From positions 21,484 through 85,483 of the forward strand of contig SBGQ01000167.1 in the NCBI GenBank assembly GCA_006226965.1: 64,000 nucleotides of DNA. Direction: 5' to 3'. The notes beneath the pieces were generated by a model. That model was not told where the DNA came from, did not search any database, and saw nothing but the letters and a program-made list of their open reading frames with translations. Position numbers and translations under genes: made by a program. This DNA is from a bacterium (lineage in GTDB: Bacteria; Bacteroidota; Rhodothermia; Balneolales; M1805). Positions 1 to 64,000 of this stretch are shown one piece after another; positions within the stretch are counted from its first letter, which is position 1, and every line of letters begins with the position of its first letter.

Positions 1-260
1 AAACTGTGCACATCTTCATCGTCATCAGATAAAGCTAAATTTTCCTGATTTTCCCATAAACGAATAAGCTCTGCGCGAAGCTGTTTATGTTCATCGTCGG
101 TTATTAACTGATTAAATCGCAAAATTTGGGTATGAGCTAAGTTGCTTAAAATCTCATAAGGAATTAATTGTTGATCGAATGTGCGGTCGACCGTTGTCGT
201 AAAATTCCAAAACCAGGTAGCCGTTTGGTCGTCTGTGCTTTTTTGCCAAATTGTTTTCAT
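1..260 (-). CDS. argH: argininosuccinate lyase, N-terminal 86 codons only (gene runs off the left edge)
   Basis: Not in the ORF track because there is no stop in the window. Reverse-strand ATG at 258-260. My translation is MKTIWQKSTDDQTATWFWNFTTTVDRTFDQQLIPYEILSNLAHTQILRFNQLITDDEHKQLRAELIRLWENQENLALSDDDEDVHS, which fits the ArgH N-terminal pattern (W near the start, SxxAH, EDxHS). It is the last gene of the arg operon. Confidence 0.7.
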   Translation of the reverse strand, partial: MKTIWQKSTDDQTATWFWNFTTTVDRTFDQQLIPYEILSNLAHTQILRFNQLITDDEHKQLRAELIRLWENQENLALSDDDEDVHS

Positions 261-314
261 GAAGAACGATTTAGTATGTAAGATGAAGGAAAGGTAATTA
301 GAAAAGGTGAATCT

Positions 315-1370
315 TTAACTCTGACTCATAATCTGAAAATAGACATCAATCCCATTTTCTAATTGCTCAATTTCGATGGATTCGTTTGCTGTATGCGATT
401 GTTCACTGTGTCCGGGACCTAATTTAATTGTCGGTATTTCACCTAAAAAAGCCCAATCTGAACAGGTTGGAGAACCGAAGAAATCTTTTGCCGTAACAGT
501 GTGACATAATTTGGCAATATTGCTATTGGCCTGAGTTGAAACAGCTTTAAAACGGTCGCTTCGAACACGAATTTCAACTTCAGGTAATAGCGTTGTGAGT
601 TGATTTAAGATATTTGTGCTACTTACATCAGGAATGGTTCGAATATCAACAATAATGGTAATCTCTTCCGGTGCCATATTGTTTGCTGTGCCGCCGGTAA
701 TTCGAGTTGGTGTGATCTTCGTTTTCCCGAGCCAAGGATTTTCAGTTTCGATTTCAAATAATTCCAATTTCTTTAAAACATCAGGAAGTTTAAAAAGAAG
801 ATTGTCGGTTTTGGAAATTCTGGCAGCATGGCCTGATTTGCCCTTCATCACCAATTCAAGAAGCAAAATTCCTTTTTGCGCTAAACAAGGTTGAAGGCTG
901 GTTGGCTCACCTACAATTGCTGATTCAACAGAATCAAAATAACCTTGTGATTTTAATAATTGAACACCGTTATAGTTTCCATAGGCTTCTTCACAAGCTG
1001 TAAAGGCAAATAATAGCCTATGTTGGGGTTTTATTTTTTGTTCTGAAATCTTTTTTAAGGCTTGCACCATGGCTGTTAAAGAACCTTTTGCATCGGTACT
1101 TCCGCGCCCAAAAACTTTACCTTCACTAACAAAGGGCTCGAATGCCGGGTACTCATGGTTGGGTGAAGAAGGTACAACATCCAAGTGCGTATTAAACAGA
1201 ATGGCTGACTTGCCTTCGCCGTACGATGCAAGCAGATTATCATCTATTCGTTGCACCGATACGTTTGGAATTGATTTAAGCTCAAGCTCTAACCAATCGG
1301 CGATTTCTTTTTCTTTTGTGCTTAAACTTTCAAATGAAATAAGTTTTTTCAGAAAATCTATAGCCGTCAT
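315..1370 (-). CDS. argE: M20-family deacylase (acetylornithine / N-acyl-citrulline deacylase, ArgE-like)
   Basis: 351 aa with M20 metal-site motifs HLDVVP, GRGSTDAKG and ACEEA. Its start overlaps the argB stop by 1 nt (TAATG). Arg operon context. Confidence 0.8.
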   Translation of the reverse strand: MTAIDFLKKLISFESLSTKEKEIADWLELELKSIPNVSVQRIDDNLLASYGEGKSAILFNTHLDVVPSSPNHEYPAFEPFVSEGKVFGRGSTDAKGSLTAMVQALKKISEQKIKPQHRLLFAFTACEEAYGNYNGVQLLKSQGYFDSVESAIVGEPTSLQPCLAQKGILLLELVMKGKSGHAARISKTDNLLFKLPDVLKKLELFEIETENPWLGKTKITPTRITGGTANNMAPEEITIIVDIRTIPDVSSTNILNQLTTLLPEVEIRVRSDRFKAVSTQANSNIAKLCHTVTAKDFFGSPTCSDWAFLGEIPTIKLGPGHSEQSHTANESIEIEQLENGIDVYFQIMSQS

Positions 1371-2143
1371 TACGCTTTAATTTCAGTGAATGTATGGTTG
1401 ATGATACCGTTTAAGGTTCCGATTTGAACTATTATACCTGCTTTTGCTAAATCCATGGCTTGTTCCAATTTCACAATCATTCCGTCTGTAATCCAACTGT
1501 TTTTAATCCCGGATTCAATTTCTTTGAGGGAAAGTGAAGAGACAAAAGTGCCCGATTCGTTTTTCACGCCGGCTAATTCAGAAATCATGACAACTATTTT
1601 TGCATCAACAGCAAGTGCAACGGCAGATGTAATGGTGTCTGCGTTTACGTTTAAAAAACCGTCAACTGCTGAATACCCTAAGCAAGAAAAAACAGGAATC
1701 GTAAATTCAGCAAGCTTTTTTAGTTTATCGGAATCGATAGTTGATAAATCGCCAACAAATCCGAAATCTATCATTTCGCCATCAAAAGACTTTGGCGGAC
1801 GTTTAGTGAAGGTTAAAAGTTGTGCGTCGCCCGTTGTCACACCAAGAGCACTAATGTTATTTGCCAAGAGTAGACCCGTAATTCTTCTGTTTAGATTACC
1901 ATGAACGAGTTCAAGCATGATGTCTCGAATTTCAGCTGAGGTAATTCTTCTGCCTTTAATTTTTTGAACGGGGATGTTTCTTTCAGAACAGGCTAAATCG
2001 ACTTGTTTTCCGGCGCCGTGAACAATGATTGGGGTAAACCCGTTTTTGATGTATTGATTCACAAAAACGGGTAATTGTGACATGAGTTCGTCTTGCTCAA
2101 GAACACTGCCGCTTAGTTTAATTACAACGAATGATTGTTGCAT
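1370..2143 (-). CDS. argB: acetylglutamate kinase
   Basis: Amino-acid kinase family (VVIKLSGSVL, IIVHGAGKQV). I chose the ATG at 2143, which overlaps the argF' stop by 1 nt. The track start at 2158 is a TTG 5 codons upstream. Confidence 0.9.
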   Translation of the reverse strand: MQQSFVVIKLSGSVLEQDELMSQLPVFVNQYIKNGFTPIIVHGAGKQVDLACSERNIPVQKIKGRRITSAEIRDIMLELVHGNLNRRITGLLLANNISALGVTTGDAQLLTFTKRPPKSFDGEMIDFGFVGDLSTIDSDKLKKLAEFTIPVFSCLGYSAVDGFLNVNADTITSAVALAVDAKIVVMISELAGVKNESGTFVSSLSLKEIESGIKNSWITDGMIVKLEQAMDLAKAGIIVQIGTLNGIINHTFTEIKA

Positions 2144-3144
2144 TAAATTAAATCCCAAATGTGCATGAGTAAAGCTTTCTGAGCATGCATTCTGTTTTCA
2201 GCTTGTTGATAAATTACTGAACGAGAATGATTTAGAGCTTCATCGCTAGCAACAACGTTTCTTCTTACGGGAAGACAGTGCATTAATCGGGCATCCGGTG
2301 AAGATTCTAAATGGTGCTGATGTACAGTCCAGTCCATGTGCTGATGGCGTAATTCCTGATCTTTGTGCGGATTATCAGGATGATAGATAGAATGCCAAGA
2401 TTTCACATAAATCACATGAGCATCTTCGGCAATTTCATCTTTATAGGAGAATGAGCCGTCAAACTCTTGTGCTAAGTGACGAAAATAACGGTCGTAGTTT
2501 TGTGAAAAACGGAATTCTTCAGGACAGACAACTTCTACTTTTTGTCCGCTTCTGAGCGCCATATCAACAAAAGATTGAGGAACTGCTCTTGGAAGTGGTT
2601 TTGGATGAGAAGCCCAGCGTAAAACTACTTTACGTTTTTCAACATTGGGGTGAACTTCTTCCCAAGTTAATCTGTCTGCCAAACTTTGGCAAGGATGTGA
2701 AACTGAGCTTTCAAGGTTAATGAGCGGTACTTTTGAAAATTTTAAAGCTTCATTAAAAAACACATCCTGAAAAGCTTGGTCTTGTTGGTTTCCAAACCCA
2801 AATCTTCGAATACCGATAGCATCAGCGTAAGAGCCTAGTACTTGCATAACATCCATGATATGCTCTTGCGCTAAGCCATCCATCAATGCTCCGGGAAGAT
2901 GTTCGATATGCCATGTATTTACACCCGATTGCATTACAGAAACATTGGCACCTAATTGCCATGCTGCGGTTTGAAATGAAACTTGTGTTCTGAGTGATGG
3001 ATCAAAAAATAAAAGAGCTAAGGTTTTTCCTTTTGCCGCAGAAAGTTGTTTGTTCTCGGCGGCTTTTAATTCTTTCGCCGTATCGATGATTTGTGTGAGC
3101 TTTTCGCTTGAAATGTCCGACAGATTAATAAAATGTTTCATCAT
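2143..3144 (-). CDS. argF: N-acetyl- or N-succinyl-ornithine carbamoyltransferase (ArgF' type)
   Basis: 333 aa with transcarbamylase motifs DPSLRTQVSF, SHPCQ and HCLPVRRN. The last is the variant I associate with acyl-ornithine rather than ornithine transcarbamylases. Confidence 0.8.
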   Translation of the reverse strand: MMKHFINLSDISSEKLTQIIDTAKELKAAENKQLSAAKGKTLALLFFDPSLRTQVSFQTAAWQLGANVSVMQSGVNTWHIEHLPGALMDGLAQEHIMDVMQVLGSYADAIGIRRFGFGNQQDQAFQDVFFNEALKFSKVPLINLESSVSHPCQSLADRLTWEEVHPNVEKRKVVLRWASHPKPLPRAVPQSFVDMALRSGQKVEVVCPEEFRFSQNYDRYFRHLAQEFDGSFSYKDEIAEDAHVIYVKSWHSIYHPDNPHKDQELRHQHMDWTVHQHHLESSPDARLMHCLPVRRNVVASDEALNHSRSVIYQQAENRMHAQKALLMHIWDLI

Positions 3145-3181
3145 TTAACTATCTAAAATGAATAAGCGCCAAGTATTGGCA

Positions 3182-4342
3182 TTAATGTGATTTATTGGAT
3201 AGCAGAATTTCAAGTGTATCGAAAAACTGCTTAAAAATTTCAATTGGAGTATTTATTGGCGGCATGAGTCGCATAATTGATGCAACATTTGATGAGCCGG
3301 TAATAAATCCTTTTTCTAACAATTGTGCACGAATATCCTTGGTATCGAACGGTAGTTCAAGTCCGATTAAACATCCTTTACCATGAATTTTGATATTCAG
3401 TGCTTCACTTCTTTGGGATGCATAAGCAAATAACTCTGTTGCATGAGTCATCAAATCACCCGAAACAATTTCTTCTAATGTGGCTTTATGTGCAGCCATT
3501 GCAACCATCCCGCCGCCAAAAGTTGTTCCCAAGTCTCCTTGTTTGATATGTGTCGCAATGGATTCAGGGGTTATAAGAGCTCCAATAGGAATGCCGGATG
3601 CCAAACTTTTTGCCATAGTAATAACATCAGGATAAACACCGACTCCTTCAGAATACGAAAATGTCCCTGTTCTGCCTACGCCCGTTTGGACTTCATCGAA
3701 AATGAGTAAAGCATTATTGGAATCGCATAAATCACGTAAGAAAATCAGACTTTCTTGTGGAATAACATACATGCCATTCATGGATTGAATGGGTTCTAAT
3801 ATCACAGCTCCAATCGGAAACTCAGCGAACAAAGCGGAAATGGATTCGAAATCGTTAGCATCGGCAAAGTGAACAGTCGGGCGTTCTGATGTTAACGTTT
3901 TGTGCATCTTTGCAGAATCAGTTGCTGAGATACTTGCTAATGTTCTTCCGTGAAAACTTCCTTTAATCGCAATGATGTGATGTTTTCCGGTAACTTGCCA
4001 AGCAATTTTAATCGCATTTTCATTGGCTTCGGTTCCCGAGTTGCAATAAAAAACTTTTGATTTTGGAAAAGGTGAGAGCGAAGAGAGTAAACTAGCCGCT
4101 TCTTCTCTAATAGTTGAATGAACAACATTCGAGTAAAAAATTAATTTTGATGCTTGGTCGGATATTGCTTTTGTAACAGATTCAGGTGAATGTCCTAAAA
4201 TGGTAACGCAATGTCCGCCATATAAATCGATGTATTCTTTACCGGATTCATCATAAAGAAAAACGCCTTTTCCGTGGTCGGCACGAATCGGAAAACGAGC
4301 GTATGTTTCAATTTCGGGGTTAAAAGTAGATTCGGTTGACAT
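3182..4342 (-). CDS. argD: acetylornithine aminotransferase (class III PLP aminotransferase)
   Basis: 386 aa with CNSGTEANE, FDEVQTGVGRTG and a PLP-lysine context TMAKSLASG. Operon context. Confidence 0.85.
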   Translation of the reverse strand: MSTESTFNPEIETYARFPIRADHGKGVFLYDESGKEYIDLYGGHCVTILGHSPESVTKAISDQASKLIFYSNVVHSTIREEAASLLSSLSPFPKSKVFYCNSGTEANENAIKIAWQVTGKHHIIAIKGSFHGRTLASISATDSAKMHKTLTSERPTVHFADANDFESISALFAEFPIGAVILEPIQSMNGMYVIPQESLIFLRDLCDSNNALLIFDEVQTGVGRTGTFSYSEGVGVYPDVITMAKSLASGIPIGALITPESIATHIKQGDLGTTFGGGMVAMAAHKATLEEIVSGDLMTHATELFAYASQRSEALNIKIHGKGCLIGLELPFDTKDIRAQLLEKGFITGSSNVASIMRLMPPINTPIEIFKQFFDTLEILLSNKSH

Positions 4343-4371
4343 GTATTTCAGAGGTTCGTCTGTCAGTTTAT

Positions 4372-5340
4372 TTAAAATATATATCCCGGAAACATCAATC
4401 CGGTGGTCTCATCGAGCCCTAAAGCCAGATTCATGTTTTGGATGGCCTGACCTGATGCGCCTTTTACTAAGTTATCGATAGCAACTCCAATTACAGTTTG
4501 AGCGCCTTTTTGAACGACACCAATTTCTGTGAAATTACTTCCGGTTACTTGTTTTAGTTCAGGTAAAGCACCTTCAGTTAATCGAACAAATGGTTTGTTG
4601 TAATACGTTTCTTCAAACCATGAAAATAAATTGGGTTTTAAAGCAGTGAAACTGATAGTAGCCCAGATTCCACGAGTGAATGGACCGGATACAGGCGTAA
4701 ATTGTAAACTCAAATCAGTATTAAATAGCTTTTTAGAGCTGGTTTTTATCTCTTTTTCATGCTGATGCTCGAGTACTTTATAGGCTTTCACATTTGAGTA
4801 TCGTTCAGAAAATTGAACACCCGGTTTTAAACCAGCACCTGATCCTGTTGATCCTGTTAGCGCTGTAATGTGAAATAAGGCATTTACTCCATTTTCAAGC
4901 ACAGGGAAAAGTGCCAGTTGAATGGCTGTGGCGAAACAACCCGGATTGGCAATCTTTTTTGCTTTTTTGATGTCGGCTGTAAACCACTCTGCCAAACCAT
5001 AAGTGAAGCCGTCTTTCCAGCGGAAATCGGTACTCAGATCAATGAGTAAACCTTTGAATCCGTTTTTTTCAAGTTGATTTACAATGGGTTCGGCAGCACC
5101 GTGCGCAACGGCAAGAAATAAAACATCTAAGTCAGTTTCAAAGATTGCAGAAACAGGTAAGATTTTATTTTCAAATCGTTCGGTTAAAAGCCCGGGGTAC
5201 AATTCATCGATATATTTTCCGGCAGATTCATTTCCAAATAAAAAAACCTGTCCGCAATTTGGGTGAACATGCAATAATCGGATTAATTCAACACCTGTAT
5301 AACCGCTTGCGCCAACTATGCCAATCTTTAAAGAACTCAT
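4372..5340 (-). CDS. argC: N-acetyl-gamma-glutamyl-phosphate reductase
   Basis: 322 aa with GASGYTG NAD(P) motif and catalytic-Cys motif NPGCFAT. Its ATG overlaps the stop of the upstream gene (ATGA). Confidence 0.9.
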   Translation of the reverse strand: MSSLKIGIVGASGYTGVELIRLLHVHPNCGQVFLFGNESAGKYIDELYPGLLTERFENKILPVSAIFETDLDVLFLAVAHGAAEPIVNQLEKNGFKGLLIDLSTDFRWKDGFTYGLAEWFTADIKKAKKIANPGCFATAIQLALFPVLENGVNALFHITALTGSTGSGAGLKPGVQFSERYSNVKAYKVLEHQHEKEIKTSSKKLFNTDLSLQFTPVSGPFTRGIWATISFTALKPNLFSWFEETYYNKPFVRLTEGALPELKQVTGSNFTEIGVVQKGAQTVIGVAIDNLVKGASGQAIQNMNLALGLDETTGLMFPGYIF

Positions 5341-6374
5341 GCTGTTTTTGCTCCCAATTCATCGAGAACGAGTTTTCCAAGTGTTTCGGGTTCAGTCATT
5401 GCATTGGCAGCTTTAATGCCGATTGTATTTTGGATGTAACGAGTACCGACAATATTGTCAGTAACCGGACCTGTAATGATATGAACAGGCAAATGAAATC
5501 TGTTTTTGAATAAATGGTCTAAAGCCCAACAACCGGTAAGGTCTTGTGCAGCAGAAACATTCACCGTAATAAACTGATTTAAATTTTTATCAGCCAAAAG
5601 TGTATCTACACCATAACCACCGATTACGCCATCTCCGAATTCAACTACTATAACATCAGGTTTTAATTGATTAAGGTGTTTGATAATCCCTTTTGCCATC
5701 GGAAGGATATTGGCTCCCGTAGTTGAAATCATACCAGCTTCAGTAAACGTAGCGATGTATTTTGCACCGTTTTTCTTCATGGATTTGGTATCTCTCAATA
5801 AAGATGCACCGGTTAATTTAGCAGCGCCTACGGTATAACCAGCTTCAACCAAAGCTTTTGTTATTACTGATGCGGCATATGTTTTACCAACGTTCATACA
5901 AGTTCCGGAAACGGCAACAATCGGTACGGACTCTTCTAAATACTCAACCCATTCAATTCCATAATCACTGATTGTTGCATGTTTGTAAATATCTTCATGC
6001 TCATTCTTCACTAAAACGGCACCTAAGATTTCTACATTACAAGCAGGTCCATAAGATGGATAATCAGACTGACTTTGGCCGATAATTCCGCCCATATTGA
6101 GGATTTGCAAAGTATCACCTTTAGTGATTTTACGCGGAACTTTACCGGAATAGCCTCTAAGCGCCTGGCGCTCACCCAATGTTCCGATAATAACCTGACC
6201 AGCTTTGTATGTATGAAACTCAGCTTGAGTGTCTTCTAATTGGTTATAAACTTCTTTATTGTCGAGGATTTTACAAGCCACTAAATAACCATCTCTGGCT
6301 ATAATATTTGGGCTTATAGCTATCTGTGCGCCTAAATTGACGTTGATAGTTGAAGATGTAATCAAATCTGGCAT
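5337..6374 (-). CDS. uncharacterised arg-operon protein with a BioD/CobQ/DUF1611-like P-loop domain
   Basis: The track ORF is 5337..6521, but its first 49 codons overlap the argG 3' end in another frame and are low-complexity. I therefore prefer the Met at 6374 (345 aa, 52 nt after the argG stop). Motif VSGTCMNVGKTYAASVITKALVEAGYTV has the GTxxxVGKT spacing of dethiobiotin-synthase/CobQ/DUF1611-type NTPases. The N-terminal ~160 aa is not recognisable to me. Confidence 0.6.
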   Translation of the reverse strand: MPDLITSSTINVNLGAQIAISPNIIARDGYLVACKILDNKEVYNQLEDTQAEFHTYKAGQVIIGTLGERQALRGYSGKVPRKITKGDTLQILNMGGIIGQSQSDYPSYGPACNVEILGAVLVKNEHEDIYKHATISDYGIEWVEYLEESVPIVAVSGTCMNVGKTYAASVITKALVEAGYTVGAAKLTGASLLRDTKSMKKNGAKYIATFTEAGMISTTGANILPMAKGIIKHLNQLKPDVIVVEFGDGVIGGYGVDTLLADKNLNQFITVNVSAAQDLTGCWALDHLFKNRFHLPVHIITGPVTDNIVGTRYIQNTIGIKAANAMTEPETLGKLVLDELGAKTA

Positions 6375-6426
6375 AATGAAATGGAACTCTTCATTGTTTT
6401 GGGATGATGCCGGTGCGCTAAAACCG

Positions 6427-7626
6427 CTAGTTTTGTGATTGGTATTGTTGTGTGGAAATACCAATGATCTTGCTGAAGGACGCGGCTTCGTTTCCGCTCC
6501 AGAGTTGTGATTGTTCGCCATACTGATAGGCTCCTCTGTTTAGGGTTGAGTTGGTTGATTGAATAGAAGTTGGGTACATATTGCCTCTGTATGCATAAAT
6601 GGTAACTGTTCCATGCACACGTTCTTGAGTTTTATCAAGAAAAGCCTGAATTGCTTTAACCGCTGGGTCAAAATAGAGAGCTTCATGCCATAAAATGCCT
6701 AGTTGGTCAGCTAATTGATCTTTTAATAATCGTTCATGTTTGCTAAGAATTACTTTTTCTAATTCGCGATGTGCAGCATATAAAATCGCAGCAACAGGAG
6801 CTTCAAACCCGATTCTTCCTTTAAAACCAAGAATGGTATCGCCTGTATGAACCCCTCTGCCAATACCGTGTTTTTCGCCGAAGGTTTTAACAGCATGAAG
6901 TAAGTCAAACGGATTAGAATATTCATTGCCGTTAATCGAAATAGGTAAACCGTTCACAAAAGAAATCGAAAGGGTTTCCGGTTCGTCAGTCATTTCATGT
7001 GGTGCAGGAAGATGCGGATAAGCTTCAAACGGCAGAGTATTATCGCCTTTTACAGTATTACCGCCGCCTACTGTAACACCCCAAATGCCTTCGTTTATCG
7101 AATAAACAGAAGATTTCGAGAAGTTTAAGCCAAAGTCTTTTTCAAGAGTATTTGCCATAAATTCACGTTGAAAACTGTGTTCTCTGATTGGCGTTAATAT
7201 TGATAATTGCGGAGCAAGTGCACGTATAGCAGCGTCGAAACGGATTTGGTCGTTTCCGGCGCCGGTTGAACCGTGTGCAACAGCATCACAACCAAGTTTT
7301 GCAGCTAATTCAGCAACTTTTTTGGCTTGAATAAAACGTTCAGAACCGACTGACAAGGGGTAGGTTCTGTCTCTTAAAACATTTCCTTTGATTAAATAAG
7401 CAAGAACATCGCTAAATAATTCTTGAGTAGCATCAATAATATGGCACTCACTGGCACCTAAAAGAATAGCACGTTCTTTTAATACTTCAATTTGATCGGC
7501 TTTCAAACCGGTACAATCTACGTTTACGGCAATAACTTCAGCACCGTAAGTTTTTTTGATGAAAGGGATACAAAAACTAGTATCTAATCCACCACTATAG
7601 GCAATAGCAACTTTTTTGGGGTTCAT
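6427..7626 (-). CDS. argG: argininosuccinate synthase
   Basis: 399 aa with AYSGGLDTS ATP-PPase motif and HGSTGAGNDQIRF. First enzyme gene of the operon. Confidence 0.95.
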   Translation of the reverse strand: MNPKKVAIAYSGGLDTSFCIPFIKKTYGAEVIAVNVDCTGLKADQIEVLKERAILLGASECHIIDATQELFSDVLAYLIKGNVLRDRTYPLSVGSERFIQAKKVAELAAKLGCDAVAHGSTGAGNDQIRFDAAIRALAPQLSILTPIREHSFQREFMANTLEKDFGLNFSKSSVYSINEGIWGVTVGGGNTVKGDNTLPFEAYPHLPAPHEMTDEPETLSISFVNGLPISINGNEYSNPFDLLHAVKTFGEKHGIGRGVHTGDTILGFKGRIGFEAPVAAILYAAHRELEKVILSKHERLLKDQLADQLGILWHEALYFDPAVKAIQAFLDKTQERVHGTVTIYAYRGNMYPTSIQSTNSTLNRGAYQYGEQSQLWSGNEAASFSKIIGISTQQYQSQN

Positions 7627-7654
7627 GGTTTTCTTAAAATTTCAAATTAGTGCC

Positions 7655-7693
7655 AAAAAAAAAGGCAGGACTCATTGAAGAATCCTGCCTTTT
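7655..7693 (-). terminator. intrinsic terminator inside the arg operon leader (attenuator terminator)
   Basis: On the minus-strand RNA the stem is GGCAGGA (7689-7683) paired with UCCUGCC (7670-7664), with a 12-nt loop. Nine U follow (7663-7655). The structure ends 28 nt before the argG ATG. Confidence 0.65.
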
Positions 7694-7717
7694 CAGGTTG
7701 AATGAATTAACCTTAAC

Positions 7718-7801
7718 TCATCTACATGATTCTTCTAATGCAGTTGCCCAACGGCGACGGCGCACTAAAACTGAACCAGCTATAAGAGTGTTGTTTTTCA
7801 T
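7718..7801 (-). CDS. arginine-rich leader peptide, 27 aa: MKNNTLIAGSVLVRRRRWATALEESCR
   Basis: Below the track size cutoff. ATG at 7801-7799, TGA at 7720-7718. Codons 14-17 are CGC CGT CGC CGT (plus-strand 7751-7762). It sits between a candidate promoter and the terminator upstream of argG. Confidence 0.6.
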   Translation of the reverse strand: MKNNTLIAGSVLVRRRRWATALEESCR

Positions 7802-7808
7802 TATACCA

Positions 7809-7837
7809 AGTATTTGATTTTTTGAAATAAAATGCAA
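7809..7837 (-). promoter_or_regulatory. candidate promoter of the arg leader, overlapped by an ARG-box-like palindrome
   Basis: Minus strand reads TTGCAT (7837-7832), a 17-nt spacer, then AATACT (7814-7809). On the plus strand, TGAAATAAAATGCA (7823-7836) matches 11 of 14 positions of the E. coli ARG-box consensus TGAATAAAAATTCA as I remember it. Both matches are weak. Confidence 0.25.
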
Positions 7838-7856
7838 GTGTCTGTTAAATAAAATT

Positions 7857-7886
7857 TTGATGATTAAACAATTAAGCTAATATTAT
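7857..7886 (+). promoter_or_regulatory. candidate sigma70-like promoter for the solute-binding protein gene
   Basis: TTGATG (7857-7862), an 18-nt spacer, then TATTAT (7881-7886), 48 nt before the ATG at 7934. Confidence 0.35.
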
Positions 7887-7933
7887 GTCGTATTTTGTAA
7901 CTCGTTTATTTAGCTAATCTTAGATAGTTCATT

Positions 7934-8797
7934 ATGTTTAAAAAATTACAAGTGTTCATATTACTGTTTCTAATTGGTGTTACACAGGCGTATTCACAAA
8001 AAACGTACTCTGGTGATACTTGGAAAGATGTTAAAGAAAAGGGAGAGGGTAATATTGTATTAACCTATGTTGAAACACCGGCTTTTGTGTTCAAAGATGC
8101 AAATGGGAAATTACAAGGGATTTGCGTTGATATTGTAAACAGTTTTATCAGTTATGTTCAGAATAACTACAAAGTGAAGTTAAATGTGAAGTATGAAGGC
8201 GATGGTTCAAACTTCAAGAATTTTTATGAGTCAGTAAAAGGATCAAAAGGCGGCGTAATTGGTCTCGGGAATGTTACAATTAAAGAACAGCGCAGAAAAG
8301 AAGTTGCGTTTTCTCCGGCGTACATTAAAAGTATTGCACTATTAGTAACTCATTCAAGTGCACCCGATATTGCAGACCCGTCTGAAATGAGAACAAAATG
8401 GGCAGGATTTACGGCTTATGTTCCAAAGGGAACCACACATGAACAACGGATGATTTCTTTAAAAGAACGATATTTCCCGGAATTGAAAATTGAATATACA
8501 TCATCAAGTTTTGAGTCATTTGATAAAATGTTAGATGATAAAAAGGCAATTTGTTTTCAGGATATTGCTTTGTATTGGGATTACAAACAAAAAAGCAAAC
8601 CGGTAAAAACAGTTAATTACGAAAAAGATAGCGGTGAAGAATTAGCACTGATTATGCCGCTTGGCAGTGACTGGGAACCCTTGTTTGATGAATTTTTTAG
8701 TGTTGGTGCTGGTTTTAAATCCAGCACGATTTACAGAAGTAGTTTAATGAGGCATTTGGGTAAAGAAGTTGTCCAAATGCTTAAAATGGCTCAATAA
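7934..8797 (+). CDS. periplasmic solute-binding protein, family 3 (amino-acid-ABC-type SBP fold), orphan
   Basis: 287 aa with a signal peptide (LFLIGVTQAYSQ) and SBP_bac_3-like layout. No permease or ATPase gene nearby. Confidence 0.65.
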   Translation: MFKKLQVFILLFLIGVTQAYSQKTYSGDTWKDVKEKGEGNIVLTYVETPAFVFKDANGKLQGICVDIVNSFISYVQNNYKVKLNVKYEGDGSNFKNFYESVKGSKGGVIGLGNVTIKEQRRKEVAFSPAYIKSIALLVTHSSAPDIADPSEMRTKWAGFTAYVPKGTTHEQRMISLKERYFPELKIEYTSSSFESFDKMLDDKKAICFQDIALYWDYKQKSKPVKTVNYEKDSGEELALIMPLGSDWEPLFDEFFSVGAGFKSSTIYRSSLMRHLGKEVVQMLKMAQ

Positions 8798-9807
8798 GTT
8801 ATTAAGCCTTGATTTAATTTAGAAGTCAAGGCTTTTTTTTGTGGTTCGTCTATGAAAATGTGATTAATAGTTGATTCATTAACACACTTAAATTCTTCAA
8901 TTCCCCATCCGAAAACCTGCTGCATCTTGTAATATTCTAGCGATAAATCAATGCCGGTAATTGTTCTGGTGTCGGTGTTTATACCAACTGAAACTCCTTC
9001 AGAAAAAAAAGTGTTTATTGGGTGCGATGAATAGGTCGGGAAGACATCAATCTGAACATTCGTAGATGGGCAGACTTCTAAATGAATTCGATTATTAATT
9101 AATTTCTTTATTAAATCAGGGTTCTCAATTGATCTTACGCCGTGGCCGATTCGTTGAGCTTTTAAAACATCAAGGGTTTCAAGTACACTTTGTGCACCAA
9201 GTGCTTCGCCGGCATGTGCGGTAATTGGAATGTCTTTTTTGAAAGCTTGTTGAAACGCATCTTGGTGTTCTTGCAAATCAAACCCCGCTTCATCACCCGC
9301 AATATCAAATCCAACGACGCCCTTACCCATAAAATGTTCTACAAGTTCAAGTACCTCAAAACTCTCTTTTTTTGAAAAATGGCGAAGTGTACATAAGAGA
9401 AAGTTGGTTTGTATATCCCATTTTTTATTCCATTTTTGAGCTTCATCAGTAAGAATCTGTACAACTTCAAATGGTGTTAAACCTTTTTGTTGGTGTAAGT
9501 GAGGGGCAAAACGAATTTCAGCATAGAAAATAGAATCGTGTTTTAACTGTTTGAGTAAATCTTTAATGGAATGCCTTAGCTGTTGTTCAGTTTGCAAATA
9601 ATTAATTTGCGGAGTGGCATATGTAAGGAACTGAGCTAGTGTTTTAAACTTTGCTGGTCCGACAAAGCGCTCTTTAAATGCAGATTCAGTTAAATCAGGA
9701 ATGTAGGTTGATAGGAAATCAAAACTCAATGAACAGTCCAAATGAACATGAAGTTCTGTTTTTGGTAATAAGCGTATTTGTTCAATTGTTAACTTCTGAT
9801 TTTCCAT
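8791..9807 (-). CDS. add: adenosine deaminase
   Basis: Motifs ELHVHLD, HAGE, RIGHGV, CPSTN and NTDT. I chose the ATG at 9807 (MENQKL...). The track start at 9825 is a TTG. The 3' end overlaps the convergent SBP gene by 7 nt. Confidence 0.85.
   Translation of the reverse strand: MENQKLTIEQIRLLPKTELHVHLDCSLSFDFLSTYIPDLTESAFKERFVGPAKFKTLAQFLTYATPQINYLQTEQQLRHSIKDLLKQLKHDSIFYAEIRFAPHLHQQKGLTPFEVVQILTDEAQKWNKKWDIQTNFLLCTLRHFSKKESFEVLELVEHFMGKGVVGFDIAGDEAGFDLQEHQDAFQQAFKKDIPITAHAGEALGAQSVLETLDVLKAQRIGHGVRSIENPDLIKKLINNRIHLEVCPSTNVQIDVFPTYSSHPINTFFSEGVSVGINTDTRTITGIDLSLEYYKMQQVFGWGIEEFKCVNESTINHIFIDEPQKKALTSKLNQGLITY
8805..8840 (+). terminator. intrinsic terminator of the SBP gene, lying inside the 3' coding end of the convergent add gene
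   Basis: AGCCTTGA (8805-8812) pairs with TCAAGGCT (8826-8833), followed by a T-run to 8840. Confidence 0.6.
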
Positions 9808-9887
9808 AAAAAAGTATCCTCCCAAAAGGCAAAGGTAGTCTTTTTTAAGCTTTTATCATTCAAATGCTTTCGTGTAGGTTATATCAA

Positions 9888-9924
9888 AGAAAAAAGGTGT
9901 AACAGAATTACTGCTACACCTTTT
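9888..9924 (-). terminator. intrinsic terminator after the small OM barrel gene
   Basis: AGGTGTA (9895-9901) pairs with TACACCT (9915-9921). The A-run at 9888-9895 on the plus strand becomes a U-run after the hairpin on the minus-strand RNA. Confidence 0.6.
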
Positions 9925-9951
9925 ACAACTAGGCTATCTTAACTAATACTT

Positions 9952-10413
9952 TTAGAGGGAGATGCGAACTCCGGCATTAATTCCAAAAACGCCGCTGTAT
10001 CCAAGCATGTATCTGGCTTCGGCAAATGCTTTACCAAAACTTAAACCAAACTCACCACCGGCTCCTACATTGAGAATTCCACTTACACTTGCTGCTGCGT
10101 TATCGCCAAATGCTGCCATATAGGTAGTACCGACAATTCCATATGCAGCCATGTTTTCTTTATTCAAGAAAAAGTAATGAGCATTAGCAGTTATTTCGAT
10201 TAATGAGTAACCATCAACAAAATAGTAATGAATATCGCCGCCGCCCCGTGTGTTCTTATATAAATCATCAGTATTTCGGTAGAAGTTTACACCAATACCA
10301 ACATTATCTGCATAAACAAGTCCGCCGCCTAAAGTCCATTGTGCATTCGCATCAGTTGGGGTGAAGAAAAAAGCACAAGTTAAAAGAGATGCAAAGGTTA
10401 AAATTTTTTTCAT
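9952..10413 (-). CDS. small outer-membrane beta-barrel protein
   Basis: 153 aa with a signal peptide ending ANAQ. Alternating Gly/aromatic beta-strand pattern throughout. Confidence 0.6.
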   Translation of the reverse strand: MKKILTFASLLTCAFFFTPTDANAQWTLGGGLVYADNVGIGVNFYRNTDDLYKNTRGGGDIHYYFVDGYSLIEITANAHYFFLNKENMAAYGIVGTTYMAAFGDNAAASVSGILNVGAGGEFGLSFGKAFAEARYMLGYSGVFGINAGVRISL

Positions 10414-10560
10414 AGTAAATCTGCTCCAAGCAAAGTAAATGATTAAGTGATTGTACTTTCAGCATTTCATAAAGTGTGCCAACATTCAAATTGCTCATTA
10501 TTGCTAAAAAATGTCGATTTTAGAGCAGAATTAATCCATGTGTTTACAAAACCAAACAGT

Positions 10561-11658
10561 ATGAATTATCTTGAAAAACTGACACCTTGTTTTTTGTTTG
10601 ATGGAAATCAAACACGTGCGAATGCAATTAAAATGTTGGAATATGCTCATCGGCAGAAAGTAAGATTGAGACCTCATGTGAAAACTCATAAGTCTGTTGA
10701 AATTGCTTCATTTCAATGCGATACATCAAAATCGATAACAGTCTCTACCATCGCGGAACTTCTGTATTTCTATGATAAAGGATTTATTAATCAAACCTAT
10801 GCAGTTCCAATTACATCAGAAAAATTGCAGTTTATACTTGATAAAATCTCCATTACACACATTAATTTTATAACTGATAATGTGAATCATTTAGATGAGC
10901 TCATTCGGGTTGGTGAGAAAAATCAAACATCTATTAATCTATTTATTAAGGTTGATGTGGGCGCAGATAGAGCCGGATTGCAGGCTGATTCTAGTGATGT
11001 TCTTGTACTTGCAAAAATAATGGCTGAATCAACAGTAGTTAATTTCAAAGGACTTTTAACACATGCCGGACAATCTTATCACAGCTCTGAATTAAATGAG
11101 AAAAAAGAAATTGCTCTAAAAGAGGTAAATACCATTGTTCAACTCGCTGAAAAACTTGAAAAGCAAGGAATTCAAGTAAAAGAAAGAAGCATCGGTAGTA
11201 CGCCAACCATGAGTTTGGGAGTCGATTTAAACGGGATTACAGAGATTAGACCCGGAAATTATATTTGGTATGATGTATTTCAATATCAGCGGGGAAATTG
11301 CGAAATAGAAGAGATTGCCTGCTCTGTTTTAACGTCCGTAATCGGTGTTTATCCTGAGCGCGGCGTTATTTTAGTTGATGCGGGTGCATTGGCTTTATCA
11401 AAAGATGAAGGATTTTGGAGTGATGGAGTTCGTCGCTACGGACTTATAAAAAATCATCCAACGCTGCAACTCATTGGTATATCACAGGAACACGGCAAAA
11501 TAAAAGCAACCCAAGCCGAGTGTATGCAATTTAAAGTGGGCGATAAGTTGGAAGTTCTGCCTAATCATTCATGCTTAACAGCAGCTTGTTTTCATTCATA
11601 TTATGAAGTGTTAGGCGGTGAAGTGATTCAAGAAATTAATCCGGCTAAGTTTTGGTAA
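10561..11658 (+). CDS. D-serine dehydratase-like / D-threonine aldolase family PLP enzyme (alanine-racemase-fold N domain)
   Basis: RPHVKTHKS PLP-lysine motif typical of the DSD1/D-TA family. I chose the ATG at 10561 (MNYLEKL...). The track start at 10447 is a GTG with an implausible extension. Confidence 0.7.
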   Translation: MNYLEKLTPCFLFDGNQTRANAIKMLEYAHRQKVRLRPHVKTHKSVEIASFQCDTSKSITVSTIAELLYFYDKGFINQTYAVPITSEKLQFILDKISITHINFITDNVNHLDELIRVGEKNQTSINLFIKVDVGADRAGLQADSSDVLVLAKIMAESTVVNFKGLLTHAGQSYHSSELNEKKEIALKEVNTIVQLAEKLEKQGIQVKERSIGSTPTMSLGVDLNGITEIRPGNYIWYDVFQYQRGNCEIEEIACSVLTSVIGVYPERGVILVDAGALALSKDEGFWSDGVRRYGLIKNHPTLQLIGISQEHGKIKATQAECMQFKVGDKLEVLPNHSCLTAACFHSYYEVLGGEVIQEINPAKFW

Positions 11659-11714
11659 AATATCCCTATTTAGTGAGTTGAAAATCAGAATTACAAGGGC
11701 TACATTCTCGATCT

Positions 11715-14700
11715 ATGATTTTATTAAGGTTTAAACCATTGTTTTTAAAATATATATTCTTGTTTGTGGTTTTGGCGCTTCAATCGTTTTTTGCAGTTGC
11801 ACAACAAGTTAGATTTAATGTATTTACAACAGAAGACCGCTCTCATCCGCTGCCTAATTCAACTGTTTGGGATATTGATCAGGATACAAAAGGGCGAATG
11901 TGGTTCAGTATAATCGGCTCCGGATTGGTATTGTATGATGGTGTTGATTTTATTTCATTTGGCGAAGATGAAGGATACCCTGAATTATCTACAACATTGG
12001 CAATTGAGCGAGGATTTGATAATGATTTGTGGGTGTTTTCGTACGGACAAGTATATAGAGTAAGCTTGCCGGAATCTAATCTGTTAAAGGTTGATTCTCT
12101 TATTGTACAGAGTTCGATAACCGGGAAAAACGGGCAATTAGATTTGTACAAAGGGTTTACAATGGCAAATGGAGAAGAAGCGTTTGTTGTAGATACCGTT
12201 CGTAAACAAGTTTGGGTTGCAACAGCACAGGTTGGCTTAGTAAGATATTCAAAATTGGGAAGTGGATTTTGGACAGCTGATACATTACTGCCTTCTCAAT
12301 TAGATCCGAAAAGTAAACGAAACAGTGAAGATATTCGAGCAATTTGGCTTCGTAAAAATCAGGAGCTTATTGTTTCAACTGCATCAGGAGATTTATATTC
12401 ACTCAATCCGGATATAGCTTACTCAAGAGTAGAGCCGATTCAGGAAATTCCGCAACGTTTTGCAGCTCCATTTTTGGAAGAAGGAACGGCTTGGGTAAAT
12501 GCACTGTACGAAGATAGCCAAGAGCGTTTATGGGCAAGTTCTACAAATGGAATAGTATGGTTTTTAGAATCTCCGCTTAAAGATATTCAGCCTATTGATT
12601 TGCCCCTTATTGCAAAAAATCTGGCTCAGGTTGGTACCGCCATTCAGGAGATTAAAAGTGATGTAAACGGCAATGTTTGGCTAGGAACGGATGTAGGGCC
12701 GATTCGAGTAAGCCCGGATACAAAACAAATATACAAACCGGTGGGAGTTGATGGTTCCGCAACCCTGAGTTTGTATCTGGATAATCAAGGTTCACTTTGG
12801 GCGGGTTCCTATCAGGCGTTGTATCAATTTCCTCAAAATTATACTCAGTTTCAGTTTTTTGATTTAAAACCTTTGGGTTTAAGTTCTTCTGAGGTGTTGT
12901 CAATTAGCAGCGCAAAAACAAACCATGAGTTGTATTTGGGAACGTCGCAAGGTTTCATCAAAGCAGATTTAGATCAGCCGCAGGATTCATGGATTTTAGT
13001 TGATGAACGTGACGGATTAAGTTCGAATTCGGTATTTGATTCGTATGTAGATAAAAAAGGGAATGTGTGGCTGGCGACCCTGAGAGGGATTACGGTATTT
13101 GCGTCAAAACAAAATGATGAAGTACTTAAACGTCAGGTAAAAGAAATTAAAAAGACAAAATTGGGATGGTTAAAATCCATTAAAGCAAGAAGTACTTTTT
13201 TAGCCATTAAATCCATTCAAATAGGTGGTGAGGAGTTGTTATTGTTTCCGGGTTATAACGGAATGGGAATGATTTTCAGGAATTCATTTTATACGTTTTC
13301 TAATCCGGTAAACAAACAGGGTATTGCTTTTAACGATGTAATCGGCTTAGAGGGATATTGGTTGTTAGGCGCAGAAAATGGCGGTTTATATCGCTCCAGA
13401 ATAAAGTTGACTAAAGAACTCATAACTGAATTAACGCAATCGGCAAAGAAAAATGTGCATGGGTTCTTCGAAATACAACAAACGATTTTTGATGAATTAC
13501 CGCTTGAAAAACAGCTTCAGGGAGTGGCGATAAACGATTTTGAATGGTTTACAGATTCTTTGTTTTTAGCCAAAACAGATGCCGGACTTGCGGTGTTTGA
13601 TGCTGTTTCAATTCAAAATTCGCTTACAGATACGGTATTCGCAAAACAGCTAATCAATAAATCAAAAGGATTACCGATAGATTCATTTACGGCTCTAGAG
13701 TTTGATAAAGTGAATCAGGTGGTATATCTGTTTTCCAATAAAGGGATTGGAAAATACGATATCAAAAATGGGGTATTAATGGATTGGCACGATAGAACAG
13801 ATGGCTTGCATGATGAATTCACCTGGCGTAAATCCGGTGCCATGTTTAAAAACGGTAAGGCGTTTTCCGGTACAGGAAAAGGCTTAGTTGTTACAGAATT
13901 TCCCGAAAAAGAAAAGAAAGTTGAACCCAATATTGTTCTGTATGATTTTACATACAACGAAGATATGAACGGTAATAATCGGTTAGAGTTGGAATTGCGA
14001 AATCTGGATTATTCAACAGAATCCAAGCTTGATTATTGGTATAAAATTGAACCGTACACGCAAGATTGGATTCAATCGAATCGATACGATATAACATATA
14101 CCAATCTTCCGGCCTATTTTTTTGATAAAACCTATACGGTTTTAGTTGCCAATCAGAATTCTGGAAATCAGAAAATTTTAGTAAAAAAAGTATTTAGTGT
14201 TTCACCTGCATGGTATCAAACATGGTGGTTTGTTTTGCTTTTCTTGAGTGTGTTTTCGTTTACAATCGTTACGATTTACCGTAAAAAAATGGAGAAAATT
14301 CAAAAAGAAGAAAATGAATTGGCGGAGCGTAAGCAGTTTGAAACCGTTCAAAAAATTGGCTCAAGCATCGCTCACGATTTAAAGAATTCTATTTTTTCAC
14401 TGAGTTTGCTTTCATCCAATTTGGAAAAACGATTCGATAACCCAAGTTTTAGAAAAGATGCGATTGAGACCTTAGATAGTTCGCTTGAGCACATGAAATC
14501 TTTAGTAATGCGTTTGCAGCAAAAACAAGATAATTGGCAAATAGATAAACAGGCTAAAGATGTAAGCAAGACCATTGCAGATACTCTCAAAAGGATGCAA
14601 TTGGAGCAATTTGAGAAAATCGTAATTCACAAAAATATTAATGAATCTCTTCTCTTTGCACATGATGAACATGCGATTCAGCGCGTATTGGAAAACATCG

Positions 14701-14975
14701 TATTAAATGCTTTAGATGCGATGAACCACAAAGGAGAATTATCCATTCGAGCCTTTAAAACAGAATCGGGAATTCAGATTGATATTCAAGACTCAGGTAC
14801 TGGTATGAGTGCCGCTTTCATCAAAAACAAACTCTTTAAGCCATTTTTAACGACAAAAGAAAAAGGTATCGGTTTGGGATTATATACGTGTCGGGAAATT
14901 ATAAAAGCACATGGCGGACAAATTCAGGTTGAGTCGGAGCAAGGCGCAGGAACTACATTTTCCATTCTTCTCTAA
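11715..14975 (+). CDS. sensor histidine kinase with periplasmic beta-propeller/Y_Y_Y-type repeats
   Basis: 1086 aa. Signal peptide, long repeat region (GxVW/LW.GT motifs), one TM helix (WWFVLLFLSVFSFTIVTIY), H-box IAHDLKNS, and an HATPase domain (DSGTGM, GIGLGL). Confidence 0.85.
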   Translation: MILLRFKPLFLKYIFLFVVLALQSFFAVAQQVRFNVFTTEDRSHPLPNSTVWDIDQDTKGRMWFSIIGSGLVLYDGVDFISFGEDEGYPELSTTLAIERGFDNDLWVFSYGQVYRVSLPESNLLKVDSLIVQSSITGKNGQLDLYKGFTMANGEEAFVVDTVRKQVWVATAQVGLVRYSKLGSGFWTADTLLPSQLDPKSKRNSEDIRAIWLRKNQELIVSTASGDLYSLNPDIAYSRVEPIQEIPQRFAAPFLEEGTAWVNALYEDSQERLWASSTNGIVWFLESPLKDIQPIDLPLIAKNLAQVGTAIQEIKSDVNGNVWLGTDVGPIRVSPDTKQIYKPVGVDGSATLSLYLDNQGSLWAGSYQALYQFPQNYTQFQFFDLKPLGLSSSEVLSISSAKTNHELYLGTSQGFIKADLDQPQDSWILVDERDGLSSNSVFDSYVDKKGNVWLATLRGITVFASKQNDEVLKRQVKEIKKTKLGWLKSIKARSTFLAIKSIQIGGEELLLFPGYNGMGMIFRNSFYTFSNPVNKQGIAFNDVIGLEGYWLLGAENGGLYRSRIKLTKELITELTQSAKKNVHGFFEIQQTIFDELPLEKQLQGVAINDFEWFTDSLFLAKTDAGLAVFDAVSIQNSLTDTVFAKQLINKSKGLPIDSFTALEFDKVNQVVYLFSNKGIGKYDIKNGVLMDWHDRTDGLHDEFTWRKSGAMFKNGKAFSGTGKGLVVTEFPEKEKKVEPNIVLYDFTYNEDMNGNNRLELELRNLDYSTESKLDYWYKIEPYTQDWIQSNRYDITYTNLPAYFFDKTYTVLVANQNSGNQKILVKKVFSVSPAWYQTWWFVLLFLSVFSFTIVTIYRKKMEKIQKEENELAERKQFETVQKIGSSIAHDLKNSIFSLSLLSSNLEKRFDNPSFRKDAIETLDSSLEHMKSLVMRLQQKQDNWQIDKQAKDVSKTIADTLKRMQLEQFEKIVIHKNINESLLFAHDEHAIQRVLENIVLNALDAMNHKGELSIRAFKTESGIQIDIQDSGTGMSAAFIKNKLFKPFLTTKEKGIGLGLYTCREIIKAHGGQIQVESEQGAGTTFSILL

Positions 14976-14980
14976 AATTA

Positions 14981-15023
14981 TTGTTTGTTAATACAGACAA
15001 AAGTTGTTTGTAAATACAAACAC
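14981..15023. promoter_or_regulatory. two tandem 20-bp palindromic units, candidate activator binding sites (UAS)
   Basis: Unit 1 is TTGTTTGT-TAAT-ACAGACAA (14981-15000). Unit 2 is TTGTTTGT-AAAT-ACAAACAC (15004-15023). Each right arm matches the reverse complement of the left arm at 7 of 8 positions. The units start 23 bp apart. Confidence 0.4.
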
Positions 15024-15092
15024 AATAGTTACTTTGAGTTGTTCAATTTGATATAAGTGCCTATCTGGCATGATTTTAACTGATTTTATTAT

Positions 15093-15108
15093 TGGCATGG
15101 CTTTTGGG
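15093..15108 (+). promoter_or_regulatory. candidate sigma54 (-24/-12) promoter for the regulator gene
   Basis: TGGCATG-GCTT-TTGG compared with consensus TGGCACG-N4-TTGC. The spacing is correct and -12 reads GG instead of GC. It ends 38 nt before the ATG at 15147 and lies 70-110 bp downstream of the palindromes. Confidence 0.35.
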
Positions 15109-15146
15109 TACATCGATTACAATCTGATAGAAAGTAGATAGATAAA

Positions 15147-16541
15147 ATGGCAAGTATTCTCATCGTTGATGATGATAAGGGGATTCGGAAGCAACTGTTT
15201 TGGCATTTAACTGACGATTTTGACGTTAAAGAAGCCGATTCGTTAAAACAGGCAAAAGTATTATTAGAGCAACATTCAGTTGATATTGCCTTATTAGATA
15301 TGCACATGCCCGAAACGGAAGGTGAAATACCGGCCGGTCTGCAAATGCTCGATTACATAAGAAAAAATCATGCTTCGGTTTTATCTATAGTGATGACCGG
15401 AGATCGCGACCCATCGATATCACTTAAAGTTGTTGAATCGGGTGCTTGGGATGTATTTAATAAGCCGATTGATTTAAACGAACTTTCAGTAGTTCTAAAA
15501 AGAGCATTACGCGTTCGAGATTTAATGAATCAAAATGTAGCCTTAAAAATTTCTCCCTACCAAGATCCTGATATACAGATAGTTGGCGAAAGTTTGCCCG
15601 TTAAACAAGTTATTGAACTCATAAATCAGGTTTCATCAACTGATGCAACCATTCTGATCCAAGGTGAAAGCGGAACAGGAAAGGAATTAATCGCACAAGC
15701 CATACATCAAAAAAGCAAGAGAAAAAATAAACCGTTTATTGCGGTAAACTGTGCTGCTTTAACCGACACACTCGTTGAAGACGAATTATTTGGGCATGAT
15801 ACAGGAGCTTATACCGGCGCAAAAGGCGCTCGAAAAGGTAAGTTCGAACTGGCAGATAACGGAACCTTGTTTTTGGATGAAGTGGCTGAACTTTCAGCAA
15901 CGGCACAAGCCAAATTGTTACGGGTTTTGCAGGAAGGTACTTTGGAGCGATTAGGAAGCGAAAAAACTGTGAAAGTTAACGTACGAGTAATCGCAGCAAC
16001 GCATCAAGATTTAAAAGAGCGTGTTAAAGAAGGCGAATTTCGTGAAGATTTGTACTATCGCTTACATGTAATTCCTATTCATGCACCTGCTTTGCGTGAA
16101 CGAACAAACGATATTGCTACACTGGCTAATCATTTTCTTTCTATCTATCGGCAAAAATTGGGAAGAGGTCCGATAGGTTTTACTGAGTCAGCGTTGCAGC
16201 GCATGGCAGCTTACCCTTGGCCGGGAAATGTGAGAGAATTAAAAAATATAATTGAACGTTTGATGATTTTAGTCTCTGACGCAACGATAGATGTCGAACA
16301 TTTGCCGGTGGAAATTAGGTCTGTAAAAGATAAAGTTGCAGAATTTATATTTCCTGAAGGATTTGATTACGATAGCACGGATATGATTTCTTATGAAGAG
16401 CAAGTAAATGCATTTCGCAAGAAATTGTTGGAACATACCTTGCAAAAAAGCCGATCAAAATCAGAAGCGGCACAACGTTTAGGTATTAACAGGAGTTATC
16501 TATATGAGCTCATGGATAAACTGGGCATCTCTACAGAGTAA
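15147..16541 (+). CDS. sigma54-dependent response regulator (NtrC/Fis family)
   Basis: REC domain (DIALLDMHMP), AAA+ domain with GESGTGKE, sigma54-contact loop GAYTGA, and a C-terminal Fis-type HTH. Confidence 0.9.
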   Translation: MASILIVDDDKGIRKQLFWHLTDDFDVKEADSLKQAKVLLEQHSVDIALLDMHMPETEGEIPAGLQMLDYIRKNHASVLSIVMTGDRDPSISLKVVESGAWDVFNKPIDLNELSVVLKRALRVRDLMNQNVALKISPYQDPDIQIVGESLPVKQVIELINQVSSTDATILIQGESGTGKELIAQAIHQKSKRKNKPFIAVNCAALTDTLVEDELFGHDTGAYTGAKGARKGKFELADNGTLFLDEVAELSATAQAKLLRVLQEGTLERLGSEKTVKVNVRVIAATHQDLKERVKEGEFREDLYYRLHVIPIHAPALRERTNDIATLANHFLSIYRQKLGRGPIGFTESALQRMAAYPWPGNVRELKNIIERLMILVSDATIDVEHLPVEIRSVKDKVAEFIFPEGFDYDSTDMISYEEQVNAFRKKLLEHTLQKSRSKSEAAQRLGINRSYLYELMDKLGISTE

Positions 16542-16548
16542 TACTGTG

Positions 16549-16557
16549 TTATAATGT
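16549..16557 (+). promoter_or_regulatory. candidate extended -10 promoter (TGtTATAAT) for the lipoprotein cluster
   Basis: TGTTATAAT at 16549-16557, about 130 nt before the ATG at 16687. No good -35 element. Confidence 0.3.
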
Positions 16558-16686
16558 GGAACCCAATATTAAATTTACTGTAATAGACAATCAGACTTAA
16601 AAATCCGTTTCCTCTTGATGTAAGATTCATTATCATACATTAACTCGGTAAACAAAGAACTTACCTTTAACTAAACCACAAAAGCT

Positions 16687-17250
16687 ATGAAATACACACG
16701 CTTTTCTTTATTGATAGTTGTTGCACTTATTGTTGCAGCATGCGGTGGAGGATCCGAAAAAACACAAAAACAATTGGATAGAACTCCATCTTGGTACAAT
16801 AGTCCTCCATCTGATAATGGTGAATATTTATACGCTACCGCTTCAGGAAAATCAACCAGAAGAGAGACAGCTCGTCAAAAAGCTATCGGTAACGCATCAG
16901 CTGAAATGGCAAGAAAATTAAGCGTGAAAGTTGAAGCACTTCAAAAGATTTTCACAGAAGAGATTACATCAGGAACTCAAACTAACTACGACGAAGCATT
17001 TACAAACGCTTCTAAAACTATCGCAAGCGAACAATTAAAAGGTTTAGCAACAGATAAAGTTGAGTTTTCTTCTGCTGATAACGGTACTCAAATTGAATGC
17101 TTTGTTTTAGTAAAATTACCTGTTGGTGATGCACGCGCTTCTTTGGAAAACGCATTATCTCGCGATAAAGAGTTGTATGTGAAATTCAAAGAGTCTAAAG
17201 CTTTCCAAGAATTACAAGACGATATTTCACGCCTTGGTAAAGACAACTAA
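16687..17250 (+). CDS. LPP20-like lipoprotein
   Basis: 187 aa. Lipobox VAACGG, then PSWYNSPP and an Ala-rich helix (ARQKAIGNASAEMARKL), as in the LPP20/FlgP family. Confidence 0.6.
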   Translation: MKYTRFSLLIVVALIVAACGGGSEKTQKQLDRTPSWYNSPPSDNGEYLYATASGKSTRRETARQKAIGNASAEMARKLSVKVEALQKIFTEEITSGTQTNYDEAFTNASKTIASEQLKGLATDKVEFSSADNGTQIECFVLVKLPVGDARASLENALSRDKELYVKFKESKAFQELQDDISRLGKDN

Positions 17251-18004
17251 AATCATAGTACTGATTTTACTGATAACGGGCTGTGCTTCAACCAAAAATG
17301 AAACGGTAAAAGTACAGCCCGTTTCTGTATCCGAGATTGTTCCGATTCAATCTTATCCCTCATGGTTTGTACACCCGCCGGAAGGACTTTGGGGAATCGG
17401 CGTTTCTGAATTCTCTGCCTTTGCACCTGAGAAATCCTATTCTCGTGCTTTCGAAAATGCGGTAGAGGATATGAACAGCAATGCATTTGTTGTTGTAACA
17501 ATTGAACAATATCGGGAAAACAGCGCATTTCAAACGCAAGAAGAGGTTGCAATTGGCGATCAATTCGGTTTTGATAATGTTGTAAAAGTTGACTCAATGG
17601 TTTGTGAGGGATTGGTGTTTTATTTGATTAGCGATAAAGCAGCAACCATTGAAAGTCAAAAAGTACACATGCCGTTAAGAGCTCCTGTGCAATTAACGGA
17701 AAACAGAGTCTTGCTATCAGGAGATCATTATTGGGCTTGGGGATTTAATGAACTAACCCAATTCAACCCTTATAAAACATGGGCGATTTCTAAACAACAC
17801 GCCTTAAAGAATTTAGGCTTATATACAGCCATGCGTGTACAATCGCTTGATAAAATCTACAATGAAGACTTACAGACTGTAAGTTATATAAAGTCGAGAA
17901 TTGCAATTAGAAATGTACGTGTTGCTCATCGTTGGATAGATGATAAAAAAGGATTTTCGATTATTGATGTAAGCCAAAGCAGTATTGTAAACTTAACTGA
18001 TTAA
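17234..18004 (+). CDS. lipoprotein with two LPP20-like modules
   Basis: 256 aa. TTG start overlapping the upstream gene by 17 nt, with no alternative ATG. Lipobox LITGCAS. It has a PSWFVHPP motif paralogous to the preceding gene. Confidence 0.55.
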   Translation: MVKTTKIIVLILLITGCASTKNETVKVQPVSVSEIVPIQSYPSWFVHPPEGLWGIGVSEFSAFAPEKSYSRAFENAVEDMNSNAFVVVTIEQYRENSAFQTQEEVAIGDQFGFDNVVKVDSMVCEGLVFYLISDKAATIESQKVHMPLRAPVQLTENRVLLSGDHYWAWGFNELTQFNPYKTWAISKQHALKNLGLYTAMRVQSLDKIYNEDLQTVSYIKSRIAIRNVRVAHRWIDDKKGFSIIDVSQSSIVNLTD

Positions 18005-18016
18005 ACAGGTGTTATT

Positions 18017-19261
18017 ATGAAAAAGATGATTTGGGCAACACTTTTTGCGAGTGTATTATGTGTTAATGTTGCTTATGCTCAAGATGATTTTGAAGCTTTT
18101 AAGAAACAGCAAGAGCAAGGGTACACGAGTTATGTAAAAGAAGTAGAGAAAGGTGTAATCGCTTCTGAAGCAGATTTTGAAGCCTATCAAAAAAGAGAAA
18201 AAGAAGCATTTGAAGCATTTAAAAAAGAGATGTTCGAACTGTGGGGAGATTTTAAAGAGCGTACACAAAAAGATTGGGTTGAGTATAAAGAAACCGGACG
18301 CCTGCGGTCATCTGTAGATTTTGAAAAAGGTAAAGCCAGAGTTGAAATCATTGTAGATAATACGTCAGAAATTGAAAAAGCTAAAGAGCAAATGTTTCAG
18401 GCTTTGGTAAATACCTTTAATGATAAAGGTTCCGAAAAAGAATACATCCCGACTCCAAAAAAAGAAAAATCAACCGACAAAAAAGATAATAAAACTCAAG
18501 CTCCGGCAATGCCTGAAGCACCTGCTCCGGCGCCAAAACCGGTTTCTAATAAACCTGTTTTAGACAAGCAACTTCCCATCAAGAACAATTCAAACAGTGA
18601 AAAAGAAAAACTGGCGAATAACTTGGTGAAAGAAAATGTTAAGACCAAACAAGTGAAAGGCGTTGACGGAAACGACCGTGTTGTTGTTTATGTTGATTTT
18701 GATTTAGCTCCCGACCATTTGCAAACGCGCGCCAAAGAACATGAATCTGTAATTCATGAATTTGCCAGAAAAAACAACATTAATCCGGCTTTGGTTTTTG
18801 CAATTGTTCATACAGAATCGTATTTCAACCCAATGGCAAAATCTCCGGCTAACGCTTATGGTTTAATGCAGGTTGTTCCAACAAGTGGTGGCCGCGATGC
18901 ATACAAAAAAGTACATGGAAAAGATGGCGTACCTACCGCTGATTATTTATTCAAACCCAAAAATAATGTTGAGTTAGGAACAACCTATATGTTGATTTTA
19001 CTAAACAGCTATTTCAGTGGTGTGGATGACGAAATTACGCGTGAATATTTAACTATCTGCGCCTATAATACCGGTGCAGGAAATGTTGCAAAGGCCTATA
19101 ACGGAACGTTTAATATCAAAAAGGCTATTCCGCTCATTAATAAAAAAACATCTGCCGAGAACTATGACTTCCTAATTTCAAAGTTGCCTTACAAAGAAAC
19201 TCAGGATTATCTGAAGAAAGTTTCTGACCGAAAAAAGATGTATGAAAGCTGGTCTAAATAG
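18017..19261 (+). CDS. MltC-like lytic murein transglycosylase
   Basis: 414 aa. Signal peptide, a charged and Pro-rich linker, and a C-terminal SLT domain (IVHTESYFNPMAKSPANAYGLMQV). Confidence 0.75.
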   Translation: MKKMIWATLFASVLCVNVAYAQDDFEAFKKQQEQGYTSYVKEVEKGVIASEADFEAYQKREKEAFEAFKKEMFELWGDFKERTQKDWVEYKETGRLRSSVDFEKGKARVEIIVDNTSEIEKAKEQMFQALVNTFNDKGSEKEYIPTPKKEKSTDKKDNKTQAPAMPEAPAPAPKPVSNKPVLDKQLPIKNNSNSEKEKLANNLVKENVKTKQVKGVDGNDRVVVYVDFDLAPDHLQTRAKEHESVIHEFARKNNINPALVFAIVHTESYFNPMAKSPANAYGLMQVVPTSGGRDAYKKVHGKDGVPTADYLFKPKNNVELGTTYMLILLNSYFSGVDDEITREYLTICAYNTGAGNVAKAYNGTFNIKKAIPLINKKTSAENYDFLISKLPYKETQDYLKKVSDRKKMYESWSK

Positions 19262-19346
19262 AAAGTAGATTTTGTAACCATCGCAGTTATGGCAATCACC
19301 CGAAAAATCGACTGGTACAAACTCAACGAGCAAATCAATTAAAGCA

Positions 19347-19376
19347 AAAGCCTGAGGCAAAACCTCAGGCTTTTTT
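19347..19376 (+). terminator. intrinsic terminator
   Basis: GCCTGAGG (19350-19357) pairs with CCTCAGGC (19363-19370), followed by TTTTTT. Confidence 0.75.
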
Positions 19377-19498
19377 CATTCATTTTAGTGATTGATTGAA
19401 GTAAGAAAATATTCTTCAAAAAAATGTATTCAACTACTTGCTATTTCATGATAGTTCATGTTTTTTAGGGGCTTATTCAACCATTTGGAGTCCTTTTT

Positions 19499-20611
19499 AT
19501 GGCAAAGTCCAATTACGATTATACGATAGGCATTGAAGAAGAGTACATGATTGTAGATCCTGAAACCGGTGAGCTCGCTTCAGCGGTTGAGGTGTTGCTT
19601 GAAGAGGGTAAAGACCGACTCGGAAATACCTTGTCAACTGAGATGATGCAATGCCAAATTGAGATTGGAACGCGAGTTTGTACGTCCATTCAGGAGGTTA
19701 AAGAACAGCTTTTACATATTCGCAAAGAAGTGTCAGATTTGGCTCATGCAAAAGGATTAGCAATTATTGCCGCCGGAACGCACCCATTTTCAAAATGGGA
19801 TCAGCAAAATATAACATCTCGCGCTCGCTATTTAGGTCTCGAGGTTGAAAATCAGATATTAGCCAGACAATTGATTATTTGCGGAATGCACATGCACGTC
19901 GGCATTGAGGATAAAGAACTTCGTATCGACCTCATGAATCAATTGCGTTATTTCTTACCGCACTTATTAGCTTTATCAACTTCTTCACCAATGTGGGAAG
20001 GAATTGATACGGGTTTGAAATCGTACCGTAGCGTTATTTTTGAGCGTTTTCCTCGTTCCGGTATTCCCCCGGCGTTACGTTCTTGGAACGAATATCAGGA
20101 ATATTTAGACATAGCAATAGAAACTAAATCGATGGACGAACCCACCAAAATTCGTTGGGATATTCGCCTATCTCCGCGCTATCCAACCTTAGAGTTTCGT
20201 ATTTGTGATGTCTGTACCCGAGTTGAAGATGCCATTGCTATTTGCGGATTGAAAGTTGCCTTGGTTCACAAACTCATCAAACTGAGAAAAAACAACATGC
20301 AATGGCGTGAGTACCGCAAAGAACTTATTCAAGAGAATAAATGGCGTGCTGTTCGCTGGGGTTTGGGCGGAAAATTGGTTGACTTCGGTAAACGAAAAGA
20401 AATTGACGCCAAGAAACTCATTTTCGAATTACTCACTTTCGTGGATGACGTTTTGGATGATTTAGGAATCCGTGAGGACGTTTCACACATCCACAATATT
20501 CTTACCGAAGGTACATCAGCTGACCGCCAATTACAGGTTTTTAAAGAAACCAAGAGTGGAAAAGCAGTTGTTGATATGCTTATAAAAGACACTTTAAAAG
20601 GAATTGAGTAA
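19499..20611 (+). CDS. carboxylate-amine ligase (YbdK / glutamate-cysteine ligase family 2)
   Basis: 370 aa. The N-terminus TIGIEEEYMIVDPETGEL and the overall pattern are typical of the GCS2 family. Confidence 0.8.
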   Translation: MAKSNYDYTIGIEEEYMIVDPETGELASAVEVLLEEGKDRLGNTLSTEMMQCQIEIGTRVCTSIQEVKEQLLHIRKEVSDLAHAKGLAIIAAGTHPFSKWDQQNITSRARYLGLEVENQILARQLIICGMHMHVGIEDKELRIDLMNQLRYFLPHLLALSTSSPMWEGIDTGLKSYRSVIFERFPRSGIPPALRSWNEYQEYLDIAIETKSMDEPTKIRWDIRLSPRYPTLEFRICDVCTRVEDAIAICGLKVALVHKLIKLRKNNMQWREYRKELIQENKWRAVRWGLGGKLVDFGKRKEIDAKKLIFELLTFVDDVLDDLGIREDVSHIHNILTEGTSADRQLQVFKETKSGKAVVDMLIKDTLKGIE

Positions 20612-20639
20612 GTACTTTTTTCAGATTCACATTTCAAAC

Positions 20640-20669
20640 TTGATAATCGTTTACAAATACCCGTAACTT
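20640..20669 (+). promoter_or_regulatory. candidate promoter for the riboswitch-receptor transcript
   Basis: TTGATA (20640-20645), an 18-nt spacer, then TAACTT (20664-20669). Confidence 0.3.
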
Positions 20670-20687
20670 TGCGGTGCCTATCCGAGA

Positions 20688-20782
20688 CTCGGATGGTAGG
20701 GGTGCTGTTGCATTGGGCAATGGCTGAGATAATACCCTTTAACCTGATCCAGATAATGCTGGCGTAGGAAACCACCGGAAAT
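20688..20782 (+). promoter_or_regulatory. TPP (thiamine pyrophosphate) riboswitch
   Basis: Contains the THI-box core GGGGTGC...GCTGAGATAATACCCTTTAACCTGATCCAGATAATGCTGGCGTAGGAA (20699-20770). P1-like TGGT/ACCA arms flank it. It lies 60 nt upstream of the TonB receptor ATG. Confidence 0.85.
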
Positions 20783-20842
20783 GCTTTTATAAATAAACCG
20801 GCCAATCCTCAAAAGCACCAACTGAAACATATCAATTGGTCA

Positions 20843-23320
20843 ATGAAAAATTTAAAATCAATCTTTTTGTTTGGGATGATAATTACCATTCTGAACACAA
20901 CTTCAACGTGGGCACAATTTGTAAAAGGAAAAATTATTGATGCTCAGACAAAAGAAACGCTTATCGGTGCAAGTGTTGTAGAGTTTGCAACAGAAAATGG
21001 AATTAGCAGCGATATTAGCGGGAAATTTGAGCTCAAAGTAAAAGAGTCAAAAGGGGTTTTGGTTATCTCTTTTGTGGGATATCAATCCAAAAAAGTGGAA
21101 TTCTTATCAAATGATGTAGATTTAGGCGAAATAGTGCTGTTGCCTGAGTCAATTTTAAGTAATGATATAATCGTTCGAGCACAGCGTGTTGATGAATCCA
21201 CTCCAATGGCGTTTCAGACAGTGACAAAAAATGAGATTGAAGCGTTAAATGTCGGGCAGGATTTGCCTTATTTGCTGCAAATGACACCTTCACTTTTATC
21301 CAGTTCGGATGCGGGAGCTGGAGTTGGATATACATATATGTCGATTAGGGGAGTTGATCAAGCCAGAATAAATGTGACAATAAACGGCATTCCTATTAAC
21401 GATGCTGAATCGCACGGAGTTTGGTGGGTGAATATGCCCGATTTAGGAAGTTCTGTTGAGTCCATTCAAATTCAGCGTGGAGTCGGGACTTCAACGAATG
21501 GTTCTGCTGCATTCGGCGCTAGTATCAATGTGGAGACATCGCCTTTAAATGCTGAACCTTTCGCAGAATTAAACACAAGTTTCGGTTCGTTCAATACATT
21601 AAAAAAGTCCGTTCAATTCGGAACGGGATTGTTTAAAAGCGGCTGGGCATTTGATGCGCGATTATCACAAATAGAATCAGACGGATACGTAGATCGTGCA
21701 TCCAGCGACTTAAATTCGTATTTCTTAAATGCCAGTTACAACGGCGATAATCAACTTTTGCAAATTAATGTGTTTTCAGGTAGAGAGAAAACGTATCAAG
21801 CTTGGTATGGAACGCCGGAAGCTTTGGTTTATGGAAATTCAGCTGATTTAGACGATTATATCAACAGAAATTGGCCGAGTGCCGCTGACGAAGCAAACTT
21901 GAGAAGTTCAGGCCGCCGTTACAATTATTACACCTACGATAATGAAACCGACAATTACAAGCAGGACCATTATCAAGTGCACTATAGTCGTAAGTTTTCC
22001 GATGAATGGAATGCCAATATATCGCTTCATTACACAAATGGACGTGGTTTTTATGAGTCGTACAAACGCGATGCAGATTTTTCGACCTACAATTTGCAGC
22101 CCATATCGGTTAATGGACAATTGGTAGAATCCAGCGATTTAATTCGTCGCGAGTGGTTGGATAATGATTTTTACGGCGCAACGTACAGTGTAGAATGGCT
22201 TCCATCAAATAATACTCAAATACGGTTAGGCGGAGCAGCAAACCAATATGACGGCGACCATTTTGGTGAAGTTATTTGGGCGCAATATATGGGCAATTCG
22301 CCCATAAGAAACCGATATTACGATAATGTCGGTAAGAAATCGGATGTGTCCGGATTTGTGAAAATCTCTCAAAACGTGGGCTCGTTTATTTTTTACGGTG
22401 ATTTTCAACTCAGAAAAATTAATTACGAATTTCAGGGTTATGACCGTAACCAGAACAACCAAATTACTCCTTTAAATTTGGAAGACCCCTTGCTGTTTTT
22501 TAATCCAAAAGCAGGAGTGACTTGGAATGTCGCAGAGCGTCAGCGAGCGTTTGCTTCATTTAGTGTCGGGAATAAAGAAGCCACACGAAATGAATATGTG
22601 AATTCAGTGTTCCAAACGCGCCCCAAACACGAAACTCTATACGATTTTGAAGCTGGTTATCAAATCGGTTTCGAAAAGGCGCAAATAGGAATAAATCTGT
22701 ATTGGATGCAATACGCCAATCAACTTTTAGAAACCGGAGCTATTAACGATGTGGGCGAATATGTCCGCCAAAATGTGAGTGATAGTTATCGTTCAGGAGT
22801 TGAATTGAGCGGAATGTGGAATATGACACAAAATGTAACTTGGTCAGGTTCCGCTACGTGGTCTAAAAACAGAGTAAGTGAATTTGTGTATTACATGGAT
22901 AATTATGATTTACCCTATGTGAACGGACTTCCTCAACAAAATGCTCAGACGTTTAAAGATTCACCGCTTGCCAATTCTCCTGATTTGTTGCTTAATTCAT
23001 CACTAAGCTGGAAATGGAACGGTATTACAAGTGAATGGTTGAGTAGATATGTATCTCGTCAGTATTTGGATAACACAGGTTCAAGTGCAAAAAGTATTCC
23101 GACATTTTGGGTGAACGATATTCGTTTAGCTTATACACTTTCTCTGAAAGGAAACACACAAATCGAGTTGAATGTGTTGGTAAACAATCTGTTTAACGAA
23201 TTATATGCTTCGCGCGGTTATACTTATTCCTATGTGTATGGCGGCGATGTAATTACAGAGAATTTCTATTATCCTCAGGCAGAACGGAATTTCTTAACTC
23301 AAATTCGTTTCAAGTTTTAG
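20843..23320 (+). CDS. TonB-dependent outer-membrane receptor, probably thiamine-related given the riboswitch
   Basis: 825 aa. Signal peptide, carboxypeptidase-regulatory-like N domain (GKIIDAQTKETLIGASV), plug domain, long barrel, and a C-terminal ...QIRFKF. Confidence 0.85.
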   Translation: MKNLKSIFLFGMIITILNTTSTWAQFVKGKIIDAQTKETLIGASVVEFATENGISSDISGKFELKVKESKGVLVISFVGYQSKKVEFLSNDVDLGEIVLLPESILSNDIIVRAQRVDESTPMAFQTVTKNEIEALNVGQDLPYLLQMTPSLLSSSDAGAGVGYTYMSIRGVDQARINVTINGIPINDAESHGVWWVNMPDLGSSVESIQIQRGVGTSTNGSAAFGASINVETSPLNAEPFAELNTSFGSFNTLKKSVQFGTGLFKSGWAFDARLSQIESDGYVDRASSDLNSYFLNASYNGDNQLLQINVFSGREKTYQAWYGTPEALVYGNSADLDDYINRNWPSAADEANLRSSGRRYNYYTYDNETDNYKQDHYQVHYSRKFSDEWNANISLHYTNGRGFYESYKRDADFSTYNLQPISVNGQLVESSDLIRREWLDNDFYGATYSVEWLPSNNTQIRLGGAANQYDGDHFGEVIWAQYMGNSPIRNRYYDNVGKKSDVSGFVKISQNVGSFIFYGDFQLRKINYEFQGYDRNQNNQITPLNLEDPLLFFNPKAGVTWNVAERQRAFASFSVGNKEATRNEYVNSVFQTRPKHETLYDFEAGYQIGFEKAQIGINLYWMQYANQLLETGAINDVGEYVRQNVSDSYRSGVELSGMWNMTQNVTWSGSATWSKNRVSEFVYYMDNYDLPYVNGLPQQNAQTFKDSPLANSPDLLLNSSLSWKWNGITSEWLSRYVSRQYLDNTGSSAKSIPTFWVNDIRLAYTLSLKGNTQIELNVLVNNLFNELYASRGYTYSYVYGGDVITENFYYPQAERNFLTQIRFKF

Positions 23321-23323
23321 CAT

Positions 23324-23355
23324 AAAAAAAGGCTTCTGGTTTCAGAAGCCTTTTT
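23324..23355. terminator. bidirectional intrinsic terminator between convergent genes
   Basis: A-run, then GGCTTCTG (23331-23338) paired with CAGAAGCC (23343-23350), then a T-run. Confidence 0.75.
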
Positions 23356-23420
23356 ATTTCAAGAATAGCTGTTCAAATGTGGTGGATTAAATCAATTCAA
23401 GAAATCAACCATAAAAAAGC

Positions 23421-25178
23421 TTAAAACTGAACGCTGAGCTCCATTGCTTTACCATCACGAAGAATATGAACGGTTGATGTATCACCTTTTTTAAACTGGT
23501 TAAGAGCGTCCATATAATCATAAATATCTTTCAGTTTTTTGCTGCCTAACTGAACAATCACATCACCGTTTTTGAGTCCGGCTTTTTCACCGGGGCGGCC
23601 CTCGCTTGTTCCTGTAATACGCATTCCTTCACCGCGATAACCGTAATCAGGTAAAACACCCAAGGTAGTACCGGACATCGTTACACTTCGTTTTTGGGTT
23701 ACAGGTGCTTCAGTAAAATAAAACTCCTCTGTTGTTTTAGTGTCAAGGTCTTCGATAACTCGCGCTACATGATCTAAAACCATCTTTTCACCCATAGTAT
23801 TAATGAACTCGGTATCATCAGAAGGGCGGTGATAATCGCTGTGTGTATCGGTAAAGTAATGCAAAACAGAAACGTTTTTATTGTAAAAGCTGGTATGGTC
23901 GCTAGCCCCGGTTCCGTCAGGAACTTGTTTAATTTCAAGTTGGTCGGTGTTCGCTTTGGTAATTAAACTATCCCAGGCATTCGCTGAACCTGTTCCGAAA
24001 ATGAGCAGATTACGATTGTTGAGGCGACCAATCATGTCCATATTAATCATGGCGCGCATATTTTCAAGTGGATAAGTGGGGTTGTTTACAAAAAAATCAG
24101 AACCTAAAAGCCCCATTTCTTCACCTGAAAAAGTGAGGAAAATCAAATCATGATCCATACGATGTTCAGAAAAATAATCGGCTAACTCGAGTACACCCGC
24201 TGTGCCTGAAGCATTATCATCTGCGCCGTTGTGAATTTGCGGAGTTTTTGAGCCGGATAAAGAATTCGAACCGCCCATACCTAAATGGTCATAATGTGCA
24301 CCAACAACTATAGCTCCCAAACCTTCTTTTTTACCTTTAATAATTCCGGCGATATTTTTGGCAATAACCGTTCTTTCCTGCACATCAGTCTTAATTTCAA
24401 TTTCTTTAGAAGAAGCTTTAAAAACAGATTTCTTGTTTTTGTTGATGTCTTTTTGGTACGCTTCCAAATCAACACCGGCATAATCTTTGGCAAGTTTAGC
24501 ACCAATTTCAGCGGAAACCTGAACCACAGGAATAGAAGTACGAGCTTTTCCGCGCTTATAATCCATGTTTAAACCCTCGGTTGTGTAAAGCGGAGCTTCT
24601 GAAATAATTACACCAATAGCGCCTGCTTCAATCAGATTTTTAACCTTTTTATCTAAACTCCAGTGGAATCCGAAAGCTGTATGTGGGTTAGAATCACCTT
24701 CCGGACCAAAACGCATAATTAAAACCACATTCCCTTTAATTTTCGGGTTAATATCGTTGTATTTCAAATCCGGAGCATTAATACCATAACCGGCAATAAC
24801 CAACTTCCCTTTTGCTGATGCCGTTGCAGCACCAGCCCATGCTAAAATCGAATCGGTATCAGAAGAAAAAGATTCATGTTCGGTTAAGATAGAACTACCG
24901 GTCGGCCCCTCTTCGTACCCTTTCACAACATCAAATTCTTGAATAAAACGTCCCTCAGTTCCGAGCGGTTCAAGTTGAGCTTCCTTAAAACGTTCAATAA
25001 TATAGTGCGAAGCCAAAGCCTCACCCAAAGAACCGGTATCGCGACCTTTTAAAGAATCGGAAGCCAAGTACGAAATATGAGCTTTAATGTCTTCCGAAGT
25101 AATATCAGGGCTAAAATTTGAGGTATAAGATGAACAAGCGCCGAGCACAAGCAAAGATGAGATATAAAGTGATTTCAT
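23421..25178 (-). CDS. M28-family aminopeptidase with PA and C-terminal PDZ domains
   Basis: 585 aa. Lipoprotein-like signal (LVLGACS), M28 motifs HYDHLG, GADDNASGTAGVLE and SGEEMGLLGS, and a PDZ-like GLKNGDVIVQLG. Confidence 0.8.
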   Translation of the reverse strand: MKSLYISSLLVLGACSSYTSNFSPDITSEDIKAHISYLASDSLKGRDTGSLGEALASHYIIERFKEAQLEPLGTEGRFIQEFDVVKGYEEGPTGSSILTEHESFSSDTDSILAWAGAATASAKGKLVIAGYGINAPDLKYNDINPKIKGNVVLIMRFGPEGDSNPHTAFGFHWSLDKKVKNLIEAGAIGVIISEAPLYTTEGLNMDYKRGKARTSIPVVQVSAEIGAKLAKDYAGVDLEAYQKDINKNKKSVFKASSKEIEIKTDVQERTVIAKNIAGIIKGKKEGLGAIVVGAHYDHLGMGGSNSLSGSKTPQIHNGADDNASGTAGVLELADYFSEHRMDHDLIFLTFSGEEMGLLGSDFFVNNPTYPLENMRAMINMDMIGRLNNRNLLIFGTGSANAWDSLITKANTDQLEIKQVPDGTGASDHTSFYNKNVSVLHYFTDTHSDYHRPSDDTEFINTMGEKMVLDHVARVIEDLDTKTTEEFYFTEAPVTQKRSVTMSGTTLGVLPDYGYRGEGMRITGTSEGRPGEKAGLKNGDVIVQLGSKKLKDIYDYMDALNQFKKGDTSTVHILRDGKAMELSVQF

Positions 25179-25305
25179 GATAAAATTGATGTAGGTATCA
25201 AAGACAAATGAACCGCCAATTTAGTGAAAATTAGAATAAGGCTTCAATCATTCCTTAAAATAGAAGAGATGGATGAAATCAATAAATCAGCAAAATCATT
25301 TATTT

Positions 25306-25424
25306 GGGCGTTCCCTGTAATTGTAGCAATTACAGGTCGGGCTTTCCGCTTGTAGTCCTCGCTCGCAAGCTCGCTGTGGGCTACCGCTGCAATCCCTAAC
25401 GCAGGAGGTGATTTGGGGATGTAA
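25306..25424. other. GC-rich structured element of unknown class (candidate small RNA or REP-like element)
   Basis: Perfect 10-bp inverted repeat CCTGTAATTG-tag-CAATTACAGG (25314-25336). Degenerate direct repeats GGGCTTTCCGCTTGTAGTCC (25339-25358) and GGGCTACCGCTGCAATCCC (25378-25396). The second helix GTAGTCC (25352-25358) paired with GGGCTAC (25378-25384) includes a G-U pair only on the plus strand. The element ends in AGGAGGTGA-N7-ATGTAA. Confidence 0.3.
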
Positions 25425-25480
25425 GTTTTAAATAAACTTAAATCAATCAGAAAACGCTTTCCCAATTATATCCACGAATT

Positions 25481-25509
25481 TTGCAAATAAAGACCTATCA
25501 GGCTATAAT
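25481..25509 (+). promoter_or_regulatory. sigma70-like promoter for the ThrE exporter pair
   Basis: TTGCAA (25481-25486), an exact 17-nt spacer, then TATAAT (25504-25509), 44 nt before the ATG at 25553. Confidence 0.5.
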
Positions 25510-25552
25510 CTTTTATAAGTTTGATTAACATAAACAGGATGTAATAAATCAA

Positions 25553-26320
25553 ATGTCAGACTCAATACCCGATGTAAAAAAAGTTGGCGCCTTGCTTTTA
25601 GAAATTGGTGGTTTATTAATGAGTTCAGGCGCCAGTTCAGAACGGATTCGTATTACTACAAACCGAATTGCAGAAGCATTCGGTTATTCCTGCGATTTGT
25701 TAATTACGCATCGCGCGCTCATGATCAGTGTAAATTCTAATAACTCAAACGAATTTTTTAGCAGTTTAAAACGCACTTCACCGCACGGTGTCAATTTCAC
25801 AGTGGTAAGTGGAATCAGCAAAATGAGTTGGAAAATTGTAGAAGAAAACTGGTCGATAGAGCTTATCAAAGAAGAAATGGCTCGTCTGAAATCCATCAGT
25901 GCCTATCCGCGTTGGTTAACCTTAGTTTTGGTGGGTTTGGCTGGTTCGGCTTTTTGTTTTCTTTTTGGCGGAGCCGGTTTAGAAATGGCGGTAACTTTTA
26001 CAGCAACAGTAGCCGGATTGTATGTACGCCAGGAAAGTCATAAACTCAAGTTTAATCCCTATCTGAATGTTTTTTTTGGTTCAGTAACCGCTTCAATGAT
26101 TTCAGGCTTACTCAGTAAGTTCGATTGGGGGACAAACCCCGAAACGGCGTTTGCGACTTCCGTTTTGTTTTTAATTCCCGGAGTTCCTCTTATCAACTCA
26201 TTTACAGATTTAATGGACGGAAATATTATGAACGGCGTTATCCGCGGATTTAACGGATTAATGATTGCCTTAGCTATTGCTTTAGGTATGTTGGTTTCTT
26301 TAATGATTTATCAGATGTAA
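25553..26320 (+). CDS. threonine/serine exporter family protein, ThrE N-type subunit (DUF1212)
   Basis: 255 aa with LLLEIGGLLMSSGASSERIRITTNRIAEAFG, which is typical of the family. Several TM helices. Confidence 0.75.
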   Translation: MSDSIPDVKKVGALLLEIGGLLMSSGASSERIRITTNRIAEAFGYSCDLLITHRALMISVNSNNSNEFFSSLKRTSPHGVNFTVVSGISKMSWKIVEENWSIELIKEEMARLKSISAYPRWLTLVLVGLAGSAFCFLFGGAGLEMAVTFTATVAGLYVRQESHKLKFNPYLNVFFGSVTASMISGLLSKFDWGTNPETAFATSVLFLIPGVPLINSFTDLMDGNIMNGVIRGFNGLMIALAIALGMLVSLMIYQM

Positions 26321-26321
26321 T

Positions 26322-26813
26322 ATGGAAGACGCTGTTTTAATTTTAGAAAAAGGGTTTTGGTTCGCAGCGGCAGCTATCGGCTTTGCCGCATTATTCAACG
26401 TTCCAAGACGCGTGCTTTGGGTAGTCGGATTGTTAGGTGCCTTAGGCGGAATCACAAAAACCTTGTTAATCACTCAGCATCAAAGTGTTATAGTAGCGTC
26501 TTTAGCGGGTTCTATTCTAATCGGAATTCTAAGCGTAATTGCTGCACACGGAAAACATGCGCCTCCTTTAATTTTTTCAATTCCGGCCGTTATCCCGATG
26601 GTTCCGGGAGCCTATATGTACCGTATGATGTTGGGCTTCATCAACTTAACAGCGACATTAAATAGTGAAAATTACGCGCAGTTGTTATACGATACGTTGC
26701 ACAATGCACTAAATGCCGTTTTTATTTTGATGGCATTGGCTTTGGGAGTTTCTGCACCGATGTTAGTTACCAGAAAAGAATCTGTTAAAAACTTAAAACT
26801 AAAACGAAACTAA
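26322..26813 (+). CDS. threonine/serine exporter family protein, C-type subunit (DUF3815)
   Basis: 163 aa polytopic membrane protein starting 1 nt after the upstream stop. This is the usual two-gene arrangement. Confidence 0.7.
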   Translation: MEDAVLILEKGFWFAAAAIGFAALFNVPRRVLWVVGLLGALGGITKTLLITQHQSVIVASLAGSILIGILSVIAAHGKHAPPLIFSIPAVIPMVPGAYMYRMMLGFINLTATLNSENYAQLLYDTLHNALNAVFILMALALGVSAPMLVTRKESVKNLKLKRN

Positions 26814-26824
26814 GATTCACCTTA

Positions 26825-26856
26825 TAAAAAAGGCCCAATCCGTAGTGAATTGAGCC
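26825..26856 (-). terminator. intrinsic terminator of the cyclase-M48 operon
   Basis: GGCCCAAT (26832-26839) pairs with ATTGAGCC (26849-26856) with one mismatch. The A-run 26825-26831 becomes a U-run on the minus-strand RNA. Confidence 0.5.
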
Positions 26857-26880
26857 TAAAATGCTTAGCGCAAACGTTGT

Positions 26881-28170
26881 TTATCTGATTCTTGCCTGCA
26901 TTTCTTTGAATTCACGGGTATAGGTTTCACCGCCGTTTATTCTAAGTTTTTTGAGTGATTTCTGCATGGCACGAATACGTTTTTCGAGCGGAGTTCCTGT
27001 CCATTCCATACTTCCGCGATTACGTTGGAAATCTGTTCCGGAACCTTTGAGTCGGGCTAAATAATCGATAGCTTCTTCCGGTGCATAACCGGCACGGAAA
27101 GCGTAAACCAATCCCCAATAATCAGCTTCGGTTTCGTAGTCTTCTAATCTTGGTTTAGAAATGTAATCGTACACTTCATCCGTCCAAGCCGATAGCTCTT
27201 CATCAACAGCTGTGTATTTTGTGGAGTCTTCATCTGCCAATTCACGGTCTAAGTCTTCAAATGCTTTTGCACTGTGCACACGTGGTCGGCGTTTTTCATA
27301 TTCCTGCATCCCATGTTCGAACGTTAAGTGAGCAATCTCATGTGCTAAAAAGTGCGCTAATTCGGCTTCGTTTTGCATCAGACGCAAAGCACCTTTTGAG
27401 ATAAAAATGTACCCGCCGGGAATTGCATAACCTAAAACTTCATCAGAATTTAATATGTGAACCTGAACAGGAGTTTCGTCACGATGTGAACTTTCAACGA
27501 TCATGAGTGCCATGTAATTCACATATTCTAACACTTGTTGGTCTTGGTATAGCCCGTCACTTGCCAATACAGATGCAATTGCAAAACCGGATTGATCTAA
27601 AGTTGGGTCGTGAGCAGGAACATCATCCATATCTAAGCGCAAATCAACTTTGCGATTGTACCAACGGGAGTCGCTCACACGGCTTTTTCTGAATCGTTTG
27701 TAATTCGCCCAATTGATTCGGTTTTCCATGTGCGGCGTTAGATTTAAGTTGGATGGTTTGCCTTTGTTTGCTTTGTATTTACGGGCAAATCCTTTTACAG
27801 CCGCTGCTACTTCCGCTTTAGAAGCGGTTAGGTTTTGAGCGCCGGGATTACTGCTCATTTCGCCGAACATTACATTCATTCGGTCGAGCATATTATTCGA
27901 TTTTTGGCTGGTACTTTTCGGAGTATCCTGTAAGGCAGAAGCCGGAACCCAACCTGTTTGTTCATCTAGTTGAATTTGTTGCCAACCGCTTTCAACAGCA
28001 ATAGGTTTTACCTGAGCGTTGGCGAAAATGCGACTAACAAAATCGTAGTATGCTCCCGGACCTGAACGAAGGTCAACCGTATACTTAGCGTATTTTACTT
28101 GTTGGTCCTGAGCCAACAGTGCGGATGTAAATCCGGCGAAAAGAAGGGTTAAAAGTAGCAGTCGTTTCAT
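26881..28170 (-). CDS. secreted M48-family zinc metalloprotease with an N-terminal SH3b-like domain
   Basis: 429 aa. Signal peptide, SH3-like region (VKYAKYTVDLRSGPG...GWVPASAL), and HEIAHLTFEH (HExxH) preceded by AIPGGYIFISKG. Confidence 0.75.
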   Translation of the reverse strand: MKRLLLLTLLFAGFTSALLAQDQQVKYAKYTVDLRSGPGAYYDFVSRIFANAQVKPIAVESGWQQIQLDEQTGWVPASALQDTPKSTSQKSNNMLDRMNVMFGEMSSNPGAQNLTASKAEVAAAVKGFARKYKANKGKPSNLNLTPHMENRINWANYKRFRKSRVSDSRWYNRKVDLRLDMDDVPAHDPTLDQSGFAIASVLASDGLYQDQQVLEYVNYMALMIVESSHRDETPVQVHILNSDEVLGYAIPGGYIFISKGALRLMQNEAELAHFLAHEIAHLTFEHGMQEYEKRRPRVHSAKAFEDLDRELADEDSTKYTAVDEELSAWTDEVYDYISKPRLEDYETEADYWGLVYAFRAGYAPEEAIDYLARLKGSGTDFQRNRGSMEWTGTPLEKRIRAMQKSLKKLRINGGETYTREFKEMQARIR

Positions 28171-28171
28171 A

Positions 28172-30307
28172 TTATTTGGTTTTTAGTTCAAAAACTCCGT
28201 TCCAGTCATCACCCGGCGGGTTAATGTGGAATTCATTTATTCTATTTAAATAGGTTAATGTTGGCCCGTCTTCGGGGAAGTCGAATAAAATACTCATGAA
28301 CTCTTTTTCGGCTTCATCAAATTTTCGATTGAAATAAAGATCCATCGCACGTTTATAGGTGTCTAATTTTTTTCCGTGTTTTGCAAGGTAATCGGCGTCA
28401 GCAGCTCTTGCCATCAATTCAAAAACTTTTACCGGCTTCGATTTGCCCTTTACGATTAAACGGTCTAATTCGCGGCATACGAAATGTTCTTTTACTAAAT
28501 CGTAAGTCGTTTCGGAAATCATCACCTGTGTGCCAAAATTTTTATTGGCCGGTTCCAGTCGAGCAGCAAGGTTTACAGAATCTCCCAATACCGTGTAGTT
28601 AAATCGTTCATTTGACCCAACGTTTCCAACAACCATTGCTCCTGTATTTATTCCGTAACGAGTGTGAGCTATAGGTTTCTTGGTTTTAGCCCATTTTACT
28701 CGCAGACGTTTCATTAAGTCTTGCATATCCATTACACAGGCACAAGCATTGTAAGCATGCTTAGGGTCATCGAGCGGGGCGCCCCAAAACGCCATAATAG
28801 CATCACCGATGTATTTATCTAAGGTTCCGCCGTGTTTAAATACGAGGTCGGTCATTTCAGCCAGATATTCATTCAAATAGGGAACAAGTTCATCCGGTTC
28901 CATTCCTTCCGAAATTGTTGTGAAACCTGCTAAATCGGAGAATAAAACGGTTAACTCTTTTTTCTCGCCGCCCAATTTGAGTAACTCGGGCTTTTCGATA
29001 ACCTTTTCAACCAATTCTTTGGGTACATAACGTGAAAAAGCCTGTTTGAGCCAAATCTTATTTTTGTCTTCCGTTACATATCGGGTTATAAAAGCGCTGG
29101 TTAGTGCGGTTGTAAATAATAAAAGCAGTTCAGCAGTCGGGAACCAAATTCGGTGTGACTCAAAAAGATACATTCCCAAAAATGCAGTTCCGGTTAACCA
29201 CAACATACTAATCGGGATATTCCATTTAGATCGAAGGTACATCACAGAAAAACTCAAAACGCCGATGCCGAATACAAGTAGTAGTATTCGCAAGGCATCA
29301 TTTAGTTTTATCAGATAATCCTGATGCAGAAGATTTGCAAATACGGTTGCCTGAATTTCAACGCCCGGGAAAGGTTCTAAGCGGGAAAACGGTGTTGCTT
29401 TGATGTCCGCCAAACCGGGCGCAGATGCACCGATAAACACCGTATGGCCTTTAACATCTACGGCAATATCGGGTGTTATAATTCCGGTTCTTTGCCATTT
29501 AATCGCTTTTTCTAAAACTCTGATTGCCGAAAACTGTGGGAATGTTCCGTCTTTTACACCGCCTTTTTTGTACCAATTAATCAGAAATAAATCATTGTAT
29601 TGAACAGGTGCAGAAACCTTATTAGAAAACTGAACAGCGTTAGTTTTTATGGTGATGGATTTATCTAAAAAGGGTAAAGCTGCAACAGATAAGGCGGGAA
29701 TCGCAGTTGAATCATGAAAAGAGAAGAGTTGTGTGTAACGAATTACGGCATCGTAAGAAGTTGGGATGGCCGCATTTCCGATACTTGTCGCAACATCGTA
29801 AAACATGGGAATGGGTTGCGAAGAATATAGATGAGAAAGGTCTTTCGGCGGTTTGTTTGCAACTTGATAGGTGCCGTCAACCATTGCGGTGTTAAACTCG
29901 GAAAGTTGTGAAGCAAGAACGATTTCACCGCTCGATGCAATATTTTGTGCAAAAAAGGCGTCGGAATCTGCTCCTGAACTTTGAGCACGAACGAAATCAG
30001 GTTGGTCGAACAACACATCGAATACTACTTTTTGTGCTCCGTTTGCACGTAGAAATGCGGCAATAATTCCGTGAATCTCGCGAGGCCAAGGCCAATACAC
30101 TTGCAGACGTCGCCCCATTTCTTCAACGCTGGTTTGGTCAATCATCACAAGAGAAACATCATTATGAGGATAGGCTCGCTGAAATCGTATGAAATGGTCG
30201 TCTAGTAAGGTGTGCTCTATGTACCTGAATGAACCGCTTCTGTCCAAACCCAAGCCGATAGCAGAAAGCACGATAAAAAGTAATATGGTAGTTGTTAACT
30301 TATTCAT
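28172..30307 (-). CDS. CHASE2-domain class III adenylate/guanylate cyclase with a C-terminal helical (TPR-like) tail
   Basis: 711 aa. CHASE2 hallmark VYWPWPRE, TM helices, and cyclase core LTVLFSDLAGFTT and KYIGDAIMAFWGAP. Its stop lies 1 nt before the M48 start. Confidence 0.85.
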   Translation of the reverse strand: MNKLTTTILLFIVLSAIGLGLDRSGSFRYIEHTLLDDHFIRFQRAYPHNDVSLVMIDQTSVEEMGRRLQVYWPWPREIHGIIAAFLRANGAQKVVFDVLFDQPDFVRAQSSGADSDAFFAQNIASSGEIVLASQLSEFNTAMVDGTYQVANKPPKDLSHLYSSQPIPMFYDVATSIGNAAIPTSYDAVIRYTQLFSFHDSTAIPALSVAALPFLDKSITIKTNAVQFSNKVSAPVQYNDLFLINWYKKGGVKDGTFPQFSAIRVLEKAIKWQRTGIITPDIAVDVKGHTVFIGASAPGLADIKATPFSRLEPFPGVEIQATVFANLLHQDYLIKLNDALRILLLVFGIGVLSFSVMYLRSKWNIPISMLWLTGTAFLGMYLFESHRIWFPTAELLLLFTTALTSAFITRYVTEDKNKIWLKQAFSRYVPKELVEKVIEKPELLKLGGEKKELTVLFSDLAGFTTISEGMEPDELVPYLNEYLAEMTDLVFKHGGTLDKYIGDAIMAFWGAPLDDPKHAYNACACVMDMQDLMKRLRVKWAKTKKPIAHTRYGINTGAMVVGNVGSNERFNYTVLGDSVNLAARLEPANKNFGTQVMISETTYDLVKEHFVCRELDRLIVKGKSKPVKVFELMARAADADYLAKHGKKLDTYKRAMDLYFNRKFDEAEKEFMSILFDFPEDGPTLTYLNRINEFHINPPGDDWNGVFELKTK

Positions 30308-30464
30308 TACCCTAAGTATTGAGGCCTCCGTACGTGGGTGAAAGTAAAAATTTATGGTGCAAATGCACAGAAATCATACAAATTATTCGGAAATGCTTTA
30401 AGGCAGATTCTTGTTACTTTTACAGAGGTTCATAAAACCTCTGAATGAATAAAAATTTAGTGTA

Positions 30465-31178
30465 ATGTCTCAGATTCAGGCGAAGATTTTATTGGTTGAA
30501 GACGAAGTTGAAGCTGCAGAAATGTTAGCCTCATTTCTCAAATTAAACGGCTTTCAGGTATTTGTAGCACACGAAGGTAAAAAAGCACTTGAGCTTATTG
30601 AAACCCATCGAAACGAAATAGAATTGGCGATTTTAGACATTATGGTTCCGTTTGTTGACGGAAAACAATTGTGTAGCCGAATCAGAAAAGATGAAGTTTT
30701 GCATGATATTCCGGTCATTTTCTTAACGGCAAAAGACAAAGAACGCGATGAAATTGAAGGCTTAAATTTGGGCGCCGACGATTATATCTCCAAACCGGCA
30801 GGCTTAAATCTGGTTCTCGCTCATGTGAAAACCTTATTACGCCGAAAAGGTGTTCAGACCAATCCCGATGACAAAAAAATCCAGTACGGGAAAGTGTGTA
30901 TCCATCCCGATCATTCCGAAGTTAAAGTTGACGGAAAACGTGTAGATGTAACAGCGACAGAATTTCAACTACTCAAATTATTTTTCACGAATCCGAAGCG
31001 CATTTTTAGCAGGCAAGATATTTTGCTTCAAATAATGCCGGAAGACCATTATGTATACGACAGAACCATTGATGTTCACATCAAAAATTTACGTATTAAG
31101 CTGGGTGAACACGGGGAGATTATAAAAACCTATCGGGGCTTAGGTTACGGAGTTAATAAAGATATGGCCGGTTTATGA
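30465..31178 (+). CDS. OmpR/PhoB-family response regulator
   Basis: 237 aa with a REC domain (LAILDIMVP) and a winged-helix C-terminus (TYRGLGYG). Confidence 0.9.
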   Translation: MSQIQAKILLVEDEVEAAEMLASFLKLNGFQVFVAHEGKKALELIETHRNEIELAILDIMVPFVDGKQLCSRIRKDEVLHDIPVIFLTAKDKERDEIEGLNLGADDYISKPAGLNLVLAHVKTLLRRKGVQTNPDDKKIQYGKVCIHPDHSEVKVDGKRVDVTATEFQLLKLFFTNPKRIFSRQDILLQIMPEDHYVYDRTIDVHIKNLRIKLGEHGEIIKTYRGLGYGVNKDMAGL

Positions 31179-32554
31179 GCATTCAGCGCAGATTATCTAT
31201 CATTTTTATCACCTTGTTAGTTTTTGGAGTTACCGCTGTTTCGAGTTATTCCATTGTTTTTATTCGTGATTATTTATTGAAATCGGGAATGGAAAGATTG
31301 GCGCGAGATACACGTTCGTATGCCATCGCTTTTCAAAATGTGGATTTGTCAGACACCAAAGAAGAATTGGAAGATTTTAAAGCCAATTCGGAATACGGTT
31401 TGGTTTTAGGTGATTTCCAGATGATTCAGGAATTGCTGGATAGAGTGAAAGCCAAGCCTGAAACACGTTCGATTATAAACTCAAAGTTTAAAATTCAACT
31501 GTATCACGATCGCCAAGATGAAATCATTTTTGCAATAACCCGATTAAGTGAACAAGAATATCTGGTGGTTACTCAATCAGAAGAAAAATTATTCGAACCG
31601 GTTAAAACCATTCGCTGGATTATCTATACCGGGATGTTTATTTCTATTGTGTTGATTTTGGTTGTGAGTACGGTTACAGCCCGATCGTTAACCAAACCGA
31701 TTCTCGATTTAACAGAATATGCTCAGGCAATTTCCGAAGGAAAAGAGGTTTCTAGTGTAGTTTTTTCCAGGAATGATGAAATCGGAACTCTAAATCAGGC
31801 ATTAAACCGAATGGCTTTAACTCTGAAATCAGACACCGAAAAATTGCAGGAAATGTACGACCGACACCGCCAGTTTTACGCGGACATCACACACGAAGTA
31901 AGAAATCCCTTGCATACAATCGGCGGCTCGTTAGAATTGTTAGAATTGGAACAATTACCGATAGAAGACCGCAAAAAATATATTGAAAATGCACAGTCTC
32001 AGTTACAGCGCATTAATCGTATGTTCAATGATTTATTGACCTTACAAAAGTTTGATTCCAACGAATACCGATTACACAAAACTGAATTTGATTTAACAAC
32101 ATTGCTGAAACGCGTTAAGCAAAGTTTCGACCTTCGAGCACAAAAAGCAGGAATGGAAATCCTTATTCCCAATAAACCCTATTTAGTTTGGGCTGACAAA
32201 GACAAAATTGAGCAAGTGTTTGATAATCTCGTTTCAAATGCCATTTTTTATTCAGGCGGAAAACTGCTGAAAATCAGTGCAAAAGCTATCGATAACGTAG
32301 TTCATATTTCGGTTTCGGATGATGGCATCGGTATTAAAGATGAGCAATTGAGCCATTTGTTTGTGCGATTTTATCGTGCTGATACGTCTCGTTCAAGAGA
32401 AAAAGGCGGTTCCGGACTTGGACTGGCTGTCGTGAAAAGTATAACGGATGCACATAAATCCGGCTTGGAAGTGCAAAGCAAAGAAGGTGAAGGCACAGTT
32501 TTTAGATTTGAATTAACTCTCGTACGTGAATCAAACCAAGAAGAAGAAATCTAA
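31175..32554 (+). CDS. sensor histidine kinase (TM-HAMP-HisKA-HATPase)
   Basis: 459 aa with H-box ITHEVRNPL and HATPase motifs (DDGIGI, GGSGLGLA). It overlaps the regulator gene by 4 nt. Confidence 0.9.
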   Translation: MSIQRRLSIIFITLLVFGVTAVSSYSIVFIRDYLLKSGMERLARDTRSYAIAFQNVDLSDTKEELEDFKANSEYGLVLGDFQMIQELLDRVKAKPETRSIINSKFKIQLYHDRQDEIIFAITRLSEQEYLVVTQSEEKLFEPVKTIRWIIYTGMFISIVLILVVSTVTARSLTKPILDLTEYAQAISEGKEVSSVVFSRNDEIGTLNQALNRMALTLKSDTEKLQEMYDRHRQFYADITHEVRNPLHTIGGSLELLELEQLPIEDRKKYIENAQSQLQRINRMFNDLLTLQKFDSNEYRLHKTEFDLTTLLKRVKQSFDLRAQKAGMEILIPNKPYLVWADKDKIEQVFDNLVSNAIFYSGGKLLKISAKAIDNVVHISVSDDGIGIKDEQLSHLFVRFYRADTSRSREKGGSGLGLAVVKSITDAHKSGLEVQSKEGEGTVFRFELTLVRESNQEEEI

Positions 32555-32561
32555 CCTAAAC

Positions 32562-32590
32562 AAAAAAGGCTGTCCGAAATCGCACAGCCT
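32562..32590 (-). terminator. intrinsic terminator of the minus-strand SBP gene
   Basis: AGGCTGT (32567-32573) pairs with ACAGCCT (32584-32590). The preceding A-run on the plus strand becomes a U-run on the minus-strand RNA. Confidence 0.55.
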
Positions 32591-32611
32591 CATCAATATT
32601 CGTTAAAAAAC

Positions 32612-33478
32612 TTAGTTTATAAACCAAAGGTCTTTATTATCGAGTGGAGTATTTTCGGGTAGAATGGGGTTTTTAAGCTTAATCAAGGTTTTAGAATCCA
32701 GTTTTGCTTTTAAAATTACACTTCCCATGTACTTTTGGAATGCTTTATCGAAACTTCCGTCTTTAACTGCTAATAAAAGTCCGTTTTCGATGCGGTCGGC
32801 AGCTTTTTTACCTTCAGGAGTTTTTTGCAAGAAGAAATAAATAGCAGTCGGGTAATACACATATACTTTACTTTGAGCTGTTAAGGGCTGGTCTTTATGC
32901 AAATCAATTTCTTCCCATATTTCAGCGATAGAGCGAGGGTAAGCATCGGCTGAACCATCAATTAAAGCGCCAATCATTTTTTCTTTTTGATCGAGTTCTT
33001 TCACTTTAAAGCCGTTTTTCTTCAAAATTTGAGTGTCCGGCCAATCGCTACCCTGAACCAAAATTTTGTCTTTTAACTGAGCTTCTGAGTTGACCATGCT
33101 TAAAGCATCGGCTTTGTTTTTGTTGATCATAAGCAAACGAATACCAAATAAACCTTTATAAAGCGGAACTCGAACAGGTGTGAAAACACGTTCACGAATA
33201 CCGTCGGTCATGGTTGGAACTACATACAATTCCGATTTGTCTTTCAAGGACTTAAGCGCATCACGCTGATCTAGATTAGAATCAAAGTCTGAAATGATTT
33301 CAAATTCACCATGAGTTGCTTTGGTTTTTTCTAGCGCTAATTTCAATAAAGTTAAATTGTATTCTTTTATGATATCCAACTCTTCCGTTGGGGGCATATA
33401 GTAGATAGTGAGTTTTTGTGCTTGGAGGGGAGAGAAAGCCAGTACTAAACCAAACATCAATATGAGGGCATGTTTCAT
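32612..33478 (-). CDS. periplasmic solute-binding protein, family 3, orphan
   Basis: Signal peptide MKHALILMFGLVLAFSPLQAQ and SBP_bac_3-like fold. I chose the ATG at 33478; the track start at 33490 is a TTG. Confidence 0.6.
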   Translation of the reverse strand: MKHALILMFGLVLAFSPLQAQKLTIYYMPPTEELDIIKEYNLTLLKLALEKTKATHGEFEIISDFDSNLDQRDALKSLKDKSELYVVPTMTDGIRERVFTPVRVPLYKGLFGIRLLMINKNKADALSMVNSEAQLKDKILVQGSDWPDTQILKKNGFKVKELDQKEKMIGALIDGSADAYPRSIAEIWEEIDLHKDQPLTAQSKVYVYYPTAIYFFLQKTPEGKKAADRIENGLLLAVKDGSFDKAFQKYMGSVILKAKLDSKTLIKLKNPILPENTPLDNKDLWFIN

Positions 33479-33652
33479 AGAAATCTCCAATAGATTTGCT
33501 GAGAGTTTGAGTAAAGTAATTTAAACAAACAAAACTTCACAAAAAAAGAATAAAGACATTTTTGACTTATTTTAACTTTTTCAACAGTTTTCATGTCTTT
33601 TGGTGAAATCAGATAAGAAAATTCAACATTGTTTTTTAGTTTTGGTACGCAA

Positions 33653-33805
33653 ATGGAAAACATGGAAAATCAAATAGAAAACGCTGACTCAAAGTTCAAA
33701 ATCTGGTTTAAAAAACTGGGTTGGGCAGGGTTTTTCTTTTTTTTGATTAAAGGTTTGGCGTGGATAATAATCCCGTTTCTTATTACTAAAGGATGTATGA
33801 GTTAA
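33653..33805 (+). CDS. possible 50-aa small membrane protein
   Basis: Below the track cutoff. MENMENQIENADSKFKIWFKKLGWAGFFFFLIKGLAWIIIPFLITKGCMS has one clear TM helix with positive charges on its N-terminal side. No similarity that I recognise. Confidence 0.35.
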   Translation: MENMENQIENADSKFKIWFKKLGWAGFFFFLIKGLAWIIIPFLITKGCMS

Positions 33806-33853
33806 GTTCTTGAATTCACAATGAGTTCATAAATACAGCCTAATTTTATAAGC

Positions 33854-34771
33854 ATGACACATAACAAAATTCGAATTGGAACGCGCGACAGTAAATTGGC
33901 AGTCTGGCAGGCAGAATGGGTTGCTACTCAACTTTTGGAATCGGGAATCGGTTCAGAACTAGTTTATATAAAAACCGAGGGTGATTTAGTTTTAGATACA
34001 CCACTACCTTTAATGGGCGGAAAAGGTGTATTTACAAAAGCTTTGGATGATGCTTTATTAAATGGTTCCATCGATATTGCTGTTCATTCATTCAAAGATA
34101 TTCCGACTGTTTTACCCGATGGAATTCAAATTGCGGCAGTTTGTGAGCGCCATGATGTACGTGATGCCTTAGTGGTTCGAACCAATGCCGATTTTTACGA
34201 TAAACAGGATTATGCAGGAATTATCGCAACCAGTTCAACCCGAAGAAAAGCACAATGGCTTAGACGTTACCCCTTGTTTTCTATAAGTGATATTCGCGGA
34301 AATGTGCAGACTCGCCTGAGAAAACTCTCTGAAAGTAATTGGGATGCAGCTATTTTTGCTTCTGCCGGATTAGAGCGTTTGGGTTTAGAGAATAAAATTG
34401 CAGTTAAATTAGACTGGATGGTTCCTGCTCCGGCTCAAGGTGCCGTTGCCGTTACCGCATTAACATCAAATAAAGAAGTGCTCGAATCGCTCAACGTTAT
34501 TCATCACGAAGCCACGTTCACATCAACACAAATTGAACGAGAGTTTCTAAATGTTCTTGAAGCCGGTTGTTCAGCGCCGGTTGGTGCTTTAGTAACGATT
34601 GATGAAACCGGTATTGAAGGATTTTTCCACGGAATTGTACTTAGCAGTGACGGAAAAGAAGCTATCGAAATAAGTGAGAAATTCAGTGTAAACAACTCGC
34701 TTCACTTTGGTAAAAAAATGGCGGAAAAAGCCTTGGAAAAAGGCGCATCTGCTTTATTGGTGCAAGGATAA
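33854..34771 (+). CDS. hemC: hydroxymethylbilane synthase (porphobilinogen deaminase)
   Basis: 305 aa with IRIGTRDSKLAVWQAEWV and HSFKDIPT. Confidence 0.9.
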   Translation: MTHNKIRIGTRDSKLAVWQAEWVATQLLESGIGSELVYIKTEGDLVLDTPLPLMGGKGVFTKALDDALLNGSIDIAVHSFKDIPTVLPDGIQIAAVCERHDVRDALVVRTNADFYDKQDYAGIIATSSTRRKAQWLRRYPLFSISDIRGNVQTRLRKLSESNWDAAIFASAGLERLGLENKIAVKLDWMVPAPAQGAVAVTALTSNKEVLESLNVIHHEATFTSTQIEREFLNVLEAGCSAPVGALVTIDETGIEGFFHGIVLSSDGKEAIEISEKFSVNNSLHFGKKMAEKALEKGASALLVQG

Positions 34772-34775
34772 ACTG

Positions 34776-35465
34776 ATGGGCAAGGTTTGGATAACCAGAA
34801 GTTTGCAGGATGAAGAGCGTATTTGGCTCAAAGAATCGGGCATATTGTTCGAAGAAGTTCCTGCAATTGAGGTTATTCTTCACCCGGTAGAAAAAGCTGA
34901 AATTCCGCATTCGCCTGCTTGGGTTTTTACATCGCAACATGCTGTAGATTGGGTTAAAGAATTAATTGATTCCGGGAATATGCAAGCAGATTGGTTGCCC
35001 GACCAATGGTTTGCTATCGGACAAAAAACAGCAAAAGCCATTCGTGATTTACAATTTGAGCCGATTATGCCCGATGCTGCTTATGGCGGGAATTTGGCAA
35101 CACTTTTAGATACCTACAAAGTGCGTTCAGTTTTGCATTTAACAGGAAACCTAGCTAGACCGGAATTAGCTCAGGCGTGTTTGCTTTTCGGAATTAATTA
35201 TCACGCCATACAGGTTTATCAAACCAAAATTTTAAAACCCGAGCAGTTTCCCACAGAATTACCTTCAGCAATTGCTTTTTTGAGTCCGAGTGCGGTTGAG
35301 GGATTTACATCAGAAGAAAAAGGACTCCAAATTTTAAAGAAAACAAATGTGTTTGCTATCGGAAAAACGACACAGGATGCCTTGTTTGAATTAGGTATTG
35401 AATCACGTATTCCTGAAAAAGCAAATTTCAAAGAATTGATGAATTTTATACACAGAGAAAGTTAG
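34776..35465 (+). CDS. hemD: uroporphyrinogen-III synthase
   Basis: I chose the ATG at 34776, 4 nt after the hemC stop. The track ORF from 34707 overlaps hemC. 229 aa with a VFTSQHAV-type motif, positioned between hemC and hemE. Confidence 0.7.
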   Translation: MGKVWITRSLQDEERIWLKESGILFEEVPAIEVILHPVEKAEIPHSPAWVFTSQHAVDWVKELIDSGNMQADWLPDQWFAIGQKTAKAIRDLQFEPIMPDAAYGGNLATLLDTYKVRSVLHLTGNLARPELAQACLLFGINYHAIQVYQTKILKPEQFPTELPSAIAFLSPSAVEGFTSEEKGLQILKKTNVFAIGKTTQDALFELGIESRIPEKANFKELMNFIHRES

Positions 35466-35473
35466 AAGAGACC

Positions 35474-36511
35474 ATGTCCAACTTCCCCGAACTCAAAAAC
35501 GATTTATTTTTAAAAGCATTACGCGGAGAACAAGTAACACGTCCGCCCGTTTGGATGATGCGTCAAGCCGGGCGTTATTTACCTGAATACAGAGAATTAC
35601 AAGCAAAATATTCGTTCTTTGAGCGTTGTGAAACACCGGAATTAGCAACAGAAATTACGATTCAACCCATCGACCGTTTAGGAGTAGATGCGGCTATTTT
35701 GTTTTCTGATATCTTGGTGATGGCTCAGGCATTGGATTTTCACGTAACGATTGAAAAAGGCGAAGGCCCGATTATTCATAATCCGATTCAAACCGAAGCA
35801 GACGCTTTCAAAGTGAGTAAGCCCGATGTTGCAGATCGTTTGAATTACGTGATGCAAGCCGTTACGATGATTCGCACCGAATTAAATGGCAGAGTTCCTT
35901 TAATCGGTTTTGCGGGTTCGCCCTGGACTATTTTTTGTTATTTAGTTGAAGGCCACGGTTCAAAAGATTTCGCAAAAGCCAAAGCCTTTTGTTTTTCTTA
36001 TCCGAAAGCGGCAGCCCATGTATTATCTGTTATTGCCGATGCAACTGCCGATTATCTGAATGCTCAAATTATAGCAGGTGCGCAGGCTGTTCAAGTGTTC
36101 GATTCTTGGGGCGGCTTATTATCTCCCAACGATTTTTCGGTGTTGAGTTATCCGTACATGAAACAAATTGTAGATCAGGTAAAAGGCGCTCCGGTAATTT
36201 TATTTGCCAAAGGTGCTTGGTATGCGATGGAAGAAATGGCAACATCAGGTGCATCGGCATTGGGTTTAGATTGGTGTACAACTCCTGAATTTGCTCGAAA
36301 AGCAACACATAACGCGATTACCTTACAGGGTAACTTCGACCCTACACATTTATTAAAACCCATTCCGGAATTGAAATTGGAAGTTCATGATATGATTCGA
36401 CGATTTGGCGTTCAACGATATATCGTGAATTTGGGACATGGAATTATTCCCGGGATTCCGGTTCCGCATGCACAGGCATTTGTTGAAGCTGTAAAAGAGT
36501 ACAGCGAATAA
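35474..36511 (+). CDS. hemE: uroporphyrinogen decarboxylase
   Basis: 345 aa with PPVWMMRQAGRYLPEYR. Confidence 0.9.
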   Translation: MSNFPELKNDLFLKALRGEQVTRPPVWMMRQAGRYLPEYRELQAKYSFFERCETPELATEITIQPIDRLGVDAAILFSDILVMAQALDFHVTIEKGEGPIIHNPIQTEADAFKVSKPDVADRLNYVMQAVTMIRTELNGRVPLIGFAGSPWTIFCYLVEGHGSKDFAKAKAFCFSYPKAAAHVLSVIADATADYLNAQIIAGAQAVQVFDSWGGLLSPNDFSVLSYPYMKQIVDQVKGAPVILFAKGAWYAMEEMATSGASALGLDWCTTPEFARKATHNAITLQGNFDPTHLLKPIPELKLEVHDMIRRFGVQRYIVNLGHGIIPGIPVPHAQAFVEAVKEYSE

Positions 36512-36537
36512 GCAAAGTTTTGTATATTGCGCCGCTT

Positions 36538-36951
36538 ATGAAAGTTTTTAACAACTCCATATTACGAATCACCATGATAAACCTGATATTGTTCGGGATT
36601 ATCTGTTTGATTTCTCCTAAAGAGGTGGAGCGAAGTAAATGGCTTTCTTATGAAGAATGGCTTGAATCAGTAAAAGCAGATGAAGCAAATACAGAAGCTT
36701 CTGATTCACAAAACGATGTGCAGATTACCCAATTTTCTTGGGCTGATTATCATCAATCACAAACTGCAAAACAAAGCATTCTTCAACCGGATAACGGTTT
36801 TAAATTAGCATTAACAAATTACATCGGAGCAGTTTCAACTCCTGTTGAAATGCTTCCTTTATACCAAGCTCATAAACCACATCATCAAACTTTAGAAGAT
36901 GGACACGATTTTGAGCCTCTGGCATTTGGCGTAGTAATTGGAGCGCCATAA
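36538..36951 (+). CDS. hypothetical membrane-anchored protein
   Basis: ATG at 36538 (MKVFNNSILRITMINLILFGIICLI...) with one N-terminal TM helix. No recognisable domain. Confidence 0.45.
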   Translation: MKVFNNSILRITMINLILFGIICLISPKEVERSKWLSYEEWLESVKADEANTEASDSQNDVQITQFSWADYHQSQTAKQSILQPDNGFKLALTNYIGAVSTPVEMLPLYQAHKPHHQTLEDGHDFEPLAFGVVIGAP

Positions 36952-37051
36952 CCGCTGAATTTAGCTCATCTCTTATCCCTCAAGTTTGGGAGGGAATCCA
37001 ATTTCAAACTATTTATTTACTAAAACTATAATCCAAAATAACAGGAACACT

Positions 37052-38866
37052 ATGAAAGGGAATGGAACAAAACTGTTCTTTATTCTTGCTTTTATTGCGG
37101 TTGCAGGCTATTACTTGCAGTATTCGGTTAGATACTGGTTGGAAATGCGCCATGTGGCAACTTTAGAAGGCGAAGCAAAAGAAACCTATCTGCGTGATAA
37201 CAACGAAAAGTTGACTTCACTCAAAGAAAACATTATTAACCTCGGCTTGGACTTACAAGGCGGTATGCACGTAACCTTAGAATTAGACGCGGTTTCTTTA
37301 GTAAGAAACTTAGCAACTGAGGGCGTGGATTCAAGCTTAACTAACTCTTTAGCTTATGCTCAATCTCAAGCAGTAACATCAGATATTGATGTAATCGATA
37401 TTTTGGTTGATCATTATCAGGCAAAAGACCCGAATGCACGTTTGAGCCGTTATTTCCGTAACGAAGCAGACAACATTTCTCGCCGTTCTTCAAACGATGA
37501 AATTCGTCAGTGGTTAAAAAACCAACGTGATAATGCTGTGGGACGTGCCATTGAAATTATTCGTACTCGTGTTGACCGTTTCGGTGTGAACGAGCCAACA
37601 ATCGTAAGACAAGGTGCCAGCCGTATTGTTGTGGAATTAGCCGGTATTACAGATGAAGACCGTGTTCGTAACTTATTAAAAGGTACAGCGCGCTTGGAAT
37701 TCCGTCTTGCTGCCGATCCTGATGAACTCCGCAACAGTTTGCAACGTGTAGTTGAAGCTTTCGATGTAAATGTTGAAAAACAAGAAGGCGACTCAACAGT
37801 AACAACTCGCGAAAACAAATTGATGGAAATTTTTATTCCACAAGGTCAAAGTATTGTTTTCGGTGCTGCAGCCGGTCCTGATACAGCAAAAGTAAACGCT
37901 TTATTAAGCGACGAAAAAATCAGAAAAATGCTTCCTCGTGATGTTCAGTTAATGTGGACAGCGAAAGTAGCATTCACCGGCGATAATGCCGTTCCTTATT
38001 ACTCATTAATCGGGGTAAAAGAGCGTGTTGAATTAACAGGTGAAGTTATCGAAGAAGCGCGTCCGGCTTTCGACCAATACAGTAACACACCGGAAGTTTC
38101 TATGAGTATGAACAAAGAAGGTGCTCGTAAATGGGCTCGTATCACCGGTTCTAACATCGGCAAGCCAATTGCAATTGTGTTAGATAACTATGTGTACACT
38201 TATCCGAATGTACAGGTCAAAATTTCTGACGGTCGTTCATCAATTACCAACCTTACTACTTTAAAAGAAGCAGAAGACTTGGTAAACATCTTGTTATCAG
38301 GTGCTTTACCAGCTCCTTTAAACATTGCTGAAGAAAGAACAGTTGGTCCATCTTTAGGTCAACAATCAATCCAATCAGGTTTTTATTCTACCATGCTTGG
38401 TTTGTTTATCGTAGCTGTGTTTATGATTTTCTATTACCAGAAATCAGGTGCTATTGCTGACCTCGCATTAATCTTGAACATCGTGTTCATTTTCGGTGTG
38501 TTAGCAGCGTTTAAAGCAACACTTACATTACCTGGTATTGCCGGTATCGTATTAACTATCGGTATGGCAGTAGATGCGAACGTATTGATTTTCGATCGTA
38601 TCCGCGAAGAAATGTTCCATGGCAAGAGCTTATTGGCAGCAATTGATGCCGGTTATTCAAATGCTATGAGCGCAATTTTTGACTCTAACATTACCACATT
38701 CTTGACTGGTGCTATTCTTTATAGTTTCGGTGTAGGCCCGATTAAAGGTTTTGCTGTAACGCTGATGGCAGGTATCGTGTGTTCATTGTTTAGTGCAATT
38801 GTAATTACACGTTTTGTGATTGATTCTATCACAAAAGATAAAACTGCCAAATTAAGCATTGGTTAA
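37052..38866 (+). CDS. secD: protein translocase subunit SecD
   Basis: I chose the ATG at 37052 (MKGNGTKLFFILAF...); the track start at 36986 is a TTG. Large periplasmic domain plus a C-terminal 6-TM region (GIAGIVLTIGMAVDANVLIFDRIREE). Confidence 0.9.
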   Translation: MKGNGTKLFFILAFIAVAGYYLQYSVRYWLEMRHVATLEGEAKETYLRDNNEKLTSLKENIINLGLDLQGGMHVTLELDAVSLVRNLATEGVDSSLTNSLAYAQSQAVTSDIDVIDILVDHYQAKDPNARLSRYFRNEADNISRRSSNDEIRQWLKNQRDNAVGRAIEIIRTRVDRFGVNEPTIVRQGASRIVVELAGITDEDRVRNLLKGTARLEFRLAADPDELRNSLQRVVEAFDVNVEKQEGDSTVTTRENKLMEIFIPQGQSIVFGAAAGPDTAKVNALLSDEKIRKMLPRDVQLMWTAKVAFTGDNAVPYYSLIGVKERVELTGEVIEEARPAFDQYSNTPEVSMSMNKEGARKWARITGSNIGKPIAIVLDNYVYTYPNVQVKISDGRSSITNLTTLKEAEDLVNILLSGALPAPLNIAEERTVGPSLGQQSIQSGFYSTMLGLFIVAVFMIFYYQKSGAIADLALILNIVFIFGVLAAFKATLTLPGIAGIVLTIGMAVDANVLIFDRIREEMFHGKSLLAAIDAGYSNAMSAIFDSNITTFLTGAILYSFGVGPIKGFAVTLMAGIVCSLFSAIVITRFVIDSITKDKTAKLSIG

Positions 38867-38886
38867 TAAGGAGGCTTAAGAATATT

Positions 38887-39807
38887 ATGAGACTTTTTGA
38901 AACAGCTAATTATAGCTTCATCGAAAACAAAAAAATTGGATATATCATATCCTCTGCATTGATTGCCATCTCCATTTTAGGAATCGTATTTAAAGGCGGT
39001 TTACAATATGGTATCGATTTTAAAGGTGGTAAGGAATTCGTTCTTGAATTCGCAAAAGATGTATCTGTAAATGATGTGCGTTCAGCCCTTACTGATGTAT
39101 TTGGTTCGCAACCTGAAGTGAAAAACTTTGGTGGCAATAATATTGTCTTAGTTAGAACCGATTCAGAAAAAGATGTAAACTCATTAAAAGCAGAAATTGC
39201 TTCATCATTGAAGTCTGCTATTCCTGATAATGCATCAAGCATTCAAAAAACAGATAACGTAACAGCACGTTTTTCTGAAGATTTAAAACTCAGCGCGATT
39301 GAAGCAATTATTTACTCAATCGTAATGATTTTCTTATACATCTTATTACGTTTCCGTAACTGGAGATTCTCTGCCGGTGCGGTTGCTGCCTTAATACATG
39401 ATGTTACCATCACCTTAGGTTTATTTACCATTTTGAATGATATGTTACCATTCAGTTTAACAATCGACCAAACGATTATTGCCGCATTCTTAACGATTGT
39501 GGGTTATTCCTTGAACGATACCGTGGTAGTATTCGACCGTATTCGTGAGAATGCAATGGTTCATAAAGGAATGGAATATTCTAAGATGATTAACATGAGT
39601 ATCAATAATACTTTGAGCCGTACAGTGATAACTTCAGGTACTACCTTGTTCGTAGTAGTTGTGTTGTTTATATTCGGGGGCGAAGTATTAAAAGGATTCT
39701 CATTTGCGCTCTTAATGGGTATCCTCATCGGTACTTACAGTTCGATTTTTATTGCAAGTAGCTTAGTTGTTGACTTGGACAAAAAATCAAATACTGCAAA
39801 AAGCTAA
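38887..39807 (+). CDS. secF: protein translocase subunit SecF
   Basis: 306 aa with GIDFKGG and TIVGYSLNDTVVVFDRIREN. Confidence 0.9.
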   Translation: MRLFETANYSFIENKKIGYIISSALIAISILGIVFKGGLQYGIDFKGGKEFVLEFAKDVSVNDVRSALTDVFGSQPEVKNFGGNNIVLVRTDSEKDVNSLKAEIASSLKSAIPDNASSIQKTDNVTARFSEDLKLSAIEAIIYSIVMIFLYILLRFRNWRFSAGAVAALIHDVTITLGLFTILNDMLPFSLTIDQTIIAAFLTIVGYSLNDTVVVFDRIRENAMVHKGMEYSKMINMSINNTLSRTVITSGTTLFVVVVLFIFGGEVLKGFSFALLMGILIGTYSSIFIASSLVVDLDKKSNTAKS

Positions 39808-39828
39808 CTTAACCCGGAGATAAATAAA

Positions 39829-40176
39829 ATGAGTTTCCATATTGACGAGCGTTATAATTGTGTGGTAATTGAGTTCAAAGGTAATGTTATGGGCGGCCCA
39901 GATGCGGTTAGCCTTAACGAAAAACTTCATGAGTTAATCGATCAGGATAAAAAACATATCGTGGTTGACCTCGGAAAAGTAAAATTCATGAACTCATCTG
40001 GTTTGGGAATGCTTATTGGAGCTCTCACAACTATGAAGAATGCAGGCGGTGATTTAAGAATTGCCAATGCCAGCAACAAGATTGAGAGTCTGTTAATCAT
40101 CACAAAATTGATTACAGTATTTGAAAACTTCAAAACATTGGAAGAAGCTGTAGCTTCGTACGATCCGAAGAAGTAG
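39829..40176 (+). CDS. STAS-domain protein (anti-sigma-factor antagonist type)
   Basis: 115 aa with FMNSSGLGML (the conserved phosphorylatable Ser context). No partner kinase or phosphatase in the window. Confidence 0.75.
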   Translation: MSFHIDERYNCVVIEFKGNVMGGPDAVSLNEKLHELIDQDKKHIVVDLGKVKFMNSSGLGMLIGALTTMKNAGGDLRIANASNKIESLLIITKLITVFENFKTLEEAVASYDPKK

Positions 40177-40211
40177 TCAAAAAAATCTCATCGCATTTTT
40201 ATATCTTTGGC

Positions 40212-40250
40212 AAAAGAGGTATCTGAACCGGATACCTCTTTTGTTTTTTT
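40212..40250 (+). terminator. intrinsic terminator
   Basis: AAAAGAGGTATC (40212-40223) pairs with GATACCTCTTTT (40231-40242), followed by GTTTTTTT. Confidence 0.75.
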
Positions 40251-40266
40251 ATGGAATAGAAATTTT

Positions 40267-41553
40267 ATGTCAACTCGTGTAGTAATTGGTGCCCAATGGG
40301 GCGATGAAGGCAAAGGCAAAATTATTGACCTTCTCAGTAACAAAGTATCCGTAGTAGCCCGTTATCAAGGCGGTGCGAATGCAGGGCATACCCTCAAGTT
40401 TGATAATACAACAATCGTTTTACACCTGGTTCCATCCGGGGTTTTTCATGATAACACCGAATGTGTAATCGGGAATGGTGTTGTGATTGACCCATTAGCT
40501 CTTTTGACAGAGTTAGAGGAAGTTCGCTCACATAATATTAACCCAGAAGGTCGTCTTTTCATAAGTGAAAGTGCTCATGTTATTATGAGCTATCACAAAG
40601 TATTAGATCAGGCTCGCGAAAAATCTAAGGGCGATAATAAAATTGGAACAACCGGAAGAGGAATCGGTCCGGCTTACGTTCATAAATATTCCAGAAACGG
40701 CGTTCGAATGATGGACTTGCTCGACGCTGAAGTGCTTCGTACAAAAGTAGAAGCAAACGTTACAGAAATTAACCATTTGTTAGAGCAGTTGAATTGTGAT
40801 GAAAAGCTCGAAGCAAATCAGATTGTAAAAGAAATGCTTGAAGCAGGTGAGAAGCTCAAACCTTTTGTTTGTGATACAGGTTTGTTGCTCCACAATGCAC
40901 AAAAAGCAGGAAAAAATATCTTATTGGAAGGTGCTCAAGGCGCTTTGTTAGATGTAGATCACGGAACCTATCCTTTTGTTACTTCTTCATCTCCAACATC
41001 CGGCGGTGCTTGTACCGGAACAGGATTACCCCCAACTGCAATTACGCATGTAATGGGAATTATGAAAGCGTATTGTACACGTGTTGGAAATGGACCTTTC
41101 CCAACTGAATTGCATAACGAAATCGGGGAAGAAATCAGAAAAATCGGACATGAATTCGGTGCTACAACCGGACGTCCGCGCAGAACCGGCTGGTTAGATT
41201 TAGTTGCCTTAAAATATGCGTGTAGAATTAACGGCATCAACGAATTGGCTGTTACCAAATTAGACGTTCTCGATGCATTCGAAGAAATTCAGATTTGTAC
41301 CGCTTACGATATTGACGGTGTTCAAACCGATCAATTCCCCTTAGAACTCAAAAAAATTGAGAAAGTAAAACCGGTTTATACAGCATTAAAAGGTTGGAAT
41401 TGTGATACTACAAAAATCACAGATAAAGAAGCCTTACCACAAACGGTTAAAGATTATGTAGCCTTTATAGAAACGTATCTTGAAGTGCCTGTGGTTATTT
41501 TATCAACCGGACCAAAACGCAAAGAAACCTTGTTCTTACAGGAAGTTCACTAA
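40267..41553 (+). CDS. purA: adenylosuccinate synthase
   Basis: I chose the ATG at 40267 (MSTRVVIGAQWGDEGKGK). The track ORF from 40207 would run through the terminator. Confidence 0.95.
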   Translation: MSTRVVIGAQWGDEGKGKIIDLLSNKVSVVARYQGGANAGHTLKFDNTTIVLHLVPSGVFHDNTECVIGNGVVIDPLALLTELEEVRSHNINPEGRLFISESAHVIMSYHKVLDQAREKSKGDNKIGTTGRGIGPAYVHKYSRNGVRMMDLLDAEVLRTKVEANVTEINHLLEQLNCDEKLEANQIVKEMLEAGEKLKPFVCDTGLLLHNAQKAGKNILLEGAQGALLDVDHGTYPFVTSSSPTSGGACTGTGLPPTAITHVMGIMKAYCTRVGNGPFPTELHNEIGEEIRKIGHEFGATTGRPRRTGWLDLVALKYACRINGINELAVTKLDVLDAFEEIQICTAYDIDGVQTDQFPLELKKIEKVKPVYTALKGWNCDTTKITDKEALPQTVKDYVAFIETYLEVPVVILSTGPKRKETLFLQEVH

Positions 41554-41562
41554 ACCCTTTCT

Positions 41563-42669
41563 ATGGAGCGATTTCGAATTGAATATCTGGTGACTTGTCT
41601 GGATGGAGAAACCATTCAGAATAAAGCGCTGGGTATAGCATTAGAACAAAGTGTTGAATTACCGACATCTGTTCTAAACGATTGGATTAAAGAAAATACC
41701 GCCGGGAGAGTTGAGTCAGTTGAACAAACCGGCGAAAAAACGTATTTAGTAGAATGTTCCTACGCTATTTCTAGTGTTGATGGCGATTTAACACAATTCC
41801 TGAATGTATTACTGGGGAATATCTCATTAAAACCCGGCATTCAGGTAATTAATGTAGATTGGGAAACAATAACAGACTGGTTTCCGGGTCCGCGTTTCGG
41901 TGTGGAAGGCGTTCGTATCAATTTGGGAATACAAGAGCGTCCCTTGTCTTGCTCGGCCTTAAAACCTTTGGGTTATTCTGTTGACCAATTAGCTGATTTA
42001 ACCTTTCAATTTGCAACGGGCGGCTTAGATTTAATAAAAGACGACCACGGAATTGCAGATCAACGTCATGCACCGTTTATACACCGTACCAAAGCTTGTG
42101 TTGAAGCAGTGAGAAATGCTCGCGATTTAACAGGAAAACAATCTTGGTATTTGCCGAACATCACGACCAAAGGTTCCAAACTGATGGATAGATTTCGTCA
42201 GGCTGAGGATTTAGGTGCGCAAGGCGTATTACTATCTCCGCAATTGGTTGGTTTGGAAATGATGGCCGAGTTAGCTGCATCTGACGTAAATTTGCCGATT
42301 ATGGCGCATCCCGCTTTTTCAGGTAATTATTTGGGTGCTGCTGATGGATTTTCACATTCGTTTTTATACGGAAGTTTGTGGCGCGCTTTTGGTGCCGATT
42401 TCGTGATTTACCCAAACCACGGCGGAAGATTTTCATTTTCCTTAGATGAATGTTTAGGAATCAATCAGGCTGCTTTAGACCCGATGGTTCCGTTTGCACG
42501 CACATTCCCGACACCCGGCGGTGGTTTAGACCGAAATCGTATTCCTGAATGGCGCGAACGATATGGAAATGATATTGTTTTTCTGATGGGAGGCTCTTTA
42601 TATAAGCATCCTGAAGGAATAAAAGCTGCGTCAGCAGAAGTGTTGGCTGTGCTCGAAAACAGAGTGTAA
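41563..42669 (+). CDS. RuBisCO large-subunit-like protein (form IV RLP)
   Basis: 368 aa with LKPLG, GGLDLIKDDH, MAHPAFSG, PNHGGRF, PGGG and MGGS, which align with RuBisCO active-site blocks. Key residues are substituted: KPKxG becomes KPLG, KDDE becomes KDDH, and HR becomes HP. Confidence 0.75.
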   Translation: MERFRIEYLVTCLDGETIQNKALGIALEQSVELPTSVLNDWIKENTAGRVESVEQTGEKTYLVECSYAISSVDGDLTQFLNVLLGNISLKPGIQVINVDWETITDWFPGPRFGVEGVRINLGIQERPLSCSALKPLGYSVDQLADLTFQFATGGLDLIKDDHGIADQRHAPFIHRTKACVEAVRNARDLTGKQSWYLPNITTKGSKLMDRFRQAEDLGAQGVLLSPQLVGLEMMAELAASDVNLPIMAHPAFSGNYLGAADGFSHSFLYGSLWRAFGADFVIYPNHGGRFSFSLDECLGINQAALDPMVPFARTFPTPGGGLDRNRIPEWRERYGNDIVFLMGGSLYKHPEGIKAASAEVLAVLENRV

Positions 42670-42824
42670 GGATTTCGGATTTCGGATATTGAACGAATGG
42701 ACTAAAGATTACAGGAAATAATTTTTCTGCCTTTTTTTGTTATAGGTCAAAATCATAGATCTAACATCGACAATCAAAAATCACTATATACCTTTACAAC
42801 TCAAAACCTCTATACCTTTTCAAT

Positions 42825-43283
42825 ATGAAAAATCGCTCAAAAATCATTCATTGCTCCGATTATCACTGGGATGGTGTTGAAACCAAGCAGTACAAAACCG
42901 AAGGAACGAACTTTAAAGACATTACACGTTATTCTTTATTAGGTGAGTCGGAAGATGAGTGGGAGTTGAATATGCAGACCCGCTATTTTGAGGTTCAACC
43001 GGGCGGATATTCGTCCTTGGAGTATCACAGACATCCGCATTCGGTAGTGATTATTCGCGGTAAAGGAAGTATGGTATTGGGGAATGAAGTTCACGAAATT
43101 CATTTGCATGATGTGATTTTTATCTCACCGGAAACCTTGCACCAATTTCATGCAGATAAAGGTGAGCCATTAGGATTCTTATGTGTTGTAGATCGTTATC
43201 GTGATAAACCGGGTGTTCCGACTGAAAAACAGTTAGATGAATGGTTGGGCGACTGTGAAGCCAGAAAAAAATGCAGAATTTGA
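42825..43283 (+). CDS. cupin-domain protein
   Basis: 152 aa with cupin motifs GGYSSLEYHRHPHSVVIIRGKG and ISPETLHQF. Confidence 0.7.
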   Translation: MKNRSKIIHCSDYHWDGVETKQYKTEGTNFKDITRYSLLGESEDEWELNMQTRYFEVQPGGYSSLEYHRHPHSVVIIRGKGSMVLGNEVHEIHLHDVIFISPETLHQFHADKGEPLGFLCVVDRYRDKPGVPTEKQLDEWLGDCEARKKCRI

Positions 43284-43343
43284 TAAAAAAGTTCAAAAGC
43301 AGCTTGCAATGAGTTCCTAGCTTGTTGTATATTTGCTGCCCAC

Positions 43344-43417
<74 letters not shown>

Positions 43418-43420
43418 AGT

Positions 43421-43455
43421 AAAGCCTCTTAAACGAAAGTTTGAGAGGCTTTTTT
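43421..43455 (+). terminator. intrinsic terminator after the tRNA
   Basis: AAAGCCTCTTAAAC-GAAA-GTTTGAGAGGCTTT with one T-G pair, followed by a T-run. Confidence 0.75.
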
Positions 43456-43865
43456 GTTTAATTACTTAGATAATGTCCTAAAATATTCATCATGGAAGTT
43501 TGTGGTTAGTAATTAAACAAAAGAGACAGTAAGCACGTGTTAAAGTACTGTCACAACTAATTTTAGTTTATAGATTGATTCCAACAAATTATAGGTTGTA
43601 CAAATTTTTTTGGTGTAGCGATGTATAATTCGAATTAATAGTTATTTAATAGAAATTAATTTGATGCACCGTAATAATTTACTATCCTACCATCCAAATT
43701 AAGTACAAGATATTAGGGTTGTAAATTTAAGTGAGTGTTGTGGGAGGGAAGCCCATCATGTGTTATGAATATCACTCTTGAGGAACTTAGTATTTACGAG
43801 TTAATGGGTCTGTAATTAATTGAATTCACTTTTTATTCAAACTAGTTTAATCTAACGTTTATACT

Positions 43866-46580
43866 ATGAAATCAACATTGCTAACACTTTTCGTAGTGTT
43901 TGGGGTAATTGTGCAGTCGCACGGACAAACATTTACCATGAACACCATCAATAAAGACGCGAATGCGGTATTAAAGTCTCAGAGTGATCGTATTCCCTAT
44001 CAACTCAATACCCAAATTTTTGAAGAGAATTTGGTCACACAAGGGGCAACAATTCAAGTTGAAATCCCAAGTGGTATGCAAAATCTGACCGTTACGCGCG
44101 TTTCTGAATTTGTGAAAGGTATAAAGTCGTACAGAGCCGTTTCTTCTGATGGGCAGATTTTTAGTTTTACGTATTCAAATGGTGCCTTAAATGGATTGTA
44201 TCATCAGTCTATTTCAAAAACGTTGGAGTTTACAACAAATAGAAACGATGGAGTAAGTTTTATTCGTGATGCTGTTAAACACGGTCAGTTTTGTTCTGAT
44301 GAAGAAGTTGTTGTTCCAACTATACAAACAGTTAATAAATCAACAAATGAATCAATAATTACTGCCGGACCATCAACTGACGGAAAAATTCCAAATAATG
44401 ATTTAGATGTAAACACTACGGTTGATGTATTGATAGTGTACACACCACGCGCAAAACAGTACTTTGTTGATAAGCCGGATGTTTATGAAAGTATTGATGC
44501 GGCAATTGCTCAAGAAATGAACCTAACTCAATCCGTTTTTGACAATACAAATACTCCCATTACCTATCGTGTGGTTCATTCGGAGATGGTGACTTTTGAT
44601 GAATACAGCTTGCCGGGATTTGATATCAATAATCAAGATACATGGGAAGGTCATTCTGAAAGAATTCTACGGAATTTGGTAAACGCTCCAGATTACAAGC
44701 CTTTCACAGAGGAGCCCAATGACGTTTTAGACGAAGTACATTCGATGAGAGATGAATATGGTGCAGATATAGTTGTTTTTGTTGGGGAGTTTAAGGGCTT
44801 TTCTTTGGGTTTTGTCAACACTGTCGAGGTAAAAGGTTATGATAAATTTATGTTTTCAGTAATTAGAGTTGATAATGTTGAAGGGGCTTATTATGTAGTT
44901 GCCCATGAGATGGGGCACAACTTTGGAATGGAACATTCGAGAACTCAAGGAGGTGAATTTGTGCCAAAAATAACTGGTGGGATTTATCAGGAAGCATTTG
45001 GGTTTCAAAATTATGAAGCAGATGCCTTTACAGTTATGTCTTATGGAAGTGAAGGCGCTAATAATAGAGTCCCTGTGTTTTCAAGTATGAGAAATCTGCA
45101 TAATGGTGTATTAATGGGCTCAGGCGAGCCGGAGAATATGTCGGATGTGGATTTAGCCTTTCGTAAAATGAAATCGGTTGTGTCTTCTTATCGACCGACT
45201 ACGTTCGAGCCTCCTGTTCCTGTGATGCCTACTACCCCGATTCAGATTCAATTGGATCAGGGAGATTCAACTACGGTGCCGTTTATGGTTCAAAATACCG
45301 GAGAGTCAGATTTACATTATTCTCTCGATTTTGAAATCATGGATCAACTTCCGGCAAAGATTGGACCTTCATCATCTGTTCTAAGTGATGAAAACGGATT
45401 GTTTGCAGACACATTACTTCACACAGGTTTTGAACAAAGTGAAGGTTTTACAATCGGTAAAATGCCCATTTCAAGAAATTGGAGAGTGCAAGGCGTTAAA
45501 GACGAAAATGATGAATCAGACACGAAAGAATTCAATATATCAGATGAAAATGCTGTTTATGGATCACAATTTGCTCGTTTTCAATCGGGTAATTCAATTG
45601 TTTTTAAACGTTTAGTATCTCCCTATTTAGGAGCCTTAACATTTGGTCAATATAAAGTGTCTTTTAAACTACGTATCCCCAATATAGAAGGGATAGAGAA
45701 TGAGGCTTTTTATGTCCGTTTGCAAGATGGTAAATCAACCTTTATTGCAGATGCTAGTTCTGGAATAAAAATTCAGAATGGTGAGGTAAGTATTTGGTTT
45801 ACTAATCGAAACACAAATGGATGGTGGCAGGAAACGAATGAAAAAGTGATTCCCGGTGAGTTCTATACCTTTGATATTTATTATGATACCGATATTGAAA
45901 GGAAAAGAATTTATATAAATGGAGAAGAAGTAACTTTTGGAAGTGTAGAACCGGCACCGATTAGGTCACGTTTTAGACTTAATTCCTATTCACCTTCACA
46001 ATTTGAATTCGGATTTGCAGAAGACATTTTTACCGGGAAAGGTCTCTATCCAACTAGTTATATGGATATCGATGATTTGACTATTATCAAGTATGATTCA
46101 CCTTACAAATGGATGGATGTAAAAGAACAATATGTAACCGTAAAGCCCGGCGAGTCTGGAACAAGTAATTTGGTTTTTAATGCAAAAGATAAAGCACCGG
46201 GAACGTATACTGTTAACATGACCGTAAAAACTAATAATGACGGTGAACATGTGTTTGATGTTCCTATTCAGCTCACCATTGCCGAAACCGTCTCCAACGA
46301 AAATGAAATGGGTATTGAGAAATTCGAGTTAGCTCAAAACTTCCCGAATCCGTTCAACCCAACAACAAAAATCTCGTTTTCAATTCCGCAAGCATCCAAT
46401 GTGCAATTACAGATTTTTGATATGCTGGGAAGAAATGTTGCAACAGTGCTGAATACGAATGTAGCCGCAGGAAAACATGATGTAGATTTTGATGCCAACC
46501 ACTTAGCGTCCGGTATGTATCTGTATCGCATTCAGGCAGGGACCTATTCAGCAACCCGAAAAATGATGCTGATTAAGTAA
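43866..46580 (+). CDS. secreted metzincin-type zinc metalloprotease with a T9SS C-terminal sorting domain
   Basis: 904 aa. Signal peptide, HEMGHNFGMEH (HExxHxxGxxH), and a C-terminal ~80 aa FPNPFNPTTKISFSIP...GMYLYRIQAG...KMMLIK typical of type-A Por/T9SS tails. Confidence 0.8.
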   Translation: MKSTLLTLFVVFGVIVQSHGQTFTMNTINKDANAVLKSQSDRIPYQLNTQIFEENLVTQGATIQVEIPSGMQNLTVTRVSEFVKGIKSYRAVSSDGQIFSFTYSNGALNGLYHQSISKTLEFTTNRNDGVSFIRDAVKHGQFCSDEEVVVPTIQTVNKSTNESIITAGPSTDGKIPNNDLDVNTTVDVLIVYTPRAKQYFVDKPDVYESIDAAIAQEMNLTQSVFDNTNTPITYRVVHSEMVTFDEYSLPGFDINNQDTWEGHSERILRNLVNAPDYKPFTEEPNDVLDEVHSMRDEYGADIVVFVGEFKGFSLGFVNTVEVKGYDKFMFSVIRVDNVEGAYYVVAHEMGHNFGMEHSRTQGGEFVPKITGGIYQEAFGFQNYEADAFTVMSYGSEGANNRVPVFSSMRNLHNGVLMGSGEPENMSDVDLAFRKMKSVVSSYRPTTFEPPVPVMPTTPIQIQLDQGDSTTVPFMVQNTGESDLHYSLDFEIMDQLPAKIGPSSSVLSDENGLFADTLLHTGFEQSEGFTIGKMPISRNWRVQGVKDENDESDTKEFNISDENAVYGSQFARFQSGNSIVFKRLVSPYLGALTFGQYKVSFKLRIPNIEGIENEAFYVRLQDGKSTFIADASSGIKIQNGEVSIWFTNRNTNGWWQETNEKVIPGEFYTFDIYYDTDIERKRIYINGEEVTFGSVEPAPIRSRFRLNSYSPSQFEFGFAEDIFTGKGLYPTSYMDIDDLTIIKYDSPYKWMDVKEQYVTVKPGESGTSNLVFNAKDKAPGTYTVNMTVKTNNDGEHVFDVPIQLTIAETVSNENEMGIEKFELAQNFPNPFNPTTKISFSIPQASNVQLQIFDMLGRNVATVLNTNVAAGKHDVDFDANHLASGMYLYRIQAGTYSATRKMMLIK

Positions 46581-46601
46581 GCTGGTTCAGTTGAAATGTT
46601 C

Positions 46602-46638
46602 AAAAGCTTGTCATCAAATTGATGGCAAGCTTTTTTTT
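46602..46638 (+). terminator. intrinsic terminator
   Basis: GCTTGTCATC (46606-46615) pairs with GATGGCAAGC (46621-46630) with one T-G pair, followed by eight T. Confidence 0.75.
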
Positions 46639-46692
46639 ATTACACAAATGTTGATTATCTATCGTGTTTAGAAATTTAACCCAATGGTAAAA

Positions 46693-47799
46693 TTAGTTTT
46701 TCGCCATTCGAAGCAGAATCACTAAATCAAAGCGATATTGTTTTAAACTTGGGTTTAATACTTTTGAAAAAGAGCGGAAGTTCACATCTGCCCAGCGGTC
46801 TTTGTTTTCAGAGTTTAGAAAAATAGTCACGTTTTTTGCCGTTAGAGGCTTCATGGCAGACTTATAAATAGTGTTTTCGGTTGCGAAGTCTTTTCCGTTG
46901 AAATAATCATAGAATAAAATTAAAGCCCAGCCAATTTCTGCAAAATGCCCGCCGACAGAAGTTGTTAAGTCTCCTGATTTAACTGCTTGCAGAGCATTTT
47001 TTGTCCAGTCGATTCCGCCAATAAAAACGTCCTTCCCTTGATGCAATCCTTTTTCTTCAAAAAATGTACTCGCTGTTAATGCCATGTCATCACTGGCTGC
47101 CCAAACAACAGAAATAGATGCTAATTCCGTTTCAGATTGCAGTTCTATTAAGGTTTGCTCAGAAGACCAATCCGTATGTATCAGGCGCTTAAAATTGACA
47201 GTAGGAAATTCTTGTAATGCTCTTTCTAGCCCCTTAACTCTTAATGCAGCGGAAACGTCGTTATCCTGAGCGGAAATGGCCAAAAGTGTAATCGACTTTT
47301 TACCTGAGGATTTAGCCGACTGAATGAGAGTCTTCGCTAATTCATACCCCGCATCTTCATCATCGGGAGTAACTTGCCCCAATAAAACGGGGTTGACAGT
47401 ACGGGTAGATTTCAGCTCTTCGCTATCCTCTAAGCCCATATTAACCAAAATGGTTGGTATAGAGTGTTTCTGCGCAATTTTTAAAAACCGATCACCTTGT
47501 CCAATCATTGATGGGAAAATATAACCATCCGGCTTAGGGTTTAGTTTAGCTGCTTTTTCCATGTCGCTTGCCATAGTATCGCCATTATCGTTGCTGTAAT
47601 AGACGAGGATATTCATGTCTAATTTTTCGGCAACGGATTGGCTAAAGTCTATCATTTCTGACCAAAAGGGATTGGATTTTTCACCCGGAGAAAAGACTGC
47701 AATTGTTTTTTTTGATTGAGCGAAACTGCCGGAAACTCCTAATATCAAGAATACGCAAGTGATGGCAATGAGTGATTTTTTTGAATGAAGACTTTTCAT
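46693..47799 (-). CDS. periplasmic binding protein, sugar-binding (RbsB/LacI-type) fold, orphan
   Basis: ATG at 47799 (MKSLHSKKSLIAITCVFLILGVSGSFAQ). Peripla_BP-like pattern (IAVFSPGEKSNPFW..., VNMG, AASDDMAL). No ABC permease or ATPase nearby. Confidence 0.6.
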   Translation of the reverse strand: MKSLHSKKSLIAITCVFLILGVSGSFAQSKKTIAVFSPGEKSNPFWSEMIDFSQSVAEKLDMNILVYYSNDNGDTMASDMEKAAKLNPKPDGYIFPSMIGQGDRFLKIAQKHSIPTILVNMGLEDSEELKSTRTVNPVLLGQVTPDDEDAGYELAKTLIQSAKSSGKKSITLLAISAQDNDVSAALRVKGLERALQEFPTVNFKRLIHTDWSSEQTLIELQSETELASISVVWAASDDMALTASTFFEEKGLHQGKDVFIGGIDWTKNALQAVKSGDLTTSVGGHFAEIGWALILFYDYFNGKDFATENTIYKSAMKPLTAKNVTIFLNSENKDRWADVNFRSFSKVLNPSLKQYRFDLVILLRMAKN

Positions 47800-47949
47800 A
47801 CGCTGTGCACCTTTAATCATTTATTTAACGTCCAATAGAGTACGAAAAAGTACTTTTTTAAACAGTTAAAACCAATAACACAATTAGTGTTTAACCAACG
47901 ATAAAATTAGCGTTGATGCACAACTACAGATATGTAAAGGAGTGACGAC

Positions 47950-48564
47950 TTACTTATGTCTTCTTTTCAGTTCTTCAATCAAACGATGTAAAGGAATTTC
48001 TTTTTGCACACAAAGTAAAGTTAAGTGAAAGAGTAAATCTGATGCTTCATAAACAAACTCTCCTTCGTCTTCATTCTTAGAGGCAATAACCGTTTCCACG
48101 GCTTCTTCGCCAACTTTTTGGGCAATTTTATCTAATCCTTTGCCAAACATTTTTGTGGTGTAGGAACCTTCGGGTCTGTTTGCTTTTCGGTCGTACAAAA
48201 GAGTTTCCAGTTCAGCTAAAAAAGAGAGTTCTGTTCCTTTGCTTACATCTTCTAGTTCATGAAAACAACTTGTTTTTCCGGTATGGCAGGTTGGGCCGTC
48301 GGGTTTAGCCAGAACCAATAATGTATCTTGGTCGCAATCAGCTTGTATGGATTCCAAATGCAGGAAATTCCCGGAAGATTCGCCTTTTACCCAAATGCGA
48401 TTTTTACTTCTGCTGAAAAAAGTAACCTTACGAGTGCTTAATGTTAATTTTAGGGCTTCTTGGTTCATATAGCCTAACATAAGAACTTGGGAAGTGGTTG
48501 AGTCTTGTACAATTACGGGGAGTAAGCCACTATTTTTTGTAAAGTCTAATTGCGTTAAATCCAT
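47950..48564 (-). CDS. hisIE: bifunctional phosphoribosyl-AMP cyclohydrolase / phosphoribosyl-ATP diphosphatase
   Basis: 204 aa. HisI part (GLLPVIVQD...MLGYMNQEAL, CDQDTLL) and HisE part (YTTKMFGKGLDKIAQKVGEEAVE). Isolated from other his genes. Confidence 0.9.
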   Translation of the reverse strand: MDLTQLDFTKNSGLLPVIVQDSTTSQVLMLGYMNQEALKLTLSTRKVTFFSRSKNRIWVKGESSGNFLHLESIQADCDQDTLLVLAKPDGPTCHTGKTSCFHELEDVSKGTELSFLAELETLLYDRKANRPEGSYTTKMFGKGLDKIAQKVGEEAVETVIASKNEDEGEFVYEASDLLFHLTLLCVQKEIPLHRLIEELKRRHK

Positions 48565-48626
48565 TTATATAATGCTTATAAAGTGACTGTTTTTTATTAG
48601 ATTCCAATCAAGCAAAAAATCGCGCT

Positions 48627-51600
48627 ATGATGGATGTGTTTAAGAAAATTTTACAGGGTGTATTTGTTGTCGTATTGTTCTTAGGGAATACGTCTGTTTA
48701 TGCACAGAAAAAATACGAATTATCGTTCAGAGAAATCAGCCTGGAACAAGGTTTATCTCAAAGTACGGTCACATCTATTGTTCAAGATACAATCGGTTTT
48801 TTATGGGTTGGTACTAATGATGGTTTAAACAGGTACGACGGGCTTTCCATCAAAGTATATAATTACGAAAGTAATAATGAACATTCCCTCTCGAATGGTT
48901 GGATTAATGGAATGTTGTATGATAAAAGCGGACGTTTGTGGATTGCAACAAACAGAGGTTTAAATATTTATGATTATAAGACGGATGGGTTTAAACATGT
49001 ATTTAGCGATACTACAAAAGCTGATACCTTAAGAGGCTTGCCGGATAATTACGTATCGGATATCACCTCTGATAGTAAAGACAGGATTTGGATAACTACA
49101 CAATATGGTGTGGTTTATACATACGACGGTGACACCTTTTTCAAGCCTCCGTTTTTAAAGTTAAAAGATTTTCCTACTGATTATGTGAATTTGGTATATG
49201 AAGACAGCAGAGGAGATTTATGGTTAGGTTTGTATAGAAAAGGATTGGTTAGAGTAAGTTCAGATTTCAAGACGTTTGAACATTACAATACGATAAAAGT
49301 TGATAATGAAGATTTAGTTATTACAGGTGTAGCTTCGTTAATTGAAGACCCCGTAACGCATAAATTGTGGATCGGTTCGCGCCAGCTTGGTTTACATGCG
49401 TTTGATGTGCAAACAAAAGCTGCTAAATATTATTCTAATCCGTTAGATGAAGAAAACCAATACAGCGTTAATGCACGAGCGCTTTTATTCGACAATCAGA
49501 AAGAGTTTTGGGTGGGAAGCAGCCAAGGTTTATTCAAGTTCAACAGAAAAAAAGATGCATTCGAACCCTTATTCAAAAAAAATGAAGACGGTACGCACAC
49601 TAAAGTGCAGCATTTATTTATTGATATGTCTAATAATCTATGGGTTGGTACTGAAATTGCGGGCTTATATACCAGTGATTTAAAGCCACGTAAATTTAAT
49701 CTCGTAGATAAGACATTGCTTTCAAATCCGGTAATTTGGTCCATTTTTGAAGATGTTGACGGCCAAACTTGGTATGCTACGGAAAAAGGAATAACCGTAT
49801 TAAACAAACAGAAAAACAAGAGCAGTTTTGTTCTGGAAAATACCAATGAGCCTCTAATTTCAAGAGGTGATTATGTAATAACACTAACGGGAAATAAGGA
49901 TAAGATTTGGGCCGGTACCACATTTTCCGGAGTGATTGAAATTGACAGGAAAACTAAGAAATACACGTTTATTCAACCCGGTATTTATACAAAATCACCG
50001 TTTATAAATGTGGTAAAGTATTCTAATCGCAGAAACGAGTTAATAGTAGGAAGTTTCGAAGGTCTGGGTATTTATAACTTTAATACAGAAACGTTTTCAT
50101 GGTATACCAGTCACGCCAATGACTCTTTAGGCATATTAAATACTGATGTAATTTGGAGTATTTTTATTGATAAAGCTGCCCAAATTTGGTTTACGCATGA
50201 TTTAGGGGTGAGCTGTTTAAATCCGGAAACCAATCAAATTAAACATATAAATCCGTTTTTAGCTACGGAAGCTCCAAACAGAAGTCGTGCAACGAATGTT
50301 ATTACTGAAGACAAACTCGGATTCATGTGGATAGGTACTGAAAACAGTTTAATTCAATACCATCCCGAGCAGGATAGCGTTTATTACACGTTTACAATGG
50401 AAGACGGATTAGCAAACAGTTATATCTACTCCATCTTGATTGATAATACAAATGCAATTTGGGTTGGTACAAACAAAGGCTTATCTCAATTAACTCCCGA
50501 TACTGAGAGCAGACATCAATACAGTGTTCGGAATTTTGGAATTAACGACGGCTTACAATCATCGGAGTTCAACTTTAACGCTTTTGCAAGACAACAAGAC
50601 GGCTATTTTGTATTTGGCGGAATTAATGGTGTAAACTTTTTTCACCCGGATAGCATCAAATACAATCATTATAAAACACCGGGTTACATTTCTCAGATAA
50701 GTATCAACAACGGTAAAAATGTTGAGTCTTTTAACCTGTTTCAAACGAAGCGAGTTTCGTATAAATACGGACCGAATGTGTACGAAATTAGCTTACACGC
50801 CTTAGAATACTCTGTTCCAAGCAAAAATAAATATGTGTATCGCTTAAAAGGTTTTGAAACAGCTTGGAACGAGCAGATTGGAAAAAACAAAGTTATTTAT
50901 ACCAATTTGAGTCCCAAAACGTACACGTTCGAGTTGAAAGTGGCGAATAGCGACAATGTTTTTTCACATGAAATATCTACGGTTGAATTAGAAATTATTC
51001 CGCCATTTTATCTAACCAAAACCTTCTATGTTCTTGTTTTGGTTCTTTTAGTCGCGTTTATTTTTGTAGGAGTCAACTACAGGGAAAGAAAGCTCAAGCA
51101 AATTAACGAACATCTTGAAGCAGAAGTTCAGGTACGTGCTAAAGACTTGGAAAAGAACCAATTCATATTTAAGCAGATTTCTGATAATGCCGCAGATTTG
51201 ATTTCAATGTTAGACGGCAACGGAATGTTTATTTACGCGAGCCCTTCGCATGAAATGCTTTTGGGGTTCTCGGAAGAAGAACTAAAAAACAAAGATTTGT
51301 TCGATTTAATTCATAAAGATGATGTAGATCGCATTAAAGCAGAAATGCATAAACTACGAGCCGAAGGTACAATTACGTTTTCCGAATACCGAATGAAGCA
51401 TAAAAATGGGACATGGCGTTCGTATCAAACGGCCGGTTCAATTATTCGATATGATGAAGACAAAAACGATGATGCGCGCTATGTAATGATTTCGCACGAC
51501 ATTACGCGCCAAAAACGCATAGAGAACTATTTAATAGAATCCAAAAACGAAGCGCAGCGAGCAAACCAAGCCAAATCAGCATTTTTAGCAGGTATTTCGC

Positions 51601-53012
51601 ACGAATTACGTACTCCGTTGAATGCGATTCTTGGTTTTTCACAGATTTTAGTAAAAGAAACTAACCTTACTTTAAAACAAGCCGCTTACGTTGAAACCAT
51701 GCTCAAAAGTGGTAACCACTTGTTGGATATGATTAACGAGGTGTTAGATATTTCGCGTATTGAAGCCGGACGTATGCCTGTGAACTATGATAATTTTTCA
51801 CTACGTCAAATGTTTAAGGATATTGAAAGTATCTTTAAGTTGGATGTTCAGCAAAAAGGCCTTGAGTTACATACACATTACGAATTAGGTTTACCTGATT
51901 ACTGCTTTACTGATGCAGGGAAATTGCGCCAGATTTTAATCAACTTAATTGGGAATGCCCTCAAATTCACTGATTCGGGATACATACGTTTACATGTTTC
52001 TTCTGAATCCATTCAAATTCACCCCAAATTGCAGTGGAGCGATTTAATTGATGCTGCAGACCGCTCTCATTCTACAGGTTCTCGCCGATTGGCTCTAAAA
52101 TTTGTGATTGAAGACACGGGACGCGGAATCCCACAAGACAAGTTAGAACAGATTTTCGAGCCGTTTCAACAAGCCAACACAGAGAAAAATTACAACGAAG
52201 GAACAGGTTTAGGTCTGGCAATATCTTCTCGCTTATTGAAACTGTTGGGAGGTTCTGTTGAAGTGAAAAGCGAGATTGATAAAGGTTCAATTTTTGAATG
52301 CCTGATTCCGATTCTGGTTGTTGACACACCGTCTTTAGTAATTACCGATACATCAAAACGAATAGTCGGAATCGAGAATTTAAAGAACCCGAAAGTGTTA
52401 TTGGTTGATGATATCGAATACAACCACACCTTATTGCAAGATATTTTAGAGCCAATCGGGTTTATTTGTGCAAAGGTTTACAATGGAAAAGAAGCCGTAA
52501 AAATGGCAGAATCGTTTTCACCGGATTTAATTCTTATGGACTTAAAAATGCCGGTTATGGACGGGGTGAAATCAACGAAAACCATTCGGACATCTTTCGG
52601 AAAACAAATAAAAATTATTGCGATTTCGGCGAGCGGATTTTATGATAACGACTTAGAAAGAAAAGCTGCCGGATTTGACGATTTTATCCTAAAACCATTC
52701 AAAGAATCGGTTTTACTTTCATCAATCGCAAAAGTGTTGAATATCAATTACGTGTATGAAGATGATCTTCCGGAAAAGGTACTAACCAGTGAAGATGTAA
52801 AACAGGCAATGCTTTATAAAGAGATTAAAGAACTGGAAGAAAGGTTACCTGAATTTTGGGACGCTGTAGAACTAATGGATTGGGAAAAAGTAGAAGAAAT
52901 TTATGCAAAGCTTCATCCGACATCAGAGTTAAGTTCCTATTTAGGTGATGCGTTGTTAAACAAAGATTTTATGGCGCTTATTAAACTCACAGAAAAGTGG
53001 AAAGTTGATTAA
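48627..53012 (+). CDS. hybrid sensor histidine kinase/response regulator with propeller/Y_Y_Y periplasmic region and PAS domain
   Basis: 1461 aa. Signal peptide, propeller repeats (LWVGT, WIAT...), TM helix, PAS domain, H-box ISHELRTPLNAI, HATPase (GTGLGLAIS), REC (DLILMDLKMPVMDG), and a ~110-aa helical tail. Confidence 0.9.
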   Translation: MMDVFKKILQGVFVVVLFLGNTSVYAQKKYELSFREISLEQGLSQSTVTSIVQDTIGFLWVGTNDGLNRYDGLSIKVYNYESNNEHSLSNGWINGMLYDKSGRLWIATNRGLNIYDYKTDGFKHVFSDTTKADTLRGLPDNYVSDITSDSKDRIWITTQYGVVYTYDGDTFFKPPFLKLKDFPTDYVNLVYEDSRGDLWLGLYRKGLVRVSSDFKTFEHYNTIKVDNEDLVITGVASLIEDPVTHKLWIGSRQLGLHAFDVQTKAAKYYSNPLDEENQYSVNARALLFDNQKEFWVGSSQGLFKFNRKKDAFEPLFKKNEDGTHTKVQHLFIDMSNNLWVGTEIAGLYTSDLKPRKFNLVDKTLLSNPVIWSIFEDVDGQTWYATEKGITVLNKQKNKSSFVLENTNEPLISRGDYVITLTGNKDKIWAGTTFSGVIEIDRKTKKYTFIQPGIYTKSPFINVVKYSNRRNELIVGSFEGLGIYNFNTETFSWYTSHANDSLGILNTDVIWSIFIDKAAQIWFTHDLGVSCLNPETNQIKHINPFLATEAPNRSRATNVITEDKLGFMWIGTENSLIQYHPEQDSVYYTFTMEDGLANSYIYSILIDNTNAIWVGTNKGLSQLTPDTESRHQYSVRNFGINDGLQSSEFNFNAFARQQDGYFVFGGINGVNFFHPDSIKYNHYKTPGYISQISINNGKNVESFNLFQTKRVSYKYGPNVYEISLHALEYSVPSKNKYVYRLKGFETAWNEQIGKNKVIYTNLSPKTYTFELKVANSDNVFSHEISTVELEIIPPFYLTKTFYVLVLVLLVAFIFVGVNYRERKLKQINEHLEAEVQVRAKDLEKNQFIFKQISDNAADLISMLDGNGMFIYASPSHEMLLGFSEEELKNKDLFDLIHKDDVDRIKAEMHKLRAEGTITFSEYRMKHKNGTWRSYQTAGSIIRYDEDKNDDARYVMISHDITRQKRIENYLIESKNEAQRANQAKSAFLAGISHELRTPLNAILGFSQILVKETNLTLKQAAYVETMLKSGNHLLDMINEVLDISRIEAGRMPVNYDNFSLRQMFKDIESIFKLDVQQKGLELHTHYELGLPDYCFTDAGKLRQILINLIGNALKFTDSGYIRLHVSSESIQIHPKLQWSDLIDAADRSHSTGSRRLALKFVIEDTGRGIPQDKLEQIFEPFQQANTEKNYNEGTGLGLAISSRLLKLLGGSVEVKSEIDKGSIFECLIPILVVDTPSLVITDTSKRIVGIENLKNPKVLLVDDIEYNHTLLQDILEPIGFICAKVYNGKEAVKMAESFSPDLILMDLKMPVMDGVKSTKTIRTSFGKQIKIIAISASGFYDNDLERKAAGFDDFILKPFKESVLLSSIAKVLNINYVYEDDLPEKVLTSEDVKQAMLYKEIKELEERLPEFWDAVELMDWEKVEEIYAKLHPTSELSSYLGDALLNKDFMALIKLTEKWKVD

Positions 53013-53016
53013 CAAC

Positions 53017-54489
53017 TTAATGTCTTCCGCCAAAAATCGCGACAATTTCATTGAATAGGTTAGAGCCCAACTTACTGAACATATTCTTGTAGTCTGAGCT
53101 CAAAAATGCCATCACTTTACGCATGTCGTTTAATAAATGCGGGGGATTATTGGTTAATGTGTCTTCATCAACTATTGTATTCCAATCTAAACTACTAGAG
53201 AATTTTACTCCGTTTTTCTGCATCAGTCGAATAAATCCTGCCGCCAATAAACCATAAGCAATTGTTGTGGGATGAATACCATCTAAGGTGAAAATCCCGC
53301 CCGTTTTTAGTTGTCCCGTTTCCGGAATAATATTCGGATACTCGGTATTTAATAGGATTTTATCGCGGGAGTTTACTAAGTGACGAGTAGTAGAATTGGC
53401 TTTTAAGGCTCTTAATAATCCTTTTGGAAATATTTTATCCTGAGGAAGCGTTCTGAGATTGGGGTTTAATTGTGTTACGATTTCATCAACCCGAAGCACA
53501 TGCCAACCATTTTTTTCTGCTACTTCACAAATTATTTGATTGTATTGATGCGCATAGGTTTCCAATAAATTCACATCTGCTTCCATTAAGTGAGGATGTA
53601 AATCAGGATTAAAATCGGTTTCCTGAACCCAAACATGAGTAAAGTAAGTTGTGTTGTTAAACACGACTTTTTTCAAAAGTGGTGCTTGTGTGATGATGGG
53701 TATAGTCGCTGTGTATACGTGTTTTACATGGAGAGAATTCACTTTTTCAGCCAGTTTTTCATAGGCTTTCCGAAAAACAGTAGGCGGATAAACCGTTGCA
53801 TCACGCTCAAATGGTTGTTTACTTAAATCGGTTTCATCAGCTACTCGAATACTTAAATCTGTTATGGCGCCAACCAGATTGTTTGAACCCAAATACACAA
53901 TGAGGTTTTCAATTCCGCCATGTTCTGAAAACCATTCTACATTGGAGAATAAGGTGTTTTTATAGCCCAATGCAGAAAAGTTTGGGTTAATTATTCGTCG
54001 CCCTGCTGTATAAAATGCATTGTGAGCCAATAAGTTGAAGTAAGAATCGTCTTCTTTGCTTACTTCGATATAGGCTTTGCAAACGGCATCAGAAAGATTG
54101 AGCGCATCGGAAATAGTTGCACTAAATAGACTCTGATTGTGAAAAGGCATATCATCGTGTTGGGTACGGAGTGATACTACTTTTCCTTCCCAATATTTCT
54201 TTATTCGTAGCAGTGTTTGAAGCGTGTGCTGTGTTACTCCGACTGTTTCATCCCATGTAATGTCCTCGCCGTAAACATCCTCAATTCCTCTTAGTAACAC
54301 TTCAACATTAATGGGCAGACCAGCCTGAGCTGTAAAATTAGCTTGGTTAAATGGAGCACCCAGTGCTTTTGCTATAAATGCCGGATAACTTAAATCTGTT
54401 CGATATATCGCCCCGCTTTGAAAACCCTGTGTGAGGGAATCGCCCAATGTAACCAATCGGTGTTTGTATGAAGGATGTTTCAGAAACAT
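53017..54489 (-). CDS. SGNH/GDSL-family hydrolase, unusually long, with no obvious signal peptide
   Basis: 490 aa with block I LVTLGDSLTQG, block III YLGSNN and block V LDGIHPT. There is a large insertion between the blocks. Confidence 0.6.
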   Translation of the reverse strand: MFLKHPSYKHRLVTLGDSLTQGFQSGAIYRTDLSYPAFIAKALGAPFNQANFTAQAGLPINVEVLLRGIEDVYGEDITWDETVGVTQHTLQTLLRIKKYWEGKVVSLRTQHDDMPFHNQSLFSATISDALNLSDAVCKAYIEVSKEDDSYFNLLAHNAFYTAGRRIINPNFSALGYKNTLFSNVEWFSEHGGIENLIVYLGSNNLVGAITDLSIRVADETDLSKQPFERDATVYPPTVFRKAYEKLAEKVNSLHVKHVYTATIPIITQAPLLKKVVFNNTTYFTHVWVQETDFNPDLHPHLMEADVNLLETYAHQYNQIICEVAEKNGWHVLRVDEIVTQLNPNLRTLPQDKIFPKGLLRALKANSTTRHLVNSRDKILLNTEYPNIIPETGQLKTGGIFTLDGIHPTTIAYGLLAAGFIRLMQKNGVKFSSSLDWNTIVDEDTLTNNPPHLLNDMRKVMAFLSSDYKNMFSKLGSNLFNEIVAIFGGRH

Positions 54490-54580
54490 GAAAAAGCTAT
54501 CTAAGTAATTGGGGGCATGATATCATTTCGGGGAAATAAAAAGTAGTATCTTTTCGAAAAAAATTAAGTATTGGATTCGC

Positions 54581-54943
54581 ATGGATAAAAATAGATTACA
54601 ACAGTTTCGTGAAAAAAGAGCCGTTTTAAACGAAAAAGTGTTTGCTTTAGATCATTTAGGTGTTAAACGTTTTTTTAATATGGACTCAAATACCTATCGA
54701 GATGGCGCACTTGACGGTAAAACGAAAGAATTATTAGGATTGGTTGCTTCTGCCGTATTGCGTTGCAACGATTGCATCGATTATCATTTAGAACAATGTG
54801 CCAAACTAGGCTTTTCAAAAGCCGAAATCGTTGATGCCATGAATGTGGCACTTATTGTTGGCGGGAGTATCGTAATTCCGCATTTCAGACACGCCGTTGA
54901 AACCTTGGAATTTCTCGAGCAAGAGGGAACTTTAACTCACTAA
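54581..54943 (+). CDS. carboxymuconolactone decarboxylase (AhpD-like) family protein
   Basis: 120 aa with a CNDC (CxxC) motif in LRCNDCIDYHL. Confidence 0.7.
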   Translation: MDKNRLQQFREKRAVLNEKVFALDHLGVKRFFNMDSNTYRDGALDGKTKELLGLVASAVLRCNDCIDYHLEQCAKLGFSKAEIVDAMNVALIVGGSIVIPHFRHAVETLEFLEQEGTLTH

Positions 54944-54953
54944 TGCATCAAAT

Positions 54954-56099
54954 TTGAGAGCAAAACACGCACTTTTATTCTTAGGCTTACTCGCAGCTTT
55001 TCCGCTTAAAGCACAATCACAACTCGAACAAAAACCGGATTCTATTGTAAGCGGATTTCTGCCTGCTATATCATACAGTTCTGATTTTGGTTTGTTTGGA
55101 GGCGGAATTTATAATCGAATCAATTTTGGACAGAATACAAAACCGTTTAAAGATCAGTTTTTGGGGAATGTCATTTTATCCACAAAAGGTTTTGCACAGA
55201 TTCAATTCTACTATGATAAAACGAGTCATTTTGGAACCCCGCACAGAGCAACGTATGAAGTAAACGTACTTAGATTATTTCAGAATAATTATTTCGGTAT
55301 CGGAAATGCTGTTGTTTTTGATGAAGCCCGATGGAATAACGAAGACTATTTTTATGAATCGCGCGGAGTGCTGTTAAATTATCGCGGGAGATTTCCCGTT
55401 TACAGAAAAAAAGACGATATCAAACGATTCGATGTGCTCTTGCTTGGGAATTATACTTACGAACTGGCTCTTGATAGAACAACTACTTCTGTATTAACTC
55501 AAACCGTTCCCTATGGAAAAGGCAGTACGTGGTTAAGTTCAATCGGAACCGGATTTTTCTGGGAAAATCGGGATAATGAAATTATTCCAAAATTCGGTAA
55601 CTGGACGGAATTGAATATTAGCGGGACTATTCCCGGTTTGAGTACAAAGCTTAGTACCAACATAATGTTCCGACATCACCAATATTATACCGTTCATTTT
55701 ATTCGTGATTTAACCTTTGCCGGACGTTTTTATTGGCGTCATGTTATAGGAGATACTCCATTTTGGAATTTATCTGATGCCGGTTTTAGTGCAACTTTAC
55801 GCGGTTATCCCTATCGCCGATTTATCGATAAAGGAGCCATGACGTATAATGCTGAGTTAAGAACATGGTTGTTTGATATACCAAGTTGGAAACTCCGTTT
55901 TGGCGGATATTTCTTTACGGATATTGGTCGCGTTTTCGAAGATTTTGCCGATTATGAAAACGTGTTTAAAGGGTATCATCAAACCTATGGTTTAGGCGGA
56001 ACATTTAGCGTGTTTAATCCGAACTTTTTCCTGAGAATGGAAATGGGGTATTCTGATGAAATTTCTCGTTTTTATGCCGGAATCGGGTATTTGTTTTAG
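54954..56099 (+). CDS. outer-membrane beta-barrel protein (Omp85/surface-antigen-like barrel)
   Basis: 381 aa with a TTG start, because there is no in-frame ATG. Signal peptide ending PLKAQS, an aromatic-rich strand pattern, and a C-terminal ...GIGYLF. Confidence 0.5.
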   Translation: MRAKHALLFLGLLAAFPLKAQSQLEQKPDSIVSGFLPAISYSSDFGLFGGGIYNRINFGQNTKPFKDQFLGNVILSTKGFAQIQFYYDKTSHFGTPHRATYEVNVLRLFQNNYFGIGNAVVFDEARWNNEDYFYESRGVLLNYRGRFPVYRKKDDIKRFDVLLLGNYTYELALDRTTTSVLTQTVPYGKGSTWLSSIGTGFFWENRDNEIIPKFGNWTELNISGTIPGLSTKLSTNIMFRHHQYYTVHFIRDLTFAGRFYWRHVIGDTPFWNLSDAGFSATLRGYPYRRFIDKGAMTYNAELRTWLFDIPSWKLRFGGYFFTDIGRVFEDFADYENVFKGYHQTYGLGGTFSVFNPNFFLRMEMGYSDEISRFYAGIGYLF

Positions 56100-56584
56100 A
56101 AAGGTTTAAGCTAATCTTGAGTGAATTAATATAGCTAGAGATAAACCACTTGAGCATCGGTATTGGAGAAGTTTACAAGATGATTACAGTAGAGGGATGG
56201 GTAGATGTCAATTAATCACAGCTTGTCAATCCGTGAATACGGGAGTCTCATGTCAATTAGGATTTTGCAGAATCCATAAGCGTTAACCTAGTGGTACATT
56301 CAAAGAGATTCACTAATACGAAGGAATGACGATTAAAAAAAATCCTAGAAAAAATGAAGAAAGAAAAGTCCTCTTAAATCTAAAAACCCAAGACTTTCAC
56401 AGAACGAGAACATAAAAATAAGACTGATAATCTTAGTGCACTAGGTAGAATACACAACTCGCTCCATTTGCTAGTTAAAAGATATTTACTCAAAGAGAAG
56501 AATCTGAAATGGGTACAAACAGAATCAGGAATCTAAACTTTCCTTACAAAATGGTATTTTTAGGCGAATTTAAAACAAGGTATC

Positions 56585-58978
56585 GTGCATTTTTATCCCT
56601 CAACTTCTTTTGAAAAATTAGGCTTTCATCTCATTATGGATCGGGCCATTTCCCAAACCCGAACGATATACGGAGCGGAAGAATTACATGGACAAGTTCC
56701 TGAGATAAATGCCTCTCAGGTTGAGTTTATGCACACCTTAACACGCGAATGGATGAGCTTACTTCAGGTAGATGATGCCATTCCAATCGATTCCTTGCCT
56801 GATATTCGCCCTTCATTACAACGTGCCCGAATAATTGATGCGATTGTTTCCCCAAAAGATTTATTAGCTATCGCACAAACTTGCAGCACATTCCGAAAAG
56901 TGCGTTTGTTTATTGACCGACGTAAAGAGATGATGCCGCTTTCATTTTCAATTTTGGAGCGTCTTCTCGGTTTAAAGAATATCGAAGATTCCATTTTTGT
57001 GGCAATTGATGAACAAGGCGAAGTAAAAGACTCAGCAAGTCCGGAACTCAGAAGAATACGCAGTTCATTAAACGGAAAAAGAAGTCAGATTCGGGCAAGT
57101 TTACAACGTTTTATGCGTCAGGCGCAAAAAGACGGCGCTTCGGTTGATGAGGGAATAACGTTACGAGCCGGAAGAATGGTTATTCCCATCAAAGCCGAAT
57201 ACAAGCGTCAGTTTGCCGGGTTTGTACACGATGTTTCATCCACCGGACAAACGGTGTACTTCGAACCGGCGGAAACCTTGCATTTGAATAACGATATTCG
57301 CCAGTTAGAATCGGATGAGGCGCGTGAAATAGAGCGTATTTTGCGTGAAATAACTGCAAAAGTGCGTCCGCATACCATTGATATTGAAAACAATTTGTTG
57401 TTGCTCGCACAAGCTGATGTCTGGCAGGCAAAAGCACGCATATCAAATGCCTATCAGGGAACCTTGGCAAGTGTGGCAAAACACGACGAAATTAAGCTGA
57501 AAGATGCCCGCAATCCGAATTTACTGCTCAAACATGAGTGGAAAAAAAATGAAGTAGTTCCGCTCGATGTTGAACTAATGTCTTCCGAAAAGTTATTGAT
57601 GATTACCGGACCAAATGCGGGCGGTAAATCGGTTGCCATGAAAACTATCGGATTATGTGTATTACTCAATCAAACAGGATTTGCGATTCCGGCAAAAGAA
57701 TCTGCGGTTTTACCGGTATTTGATGGTTTGTTTATCGATTTGGGCGACGATCAATCTGTTGAAAACGATTTAAGTACCTTTTCTTCTCGTTTGGTTTACA
57801 TCAGAGAAACAGAAAAACAACTTACACACGCTCCTTTAATTTTAGTTGATGAAGCCGGTGCGGGTACCGATCCTGACGAAGGGAGTTCCTTATATCAGTC
57901 GTTTTTTGAGCGGTTATTAGAACGAAACGCACGTATTTTGGTAACTACACACCATGGGCGACTCAAGGTATTTGCACACGATAATCCGCACGCCGTAAAC
58001 GGTTCTATGGAGTTTGATCAAGTTGCATTACAGCCAACCTATCGTTTTCAAAAAGGAATTCCGGGCAGTTCGTATGCGTTTGAAATTGCAGGGAGATTAA
58101 ATTTAGCATTACCCTTAATTCAACGTGCGCGACATTTATTGGGTAAGAAAAACGATACGATGGAATTGCTCATCAACGATTTGGAAAAAGAACACCAAAC
58201 CGTACGGGAAATACGAGACCAATTACTTTTTAAAGAAGTCGAACTCAATAAGCTGAAAACCGAATATGAAGAACGAAATAAAACCATTCGTGAGCAGCGC
58301 GAAAAGCTGAAACTGGATGCGGTGCAAGAAGCTCGGTCCATTATTTCCGAAGCGAATAAACAAGTTGAGCGATTGGTTGAGCAAATACGTAAAAATCAGG
58401 CGGATAAAGAATCGATAAAAGAAGCTCGTTCCGGTTTAGAGCAGCTTAAAAAAGAGGTGAGTAAACGCATCAAAAAATCAACAGAATCTGGTGTTGCGCT
58501 AACATTTGAAACTCCGGTTGTCGGTGATTATGTGAGTATTGTTTCCAGCGGAAATGTGGGTCAAGTGCTTGATATTCAAGGCAAACGTGTTACAGTTGAT
58601 ATTAACGGATTACGTGTGGTTGCCAAATTGAACGAACTCACCAAAACGGATAAACCAGTCGAATCAAAGAAAAAGAAAAAACAGATTGTAGTTGTTGATT
58701 CGGGAGATGATATGCCTGACTTACGAGCCAGTTCCATTCGTTTAGATGTGCGCGGGAAACGCGTTGAAGAAGTGGATTCCGATTTAATTCCGTTCATCGA
58801 TAAAGCGCATTACAGCGGTCTATCAGAAGTTGAAATTATTCACGGAAAAGGAACCGGTGCTTTACGAAGCTATATTCGTGACCGATTAAAAGTAGATCAA
58901 CGGATTGCGAAAATGGAAGATGCCGGTTGGGAAAACGGCGGACCGGGTTGCACGATAGTTTATTTCAAAAAACGATGA
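56585..58978 (+). CDS. mutS2: endonuclease MutS2 (MutS domain plus C-terminal Smr)
   Basis: 797 aa with a GTG start. Walker A GPNAGGKS, DEAGAGTDP, a long coiled coil, and an Smr domain (IIHGKGTGALR). Confidence 0.9.
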   Translation: MHFYPSTSFEKLGFHLIMDRAISQTRTIYGAEELHGQVPEINASQVEFMHTLTREWMSLLQVDDAIPIDSLPDIRPSLQRARIIDAIVSPKDLLAIAQTCSTFRKVRLFIDRRKEMMPLSFSILERLLGLKNIEDSIFVAIDEQGEVKDSASPELRRIRSSLNGKRSQIRASLQRFMRQAQKDGASVDEGITLRAGRMVIPIKAEYKRQFAGFVHDVSSTGQTVYFEPAETLHLNNDIRQLESDEAREIERILREITAKVRPHTIDIENNLLLLAQADVWQAKARISNAYQGTLASVAKHDEIKLKDARNPNLLLKHEWKKNEVVPLDVELMSSEKLLMITGPNAGGKSVAMKTIGLCVLLNQTGFAIPAKESAVLPVFDGLFIDLGDDQSVENDLSTFSSRLVYIRETEKQLTHAPLILVDEAGAGTDPDEGSSLYQSFFERLLERNARILVTTHHGRLKVFAHDNPHAVNGSMEFDQVALQPTYRFQKGIPGSSYAFEIAGRLNLALPLIQRARHLLGKKNDTMELLINDLEKEHQTVREIRDQLLFKEVELNKLKTEYEERNKTIREQREKLKLDAVQEARSIISEANKQVERLVEQIRKNQADKESIKEARSGLEQLKKEVSKRIKKSTESGVALTFETPVVGDYVSIVSSGNVGQVLDIQGKRVTVDINGLRVVAKLNELTKTDKPVESKKKKKQIVVVDSGDDMPDLRASSIRLDVRGKRVEEVDSDLIPFIDKAHYSGLSEVEIIHGKGTGALRSYIRDRLKVDQRIAKMEDAGWENGGPGCTIVYFKKR

Positions 58979-59541
58979 AAAAGCTGGTCGTAAAATTAGA
59001 AAAAACGAAGTTAATCTTGTTTAACAAACCGTTTCAGGTGATGAGTCAATTTTCGCCTGTTGAGCAGAAAGAAACCTTAGCTGATTACATTCCCGTGAAA
59101 GAAGTATATGCAGCCGGACGTCTTGATTTTGATAGTGAAGGGTTGATGGTTCTCACAAATGATGGGAAATTGCAACATCAAATTGCCGACCCAAAAGAAA
59201 AATTACCTAAAACGTATTGGGTTCAGGTTGAAGGAATTCCGACAGAGGAAGCTTTAGAACAACTACGCAAAGGTGTGGATTTGAAAGATGGTGTAACCAA
59301 ACCTGCGGAAGTAAAGCGCCTGGAAAATCCCGAGGTTTGGGAAAGAAATCCGCCGATTCGAGTGCGTAAAACCGTTCCAGATTCATGGATTGAACTTACC
59401 ATAAAAGAAGGCCGAAATCGTCAGGTTCGCAGAATGACAGCTGCGGTTGGATTCCCGACTCTGCGCTTAATTCGTGTTGCGATTGGTGAGTGGAATGTAT
59501 TTGGATTACAACCTGGTGAGTGGAAAGAAGTTCGAATATAA
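58975..59541 (+). CDS. rluE: rRNA pseudouridine synthase, RsuA/RluE family, without an S4 domain
   Basis: The ATG at 58975 overlaps the mutS2 stop (ATGA). AAGRLDFDSEGLMVLTNDG catalytic-Asp motif. 188 aa. Confidence 0.7.
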   Translation: MKKLVVKLEKTKLILFNKPFQVMSQFSPVEQKETLADYIPVKEVYAAGRLDFDSEGLMVLTNDGKLQHQIADPKEKLPKTYWVQVEGIPTEEALEQLRKGVDLKDGVTKPAEVKRLENPEVWERNPPIRVRKTVPDSWIELTIKEGRNRQVRRMTAAVGFPTLRLIRVAIGEWNVFGLQPGEWKEVRI

Positions 59542-59584
59542 TTCATCACAAAACGAATTTGATGTTACATCAAACCCCTAGAAA

Positions 59585-59616
59585 CAAAAAAAGCCGATAA
59601 AGAATCGGCTTTTTTT
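59585..59616. terminator. bidirectional intrinsic terminator between convergent genes
   Basis: A-run, then GCCGAT (59593-59598) paired with ATCGGC (59604-59609), then a T-run. Confidence 0.7.
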
Positions 59617-59637
59617 ATGAATGTATGTTAGCTGAAA

Positions 59638-62517
59638 TTATGCTTCAGCGTATGCTTCAGTTGGTAAGCAGGCACAAACCAAGTTTCTATCGCCGTAAGC
59701 ATCATCAACACGACGTACAGTTGGCCACACTTTAGCATCGCGAACGAATGACAAGGGGAAAGCCGCTTTTTCACGGCTGTACGGATACTCCCAAGCATCA
59801 GAAATAACGCAAGTTGCGGTATGCGGTGCGTTTTTGAGAACGTTGTTTACTTTATCAGCTGTACCGTTTTCAATCTCGCGAATTTCTTCACGAATTTGAA
59901 GCATAGCATCACAGAAACGATCCAATTCTTCTTTGCTTTCAGATTCAGTCGGTTCAATCATAACCGTACCGGCAACCGGGAAACTCACAGTTGGGGCATG
60001 GAAACCGTAATCCATCAAGCGTTTAGCTACATCAACTACTTCTACGCCTGCACTCGTTTTGAACGGACGGAAATCCACAATCATTTCGTGTGCACTGCGT
60101 CCTTTTTTGCCGGTGTAAAGAATCGGGAATTCTTTTTGAAGGCGAGCTTTAATGTAGTTTGCATTTAAGATTGCAGCCTGAGTTGCTTTTTTTAGACCTT
60201 CGCCGCCCATCATAGCTATATATGCGTATGATATGGTGAGAATGTCAGCACTTCCGTATGGCGCCGCTGAAACCGCGGTAATCGCTTTGTCGCCTCCGGT
60301 TTTAACGAAAGTATGTCCCGGTAAATACGGTTTTAAGGTATCGTTCACGCCGATTGGTCCCATTCCCGGTCCGCCACCACCGTGAGGAATACAGAATGTT
60401 TTGTGCAGATTTAAGTGGCAGACATCAGCGCCGATTTCGGCAGGTGATGTTAAGCCAACCTGAGCATTCATGTTTGCACCGTCCATATAGACTAAACCGC
60501 CAAAATCGTGTACAATCTGACAAATCTCTCGGATTTCCTCTTCAAAAACCCCGTGTGTAGAAGGGTAAGTAACCATTAAAGCTGATAACTCGTCTTTGTA
60601 TTGTTCCGCTTTTGCACGCAAATCTTCTAAGTCGATATTACCTTTTTCATCACACTTAGTAACAACCACTTTCATGCCGGCCATAACTGCGCTTGCCGGA
60701 TTTGTACCGTGCGCAGAAGAAGGAATTAACGCCACGTTTCTGTGCCCTTGACCTTTATCTTCATGATAAGCACGAATCGTCATTAAACCGGCATATTCGC
60801 CTTGAGCACCGGAGTTTGGTTGCAAAGACATCGCAGTAAATCCGGTAATTTCGCACAACCAAGCCGATAACTCAGAAATCATTTCATGATAACCATCCAC
60901 CTGATTTGTTGGTACAAACGGATGTAAGCTGCTCCACTCCGGCCAAGTAATAGGAATCATTTCGGTAGTAGCATTTAATTTCATGGTGCAAGAACCCAAT
61001 GAAATCATAGAATGAACTAAAGAAATGTCTTTGTTTTCGAGGCGCTTTAAATAACGTAACATCTCATGTTCAGCATGGTAGCTGTTGAAAACCGGATGTG
61101 TTAAATATTCTGACGTACGAACTAATAAAGCATCTAAAGTGCTCACTGCTTCTGTATTTAATTCGCCTGCTTTTTTACCTGAAATAGATTCAAAAACAGC
61201 TACTAATTGCTTGATATCACCTAGCGTTTTTGCTTCATCAACAGAAATGCCAAACCCGTTTTCGAAGTAACGTAAGTTAATTTGTTGTGCTTCAGTTGCC
61301 GATTTTACTTTAGAAAGTACATCAGAACTTAATCCGCCAAAATAAAGGGTATCGAAGTAATTTTTGTTGGATTGATGGTAGCCTAATTTTTCTAATTGAT
61401 CAGCTAATACAACCGCTTTGCCGTGAATGCGTTCAGCGATTGCTTTTAAACCTTGTGGGCCATGATATACGGCATAAGCTCCCGCCATAACAGCCAATAA
61501 AACCTGAGCTGTACAAATGTTTGAAGTAGCTTTTTCACGACGAATATGCTGCTCGCGGGTTTGTAAAGCCATACGAAGTGCATTATTGCCTTCAGCGTCT
61601 TTTGTGACACCGATTATACGACCCGGAATCTGACGTTTATAAGCTTCTTTAGTAGCAAAAAATGCCGCATGAGGTCCGCCAAATCCCATTGGAACGCCAA
61701 AACGTTGCGCAGAACCGATAACAACATCAGCGCCCATTTCGCCCGGAGATTTCACCAAAGTCAAACTCATAATATCGGCGGCAACGGCAACTAAAACGTT
61801 TTGCTCTTTTGCTGCAGAAATGAAAGAAGTGAAATCGTGTAATTCACCGAAAGTATCAGGATTTTGTAATAAAACACCATATACATCTTCTCGGCTGATG
61901 TCCATTTTTTCAGGTGCACTAATTTCTAACTCAATACCAATCGGGGTTGCACGTGTTTTTAAAACATCGATGGTTTGAGGATGTGTATGTGCAGAAACTA
62001 AGAATGTATTTGCGTTTTTCTTTACAGTAGCTTTAACGCTGTGAAGCATAGTCATTGCCTCTGCCGCTGCGGTACCTTCATCTAATAAAGAAGCGTTAGC
62101 TAACTCCAAGCCGGTTAAATCCGAAATCATGGTTTGGTAATTCAACAACATTTCTAAACGTCCTTGTGCAATTTCTGCCTGATAAGGAGTGTATGCGGTG
62201 TACCAACCCGGATTCTCTAAAATATTTCTCAGAATAACTGTTGGTGTGAGGGTATCGTAATAGCCCGCACCGATATATGAAGTGAACAGTTTATTCTTTT
62301 TTGATTTTGTTTTGAATGATGCTAAAAACTCAGCTTCAGAAAGTGCTTCAGGAAGGTTTAAATCTTTTTTTAAGCGGATTCCGGAAGGAATAGTTTGTTC
62401 TATTAATTCATCTAAAGATGCAGCTCCGATTGTAGAGAGCATAGCTTGAATTTCAGTTTCACTTGGGCCGATATGACGTTTTTCAAATGAATGGAACTCG
62501 CGCAATTGTATGGTCAT
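59638..62517 (-). CDS. gcvP: glycine dehydrogenase (decarboxylating), single-chain P protein
   Basis: 959 aa with the typical GcvP N-terminus ([10 protein letters not shown]) and a PLP-lysine region ([18 protein letters not shown]). Confidence 0.95.
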
Positions 62518-62699
62518 AGGAGTGAGGCTTTTGAATTTGGAGAGTTAGCTTATAGATTGCTCTGTGCAAAAAAAGCAACAAATTGTACCGTGTTTAGACT
62601 GCTATTTTTGCCGTGTTCAGGGCGTGCAAAGATACCAATTTTTGAAGTGAGAATAGGACTTGCCATCAAACAAAATAGAAACCGCTTCCAAATAAATAA

Positions 62700-64000
<1,301 letters not shown>

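Follow-up and report, generated by a model that had tools for sequence, protein, structure and literature searches.

The glutamate-acylating step that opens arginine synthesis is carried out by GNAT-type synthases (ArgA/NAGS), including the bifunctional NAGS-K, in which an amino-acid-kinase domain is joined to a GNAT domain, or by ArgJ. ATP-dependent N-protection of glutamate also has a precedent in arginine and lysine synthesis, namely LysX/ArgX with LysW. Succinylation with succinyl-CoA is known from DapD and AstA, and BT3761 of Bacteroides presumably works likewise. BT3761 is a GNAT N-succinylglutamate synthase encoded in an arg operon beside argG and argC; its pathway has succinylated intermediates and a SOTCase ArgF', and its role has genetic support from arginine auxotrophy and co-fitness (PMC8121099). 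DgcN, a D-glutamate N-acetyltransferase (EC 2.3.1.312), is acetyl-CoA dependent as reported (PMC11747546; Price et al., bioRxiv 10.1101/2024.10.14.618325), and its structure is cited by the latter source as PDB 7XRJ.

The closest described system is the Steroidobacter hypothetical protein ACG33_RS14135, which is predicted to replace ArgA, with acyl-CoA chemistry assumed by analogy (Price et al., bioRxiv 10.1101/2024.10.14.618325). It is encoded inside arg operons with argB, argC, argD, argF', argG, argH, and argR, it resembles DgcN only remotely in fold, and the neighboring ArgF' is without Glu92 and shows a rare Gln variant. According to the same preprint, likely functional ArgA orthologues never co-occur with this Steroidobacter-type family.

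The arginine operon and gene X

The window, meaning the whole 64-kb stretch of DNA analyzed here, carries on its minus strand an arginine operon in which one gene, referred to as gene X, lies between argG and argC. The features of the operon, in the direction of transcription, are as follows.

7718..7801, minus strand: ORF of a leader peptide, MKNNTLIAGSVLVRRRRWATALEESCR; four Arg codons in a row at 7751-7762 (sequence)
7651..7694, minus strand: intrinsic terminator with a 15-bp hairpin and T9, between the leader ORF and argG; attenuator (RNA fold)
6427..7626, minus strand: argG, argininosuccinate synthase (Pfam/NCBIfam, TIGR00032 290 bits)
5337..6374, minus strand: gene X, 345 aa, two-domain, candidate N-succinyl-L-glutamate synthase (ORF, sequence)
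5337..5340, minus strand: ATGA overlap of the X stop codon and the argC start codon (sequence)
4372..5340, minus strand: argC (Pfam/NCBIfam, TIGR01850 292.6 bits)
3182..4342, minus strand: argD, N-acylornithine aminotransferase (Pfam/NCBIfam)
2143..3144, minus strand: argF', knotted N-acylornithine transcarbamylase with SOTCase signature Q93/P185/V298 (alignment to X. campestris AOTCase)
1370..2158, minus strand: argB, N-acylglutamate kinase (Pfam/NCBIfam, TIGR00761 157 bits)
315..1370, minus strand: M20 ArgE/DapE-family deacylase, N-acylcitrulline deacylase (Pfam/NCBIfam)
1..260, minus strand: N-terminal part of argH, a gene that runs off the window (sequence)

An earlier note, made from the sequence alone, had named these genes and had described X as a 345-aa ORF whose stop overlaps the argC start and which contains the motif GTCMNVGKT. 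The gene names were confirmed by Pfam and NCBIfam for argG, argC, argD, the knotted argF', argB, and the M20 deacylase, and by sequence for the argH N-terminus, which matches the Lyase_1 genes that follow argE in related loci. The ORF of X is real, its junction with argC is as described, and the motif occupies residues 157-165 (window 5880-5906). The product of gene X is 100% identical to a protein from a metagenome-assembled genome annotated as "hypothetical protein EP331_14245". ATG 6374 is the best start codon of X, because 21 homologues begin to align about 8-12 residues ahead of a motif that reads ADIIASS in these proteins and corresponds to DLITSS (residues 3-8) in X. A longer reading of 394 aa from ATG 6521 was rejected; it would run 95 nt into argG, and the homologues do not reach its additional N-terminal residues.

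The operon provides for all arginine steps from ArgB to ArgH and lacks an assigned gene for glutamate N-acylation alone; X is its sole unassigned gene. The same note had stated that no ArgA, ArgJ, or GNAT protein is encoded in the operon. Pfam scans within the 64-kb window bore this out for the operon and gave the same result for 30 other ORFs. No GNAT (Acetyltransf), NAGS, or ArgJ model of Pfam or NCBIfam matched X or any of 80 family members.

Arginine leader peptide and attenuator

Leader ORFs with a run of Arg codons precede argG in 63 of 73 related loci, compared with a background of 3-24%. The RNA of the attenuator region folds with -57.5 kcal/mol (z = -4.85), and no Rfam family matches it. 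A scan for sigma-70 promoters and terminators gave nothing above shuffled expectation; the attenuator hairpin was missed by the same scan. Arginine is predicted to switch the operon off through this Arg-codon leader-peptide attenuator.

Distribution and gene neighborhood of the X family

Homologues of X are numerous. One search returned 448 matches, and an exhaustive search found 1603 cluster representatives at E<=1e-3. The earlier note had asked whether the neighborhood of X is kept in related genomes. Arg linkage is indeed kept: an X homologue lies among arg genes in 86/86 fetched loci, which are mostly from Balneolales and Rhodothermales and in which the gene order recurs, and also in four look-ups of homologues with 29-40% identity from other lineages. 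The named distant relatives belong to Acidobacteriota, Planctomycetota, and Gemmatimonadales. X is also present in complete genomes, among them Rubrivirga NZ_CP177355 and NZ_CP177357, and AP024675. Where both genes could be placed, argC directly follows X in 82/82 loci. The two genes overlap in some form in 50 of these loci and by an identical 4 nt in 45. Such tight or overlapping junctions suggest that X is co-expressed with the rest of the pathway. No other ORF recurs in the 86 related operons, and no GNAT, ArgA, or ArgJ was found within the operons of the related loci, which were fetched with up to 10 kb of sequence on each side.

Among the homologues from other lineages, two loci (L084 and L085) have the order argR-X-argC-argB-argG-argH, and a third (L086) has argR-argG-argH-X-argC-argF-argB. 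In all three, the M20 gene is absent within about 9 kb on either side of X. A further locus (L092) reads argG-X-argH-M20-?-OTC-carAB. In one lineage (L087-L090), a single ORF of 673 aa contains both a full-length X (34% identity, E 5e-62) and an amino-acid-kinase domain of the ArgB/NAGS type; four independent metagenome contigs carry this ORF in identical form. By analogy, the fusion recalls classical NAGS, in which a kinase domain is likewise combined with an acyltransferase domain, although in the fusion the domain order is reversed, X has no GNAT domain, and the X of the window stands alone. An apparent 687-aa X-ArgC fusion (P0263) was set aside as a frameshifted or low-complexity gene call.

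The hallmarks of the ACG33_RS14135 family recur in X, namely location in arg clusters (86/86 loci and the four distant ones) and an adjacent ArgF' without Glu at position 92. On the strength of these common hallmarks, X and ACG33_RS14135 very probably belong to the same family. The Steroidobacter protein itself was not among the X homologues in the homologue searches, the genome-collection scan, or the cluster look-ups. The window operon differs in having an M20 ArgE-type deacylase, whereas S. denitrificans is reported to be without one.

Domain architecture and family relationships

The AlphaFold (AF2) model of X has a pLDDT of 91.2 and shows two domains, which with their conserved residues are placed as follows.

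5931..6374, minus strand: N-terminal all-beta domain, residues 1-148 (DSSP of models)
6168..6170, minus strand: R69 of the N-terminal domain, invariant (conservation)
5340..5930, minus strand: C-terminal P-loop domain of BioD/SRP/HypB/MobB (SIMIBI-like) type, residues 149-345 (Foldseek, profiles)
5880..5906, minus strand: Walker A-like loop G157-T-C-M-N-V-G163-K164-T165 with BioD spacing (sequence)
5817..5819, minus strand: K186 in the AAKLTG motif, an invariant second lysine (80 members and a 10-sequence cross-branch alignment)
5640..5642, minus strand: E245 in VVEFGDG, an invariant Walker-B-like acidic residue (80 members and the 10-sequence alignment)

The earlier note had found the N-terminal part of about 160 aa unrecognizable, and database searches agree. 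Residues 1-148 have no recognizable relative in the PDB by Foldseek (best E 0.9, TM<=0.24), and no Pfam model matches this domain in any of 80 members. Modeled alone, the domain has a pLDDT of 88. Its conserved motifs are LGERQALRGYSG, which contains the invariant R69, and LNMGGIIG. It is proposed to be the glutamate-binding and catalytic domain, with R69 as a candidate ligand for the glutamate carboxylate.

The C-terminal domain matched SRP54/FtsY, BioD (1dts), HypB, and MeaB in a Foldseek search of the PDB, with E values of 2e-6 to 2e-4 and a probability of 1.00. The DUF1611 structure 2OBN ranked 38th (E 1.7e-4), and 7XRJ fell outside the top 50. PDB searches with profiles of 22 and 80 sequences gave matches to FtsY and BioD at about 1e-4 over the P-loop stretches alone, and reached neither 2OBN nor 7XRJ. 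All of 80 diverse members have G163 and K164, and at least 90% have T165. The P-loop of X aligns to that of M. tuberculosis BioD, and K186 aligns with the CKPVQTG lysine of BioD, which we take to be the catalytic Lys37 of E. coli BioD. The domain therefore combines a Walker A GK[ST] motif, BioD spacing (GTxxxVGKT), a second lysine after beta-2, an acidic residue in a motif resembling the VxEGxGG-like one of BioD/CobB/CobQ, and an alpha/beta fold. The assignment is at the superfamily level, because family cutoffs were not reached (the bioD model scores 18.9 against 83.3 bits); X further differs from BioD by the extra 148-residue beta domain.

No curated Pfam or NCBIfam model claims X, and matches were limited to sub-threshold P-loop models (CbiA, MobB, DUF1611_C, bioD, and CobB/Q). 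The HMM search proposed in the earlier note thus gave no above-cutoff match to any family. That note had also placed X in a BioD/CobQ/DUF1611 branch and had named DgcN as a reported glutamate N-acetyltransferase. The statement on DgcN was correct, its substrate being D-glutamate. The BioD-type spacing and the superfamily fold stood as well, and membership in DUF1611 did not. PF07755 gives X 17.5 bits where 25 are required, and covers only residues 149-184 (about 36 residues); the scores of CbiA, MobB, and BioD are about as high. In the set of 80 diverse members, PF07755 matches 24 at E<0.01 (best 2.7e-6), which is not above the numbers for CbiA (33) and MobB (30), and the DUF1611 N-terminal model PF17396 matches 0/80. 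A DUF1611 protein such as DgcN presumably combines PF17396 with PF07755. X would share with DgcN the acylation of the glutamate amino group, and the C-terminal domains of both are P-loop domains of one broad class. Relatives of X are labeled "DUF1611 domain-containing" in some databases. In contrast to DgcN, X has a sub-threshold PF07755 match, no PF17396, and an all-beta N-terminal domain without a PDB match. DgcN is moreover catabolic and handles D-glutamate and acetyl, whereas X is proposed to act on L-glutamate with succinyl in anabolic arginine synthesis. The link between X and DgcN is weak. Plasmid proteins annotated as "DUF1611 domain-containing" were examined as a possible link to true DUF1611. 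Their architecture is that of X, with a sub-cutoff PF07755 match and no PF17396; they are paralogues of X and not such a link.

The fold class is common to HypB, MeaB, MobB, and SRP GTPases, which raises a different reading of X. It could be a non-catalytic accessory NTPase, either a metallochaperone of the M20 enzyme (like HypB, UreG, and MeaB) or a scaffold or regulator that passes N-acyl-glutamyl phosphate from ArgB to ArgC. The strictly conserved adjacency to and overlap with argC would suit an accessory role. Under this reading the first step would be left without a candidate in these operons. Likely functional ArgA orthologues are, moreover, never found alongside the Steroidobacter-type family (Price et al., bioRxiv 10.1101/2024.10.14.618325). 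A chaperone of the M20 enzyme also does not suit the three clusters that have no M20 gene near X. Furthermore, the N-terminal 148 residues, with an invariant Arg and Gly-rich loops, resemble a small-molecule site, an NKxD-type guanine motif is not evident in the conserved-column lists, and the kinase-type fusion parallels NAGS. An accessory role has a very slim chance of being correct.

ArgF' and the acyl group

In AOTCase the signature positions 92/185/302 read E92/N185/K302, whereas SOTCases have A/S/P/V/Q, P, and V/I/E, a list that explicitly includes Gln (PMC4581275). The ArgF' of the window reads Q93/P185/V298 when aligned to the X. campestris AOTCase, which is a full SOTCase signature. 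Among 63 complete ArgF' proteins encoded beside X homologues, the triads are APV in 31, TPV in 25, QPV in 5, SPV in 1, and PPE in 1, and none of the 63 has the acetyl triad E/N/K. Position 92 alone could be read in 66 neighboring ArgF' proteins (A 33, T 26, Q 5, S 1, P 1, E 0). The Thr of 25 proteins at the first signature position is outside the published SOTCase list. To our knowledge, neither Gln nor Thr at position 92 has been tested experimentally. The NCBIfam N-acetylornithine carbamoyltransferase model passes on the window ArgF' (315.8 against 288 bits), and automated annotation mislabels these neighboring ArgF' proteins as the acetyl type.

This passing score, together with the Gln of this clade and the Thr of 25 loci at position 92, could alternatively mean that X makes another N-acyl-glutamate (N-acetyl-, N-malonyl-, N-glutaryl-, or N-carbamoyl-) and that the pathway is not a succinyl one. 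BioD-type chemistry handles carbamates, and paralogues of X occur beside carbamoyltransferases. Against this, all three ArgF' positions fit the SOTCase pattern and none fits AOTCase, with Gln being part of the published list (PMC4581275), and Price et al. (bioRxiv 10.1101/2024.10.14.618325) likewise conclude in favor of succinyl. A different acyl group is considered improbable. If X is the first-step enzyme, succinyl is the quite likely acyl group.

Paralogues outside arginine synthesis and the acyl donor

In natural-product-like clusters, paralogues of X adjoin a carbamoyltransferase; one of these clusters also has an M20 peptidase. By analogy with the arginine operon, these clusters seem to follow the same protect-carbamoylate-deprotect logic. 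More distant paralogues adjoin ATP-grasp ligases, and PEP-mutase genes are also found as neighbors.

The nearest sequence relatives of the X P-loop region are BioD, CobB/CobQ, Mur-type ligases, and cyanophycin synthetase. All of these are ATP-dependent C-N ligases rather than CoA-dependent transferases. X may be an ATP-dependent ligase that converts free succinate, or some other acid, into an acyl phosphate and joins the acyl group to the amino group of glutamate, with no CoA thioester involved. The invariant P-loop lysine, the conserved P-loop threonine, K186, which aligns with the BioD lysine, and E245 in VxExGDG correspond to what we assume to be the Mg-ATP apparatus of BioD. The sub-threshold HMM matches of 80 members point the same way (bioD in 33, CobB/CobQ in 24/17, and also cyanophycin synthetase and MurE), as do the top fold matches of X, which are NTPases, and the ATP-grasp ligases beside distant paralogues. 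These conserved residues are nevertheless compatible with either donor, because P-loops can also bind the 3'-phospho-ADP part of CoA. The sole characterized remote relative, DgcN, is moreover reported to be acetyl-CoA dependent (EC 2.3.1.312). An ATP-dependent mechanism is rated as unlikely. If it were correct, X would represent a third class of enzymes that N-protect glutamate, unrelated in structure to GNAT/ArgJ and LysW/ArgX, namely a succinate-glutamate ligase built from a previously unseen beta domain and a BioD-like P-loop; that it is such a class is equally doubtful. The paralogues near ATP-grasp, carbamoyltransferase, and PEP-mutase genes would then form a general "N-capping" module of natural-product pathways.

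Proposed function

The earlier note had hypothesized that X supplies the missing first step of the pathway. This hypothesis gains computational support from the arg linkage, the overlap with argC, the lack of any other recurrent gene, the kinase fusion, and what appears to be an identical proposal reached independently by Price et al. (bioRxiv 10.1101/2024.10.14.618325). We regard it as highly probable that X is the first-step enzyme. That X forms succinylglutamate, whatever the donor, is a claim we hold with reasonable confidence. Granting both the first step and succinyl, a CoA thioester is the somewhat favored donor.

In the proposed mechanism, X would succinylate L-glutamate at its alpha-amino group, giving N-succinyl-L-glutamate, which would then be processed by ArgB, ArgC, ArgD, the SOTCase-type ArgF', and the M20 deacylase of the same operon. 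X would in this way replace the GNAT-type synthases (ArgA/NAGS, and BT3761 in Bacteroides) and ArgJ. The C-terminal P-loop domain, through G163, K164, T165, K186, D195, and E245, may bind the nucleotide-diphosphate part of the acyl donor, most likely succinyl-CoA by analogy with the remotely related, acetyl-CoA-dependent DgcN. The N-terminal beta domain, with the invariant R69 and its glycine-rich loops, is predicted to hold L-glutamate at the domain interface. The reaction would be that of BT3761, with the same succinylated intermediates and a SOTCase ArgF'; BT3761 differs in its unrelated GNAT fold and in its genetic support, the role of X being a predicted one.

This assignment is of limited novelty, since the 2024-2026 preprint already ascribes the role to a family that is very probably this one. 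The present analysis contributes the N-terminal fold without a PDB match, the fusion to a kinase domain, the attenuator, the paralogues that lie outside arginine synthesis, and the question of the donor. Automated annotation leaves gene X, which is found in Balneolales and Rhodothermales, as "hypothetical". If the activity is confirmed, it would settle whether a P-loop enzyme N-acylates amino acids via a CoA thioester or ATP. It would also give a function to a family of more than 1000 cluster representatives and close a gap that recurs when the metabolism of abundant bacteria from soil, marine, and hypersaline habitats is reconstructed.

Arginine operon and position of X

The arginine operon is carried on the minus strand, and X, an unassigned ORF of 345 amino acids, lies between argG and argC.

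7626..6427, minus: argG (Pfam/NCBIfam)
6374..5337, minus: X, unassigned ORF
5340..4372, minus: argC (Pfam/NCBIfam)
4342..3182, minus: argD (Pfam/NCBIfam)
3144..2143, minus: argF', knotted (Pfam/NCBIfam)
2158..1370, minus: argB (Pfam/NCBIfam)
1370..315, minus: M20 ArgE/DapE-type deacylase (Pfam/NCBIfam)
260..1, minus: argH, start of gene (sequence)

The stop codon of X overlaps the argC start in an ATGA read in the window sequence, and GTCMNVGKT occupies residues 157-165. The ATG at 6374 was taken as the start of X because its homologues begin only 8-12 residues ahead of a conserved N-terminal motif. A longer reading of 394 amino acids, which would overlap argG by 95 nt, was rejected. As an earlier note had claimed, the operon lacks a GNAT, ArgA or ArgJ, and none was found among the 30 other ORFs of the window.

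ArgB kinases usually carry a K-x-G-G phosphate-binding motif. By our reading, KLSG takes its place in the ArgB of this operon (1370-2158, minus), which passes TIGR00761 narrowly (157.1 bits, cutoff 151.3). This deviation may be an adaptation to a succinylated substrate.

Family, fold and conservation of X

None of the curated Pfam or NCBIfam models claims X. PF07755, the C-terminal P-loop domain of DUF1611, is the sole Pfam match and is sub-threshold (17.5 bits, cutoff 25, residues 149-184), and bioD of NCBIfam reaches 18.9 bits (cutoff 83.3). When 80 diverse family members were searched singly, Pfam returned CbiA (33), MobB (30), DUF1611_C (24) and AAA_26 (11), all P-loop families and all below threshold, while NCBIfam returned mobB, bioD, CobB/CobQ, cyanophycin synthetase and MurE. 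The N-terminal half of these members matched no Pfam or NCBIfam model, including PF17396. By the two models that define DUF1611, X does not belong to that family, although some relatives bear its label in UniRef and PGAP.

The AlphaFold2 model of X, built from a 22-sequence alignment (pLDDT 91.2, pTM 0.89), divides into an all-beta N-terminal part (residues 1-148) and a C-terminal domain of alpha/beta type. Foldseek matches in the PDB cover the C-terminal domain only and include SRP54/FtsY, BioD (1dts), HypB and MeaB (E 2e-6 to 2e-4). The solved DUF1611 protein 2OBN ranked 38th (E 1.7e-4, TM 0.40), and the D-glutamate N-acetyltransferase DgcN (7XRJ) was absent among the 50 PDB matches listed. 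Modelled alone, the N-terminal domain (pLDDT 88) matched nothing in the PDB (best E 0.9, TM<=0.24). On these models, X therefore combines a BioD-like P-loop domain with a beta domain that has no recognisable relative.

An exhaustive HMM search gave 1603 cluster representatives at E<=1e-3, of which 212 reached E<=1e-30. Even with members as distant as 24% identity, the set of 80 keeps G163, K164, K186 and E245 invariant, and S7, G29, E47, G67, R69, G77, P80, G96, G99, T165, D195, D240, G247 and D278 are at least 90% conserved. A cross-branch alignment including plasmid paralogues retains G59, G67, R69, G96, G163, K164, T165, G179, K186, G189, D195, G203, G214 and E245. In alignment with BioD, K186 pairs with the lysine of the CKPVQTG motif.

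Genomic context of X homologues

Homologues occur in Balneolales and Rhodothermales, with named matches in Planctomycetota, Gemmatimonadales, Acidobacteriota (Vicinamibacteria, Pyrinomonadaceae, Holophagaceae, Chloracidobacterium) and one Aenigmatarchaeota archaeon. X was found among arg genes in all 86 fetched loci. The commonest order is argG-X-argC-argD-argF'-argB-argE(-argH), together with a version without argD. In 82 loci X is directly followed by argC, with the 4-nt overlap of the window in 45 and any overlap in 50. No other recurrent gene family, GNAT included, was found inside these operons. In other lineages, at 29-40% identity, the order is argR-X-argC-argB-argG-argH (loci L084, L085), argR-argG-argH-X-argC-argF-argB (L086) or argG-X-argH-M20-?-OTC-carA-carB (L092). 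L092 showed no argB, argC or argD within the 15 kb fetched; there, a 382-aa ORF without a Pfam match (L092:10728-11876) separates the M20 deacylase from the OTCase.

In classical NAGS, the acyltransferase domain is joined to a kinase-like one. The 673-aa ORF P0175 (L087:7860-9881) follows the same logic with X replacing the GNAT: an entire X spans residues 13-356 (34% identity to the window protein, E 5e-62), and an amino-acid-kinase domain spans residues 410-637 (best matches argB, 127 bits, and the NAGS kinase-like domain, 105 bits). Such a swap would be expected if X is the synthase. The identical fusion gene occurs on four contigs of four metagenomes (L087, L088, L089, L090), where it stands alone beside a divergently transcribed arginase-family gene. 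Its kinase domain has KIAD at the K-x-G-G place. An apparent X-ArgC fusion, P0263, was discarded as a frameshifted gene call.

Acyl group of the pathway

The discriminating positions of knotted transcarbamylases are E92, N185 and K302 in the acetyl type (AOTCase) and A/S/P/V/Q, P and V/I/E in the succinyl type (SOTCase) (Shi et al., PMC4581275). Aligned to the X. campestris AOTCase, the window ArgF' (2143-3144, minus) has Q93, P185 and V298 and retains the substrate-carboxylate residues E144 and K252. The 63 complete ArgF' beside X homologues carry APV (31), TPV (25), QPV (5), SPV (1) or PPE (1). The Thr of 25 of them is absent from the published SOTCase list, and Gln is limited to the closest relatives of the window (5/66 loci), other clades having Ala or Thr. 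Because none of the 63 carries the acetyl triad, these residues indicate that the pathway is most probably the succinyl one, despite the NCBIfam model 'N-acetylornithine carbamoyltransferase', which the window ArgF' passes (315.8 bits, cutoff 288). For this ArgF', with its SOTCase residues, the acetyl name is an annotation pitfall.

Predicted attenuator and other elements

Two elements lie between the upstream gene and argG.

7801..7718, minus: leader ORF MKNNTLIAGSVLVRRRRWATALEESCR, 27 codons, four consecutive Arg codons
7694..7651, minus: terminator, 15-bp hairpin and T9 run, 3' of the leader ORF

The region 7651-7801 folds at -57.5 kcal/mol (z = -4.85) and matches no Rfam family. Of 73 related loci, 63 have short Arg-run ORFs ahead of argG; background frequencies are 3% of window tiles and 8-24% in the loci, varying with GC content. 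From its sequence, the region resembles a leader-peptide attenuator responding to arginine supply, presumably via charged tRNA-Arg, and would couple the whole operon, X included, to that supply. A limited literature search found no description of it.

Elsewhere in the window, a TPP riboswitch (RF00059, 65.9 bits; 20688-20787, plus) lies directly 5' of a TonB-dependent receptor-like gene (20843-23320; CarboxypepD_reg and Plug domains), presumably an outer-membrane transporter for thiamine or a precursor. A cupin-domain gene (42825-43283, plus) comes after the gene of a short RuBisCO-large-chain-like protein of 368 aa (41563-42669, plus; PF00016 68 bits, partial match), which is possibly a form-IV RuBisCO-like protein from a salvage pathway.

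Function of X

The best-supported prediction is that X forms N-succinyl-L-glutamate, in support of the earlier proposal that it supplies the missing glutamate N-acylation step. By analogy with the acetyltransferase DgcN and with other, succinylating transferases, succinyl-CoA is the favoured donor, and the P-loop would hold the nucleotide part of CoA. An ATP-dependent ligase of succinate and glutamate is a serious rival, because X conserves a Lys/Thr/Lys/Glu set typical of ATP-dependent C-N ligases, because its closest relatives in sequence (BioD, CobB/Q, Mur-type ligases) are of that class, and because distant paralogues adjoin ATP-grasp ligases; the analogy with DgcN and the succinyltransferases speaks against it. 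Less likely is an accessory NTPase, either a metallochaperone or a factor coupling ArgB to ArgC. It would leave the first step without an assigned enzyme, X also occurs in clusters without an M20 gene within ~9 kb on each side, and X carries a conserved small-molecule-type domain.

In Bacteroides, genetic evidence attributes the N-succinylglutamate step to the GNAT BT3761 (PMC8121099). Price et al. described ACG33_RS14135, a hypothetical protein of Steroidobacter denitrificans, whose predicted structure weakly resembles DgcN (7XRJ; E 1.4e-7, rmsd 5.6 A) and whose neighbouring ArgF' lack Glu92, with Gln in 2/70; its GapMind entry is a predicted N-succinyl-L-glutamate synthase (bioRxiv 10.1101/2024.10.14.618325, Appendix 2). 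All these hallmarks agree with those of the X family, even the rare Gln variant carried by the window ArgF'. The role predicted for X is not new in kind, as the preprint proposes it for a family that, judged from the described hallmarks, is very probably the same. The present analysis adds the failed DUF1611 membership, the N-terminal domain that is modelled with confidence yet unmatched by Foldseek in the PDB, the fusion to a kinase domain, the SOTCase signature of three residues with its Gln variant, the predicted arginine attenuator and the question of CoA versus ATP for the donor.

Paralogues outside arginine synthesis

More distant branches of X lack the linkage to arg genes. In one Aenigmatarchaeota MAG (L091:7001-8047), X overlaps a RimK-like ATP-grasp gene. 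Priestia megaterium plasmid NZ_CP085446 (L095:5905-6966) has the order OTC, ATP-grasp, TPP, TPP, X, ATP-grasp, M20 ... PEP mutase, and on Bacillus paranthracis plasmid NZ_CP116206 (L097:4863-5891) a paralogue lies 3' of a pyrB-like carbamoyltransferase. These paralogues, with that of locus L093, lie in natural-product-like clusters together with ATP-grasp ligases, carbamoyltransferases, split TPP enzymes, an M20 peptidase and a PEP-mutase-family gene, or, in the archaeon, beside RimK-like ATP-grasp genes. PGAP names some of these paralogues 'DUF1611 domain-containing', with PF07755 under its cutoff. X, a carbamoyltransferase and an M20 peptidase recur as a trio, which, as a lead, would fit a general protect-carbamoylate-deprotect module.

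Follow-up and report, generated by a model that had tools for sequence, protein, structure and literature searches.

Textbooks assign the control of arginine biosynthesis to the ArgR repressor and list classical leader-peptide attenuators for Trp, His, Leu, Ile/Val, Thr and Phe. The proteobacterial attenuators trpL, hisL, leuL, thrL, pheL and ilvL (Rfam Trp_leader, His_leader) place a run of codons for their own amino acid in a short ORF, follow it with an intrinsic terminator a short way ahead of the operon's first gene for biosynthesis, alternate among 1:2, 2:3 and 3:4 pairings, and position the stop codon so that a terminating ribosome masks segment 2. In fungi, the arginine attenuator peptide (AAP; the arg-2/CPA1 uORF) is an upstream ORF that makes an arginine-biosynthesis gene arginine-responsive; this eukaryotic system is translational, depends on a conserved nascent peptide that senses free arginine in the ribosome, and uses neither an Arg-codon run nor a terminator. 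The argG leader that we analyse here, in a window comprising the whole 64-kb stretch of DNA, shows the listed features of the proteobacterial attenuators as predicted elements, the 1:2 pairing with no more than moderate support. It differs from them in its predicted sensing of arginine, its lack of Rfam similarity, the absence of a Shine-Dalgarno sequence, a probably leaderless or nearly leaderless mRNA, and its FCB-group hosts.

Attenuators reported or predicted in Flavobacteria/Bacteroidetes include the Bacteroidetes trp leader RNA and, in Flavobacterium psychrophilum, an Ile-rich leader of ilvE and a His-rich leader of hisG (PMC9723704 and its supplement). These belong to the same broad lineage and likewise consist of a codon-run ORF and then a terminator before a biosynthetic operon, but they sense Trp, Ile or His, with no arginine example listed (PMC9723704). 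Consecutive Arg codons do report arginine in the Salmonella speF leader orf34/SpeFL, where the position of the ribosome also selects the mRNA structure; there, however, the target is ornithine decarboxylase, control runs through Rho-dependent termination, RBS sequestration and RNase G decay with no intrinsic terminator, and the peptide is conserved (DUF2618; PMC6386406), unlike that of the argG leader. Similarly, the rbfL leader peptide of Staphylococcus aureus senses arginine limitation through pausing at Arg codons, but it does so with two rare AGA/AGG codons, at which the stalled ribosome occludes the rbf RBS and so acts on translation, represses under starvation, and targets a biofilm regulator (PMC13009471). 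In having a short ORF at the 5' end, with no Shine-Dalgarno sequence and rich in the related amino acid, the argG leader further resembles the leaderless attenuators of Deinococcus deserti (PMC4007540) and the mycobacterial polycysteine sORFs (bioRxiv 10.1101/834739); in this comparison, the leaderless start of the argG leader is a prediction from promoter spacing. Table S9 for Deinococcus deserti excepted, no arginine case of a leader-peptide terminator attenuator was found in Rfam 15 or in full-text literature searches, and such an attenuator is apparently new to the literature. Rfam cmscan, run at permissive and at gathering thresholds, matched no known leader family or any other family in the region, at this site in a scan of the whole window or in 16 related loci; the best scores within 7000-8500 were driven by the terminator and fell well short of threshold (22 bits against 43 for rncO, 22 against 58.7 for L20_leader).

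We consider it likely, with a probability of roughly 0.85, that this element attenuates transcription in the classical, ribosome-mediated manner through a leader peptide, responding specifically to arginine and controlling argG-X-argC-argD-argF'-argB-argE. The features on which this reading draws are as follows.

7832..7837, minus strand: TTGCAT, a -35/-33-like element 36 nt before the leader ATG, with conserved spacing; putative promoter role
7806..7812, minus strand: TACTTGG, a T-rich motif of the ...TTG type and putative Bacteroidetes-type -7 box, ending 4-5 nt before the ATG
7718..7801, minus strand: leader peptide ORF of 27 codons plus stop, MKNNTLIAGSVLVRRRRWATALEESCR, from the sequence and ORF list, with homologous Arg-run ORFs before argG elsewhere
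7767..7781, minus strand: segment 1, the anti-antiterminator, GCUGGUUCAG..., leader nt 21-35, predicted to pair with segment 2 when no ribosome is present
7751..7762, minus strand: four regulatory Arg codons, CGC CGT CGC CGT, leader codons 14-17, nt 40-51
7723..7736, minus strand: segment 2, AGAAGAAUCAUGUA, which would form the 5' strand of the antiterminator; leader nt 66-79, codons 22-27, with 2 nt between it and the stop codon
7680..7689, minus strand: segment 3, the terminator 5' arm and also an antiterminator strand, GGCAGGAUUC, from folding and covariation
7664..7673, minus strand: segment 4, the terminator 3' arm, GAGUCCUGCC, from folding and helix covariation
7655..7663, minus strand: U9 tract closing the intrinsic terminator, 28 nt short of the argG ATG
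6427..7626, minus strand: argG, argininosuccinate synthase, the first structural gene, from the ORF list and Pfam Arginosuc_synth on homologues
5340-6374, minus strand: gene X, to which we assign no function
4372-5340, minus strand: argC
3182-4342, minus strand: acetylornithine-type aminotransferase (argD)
2143-3144, minus strand: N-acetylornithine carbamoyltransferase (argF')
1370-2158, minus strand: argB
315-1370, minus strand: ArgE/DapE-type deacylase (argE)

From argG to the deacylase gene, seven tightly spaced genes lie on one strand (the rest of the operon spanning 315..6374), an arrangement that suggests a single arginine operon. The neighbouring gene at 7934-8797 is divergent and no same-strand gene ends upstream, in agreement with an earlier note on this DNA, which had remarked that no gene ends here. 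That note's 27-codon ORF, running from 7801 to 7718 and containing CGC CGT CGC CGT, likewise proved correct in coordinates and codons on re-checking: the ORF starts with ATG at 7801-7799, stops with TGA at 7720-7718 on the minus strand, and lies within a TTG-extended ORF (7718-7837) in the program's ORF list. Arginine, the amino acid encoded by the codon run of this short ORF, is also the end product of the operon downstream. The CGC and CGT codons of the run are common in the host genome by codon usage, and Arg makes up 4.0% of codons in the long ORFs of the window. Four consecutive CGN codons occur once in the 64-kb window against an expectation of 0.19, and at least once in 16 of 100 shuffles; taken alone, this rarity is weak evidence of anything beyond chance. 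The combination of the Arg run with a terminator, a position before argG and conservation in other genomes lies, by contrast, far beyond it. A scan of the whole window for other leaders, with Arg runs or runs of another amino acid and a terminator, returned no second copy. No Shine-Dalgarno sequence precedes the leader ORF, as would be expected in this group, and its absence would be irrelevant if the leader mRNA is leaderless.

Comparison with other genomes supplies the decisive evidence. Approximately 18 distinct loci have, before argG, a short ATG ORF containing 2-4 consecutive Arg codons and then a terminator; they derive from uncultured relatives, Balneolales, a Longibacter-type Rhodothermales contig and metagenome contigs, and the identity of their ArgG ranges from 84% down to ~45%. 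Their Arg runs before argG, and the further carriers, are these.

L001: RRRR
L002: RRR
L084: RRR..RR
L085-88: RR
L089: RR
L092: RRR
L004, L005, L006, L040, L093 (the Balneolales isolate ANBcel1), L094/95, L096 and L097: further carriers
L099, a Longibacter-type contig: Arg-run leader ORF and terminator before argG

Cultured carriers include Balneolales strain ANBcel1 (GCA_029688905.1), Longibacter salinarum and Natronogracilivirga saccharolytica. Just two Arg codons are found in L085, L089, L026 and L035, and one close relative (L091, 72% for ArgG) has neither leader nor terminator. In the other loci, the run falls at codons 10-15 and its codons are swapped synonymously among CGC, CGT, CGA, CGG and AGG, while the remainder of the peptide is poorly conserved beyond the close clade; synonymous Arg codons within an unconserved peptide point to selection on the codons rather than on an RNA motif or a folded peptide. 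The leader unit always lies on the argG strand, usually 19-42 nt before the gene. To gauge specificity, we scanned 927 kb of related loci on both strands for an ATG ORF with at least three Arg codons ending no more than 90 nt before a terminator, and 10 of the 12 matches were located directly before argG on its strand. The scan for ORF plus terminator also distinguishes carriers from non-carriers, and among 73 distant ArgG loci, terminators are found before argG almost only where an Arg-run ORF is present. Arg-rich short ORFs at three loci (L059, L062, L083) were set aside as false positives lying out of frame within argR, as were several further ones in high-GC loci. Across the argG upstream regions, conservation extends to the Arg run, to the terminator and to the complementarity that would make the antiterminator, with synonymous and compensatory variation, and both orthologous and distant loci lend support to the core proposal of the earlier note, that of an Arg leader with mutually exclusive terminator and antiterminator before argG.

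The same comparison bears on whether the small ORF and its terminator are instead a self-contained gene, encoding a small protein or a small RNA, while argG is transcribed from a separate promoter placed within the 28-nt gap or farther up. Within the close clade, the peptide's N-terminal half (..L[IV]AGS..V..) is indeed conserved, and the peptide has a mildly hydrophobic look, like that of a small membrane peptide; furthermore, both leader peptides and attenuator RNAs, once released, can act in trans in some other bacteria (PMC6614838, PMC7298713). Beyond the close clade, however, what is kept is the Arg run and the RNA pairings and not the peptide, the unit is never uncoupled from argG, and a gap of 28 nt is too short for a promoter. 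The codons for the conserved AGS (GCUGGUUC) fall on RNA segment 1, and an independent gene would have no use for a leader 3' end that, as described below, is complementary to the terminator of the same unit. We therefore regard such a gene as highly improbable.

The hairpin between the leader ORF and the first gene of the operon has the form of an intrinsic terminator. Specifically, a GC-rich stem of 10 bp (-17.9 kcal/mol) closes the loop UUCAAU (7679-7674) and is followed by U9, the whole occupying 7689-7655. The earlier note's hairpin followed by nine U to 7655 holds, but its 7-bp stem does not, as folding gives 10 bp; the two spacings it had put at about 28 nt and 28 nt, from the stop codon to the hairpin start and from the end of the U tract to the argG ATG at 7626, both measure 28 nt. 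Across 11 loci, the terminator helix is 96.4% paired, compared with 39-57% in slid controls, and four of its 10 pairs have changed on both sides in a compensatory manner. The U tract measures 6-9 in the AT-rich loci. A consensus terminator scan does not list this terminator, though folding and covariation clearly support one.

Facing this terminator is a candidate antiterminator formed with the 3' end of the leader ORF. The complementarity between GAAGAAUCAUG (7735-7725) and CAGGAUUCUUC (7687-7677) is exactly as the earlier note gave it. Its conclusion that the two structures exclude one another also stands; the overlap it had given, five of seven arm nucleotides, becomes eight of 10 once the stem is taken at its full 10 bp, CAGGAUUCUUC comprising those eight nucleotides of the terminator 5' arm together with three of the loop. 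In the window, the antiterminator consists of 8+3 bp at -13.6 kcal/mol (RNAduplex), compared with -6.6 +/- 2.0 for dinucleotide shuffles (p=0.0035), and the folding of the 184-nt leader as a whole stands at z=-4.85 against shuffles. L001 shows a compensatory change from G-C to A-U. The pairs themselves vary by locus (GAAGAAUC:GAUUCUUC, AAAGAAUC:GAUUCUUU, GGGAAAG:CUUUCCC, GAAGAU:AUCUUC, GUGAAGAUU:GAUCUUCGC). As the register differs among loci in a MAFFT alignment, column-wise covariation gives 55% paired against 38-67% for slid controls, and we used per-locus shuffles and an own-versus-other permutation for this reason. By the former, 13 of 15 loci pair the leader 3' end with the terminator 5' arm more stably than their dinucleotide shuffles do, the exceptions being the GC-rich L040 and L096. 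By the latter, leader-terminator pairings within their own locus sum to -170.8 kcal/mol against -112.1 +/- 10.7 when permuted, and none of 20,000 permutations was as good (p<5e-5).

Folding with a ribosome held at defined positions suggests how these structures could alternate. When no ribosome is present, the MFE structure of the leader pairs 12 of the 14 nt of segment 2 with nt 22-35; against shuffles, this 1:2 pairing reaches p=0.16 in the window and 0.03 in L001, L002 and L085, a marginal gain that lends it no more than moderate support. When a ribosome is placed on the Arg codons of the window leader, the co-transcriptional MFE structure is the antiterminator (-17.7 kcal/mol), and when it is at the stop codon or lacking, the constrained folds form the terminator. 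The antiterminator is obtained only when the nascent transcript is folded without the 3' arm: for the full transcript at equilibrium, even with the ribosome stalled, the terminator fold is at -30.0 and the antiterminator at -17.7, 12 kcal/mol apart, and the terminator likewise prevails at equilibrium in most AT-rich loci. Read-through would thus have to be kinetic. The same is true of the E. coli trp attenuator, in which the terminator fold is favoured at equilibrium and read-through is kinetic.

The spacing of these parts is consistent across loci. The last Arg codon is separated from segment 2 by 14 nt in the window and by 14-36 nt in 15 of 15 loci, and segment 2 ends no more than 14 nt from the stop codon, on either side, in 14 of the 15. 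This geometry fits classical ribosome-mediated attenuation, in which a stall at Arg would free segment 2 and a ribosome at the stop codon would mask it; the ribosome placements proposed in the earlier note agree with both the constrained nascent folds and the 15-locus spacing. On these sequence elements, and on their conservation, covariation and geometry, the following course of events can be proposed. Transcription would begin ~36 nt past the conserved TTGCAT, at or within a few nucleotides of the leader AUG, and a ribosome would load on the 27-codon leader while RNA polymerase makes the next ~100 nt. With ample Arg-tRNA(Arg), the ribosome would pass the four Arg codons, reach the UGA and mask segment 2 (nt 66-79), leaving segments 3 and 4 to pair as the GGCAGGAUUC/GAGUCCUGCC hairpin with its U9 and transcription to stop 28 nt before argG. 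When charged tRNA(Arg) is scarce, the ribosome would stall at codons 14-17 and cover segment 1 (nt 21-35) while segment 2 is left exposed, given a gap of at least 14 nt; segment 2 would then take segment 3 as it emerges, the terminator would be blocked and polymerase would enter argG. If the leader were not translated, segments 1 and 2 would pair and the terminator would form, so that the default state would be off.

Perhaps, alternatively, the nascent Arg-rich peptide itself is the sensor, through a stall at or near the stop codon induced by free arginine or another small molecule, or through antibiotic sensing at an Arg-X-Arg motif. Such a reading has the right regulatory sign, since a ribosome held at the stop codon would also mask segment 2 and favour termination, and basic +X+ sequences are known macrolide/ketolide arrest motifs (PMC8298421); conserved Arg codons are also found in orf34/SpeFL (PMC6386406). 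Arrest peptides, however, need a conserved sequence, whereas the length, the flanks and the number of Arg residues (2-7) vary here, as does the spacing between the Arg run and the stop codon, and the downstream genes serve arginine synthesis, neither resistance nor catabolism. In the peptide, the Arg run is all that the loci have in common, and we accordingly did not place the leader in the arrest-peptide class (AAP, TnaC, SpeFL). A peptide sensor is, in our estimation, very hard to credit beside an attenuator that reads Arg codons.

Upstream of the leader, the TTGCAT element has its T-T-G at least 90% conserved at a constant distance from the ATG in 10 of 11 aligned loci, these 10 being the ones whose extract reaches the site. 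A TTG 4-5 nt before the ATG occurs in the window and in L001, L002, L084, L085, L089 and L097. In the window it forms part of TACTTGG, which we take to resemble, imperfectly, the Bacteroidetes -7 box TAnnTTTG. It is possible that TACTTGG acts as such a box, which would make the leader mRNA leaderless or nearly so; from the promoter spacing, we infer that it probably is.

ArgR is the usual regulator of arginine genes, and control exerted mainly by a DNA- or RNA-binding protein (ArgR at the proposed ARG box, or a TRAP/PyrR-like binder of the leader RNA), with the Arg codons incidental, has to be weighed at this same site. ArgR operators are pairs of ~18-bp imperfect palindromes with the core TGAAT-WWWW-ATTCA that overlap the promoter. 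The sequence TGCATTTTATTTCA (7823-7836) matches, at 12 of 14 positions, the 14-nt core of the E. coli ARG-box consensus, TGAATWWWWATTCA, and the earlier note had read it as an ARG-box-like palindrome affording dual control along with the attenuator. Its halves, however, are not complementary to each other, leaving one imperfect half-palindromic site and no palindrome; no second, tandem ARG box is present; the match drops to 10/14 in L001 and is gone in L002; and its TGCAT belongs to the conserved -35-like TTGCAT. As a lone, non-palindromic site that decays in relatives and overlaps a promoter element, 7823-7836 finds no support as an ArgR operator, and the proposal of dual control was rejected with it as unsupported. 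Furthermore, the 64-kb window, the portion of the genome covered here, encodes no ArgR signature motif, and no repeated RNA element to which a protein might bind was apparent. The gene argR does lie directly before argG in 27 of the 73 distant loci, but these argR-adjacent loci lack the leader and terminator and the leader loci lack an adjacent argR, the two being essentially never together at one argG locus. Control of this operon mainly by such a protein is very unlikely, and attenuation at the Arg leader remains the preferred reading.

If the attenuator reading is true, arginine would join the amino acids whose tRNA charging a leader peptide senses, and the argG locus would offer a clear case of regulator replacement, in which argG is adjoined by argR or by an Arg leader and essentially never by both. 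More tentatively, and doubtful when taken as a whole, the attenuator may be the main arginine sensor of a deep lineage (Balneolales/Rhodothermales together with this uncultured clade), having replaced ArgR beside argG; a leaderless mRNA may couple ribosome loading at the 5' end to polymerase; the element may travel with an argG-X module in which X is an undescribed arginine-pathway enzyme; and the released ~150-nt RNA or the Arg-rich peptide could act in trans. For annotation, the leader provides a signature, namely an ORF that starts with ATG and has its Arg run at about codon 14, and then GGCAGRAYY...RRUYCUGCC-U7-9, by which regulatory ORFs lacking annotation would be recognised in Balneolales, in Rhodothermales and in uncultured bacteria related to them.

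Upstream of argG, the minus strand of the window carries a leader whose predicted logic is that of classical ribosome-mediated attenuation, applied to arginine. Its elements are:

7801-7718, minus: leader ORF of 27 codons, ATG at 7801 and TGA at 7720-7718, encoding MKNNTLIAGSVLVRRRRWATALEESCR
7762-7751, minus: Arg run CGC CGT CGC CGT, leader codons 14-17
7689-7680, minus: terminator 5' arm GGCAGGAUUC, followed by the loop UUCAAU
7673-7664, minus: terminator 3' arm GAGUCCUGCC, followed by U9
7663-7655, minus: U9 tract, with the argG ATG (7626) 28 nt past its end

The ORF, its Arg codons and the spacings between stop, hairpin and argG that an earlier note had proposed were all borne out when the minus strand was read over 7400-8200. 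The hairpin, which begins 28 nt past the leader stop, and its U9 are present as that note described, save that the stem has 10 bp (-17.9 kcal/mol) rather than 7; the minus-strand gene map also upholds its remark that no gene ends upstream of the terminator. The leader ORF is nested within a longer TTG-start ORF in the ORF listing of the window, and the 184-nt leader folds with a z of -4.85 against shuffles. Four consecutive CGN codons occur at this one site in the window (0.19 expected) and at least once in 16 of 100 shuffles; taken alone, this rarity is weak evidence for function.

Comparison with related argG loci (handles L001-L099; relatives and metagenome contigs) carries more weight. The genome scan gave two close relatives, L001 and L002, both with an Arg leader and terminator, and further loci, among them the more distant L093-L097, were added via contigs of ArgG homologues.

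Leader peptides at related argG loci
L001: MKTTTLIAGSVLVRRRRWVTALKESCL
L002: MKHSNLVAGSTVFSRRRLFSEDEL
L084: MKKINTNTSSFLIRRRTCATLRRTLFSK
L085-88: MTHKSLVAGSSVFSRRLLLLEDAI
L089: ..VLFRRFINGEIL
L092: MKSLLTYPVTIALRRRPLVLNGWESYAMR
L093 (Balneolales isolate ANBcel1): MKLNMTYNLCNDSRRRRFRRRLERDLCKDCV
L094/95: MIQTINIIIRRRLRREISFEKIMSES
L096 (65% GC): ..PLRPRRRVRRP..
L097: MTNELLHINRIENPRRRRCEFDSPGKNMP
L099: MTTQTVHTTRARRRARRERRIRTRMDGIDALGTMA

Metagenome loci L004, L005, L006 and L040 also bear both elements, and L090 has the terminator, its extract ending short of the full leader. Across loci the Arg codons swap synonymously (CGC, CGT, CGA, CGG, AGG) within a run that keeps the frame of the ATG and, at most loci, begins at codon 14 or 15, while the peptide outside the run lacks conservation beyond the close clade. 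A control scan of both strands of 93 non-redundant loci (927 kb, 59 terminator-like sites) for ATG ORFs of 8-60 codons with at least three consecutive Arg codons, ending no more than 90 nt before a terminator, returned 12 matches, of which 10 directly precede argG and share its strand. Two AT-rich metagenome loci, L026 and L035 (33-34% GC, 2171-2503 in each), hold a weaker two-Arg leader, ..SRR(T/L)FGEGSIFM(S/A), with a conserved tail whose GGGG is able to pair with a CCCC(C) terminator arm; L026 has a tandem pair of terminators, and these leaders may form a separate sub-family of Arg attenuator. At L093 (2260-2500) the terminator lies 241 nt from argG, versus the usual ~30 nt, and the spacer contains two copies of a 20-nt direct repeat, GAATCGAAGATCACGAAGTG.

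In an 11-locus alignment, pairing in the terminator helix reaches 96.4%, with both-sided change in 4 of 10 pairs (slid controls, 39-57%), and GGCAGRAYY...RRUYCUGCC-U(n) is still recognisable where ArgG identity falls to ~53%. The competing helix, in which the leader ORF 3' end (segment 2) pairs with the terminator 5' arm plus loop, outdoes dinucleotide shuffles at 13 of the 15 loci; these are related, so a combined p-value across them is not to be taken at face value.

Antiterminator pairs
Window: GAAGAAUC:GAUUCUUC
L001: AAAGAAUC:GAUUCUUU, a G-C to A-U double change between close relatives
L092: GGGAAAG:CUUUCCC
L094: GAAGAU:AUCUUC
L004: GUGAAGAUU:GAUCUUCGC
L099: 12-bp helix

Counted column-wise on the MAFFT alignment, this helix does not stand out from slid controls (55% paired against 38-67%), the loci differing in register. 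In an alignment-free test, 11 dissimilar leaders fitted their own terminators with a summed energy of -170.8 kcal/mol, against -112.1 +/- 10.7 kcal/mol for those of other loci; none of 20,000 permutations was as good, and for 7 of the 11 the own 3' region ranked first as partner. Ribosome-free folds also pair segment 2 with leader nt 21-35 (segment 1), with only moderate statistical support.

The geometry suits such a switch. In all 15 loci, segment 2 follows the final Arg codon by 14-36 nt, so that a ribosome stalled on the run exposes segment 2 and masks segment 1. In 14 of 15, the end of segment 2 falls no more than 14 nt before or after the stop codon, so that a terminating ribosome masks it. 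When the nascent window RNA (nt 1-128) was folded with a ribosome placed at the Arg run, the antiterminator formed (-17.7 kcal/mol); with the ribosome at the stop codon or absent, the terminator formed. Under arginine scarcity, then, a ribosome held at the run would leave segment 2 free for the antiterminator and permit read-through to argG, and under plenty it would reach the stop, cover segment 2 and let the terminator form. The full-length leader favours the terminator fold over the antiterminator by 12 kcal/mol, so read-through must be kinetic, as it is at the E. coli trp attenuator. Since CGT (35%) and CGC (19%) are the commonest Arg codons of the window genes, the design is a codon run as in his and trp, not a rare-codon trap.

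TTGCAT, 36 nt 5' of the leader ATG, and a T-rich ...TTG, 4-5 nt 5' of it, are both conserved in position, and their spacing puts the putative transcription start at, or a few nt from, the AUG. We infer that the leader mRNA is leaderless or nearly so; every leader opens with ATG and lacks a Shine-Dalgarno sequence. Leaderless leader peptides of Deinococcus (PMC4007540) and mycobacteria (10.1101/834739) are among the nearest known cases. The ARG box suggested at 7823-7836 (TGCATTTTATTTCA) did not hold up: it overlaps TTGCAT, is not a true palindrome, stands without a partner box and matches less well in L001 and L002, and the site evidence does not support the proposed dual control by ArgR.

The kind of device is known. 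Its nearest cases include the classical trp, his, leu, thr, phe and ilv leaders and the Trp, Ile and His leaders of Flavobacteria (PMC9723704). Salmonella speF orf34 senses arginine via two Arg codons and takes effect by way of Rho, RBS masking and RNase G (PMC6386406), whereas the argG leader has an intrinsic terminator; S. aureus rbfL combines rare Arg codons with translational occlusion (PMC13009471), whereas the argG leader codons are common. Rfam 15, where the earlier note would have sought a family for the leader, gave no match at this site, whether the leader region or the whole window was scanned, and none for 16 related loci. Full-text literature searches yielded no Arg-codon leader with an intrinsic terminator before arginine biosynthesis genes, a Deinococcus set of 14 leader peptides lying outside that coverage; that list aside, the arginine version was not found described elsewhere.

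The leader precedes a same-strand cluster headed by argG:

6427-7626, minus: argG, first gene of the cluster
5340-6374, minus: gene X, 345 aa, without assigned family
4372-5340, minus: argC
3182-4342, minus: acetylornithine-type aminotransferase
2143-3144, minus: N-acetylornithine carbamoyltransferase (NF003384, 316 bits)
1370-2158, minus: argB
315-1370, minus: ArgE/DapE-type deacylase
7934-8797, plus: SBP_bac_3 gene (amino-acid-binding type), divergent from argG on its upstream side
8791-9825, minus: adenosine deaminase gene, convergent with the SBP_bac_3 gene

The last two neighbours also occur at L084, L085, L089 and L091. Rfam and ARAGORN over the full 64 kb found no RNA features beyond a TPP riboswitch (20688-20787, plus, 65.9 bits) and a tRNA-Gly(GCC) (43344-43417, plus).

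Against Pfam and NCBIfam, gene X reaches threshold for no family (a DUF1611 P-loop match is sub-threshold); it is 100% identical to the NCBI hypothetical protein EP331_14245 [bacterium], which places the window in an uncultured MAG. Its 448 homologues are mostly from Balneolales and Rhodothermales; it fills the argG-argC slot in L092-L099 (345-369 aa; L093:3737-4813, L097:3704-4777, L096:3893-4972, L099:3001-4110, the last equal to the Longibacter salinarum protein) and is absent from L084, L085 and L089. The longest X ORF (5337-6521, minus, 394 aa) overlaps the argG 3' end by 95 nt; gene callers and homologues begin at MPDLITSS (6374), so the extra N-terminal stretch is probably spurious. A confident AlphaFold2 model (pLDDT 92.7) has a beta-rich N-terminal domain and a SIMIBI-type P-loop domain, dethiobiotin synthetase-like. 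Neither argA nor argJ is recognisable in the operon, so our guess is that X is an arginine-pathway enzyme, a candidate for the missing step. With the small clade set aside, the best matches to the window ArgG and X come from Balneolales/Rhodothermales (50-64% identity), with which the argG-X-argC order and the leader are also shared, and the nearest MAGs (L001, L002) are labelled Chitinophagales; either these labels are loose or the operon and attenuator were transferred.

The attenuator appears open to loss or replacement inside the clade, as at L091 (72% ArgG identity, same gene neighbourhood), where the 218 nt upstream of argG (2700-2919) hold no Arg leader and no terminator. Among 73 more distant ArgG loci with at least 200 nt upstream of argG (L004-L083), 27 have argR as the gene next upstream of argG, and none of these 27 has a genuine leader with terminator; the Arg-leader loci in this set have no adjacent argR, and terminators upstream of argG are almost confined to loci with an Arg-run ORF. 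This either/or pattern of argR and Arg leader beside argG suggests that one regulator has replaced the other.
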